From Salpingoeca rosetta (lineage: Eukaryota > Protista > Choanoflagellata), in the NCBI GenBank assembly GCA_033442325.1, contig JAWQFM010000036.1, positions 449,860-461,836 on the forward strand: a DNA stretch of 11,977 nt. The letters run 5' to 3'. Below are positions 1 through 11,977 of this stretch, piece after piece. Numbering within the stretch: the stretch's first letter is position 1; each line of letters opens with the position of its first letter. A program made the position numbers and the translations under genes. A model generated the notes under the pieces. It was not told where the DNA came from. It was given only the letters and a program-made list of their open reading frames with translations, and did no database searches.

Positions 1-62
1 AACAAGATACCGCACAACAGCCTCGTGACATTGAAGCTCGCTGTCCACAGCGGTGTTCGGCC
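1..62 (-). pseudogene. Ankyrin gene exon 6 (partial) with a 1-nt deletion: frameshifted pseudo-exon or sequencing error
   Basis: Identical to exon 5 over the visible part except that the + strand reads cgtgacattg (24-33) versus cgtgaccattg (411-421). Translation shifts to GRTPLWTASFN-VTRLLCGIL. Confidence 0.6.
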
Positions 63-1808
63 CTGATGCACCATCCCATTCAATCCGTACAAATCAACAC
101 AACACCACATAACCACACAACACAGTGGTGAGCGTGAGAACAACACACAACACACAACACACATGCACATTCAGCTGCAGTAATCATGCCTGCTCATGTG
201 CAATAATGCCACGCACACACATACATGCAACATGTCAAACATCAACACGACCACCACAAACAACAACAGCAACGCACGCAGCGCAGCCAACAGCACGCGT
301 GCACACACAGCAGTAACAACACAACCTTAAAACACAACGAAAAACACGTACATCGTTCATCGCCTTGTGCACGTCTGCTCCCTGCTCAACAAGATACCGC
401 ACAACAGCCTCGTGACCATTGAAGCTCGCTGTCCACAGCGGTGTTCGGCCCTGATGCACCATCCCATTCAATCCGTACAAATCAACACAGCACCACACAA
501 TCACACGTACACAGTGGCAAAGGGTGAGAACAACACAAAGCACACAAGCACTCTCAGCTGCAGTAATCATGCCAGCTTGTATGTGCAGCAATGCGCCACA
601 CAAACATACACGCACACACAAGCAGCAGCATCAACACATGCATCACACAACCAGCATGAGTGCACACACAGCAGTAACAACACAACCTTAAAACAAAACA
701 GAAAAAACGTACATCGTTCTTTGCCTGGTGTACGTCTGCTCCCTGCTCAGCAAGATACCGCACAACAGCCTCGTGGCCATTGAAGCTCGCTGTCCACAGC
801 GGCGTTCGGCCCTGATGCACCATTCCATTCAATCCACACAAATCAACAACACAACATGAACCACACGTACACGTGCACAACAAAGTGACAAGGGTGAGAA
901 CAACACACAACACAAAACACACATGCACATTCAGCTGCAGCAATTATATCTGCTCATGTGCAATAACACACAACACAAACATACACACACATTCACTTCA
1001 AAAAATAACAACACCACCACCACCACAACCAGCAGCATCAACACATGCATCACACAACCAGCATGAGTGCACACACAGCAGTAACAACACAATCTTGCCA
1101 CAAAACTAAAACGCGTACATCGTTCATCGCCTGGTGCACGTCAGCTCCCTGCTCAACAAGATACCGCACAACAGCCTCGTAGCCTTCCTGACTCACAATA
1201 TGCAGCGGTATTGCGCCCTGATGCACCATTCCATTCAATCCGCACAAAGCAACAACACACACATGCACATTCAGCTGCAGTAATCATACCTGCTCATGTG
1301 CAATAATGCCACACACATGAACCCACACACGTCCACACGCCGCCTCAAAACATCAACACGACCACCACAAACAACAACAGCAACACACGCAGCACAGCCA
1401 ACAGCATGTGTGCACACACAACAATAACAACACAATCTTGCCACGAAACAGGAAAAGACACCTCATTCGCTGCCCTATTGACGTCTGCTCCCTGCTCAAC
1501 AAGATACCGCACAACTGCCTCATGTCCGAAAGCACTTGTCCAGTGCAGCCCAGATGCGCCCTGCAGAACCCCATGTCAATGGTCAGCGACAACCCATGAG
1601 TCTGTGTTACGCCAAGCTCACTTTTCTCCCAATCGCAACCAAGTTCACTCAAAGCACAGAGCACAGGGATTGGCAAACTCACGAATTTTTCATCCCGCTC
1701 CTCGTTGACGTTCGGCTTTGCTCCACCTTTGTCTGGATCACCTTCCAACAGCAGGCGCTTGACCAGGTCCAGGTCCCCCTGTTTACAAGCGTGAATCAGC
1801 GCGCTCAT
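1..1808 (-). CDS. Ankyrin-repeat protein gene, 5' part (spliced; continues beyond left edge). Exons 1808-1683, 1560-1462, 1217-1119, 811-713, 450-352, 62-<1
   Basis: ATG at 1808. All five introns are GT..AG and phase 0. Spliced product: MSALIHACKQGDLDLVKRLLLEGDPDKGGAKPNVNEERDEKF / GASGLHWTSAFGHEAVVRYLVEQGADVNRAANE / GAIPLHIVSQEGYEAVVRYLVEQGADVHQAMND / GRTPLWTASFNGHEAVVRYLAEQGADVHQAKND / GRTPLWTASFNGHEAVVRYLVEQGADVHKAMND / GRTPLWTASFN... This matches the ankyrin consensus G-x-TPLH-x-A-x-x-x-GH-x-x-x-V-x-x-L-x-x-x-GADVN. Confidence 0.93.
352..450 (-). CDS. Ankyrin gene exon 5 (99 nt, one repeat)
   Basis: CATCAG| acceptor and |GTACGT donor; encodes GRTPLWTASFNGHEAVVRYLVEQGADVHKAMND. Confidence 0.9.
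713..811 (-). CDS. Ankyrin gene exon 4 (99 nt, one repeat)
   Basis: CATCAG| acceptor and |GTACGT donor; encodes GRTPLWTASFNGHEAVVRYLAEQGADVHQAKND. Confidence 0.9.
1119..1217 (-). CDS. Ankyrin gene exon 3 (99 nt, one repeat)
   Basis: CATCAG| acceptor and |GTACGC donor; encodes GAIPLHIVSQEGYEAVVRYLVEQGADVHQAMND. Confidence 0.9.
1462..1560 (-). CDS. Ankyrin gene exon 2 (99 nt, one repeat)
   Basis: TGCAG| acceptor and |GTGTCT donor; encodes GASGLHWTSAFGHEAVVRYLVEQGADVNRAANE. Confidence 0.9.
1683..1808 (-). CDS. Ankyrin gene exon 1 (42 codons, N-capping-type partial repeat)
   Basis: ATG..TTC followed by donor GTGAGT at 1682. ALIHACKQGDLDLVKRLL is an ankyrin helix-turn-helix. Confidence 0.88.
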
Positions 1809-2345
1809 GCTTGCGACGACGGAGTGCGTTGTTCGAGCGTGTCTGCGTGTGTCTGTGTGTATGTGTGTGTCTGTGTGTGTGTGTGAGTGTGCGTGTGAGT
1901 ATGTGTGTGTGATCGCGCTGATGCTGTTCCCTGCTTGTCTGCTGTGCTTTGCTTGCCGTGTCTTCGTAGACTGTGCCTCTGTGGGTTTGATGTGTCCTTC
2001 TCAGCGCTTGTTGTCTGCGTGAGCTGCTGTGACTGTGTCCTTCTTCGCGTCCTCAGCTTCTCTGCTGTTGTCCTTCTCTGGCTGTTCGCTTGGCTTGATT
2101 TCCGTTGAATGATTTCCACCAAATTTCTCCACCATCGCGACACGAAACAGCATAAAGTGTAGCACTTGGAGCCTGCAACCGTTGCTGCTGTGAGACCGAC
2201 ACGACCACCTGTGGTGCATGCGTGCTCAACCAGCAGTCATTCAGCCAGGCATCCAGCCATCCACGCAGGCAGGCAGTTGACACGAGGTGCAGACATAGTT
2301 GCTTCGGGCTTATATTAGGCGGTAGTAGTGTTGGTGGGTTTGAGG
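1809..2345. promoter_or_regulatory. Divergent intergenic region holding the 5' UTRs and a putative bidirectional promoter
   Basis: 537 nt between the oppositely oriented ATGs at 1808 (-) and 2346 (+). Contains a (TG)n tract at ~1846-1911. No specific promoter element can be supported. Confidence 0.5.
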
Positions 2346-2735
2346 ATGAGGCTAAGGACAGGACGGGTGCGATCGCTGTTGCTGCTGCTGCTGCTGGGCG
2401 TTGTGGCGCTTTTGGCAGTGCAGCTGCACCACGTGTACATCTCGCAACAAGAGCAGCAAGCGGATGGGGACGACGCAATGCTGCTGGGACCAGATGCGCG
2501 ACGCGAGCCGCAGCCGCAGCAGCGCTGGTCGTTCCTCTGCTTCCTGCTGCCGACAGCAGCATGCATGCATGCTGACAACAGCGGTGCACATGATTTGGGC
2601 ACAAAGGCGACCTTGAGTCAGCAGGCTCACGAAGAGCAGAACCGTCAGAACCAACAAAGCAACAGTGCTACCACAACCACAACCACAACCACAACCACAA
2701 CCACAACAACCACAACAACCACAACCACCACCACC

Positions 2736-2772
<37 letters not shown>

Positions 2773-2801
2773 CTACAACCACAACTACAACCACAACAAC
2801 T

Positions 2802-2832
<31 letters not shown>

Positions 2833-3488
2833 CTACAACTACAACTACAACTACCACGAAAACAACGCCACAGAAGGGAGTGCAGGCATACACGCTGATC
2901 GCCGGAGAACAGGAGAGGGCCAACGACCCAGCGCAGTCGGCAGTCGTGCCAAACCGCGCCCACGCGCTGCTGTGGTGCCACGGATACAGCAAGGCAATCC
3001 TGCTGCAAGCCAACGTGACAAGCAGCCCTGCTGACCTGGACCCATACCCTCCCCGTGACGTTCAGTGCGTGCACCCGGCCCTCCTCGGCCCATCACACCA
3101 TGACGGTGATGGCGATGGCGAAGAGCAAGGACGTGAGAATGATGACGATCACCACCGTCAGTTCCGTGTGTCTCGGCGGGGTGTAAGCATGCTGCCACCA
3201 CACACGACCAACACCGACAAGGATGGTGATGACGGTGGTGTGCTGCCCCGCCTCCTCATTGCCATCATCAGCGGTGGCAGCAATGAGACGCTCGCACGTG
3301 CGCAGTTCCGGCCCATGGTGAATCTGCATGCGAACCAGGAGCGCGAGGCCAACAGGGAGGCGTGCTTCGAGACATATGGCAACGACGACCTGCTGTTCAT
3401 CACCAACGAAGCGGTGCCACGCGGTTCACATCGCGTCCATCTTGACCCCAAGTACGAGGCCGGCGGCAGGGACGGCCTCCCATACAAG
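2346..3488 (+). CDS. Exon 1: signal anchor, poly-Thr stem, start of GT31 domain
   Basis: Open frame from ATG 2346 to AAG|GTGCGG. PRLLIAIISG...REACFETYGNDDLLFIT...GRDGLPYK resembles the GT31 N-terminal strands and the 'L..K' helix. Confidence 0.85.
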
Positions 3489-3804
3489 GTGCGGTTGTCT
3501 GTGTGTGTGTGTGTCTGTGTGTGTCTGTGTGTGTCTGCGTGTCTGTGTGTCTGTGTGTGTGAGTATGTGTGTGCGTGTGTGTGTCTGTGTCTGTGTCTGC
3601 GTCTACATGTACGTACAGAGCGCCCTTGCGTCTGCACGCCCTGACCCGTATGACAATTCATCTTCATATCCTTTCACATTCTCTCTTCTCTCTGTTCTCT
3701 GTTCTTTATTCTGCCGAGTGCAGGTCCTTGGCACGTGGAAATACCTCTATGACAACCACATCGACGACTACGACTGGTTCATGAAGGTCCGGAGCGCGCG
3801 TGCA

Positions 3805-3898
<94 letters not shown>

Positions 3899-4632
3899 CG
3901 TTTCTCGACTGTTTGTGTTGCGTGTATCGTGCTGCTATGTCATGAAACTTGCGACATTACGGCCATCGTCCTGTGCAATCACACACATGTAGACATGCGC
4001 AAGCACAGACCCGGAACATAAGAAACATGCAGGCAGTGGTGAGCATGGGGGAAACAAGCCGCGTCTGCATCGGATGTTACATTNNNNNNNNNNNNNNNNN
4101 NNNNNNNNNNNNNNNNNNNNNNNNNNNNNNNNNNNNNNNNNNNNNNNNNNNNNNNNNNNNNNNNNNNNNNNNNNNNNNNNNNNAATCCTTACCTTTCGCT
4201 ACATGTTCCAAGCAATCACACACACGCTCAACACAGACACACGCACACTCACACACACATACACACACATACAGAGCGGACGATGACTCGATGGTGCACC
4301 ATGTAAAGCTAAAAAGCGGCCCATCGTCCCCGGCTACGGACAGATTTCCGCTCACGATTCGCGCCGCGCTGGGGACAATCCTTCTTCCTTCGCGGAGGCC
4401 GGTCCGCCATCATCGTCAAGTGAGGAAGGGACGAGTCAGAAGGGAGGGAGCTGTAGTTCGTGTTAGTATTCGTTTGTGGTTGCGTTGAGTTAACAAGCAG
4501 TAGCTCGTGGCTGTTGTTGTTGTTTCAGTTGTTGTTGTTGTTGTTGTTGTTGTTGTTGCTGTTGTTGCTGTTGTTGTTATAGTTGTTGTTGCTGTTGTTG
4601 TTGTGTGTGTGTGTGGGTGTGGGTGTGGGTGT

Positions 4633-4675
<43 letters not shown>

Positions 4676-4708
4676 GGTGTGTGTGGGTGGATGGGTGTGT
4701 GGGTGTGG

Positions 4709-4746
<38 letters not shown>

Positions 4747-6915
4747 CTTTGTCTTCGTGTGTGTTTTCGTCTATGTGTATTTGTTTGTGTGTGCATGTGC
4801 AAGTGCTTCTGTCACCACGTGTGCAACACCACCACCTGTACCGTTCCCATCATGGCAGCCGCCTCCACCACCACCCTCACCTCTGCCTGTCTCTGCTCTC
4901 AACTGACAGTCGCGCTGCGCTGAAGGCGATGGCGCCCGTCTTTGACCGATGCTTCAGGTAACAGCATGCTCATGCAATCATGCATGCCATCACGTATGCA
5001 TGGAGTTGGAAAGCTGCCAGCTCACATTGAACCCACTCCATTCACTCACTCACTTACACACTCATTGCACTCTCACTCCCTCACTCACTCACTCTCCCTC
5101 CCTCCCTCACTCACTCACTCACTCACATACTCACCTACTCACCCTCCCCTCCCCCCTTTGCTCACGTCTCAGCCACACGACGTTCAACTGGGAGGACTAC
5201 TGGTTTCGCGACTGCTTTGCGTCGGCGCTGTCGCTTGCGGGCATCGACCCCCTGCCCTGCCTTGCTCTTAAGGACCTTGGGTATGATTCCCTGTTTCGAA
5301 ACTCAAAGAACCAGGAGCAAAACGCAAAGCAGGTGCGCGGGCTGTACGCGCGTGACCCAGGCGCCCTTGCGTTGCATCACACCTTCCACAGCTCGTACAG
5401 CGCCCTGTCACGCGAGATTGCGCAATTGCATGCACGCAGCGACGCCGTTCGCGAGTACGTCCTGCGTGCGGACATTTTGTCCGTCCTGCACATGGCAGAG
5501 CACCCAGGCAACTACAGACAGCGATTCCGGTGCGATTACGTCATGACAAACACACAGGCGGGCGCGACCACCCCACACACGGGCGAACCATCACAGCTGC
5601 TCTCGTCATCATCATCGTCCTCATCATCATCATCAACAACATCAACAGCAGCATCAGGAAGGATGCCAGATGGGAGTGCGAGCTTTGCGCGGTCTGCAAT
5701 GTGCACGGCACCATCAACGCGCGTGTCTGTGCTGGTGGGCGATGCTGCACGTGTGCACGCGTTTAACACGCCAGACGCCTACACGTGTTTAGTTTTGCCT
5801 GCATGGACACCGTCTCTCGGTAGTGACGACGGCGACAATAAGAGCGAGGAAGAGATTGAATGGAGCGACGCCGACGAGGTGGAACAAGAACAGCAGCAAC
5901 AACAACGTGATGGCGTGAGAGATGAGGAAGCAGAAGGACAGCGGGGCGGTGACAAGTTACCACCAGCAGCAGTGGTTGCAGCAGAGAGGCTGAGGTTTGC
6001 TCGCGTCAGCGATGTGCAGTGCATCGTGGATGGATTTGGTGTCACGCTGGGTCGCAATGACCGCAACCGTGATGGTGGTGGTGGCCGTGAAGATGGGCAG
6101 GAGGGTGGAGGCAACGTTGCAGAAAACTCGCTGTTGGTGCAAGGTGTGCTGCTGGCGAGCGATGACAATGACAGTGAGGCAGATGGTGGTGGTGATGGCA
6201 ATGGTAGTGATGGTGCTGTGAACGCCGCCGACGCTGCGGCCCTGCTCCTCGCACGTGTGGATGCGTGCGCGAACGCCAATGACAGGGGTGAGAGTGTTGA
6301 TGAGAATGACATGCAGCAGCACCAACAGCAACAGCACCAACAACAGCAACAGCAGCAACAGCAACACGAGGAGCGTGATGAGGGTGAGACTGTGGTGGTG
6401 GGGCAGGGCACGGATGGTGTGGTGGTGCCTGTGGTCTTGGCAGAAGAAGACAACAGCGTTCCAAAGCGACACACAGGGTGGCACAGGCTGGGCTGGGACA
6501 CCATTGCTGCACACCTGATTGTGCTTGCAGGCAGCTTGCGGCGCGTGAATCCGCATGCACAGGTGCACGTGCTCTTTGATGACGTCACGCGTGCACGGAC
6601 GATGGCGCCGCAACTCAAAGCACTGGCGCGGTTGGGTGTGGTGCCCCATTTTTATGACGCAACCACGTCGCCCATCTTCCAGGCAGACCTTGCCCCACTA
6701 CCCCGCAGCATGCGCGCGCTGGCCATGGTGTCCGCCTTTCTGAAGAGTAATGACGCCAGGACCCTTCGGCGAACCATCCAAGTGCCCCCAGATGTGGTGT
6801 TTCAGTCTGATCCGTTTGTCATCCGCCCGCCAGCACAGGCCGACGTCCTCCTGTTCCAGTCATCGCCCATGGTGCGTTGATGCATTGGAGAGGGGGGAGG
6901 GGGTAGGTCGTGTGG

Positions 6916-6949
<34 letters not shown>

Positions 6950-7003
6950 ATTTTGTGTGTGCTTTGTGTGTTTGTGTGTGTGTGTGCATTTTGTGTGTGC
7001 TTT

Positions 7004-7054
<51 letters not shown>

Positions 7055-8582
7055 TTGTGTATGTGTGTGTGTGCGTGATGTCTGTCTGGCTGCTCATGCC
7101 CTTAACAATTGCATGCATGCATGAACGCGTTTTTGCTGCTTCCCATTGCGTCTGCGTGCCTTCATCCCTCCGCACCACCACCACTACAACCAACCCTCCT
7201 CCTCATTCCCCTCCAATCTCTCATGTGCGCATGTGCAACAGCGGCCGTTTGTGTTCCGCGAGCACGTGGCCAGCGAGTGTGCTAATTACAGCACGGCCGT
7301 CCTAGATTCAGGCTATGTGCGGTATCTTGGCTCTGATGACCACCATCCACGCGTGCACGTGCCAATTCCTGATGTGCCGTACTGTGAATTCACACGCACG
7401 CACGGCACCTACATTGCAACCGACGTCGTCATCAGCACACCCAAAGGTGGGGCGGTGTGTGTGTTGTGTTGTGTGTGTGTGTGTGTGTGTGTTGTGTTGT
7501 GTTGTGTGTGTGTACGTGTGTTGTGTTGTGTTGTGTTGTGTTGTGTTGTGTGTGTATGTGTGTTGTGCTGTGTGTGGTGTGGTGTAGTGTGTGTGTGTGT
7601 TGTGTTGTGTATGTGTTTTGTTTCCGTACATTGCAGCGCACGGCCGTCCTTACGCTGTCACATGGTCCTTCGTGACACCCCTGTCTCACATCATCCGCGT
7701 GTGTGTTTGTGTTCGACGCATTCACGACTCATGGCAGCGCATGCCCTCTTCATCGATGTCTTCGTCGCCGAGTACGCCACAGTGAGACTGATCCACCACA
7801 CATGTAAATCGCCACAAACCACAAACCACAAACCACCACCATACTTACTTGTGTTTTCACTTCACATACACACAAACACATATGTGAGCACCCCCACTTA
7901 ACAGTCACTATGCGCGCGCACTGGTGGTCGCTTTGCACTTGCGTGTGCACGCTCTCACGCGCGCCTCTGACGCACTCTCACGTGCCCATCTCGTGTCACC
8001 CTTCAGTCTCTTCTGAAACACGGAGCTGCACAAACGTCATCATCATCATCGTCGTCGTCATCAACATCATCATCATCATCGTCGTCGTCATCGTCGTCGT
8101 CGTGTGGGTTTCCTCCCCGCTTCTTCTTATCTCGCATGGTGGTTACAAACGCATTCCCGCGCGCAGGCCTTTCTGTTGCCCACGTCCCAGCCTGGAACAG
8201 CCCCGTTGGTACGCGTGGTTCGTGTGTGTGTGTGTGTGGATGTGTGTGTGTGTGGATGTGTGGATGTGGATGTGTTTTCTTCTTTGTTACCAATCTCTCA
8301 CACACTTGCACACATACGTACAAACACACGTACACACAGCCCTGCTTGACAGCACGCTTGAGAATGCGCAGCGCACGGGCTTTGTTGTCACTGCCAATCG
8401 GACACACACGCACGATGACGATACAATACATCACGATGGTGTCAACGGTGCACAACAACAACAACAGCACCAGCAGCACCAGCAGCACCAGCAGCCCCGT
8501 CTTGTTGTGACGAACTTGCGAGGGGAGGCAGCAGCCATTGTAATCGCACGTGCTGGCATCCGTCCAGCGGCCACCACGATGC

Positions 8583-8647
<65 letters not shown>

Positions 8648-9016
8648 GTGCCAGCGCTTGTACTGAACACGCACCGGTTCGCGGTCATGACAGCTGTCGA
8701 CTTCTCATCCTCGCGGCGCCACCTCAAGGCGTGTGAGCTGCCAGGCACCCCCGCTAAGCTGCAGCTGCACCCGTTTCCTGAGGACGCGACCAAGTGCGGT
8801 GTTGACTTTGCCGCCATGTTCAAGCAGAATTACGTCTCGCTCGTGGTGGCCGGTGAGAAATCAGACAGGTTCCTGTTCAACTTTGAGGGCGACGGAGCTG
8901 GTGGTGATGGTGGCAGTCGCAATGTTGAAAATGGTGCTGGTGGTGCTGGCGGCAATGATAGGTTGCAGCAGCAACAACAACAACAGCAGCAGCAGCAGCA
9001 GCAACAACAACAACAA

Positions 9017-9047
<31 letters not shown>

Positions 9048-9623
9048 TTCCCTTGCAAGTGCGAGGGGCGAGAGGGGCGCTGGTGAGTGCTGATGACAGT
9101 GCTGGTGAGCGTGTACGTCTCGTCTCGTCCCCGCACGATGTTCGAGTTGCGCTGCTGTATGCGCCGTTTGCATACAACTCCAACCCGCTCGCCAACATTG
9201 CACTTCGCGTGGCAGGCCGGTACAAACGACGCGTGTTTGTCAACCGTGCCAATGCGAAGAACAAGAAGTTGCACGTGATCGACCGATTTCAGTTTCAGAT
9301 ATTCCAACAGCGGTGGCCGGCGGACGTGCGCCACAACCGACACATGTGGCTGCAGCCCGTTGTCCCAGGCTGGTCAGTTGAGTTTGGTGTTGAGAGTGGT
9401 GGTGCACGTTGGTGGTGAAGGGCGGGGGGAGGGATTGTGTGATGTTGAGCGCAAATTGGCGTGGGTGGGGGTGATGATGGTGACGTTGTGGAAACTTTCG
9501 TGGTGAGTTGGTTTGTTTGGTTTCCTGTGTGGCTTCATGAGTGTTTCACATTGTAATCGCTCACTGGGAACACACACACCGCCCGTTTTCCGATCATTGG
9601 CGGCACTGTTGTCATCATCATCG

Positions 9624-9659
<36 letters not shown>

Positions 9660-9755
9660 GGACGACGGTGAACTTTGCGCGTGTTCAGGAGGCGCAGGCG
9701 TGGGTGCTCGGCCCAAACCACCAACGCGTCGCCCTCGCCACAGAACCCGTCACAG

Positions 9756-9801
<46 letters not shown>

Positions 9802-10297
9802 CTGTTTGTGTGTGTGCGTGCGTGTGCGTGTGTGTGCGTGTCTGTCTGCATGCGTGTATGCTTTGGTTCAGGTGCATTTGATTCCTTGCTGTTTGATACC
9901 CAATAATACGCAACCTGACCCAATGCACACCAACACCAACATGCATGTGCACGTGTCTGCAGTTCATCTCGCGTGCGCTGGCGGTGAAGACGCAAGGCTC
10001 CGTATCGCAGCGCGTGGAGGCGTTTCTTCGCTATTCAGAGGTCGGCAGCGGCCTCAGCGTCATGTTTGGCGTCAAGGACAAGGACGAGGCAGCGCAGGTC
10101 GCACGCGACTACTGGGACAGGTGCGCTGGATGATGTGTCGTTTGGGGTGGGGGGGGTTGTTGCTTTGTGTTGTGGTTTGCGTGTGACCGCATGCACACAC
10201 ACAGAAGTACATGCATGTTTGTGCATGAGGCCATACTTGTGTGTTTGGTGCTGCCTTGATTTTGTTTGTGACGCCACGCCACCACGACCCTGACGCT

Positions 10298-10379
<82 letters not shown>

Positions 10380-10707
10380 NNNNNNNNNNNNNNNNNNNNN
10401 NNNNNNNNNNNNNNNNNNNNNNNNNNNNNNNNNNNNNNNNNNNNNNNNNNNNNNNNNNNNNNNNNNNNNNNNNNNNNNNNNNNNNNNNNNNNNNNNNNNN
10501 NNNNNNNNNNNNNNNNNNNNNNNNNNNNNNNNNNNNNNNNNNNNNNNNNNNNNNNNNNNNNNNNNNNNNNNNNNNNNNNNNNNNNNNNNNNNNNNNNNNN
10601 NNNNNNNNNNNNNNNNNNNNNNNNNNNNNNNNNNNNNNNNNNNNNNNNNNNNNNNNNNNNNNNNNNNNNNNNNNNNNNNNNNNNNNNNNNNNNNNNNNNN
10701 NNNNNNN

Positions 10708-10746
<39 letters not shown>

Positions 10747-11164
10747 TGTGTGTGTGTGTGTGTCTGTGTGTGTGTGTGTCTGTGTGTGTGTGTGTGTCTG
10801 TGTGTTTCTGTGTCTGTGTGTGTGTCTGTGTGTCTGTGTGTTAGGGGGGGGAGTGTATGTGTGTGTCTGTGTGTCTGTGTGTCTGTCTGTCCGCCGTGTC
10901 TTCTCTTCCTTTTCTCCTCCTTCCTTTGCTGAGGCCCCCCCCTCCATCCACCATCCACCACCCACTCACGTCCCTCCCCCCCCCCCCTCTCTCCACCAAC
11001 CTCTGCAGCTGCTGCCTGTGTCGCTGCTGCCAATTGTGCCCCGCATCCTCCACCGCGTGATGGGCCGTCTTGCTGCGGACCGAACGCTCTACGATGCTGC
11101 CGTTGCCCGATTCCAACACCTAATCAACCTCGCCACCCCAACACAGGCGCTCAAGGACGCGTGA
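2346..11164 (+). CDS. Multi-exon type II membrane glycan-biosynthesis protein: GT31 glycosyltransferase + second GT-A-like domain + sulfotransferase-like domain
   Basis: Proposed exons: 2346-3488, 3724-3786, ~4276-4419 (frame-damaged), 4910-4957, 5173-6871, 7242-7446, 7738-~7781, (uncertain small exon near 7905), 8167-8208, 8340-9372, 9661-9757, 9963-10120, (exon probably in gap), 11009-11164 (TGA). GT-AG boundaries have matching phases at most junctions. The N-terminus MRLRTGRVRS-LLLLLLLGVVALLAV is a basic tail plus signal anchor, and luminal sequons NVT, NET, NYS and NRT are present. Confidence 0.8.
2670..2858 (+). repeat. (ACN)n coding microsatellite: about 63 consecutive Thr codons
   Basis: In-frame ACC/ACA/ACT/ACG run of 189 nt. 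Confidence 0.95.
3724..3786 (+). CDS. Exon 2: VLGTWKYLYDNHIDDYDWFMK
   Basis: Pyrimidine tract plus TGCAG acceptor; AAG|GTCCGG donor. Matches the GT31 'Y....Y.D.YDWF.KADDD' segment. Confidence 0.9.
4084..4183. other. Assembly gap (100 N)
   Basis: Run of N. Confidence 0.99.
4276..4419 (+). CDS. Exon 3: GT31 catalytic ADDD exon, frame-disrupted in this assembly
   Basis: GCG GAC GAT GAC (ADDD) at 4276 continues WFMK. FFLRGGRSAIIV before the GTGAGG donor (4420) is in another frame, and an extra A follows the CAG acceptor. Confidence 0.7.
4910..4957 (+). CDS. Exon 4: (N)RAALKAMAPVFDRCF(S)
   Basis: CTGACAG acceptor and AG|GTAACA donor, phase 2-2. Corresponds to the GT31 'S..AL..M.P....C' helix. 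Confidence 0.85.
5173..6871 (+). CDS. Exon 5: end of GT31 domain (WED, TFH motifs), acidic/Ser/Gln linker, start of second GT-like domain
   Basis: CTCAG acceptor (phase 2), an unbroken frame of 566 codons, and ATG|GTGCGT donor. Encodes NWEDYWFRDCF, HHTFH, LAGSLRRVNPHAQVHVLFD and DVVFQSDPF. Confidence 0.85.
7242..7446 (+). CDS. Exon 6: RPFVFREHVASEC...IATDVVISTPK
   Basis: AACAG acceptor (phase 0); AAAG|GTGGGG donor (phase 1) followed by a TG-rich tract. Confidence 0.75.
7738..7781 (+). CDS. Exon 7: (A)HALFIDVFVAEYAT; 3' boundary uncertain
   Basis: GGCAG acceptor in phase 1. Candidate donors at 7772 (GTACGC), 7782 (GTGAGA) and 7804 (GTAAAT). Confidence 0.6.
8167..8208 (+). CDS. Small exon: LSVAHVPAWNSPV (phase 1-1)
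   Basis: CGCAG acceptor and G|GTACGC donor; joins in frame to the 8340 exon (NSPV-A-LLDST). Confidence 0.65.
8340..9372 (+). CDS. Exon: end of second GT-like domain, polyQ tracts, start of sulfotransferase-like domain
   Basis: CACAG acceptor (phase 1), open frame, TG|GTCAGT donor (phase 2). Confidence 0.8.
8582..9046 (+). repeat. Coding polyQ tracts: Q21 (8582-8644) and Q27 (8966-9046); further Q-rich runs at ~6314-6366 and ~8453-8494
   Basis: In-frame CAA/CAG runs. Confidence 0.9.
9661..9757 (+). CDS. Exon: (W)TTVNFARVQEAQAWVLGPNHQRVALATEPVTE
   Basis: ATCAG acceptor completes TG|G (Trp); GAG|GTGTGT donor, phase 0. Confidence 0.8.
9963..10120 (+). CDS. Exon: FISRALAVK...SVMFGVKDKDEAAQVARDYWD
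   Basis: TGCAG acceptor (phase 0); AG|GTGCGC donor (phase 2). Confidence 0.8.
10380..10707. other. Assembly gap (328 N) flanked by (TG)n
   Basis: Run of N. Confidence 0.99.
11009..11164 (+). CDS. Terminal exon: LLPVSLLPIVPRILHRVMGRLAADRTLYDAAVARFQHLINLATPTQALKDA*
   Basis: Long pyrimidine tract plus CTGCAG acceptor; TGA at 11162-11164. The D..LY..A...F motif is typical of the C-terminal helix of Golgi carbohydrate sulfotransferases. Confidence 0.75.
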   Translation: MLPVSLLPIVPRILHRVMGRLAADRTLYDAAVARFQHLINLATPTQALKDA

Positions 11165-11877
11165 GTTAAACGGAGGAGTGTGTGGGATGTGGGGGGAGGG
11201 GGCTGTCTGGGATATCTGCCTGCCTTTCTTCCTGTGTATCGTTGTACCTGAGTGTTTGTCTGTCTTTCCGTCTTTCCTTCTGTGTATTCATTCCTTGCTC
11301 CTCTTTCGTTTGCTCACTCCAACCCACAACATCCCTCTCTTAGTTTTACGGCTGAAACAAAGGCCTTACGGGACATGACAATCTTCCTCACAGACGCCTG
11401 TCACAACCACGTATGTGTGTATGTGTGCATGCGTGGGTGTGTTTATTTGTCTATCTGTGTGTGTGTGCATGTTTATCTGTACGTGTTTATATCTGTATGT
11501 GTGTGTGTATGCGTGTGTATGTTTACTTCTGCATGCGTGTATATGCCTGCGTGATACCATCCAGGGCCTTGTCTCGGTACAAAGCACCCACGGTTAATTG
11601 TCGCAACCTTGTCATCGACTCATATCATGCAACACGCCATGCACGCCACCCACACCTCTTGTGACCTCATACATTGCAACGCACTGCTGCTGCAGTGTGA
11701 GCGGGACGTGCCGCAGTGCTCCATTCTTCGCATGTCGTCACTCAAACGCATCAACGGCTGTGGATACACACACGTACGTTTCACGCCACCCGCCCACCTC
11801 ACTGGCAGGGCTATGCACGCGCGCGCATTCATGCACAAGCACGCGCATTCATTCATTCATGTACACGCAACACACGG

Positions 11878-11878
<1 letters not shown>

Positions 11879-11949
<71 letters not shown>
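11879..11949. repeat. (CA)n microsatellite
   Basis: About 35 perfect CA units. Confidence 0.95.
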
Positions 11950-11951
<2 letters not shown>

Positions 11952-11977
11952 CGTACTACGTACGTCGACGTACGGAC

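What the first reader, a model, noticed from the sequence alone, without database searches (positions are those of the whole stretch)
1..1560. Cassette-like ankyrin array: 99-nt phase-0 exons duplicated with their introns, variable on the binding face (candidate diversified-binder system)
Seen: four complete and one partial cassette, each one ankyrin repeat flanked by phase-0 introns, so any cassette can be added, lost, swapped or skipped in frame. Divergence is very uneven. Exons 3 and 5 differ at 17 of 39 nt in codons 1-13 (mostly non-synonymous; GAIPLHIVSQEGY vs GRTPLWTASFNGH) but at only 2 of 60 nt in codons 14-33. EAVVRYL(V/A)EQGADV is near-invariant in all four complete copies. Established: the beta-turn and first helix form the ankyrin target-binding surface (the region randomised in DARPins), and one-repeat-per-exon shuffling is known for LRR/TPR candidate immune genes in the brown alga Ectocarpus. 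Inference: this may be an exon-shuffling or alternative-splicing recognition repertoire in a unicellular holozoan. Caveat: 99-nt ankyrin exons alone are common.
Basis: partly seen in the sequence, partly recalled or inferred. Interest (0 to 1): 0.78.

Follow-up and report, generated by a model that had tools for sequence, protein, structure and literature searches.

The report
Ankyrin exon cassettes of Roco-TIR gene
The repeated 99-base exons are real: they encode the ankyrin-repeat front end of a choanoflagellate Roco GTPase-TIR gene, one of about 39 immune-receptor-like paralogs. The array has been reshuffled by recombination over evolutionary time, but nothing here shows a special diversity-generating system.

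Summary
On the minus strand, window 1808..1 carries an ATG exon, four complete 99-nt phase-0 ankyrin exons and one partial exon.

The array is the 5' part of Salpingoeca rosetta PTSG_13160. It runs into a 4,359-N gap at the window edge. Beyond the gap the gene continues as Roc, COR-A/B and TIR. A complete sister gene on contig C28 (PTSG_08757) has five cassettes.

The Roc/COR exon has about 39 paralogous loci, and about 35 are followed by TIR. Other members carry ankyrin or RI-type LRR front ends.

Cassette units are recombinant mosaics: exon and intron histories are decoupled, and the PHI-like test gives P<0.0002. Codons 14-27 are conserved at synonymous sites too (pS 0.045 against 0.26), which points to homogenisation rather than selection on the protein alone. 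Variable codons fall on canonical binding-face positions but have pN/pS about 0.8-1.0, not above 1.

Intron-homologous cassettes exist at only these two loci. No evidence of cassette skipping was found, and transcripts could not be examined.

Verdict: a recently expanded tandem-exon array evolving in concert, inside an NLR-like Roco-TIR family, parallel to brown-algal LRR-ROCO genes. Other agents in this scan had already noted the family on other DNA.

The parts
1683..1808 (-). Exon 1 of PTSG_13160: ATG plus 42 codons, an N-terminal capping-type ankyrin repeat, ending in phase 0
   Evidence: Pfam Ank E=8.8e-4; identical to residues 1-42 of public model P0012
1561..1682 (-). Intron 1 (122 nt, GT..AG), not homologous to the cassette introns
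   Evidence: conserved with the C28 locus
1462..1560 (-). Exon 2, 99 nt: ankyrin repeat GASGLHWTSAFGHEAVVRYLVEQGADVNRAANE
   Evidence: 1 nt different from its C28 counterpart
1218..1461 (-). Intron 2 (244 nt), first of the homologous cassette introns
1119..1217 (-). Cassette c1, 99 nt: GAIPLHIVSQEGYEAVVRYLVEQGADVHQAMND (a helix-1 type found only here)
812..1118 (-). Intron 3 (307 nt), a mosaic: the 5' part resembles its neighbours in C36, the 3' part resembles C28 introns 4 and 5
713..811 (-). Cassette c2, 99 nt: GRTPLWTASFNGHEAVVRYLAEQGADVHQAKND
451..712 (-). Intron 4 (262 nt)
352..450 (-). Cassette c3, 99 nt: GRTPLWTASFNGHEAVVRYLVEQGADVHKAMND
   Evidence: Pfam Ank E=2e-8
63..351 (-). Intron 5 (289 nt), nearly identical to the intron before cassette 3 of the C28 locus
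   Evidence: unit 351..1 is 99.4% identical to C28
1..62 (-). Partial cassette c4, cut by the window and contig edge next to a 4,359-N gap; carries a 1-nt deletion that shifts the frame
1809..2130 (-). 5' flank and leader, CA-rich on the transcript strand, conserved (~94%) with the C28 sister locus

Best explanation
Window 1..1808 (minus strand) is the 5' part of Salpingoeca rosetta gene PTSG_13160. It encodes the N-terminal ankyrin-repeat domain of a kinase-less Roco protein with the layout Ank(n)-Roc-COR-A/B-TIR.

Each repeat sits on its own 99-nt phase-0 exon. This layout is shared with older paralogs on C8 and C4. In the lineage leading to the C36 and C28 sister genes, the array recently grew by tandem duplication of exon-plus-intron units of about 345-410 nt. 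Unequal crossing-over and gene conversion then kept reshuffling it, both within the array and between the two loci.

This homogenised the helix-2/loop core (codons 14-27) and patches of intron. Differences remain in the beta-turn and helix-1 codons (1-13 and 28-33), where constraint is weak.

Inferred, not shown: the array is the target-binding sensor of an NLR-like switch, in which repeats feed a Roc-COR GTPase that controls a TIR output. Diversity would arise in the germ line across about 39 paralogs, not by a somatic or splicing mechanism.
For: Exon structure and Ank identity.

Gene continuity across the gap: the Roc, COR-A, COR-B and TIR exons lie in L016. The public model P0012 (PTSG_13160) begins with the window's exon 1 and carries Ank, Roc (66 bits), COR-A (67 bits) and TIR_2 (25.8 bits).

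Sister gene on C28: the layout is complete, with five cassettes plus two terminal Ank exons, and TIR_2 scores 32.4 bits, above the cut-off.

Family size: the COR exon has about 39 loci and the TIR exon follows about 35 of them. At least 27 S. rosetta models carry LRR and/or Ank + Roc + COR + TIR.

Ancestral one-repeat-per-exon layout: seen in the C8 and C4 paralogs, whose introns are no longer alignable.

Mosaicism:
- The nearest neighbour changes segment by segment.
- 754 of 1431 informative site pairs fail the four-gamete test.
- The PHI-like permutation test gives P<0.0002.
- C28 cassettes 4 and 5 differ at 3/313 in their introns but 18/99 in their exons. C28 cassettes 1 and 5 differ at 2/99 in their exons but 22% in their introns.

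Homogenisation rather than protein-level selection: pS is 0.045 in codons 14-27, against 0.26 in codons 1-13 and 0.18 in the introns.

Inter-locus exchange: window 430..1 is 99.4% identical to C28, against a background dS of 0.14.

Weak constraint on the variable codons: pN/pS is 0.8-1.0 there, against 0.18 in the COR exon.
Against: The array is cut by a gap of unknown content, so its real size and order are not known.

The near-identity of window 1..430 to C28, together with the frameshift at the contig edge, could be an assembly chimera rather than gene conversion.

pN/pS near 1, averaged over codons that include invariant G, P and L, does not exclude positive selection at a few sites. At position 2, pN is 0.63 against pS 0.10.

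No functional or expression data were available. The sensor role and the NLR-like logic are inferred from domain order alone. TIR_2 in the C36 copy scores just under Pfam's cut-off.
Confidence: 0.72

Rival explanations
1. Selection-maintained diversification. Gene conversion homogenises the scaffold, while selection for new or different binding specificities preserves or drives amino-acid differences on the concave face. On this reading the array is an adaptively diversified germ-line binder, as claimed for brown-algal LRR-ROCO genes.
For: The variable residues coincide with canonical target-contact positions: exon positions 2, 10, 11 and 31-33 correspond to consensus positions 5, 13, 14 and 1-3. 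pN/pS at these positions is 0.97, against 0.18 in the COR exon. At position 2, pN is 0.63 against pS 0.10. Conversion tracts stop short of codons 1-13 although they cover the flanking intron and codons 14-27. The family context is immune-like. A precedent exists with positive selection on LRR concave-face sites (PMC11378527).
Against: No partition has pN/pS significantly above 1. Synonymous divergence is just as high in the variable codons (pS 0.26), so the difference between the two exon halves is one of genealogy, not of amino-acid rate. The older arrays give 0.5 on the same codons. The same positions are the least conserved in ankyrin repeats generally (own knowledge; this is why DARPins randomise them). 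Only eight complete, recombining cassettes were available, so power is very low.
Confidence: 0.18
2. Splicing-based repertoire. Because all cassettes are symmetric phase-0 exons, the cell makes many receptor isoforms by skipping cassettes or choosing among them, in the manner of Dscam or the alternative splicing reported for brown-algal ROCO LRR exons.
For: Any cassette can be skipped in frame. Cassette introns carry conserved patches. Alternative splicing of tandem repeat exons is reported for brown-algal ROCOs (PMC11378527). The public C28 model lacks two cassettes that are present in the DNA.
Against: All splice sites are strong and uniform (GTACG...CATCAG|GG). The missing cassettes in PTSG_08757 are replaced by a chimeric cassette whose junction lies inside the identical 25-nt core. 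That pattern suggests a collapsed transcript or assembly rather than exon skipping. Annotated 'variant' isoforms in the family are N-terminal truncations only. Inverted repeats between unique and cassette introns are only CA/GT low complexity. The conserved intron hairpin is no more stable than shuffled sequence, with z from -1.5 to +1.05. No transcript data could be examined.
Confidence: 0.05
3. Assembly artefact. Part of what is seen (the partial fifth cassette, its near-identity to C28, the frameshift, perhaps the cassette order) comes from misassembled or collapsed repeats at a contig end, not from biology.
For: The array ends at a 4,359-N gap. The last 430 nt are 99.4% identical to C28, while the rest of the locus differs by 5-20%. 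There is a 1-nt deletion in a GG run 29 nt from the contig end. Public gene models disagree with the DNA at both loci.
Against: The four complete cassettes and their introns differ from every C28 unit by many substitutions and indels, so they are not copies of C28 reads. Divergence to C28 falls gradually over about 200 nt, as expected at a conversion-tract boundary. C28 itself is gap-free and shows the same mosaic pattern.
Confidence: 0.1

Closest known systems
Brown-algal LRR-ROCO candidate immune receptors (Ectocarpus, Saccharina; Zambounis 2012 as cited in Teng et al. 2024, PMC11378527)
   Same: Both are expanded families of Roc-COR GTPases with an N-terminal repeat domain. In both, every repeat is a separate, phase-symmetric exon, repeat exons are shuffled, and variation falls on the presumed ligand-binding face.
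   Different: Here the repeats are ankyrin (99 nt, phase 0), not LRR (72 nt, phase 2). The output is a C-terminal TIR, which is absent in the algal genes. Only two loci carry the recently shuffled cassettes. Positive selection is not demonstrated here (pN/pS about 1), and alternative splicing is untested. The host is a choanoflagellate.
Animal ROCO proteins with ankyrin repeats (LRRK2, DAPK1)
   Same: Ankyrin repeats lie N-terminal to a Roc-COR tandem. There are weak Pfam matches to ANK_LRRK2.
   Different: No kinase, LRR, WD40 or death domain was found in this gene, which has TIR instead. The UniRef name 'non-specific serine/threonine protein kinase' is not borne out by Pfam. Copy number is about 39 rather than one to a few.
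NLR / plant TNL and other STAND-type innate immune receptors
   Same: Both have a three-part logic of repeat sensor, NTPase switch and TIR-type effector. Both show large lineage-specific expansion. The RI-type LRRs in some paralogs resemble animal NLR LRRs.
   Different: The NTPase is a Ras-like Roc-COR, not NACHT or NB-ARC. The domain order is reversed, with repeats N-terminal and TIR C-terminal. The similarity is one of functional logic only and is inferred.
Vertebrate ankyrin genes and other Ank proteins with one 33-residue repeat per 99-bp exon (own knowledge)
   Same: Both have one repeat per 99-nt exon and grow by tandem exon duplication.
   Different: In those genes the introns are old and unrelated. 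Here the introns are still about 80% alike and recombining, which shows recent and ongoing turnover.
DARPin library design (PMC8229355; position numbers from own knowledge of Binz et al. 2003)
   Same: A constant helix-2 and loop framework is combined with variation at beta-turn and helix-1 surface positions on the concave face.
   Different: DARPins are a man-made design. Natural ankyrin repeats in general vary most at these positions, so the resemblance is expected and is not evidence of a diversification mechanism.

Membership tests
Ankyrin repeat (Pfam PF00023/PF12796) | 33-residue repeat matching the Ank profile above the gathering score | tested here: met
   A single cassette (450..352) scores 34.5 bits against a cut-off of 21.1. 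The whole model P0012 scores 110 bits.
ROCO family | Roc GTPase immediately followed by a COR domain in the same protein | tested here: met
   Roc scores 66 bits (cut-off 27) and COR-A 67 bits (cut-off 35.3) in P0012, which starts with the window's exon 1. COR-B scores 19-23 bits, below its cut-off of 27. The link runs across a 4,359-N gap and rests on the scaffold, the public model and the gap-free C28 sister gene.
ROCO family | Intact P-loop and DxxG motifs in Roc | tested here: met
   GEGRAGKTT and DLGGQ can be read directly in the L016 and L018 exons. GTP binding and hydrolysis were not tested.
TIR-domain protein | TIR profile match above the gathering score | tested here: inconclusive
   TIR_2 scores 25.8 bits in the C36 protein (cut-off 28), 32.4 bits in the C28 sister and 32.1 bits in the C8 paralog. 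There was no sequence hit to solved TIR structures.
TIR-domain protein | Catalytic glutamate of NADase-type TIRs | not tested
It was not checked here because it lies outside the finding and would need a structure model or a curated alignment.
Exon-shuffled ROCO receptors (brown-alga type) | One repeat per exon with symmetric intron phases | tested here: met
   All exons are 99 nt, phase 0-0 and bounded by AG/GT in C36, C28, C8 and C4.
Exon-shuffled ROCO receptors (brown-alga type) | Evidence that repeat exons have been shuffled or duplicated | tested here: met
   Exon and intron genealogies are decoupled, the four-gamete test fails for 754 of 1431 site pairs, and the PHI-like test gives P<0.0002.
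Exon-shuffled ROCO receptors (brown-alga type) | Positive selection at binding-face sites | tested here: inconclusive
   By Nei-Gojobori counting, pN/pS is 0.81-1.16 for codons 1-13, 0.97 at DARPin-type positions, and 0.5-0.65 when the older arrays are included. There are few sites, the sequences recombine, and no likelihood site model was available.
Exon-shuffled ROCO receptors (brown-alga type) | Alternative splicing of the repeat exons | not testable with these tools
   No transcript data were available.
Dscam-type mutually exclusive splicing | Docking site complementary to a selector sequence in front of each cassette | tested here: not met
   Only CA/GT low-complexity complementarity was found. 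The public model contains c1, c2 and c3 together.
VLR-type somatic cassette assembly | Large genomic library of donor cassettes flanking an incomplete germ-line gene | tested here: not met
   Intron-homologous units occur only at C36 and C28. Cassettes with at least 73% amino-acid identity occur only there. Both genes are complete transcription units.
NLR / STAND | NACHT or NB-ARC NTPase | tested here: not met
   Pfam finds Roc/Ras and COR only.

The most novel reading that the evidence does not exclude
The S. rosetta Ank-Roco-TIR genes are a convergent counterpart of the brown-algal LRR-ROCO system. On this reading they form a recognition repertoire in the closest relatives of animals, in which phase-0 ankyrin cassettes are continually reshuffled between paralogs. 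The C36 array may hold about 8 more cassettes in the gap. The cassettes would also be alternatively included in transcripts, with selection keeping the binding faces different while conversion keeps the scaffold constant.
Probability: 0.1. Interest if true: 0.75.

Novelty: new variant of a known kind. Interest (0 to 1): 0.42.

Why it matters
Choanoflagellates are the sister group of animals, and published surveys found no NLRs with Death or CARD domains in them (PMC6040629). A family of about 39 genes with the layout repeat-Roco-TIR would be a different answer to intracellular sensing at the root of animals.

This locus shows how its sensor arrays change: whole-exon gain, loss and exchange, helped by symmetric exons and still-homologous introns. 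This is the same route described for brown-algal ROCO receptors.

There is also a practical result. The two public gene models, PTSG_13160 and PTSG_08757, are wrong in the repeat region.

The specific claim of a diversity-generating system is not supported so far.

Tried and rejected
1. Plus-strand reading. The plus-strand ORFs are low-complexity (H/T/C/N-rich); the gene is on the minus strand.

2. Dscam-like docking and selector pairing. The inverted repeats are only CA/GT microsatellite complementarity between the 5' leader and the GT-rich introns.

3. A conserved intron hairpin (UGCACAU...AUGUGCA). Its folding energy is no better than shuffled sequence, with z from -1.5 to +1.05.

4. Sequence search of the TIR exon against solved structures. 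Only a chance hit at E=0.78 was found.

5. Fetching all 39 paralog loci. I sampled C8, C4, C29, C26 and C1 instead.

7. The large protein search (search of protein representatives) was not run, because the family scans and the word search had settled the identity.

Exons were searched one by one by reference, and the public models returned by the word search were used for whole-protein scans.

9. A VLR-like donor cassette library was rejected, because cassettes of this type occur at only two loci.
Full report
**1. What is in the sequence**

Read on the minus strand, window 1808..1 is the start of a gene.
- Exon 1 (1808..1683) opens with ATG, has 42 codons and ends in phase 0. It is followed by a 122-nt GT..AG intron.
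- Four exons of exactly 99 nt follow (1560..1462, 1217..1119, 811..713, 450..352), then a partial one (62..1).
- Each complete exon is bounded by AG and GT and is open in frame 0.
- A single cassette matches Pfam Ank at E=2e-8.
- Tandem Repeats Finder sees units of 343-361 nt.

Two things were missed. The partial cassette lacks one G (AATG-TCAC), which shifts its frame. The window also starts immediately after 4,359 N in its scaffold (C36:445501-449859).

**2. The rest of the gene**

Beyond the gap, on the same strand, lie exons for a Roc GTPase (GEGRAGKTT, DLGGQ), COR-A, COR-B and a TIR domain.

A word search with a paralog's open frame returned named Salpingoeca rosetta proteins.
- P0012 (PTSG_13160, 1,245 aa) begins with the window's exon 1. 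It carries Ank, Roc (66 bits), COR-A (67 bits) and TIR_2 (25.8 bits, just under the cut-off of 28).
- That public model runs exon 1, exon 2, c1, c2 and c3. It then reads six intron-coded residues (VRVFRC) and jumps over the gap into the last ankyrin exon. It is therefore forced by the gap and is not a true transcript structure.

I did not build or search a joined spliced protein. Exons were searched by reference, and the public models were used for whole-protein scans.

**3. The sister gene**

A DNA search with one exon-plus-intron unit found intron-homologous units only at C36 and at C28:857035-859085. The C28 locus is free of gaps.

It reads: ATG exon, exon 2, five cassettes, two different terminal ankyrin exons, Roc, COR, TIR.

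Its public model P0032 (PTSG_08757; TIR_2 32.4 bits, above the cut-off) contains only exon 2, a chimera of cassette 1 with cassette 2 or 3, then c4 and c5. That is two cassettes fewer than the DNA. The junction must lie inside the identical core of the cassettes. This looks like a collapsed transcript or an older assembly rather than exon skipping.

If the gap size is right, the interval hidden in C36 is about 3.2 kb longer than the matching 1.16 kb of C28. That is room for roughly 8 more cassettes (arithmetic). This is unverified.

**4. The family**

- The Roc/COR exon of the C28 gene has about 39 paralogous loci in the 55.4-Mb genome, most at 69-76% identity. A TIR exon follows about 35 of them.
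- The C8 and C4 paralogs also have one ankyrin repeat per 99-nt phase-0 exon. Their introns are no longer alignable, apart from one pair in C8. The exon-per-repeat layout is therefore old, and the C36/C28 expansion is recent.
- The C29 and C26 paralogs carry RI-type LRRs plus about three ankyrin repeats in front of Roc. Most public models carry LRR_6 + Ank + Roc + COR + TIR.
- Earlier agents of this scan reached the same family picture on other DNA (s1-432384, s1-432458). The Roc-COR-TIR part behind the gap was noted separately (s1-434474). This report joins that part to the ankyrin array.

**5. How the cassettes evolve**

In an alignment of nine units (upstream intron plus exon), the nearest neighbour changes from segment to segment.
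- C28 cassette 5 has the intron of cassette 4 (0-3% different) but the exon of cassette 1 (2-3% different).
- W_c1 shares the first 100 nt of its intron with C28_c1 and the second half of its exon with C28_c2 and C28_c3.
- 754 of 1431 pairs of informative sites fail the four-gamete test.
- Incompatibility is clustered by distance: the PHI-like statistic is 0.351 observed against 0.527 permuted, with P<0.0002.
- Between the loci, background divergence is dS 0.14 in the COR exon (omega 0.18) and 5-20% in non-coding DNA. However, window 430..1 is 99.4% identical to C28, and exon 2 with its flanks is also nearly identical.

These are the marks of unequal crossing-over and gene conversion. This agrees with the first-stage note s1-434510.

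**6. Is the binding face diversified?**

Mean pairwise nucleotide difference is 0.18 in the introns, 0.22 in codons 1-13 and 0.085 in codons 14-33.

| Partition | pS | pN | pN/pS |
|---|---|---|---|
| Codons 1-13 | 0.26 | 0.21 | 0.81 |
| Codons 14-27 | 0.045 | 0.035 | 0.77 |
| Codons 28-33 | 0.23 | 0.19 | 0.82 |

These are Nei-Gojobori counts. The two parts of the exon differ in depth of genealogy at silent and replacement sites alike. They do not differ in the ratio of replacement to silent change. The constant half has been homogenised, or is younger, and some intron patches are equally conserved.

Per codon, the most variable residues are exon positions 2, 6, 7, 10 and 31. Positions 2, 10, 11, 30, 32 and 33 correspond to consensus positions 5, 13, 14, 33, 2 and 3. 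These are the DARPin-randomised positions on the concave face (PMC8229355 for the concave face; the position numbers are from my own knowledge). At those positions pN/pS is 0.97 for the eight recent cassettes and 0.65 for 18 cassettes including C8 and C4.

The older arrays give about 0.5 for codons 1-13. Codons 14-27 give 0.2 in C8 and 0.4 in C4.

The face is therefore weakly constrained, as in ankyrin repeats generally. Positive selection is neither shown nor excluded: the sites are few, the sequences recombine, and no likelihood model was available.

**7. Splicing**

Every cassette can be skipped in frame, but nothing found suggests that this happens.
- Splice sites are uniform and strong.
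- Annotated 'variant' proteins in the family are N-terminal truncations.
- Complementarity between unique and cassette introns is only CA/GT low complexity.
- A conserved intron hairpin is no more stable than shuffled sequence.
- Transcript data were not available.

**8. Comparison with what is known**

The closest described system is the brown-algal LRR-ROCO family. There, each LRR is a 72-bp phase-2 exon, exons are shuffled, four concave-face sites are under positive selection, and the tandem exons are alternatively spliced (PMC11378527). That paper also lists ANK-ROCO and TPR-ROCO-TIR layouts in other lineages.

Richter et al. noted Ank associated with TIR in choanoflagellates but did not mention Roc (PMC6040629). 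I found no paper describing this S. rosetta family.

The present locus shares the ROCO core, the repeat-per-exon layout and the shuffling. It differs in repeat type, phase, TIR output, host and scale, and selection and splicing are unproven.

**9. Verdict**

It is not supported as a dedicated diversity-generating or splicing repertoire.

It does sit inside a large, immune-receptor-like gene family that is of real interest.

Noticed in passing
window 333-351 and the gap left of window 1; public protein P0012 residues 175-181: The public model PTSG_13160 reads 18 nt of intron 5 (VRVFRC) and then splices across the 4,359-N gap into the last ankyrin exon. The annotated protein is therefore wrong in the repeat region and lacks an unknown number of repeats.
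   Followed up: yes
L018 7850-8737 (C28:857849-858736); public protein P0032 residues 76-108: The public model PTSG_08757 carries one chimeric cassette (first 20 residues of c1, last 13 of c2 or c3) where the DNA has three cassettes. The junction falls in the identical core, where only a GC-AG 'intron' would fit. Collapsed transcript evidence or an older collapsed assembly is likely.
   Followed up: partly
G000:C13:807815-816095, plus strand: About 20 matches to the 33-residue cassette (47-65% identity) are spaced a few hundred bases apart. This looks like another, much longer one-repeat-per-exon ankyrin array. It is not near any Roc/COR hit.
   Followed up: no
window 1809-1900 versus 157-225, 597-625, 903-996, 1255-1392: The CA-rich 5' leader is complementary (up to 28 nt, 86%) to GT-rich tracts in every cassette intron. 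Since GT/CA microsatellites are everywhere in this window, I treat this as low-complexity chance.
   Followed up: partly
window 2328-3644 (+), especially 2673-2866: The divergently oriented neighbouring ORF contains an (ACA)n run coding for about 65 consecutive threonines. Only about 520 nt separate its start from the ATG of the ankyrin gene, so the two may share a promoter region.
   Followed up: no
public models P0001-P0027: UniRef names nearly all family members 'non-specific serine/threonine protein kinase', yet Pfam finds no kinase domain in P0012, P0032 or P0010. The name seems to have been carried over from LRRK-type Roco proteins.
   Followed up: partly
G000:C32:761375-762964 (minus): The Roc/COR paralog here lies in an uninterrupted open frame of 3,129 residues, far longer than the other members.
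   Followed up: no
L033 (C29:890600-895600) and L034 (C26:12700-17700): In the LRR-type paralogs, each RI-type leucine-rich repeat (NSIGDEGAVALAEMLKHNTTL...) also appears to sit on its own small exon. Modular repeat exons are therefore not limited to the ankyrin-type members.
   Followed up: no
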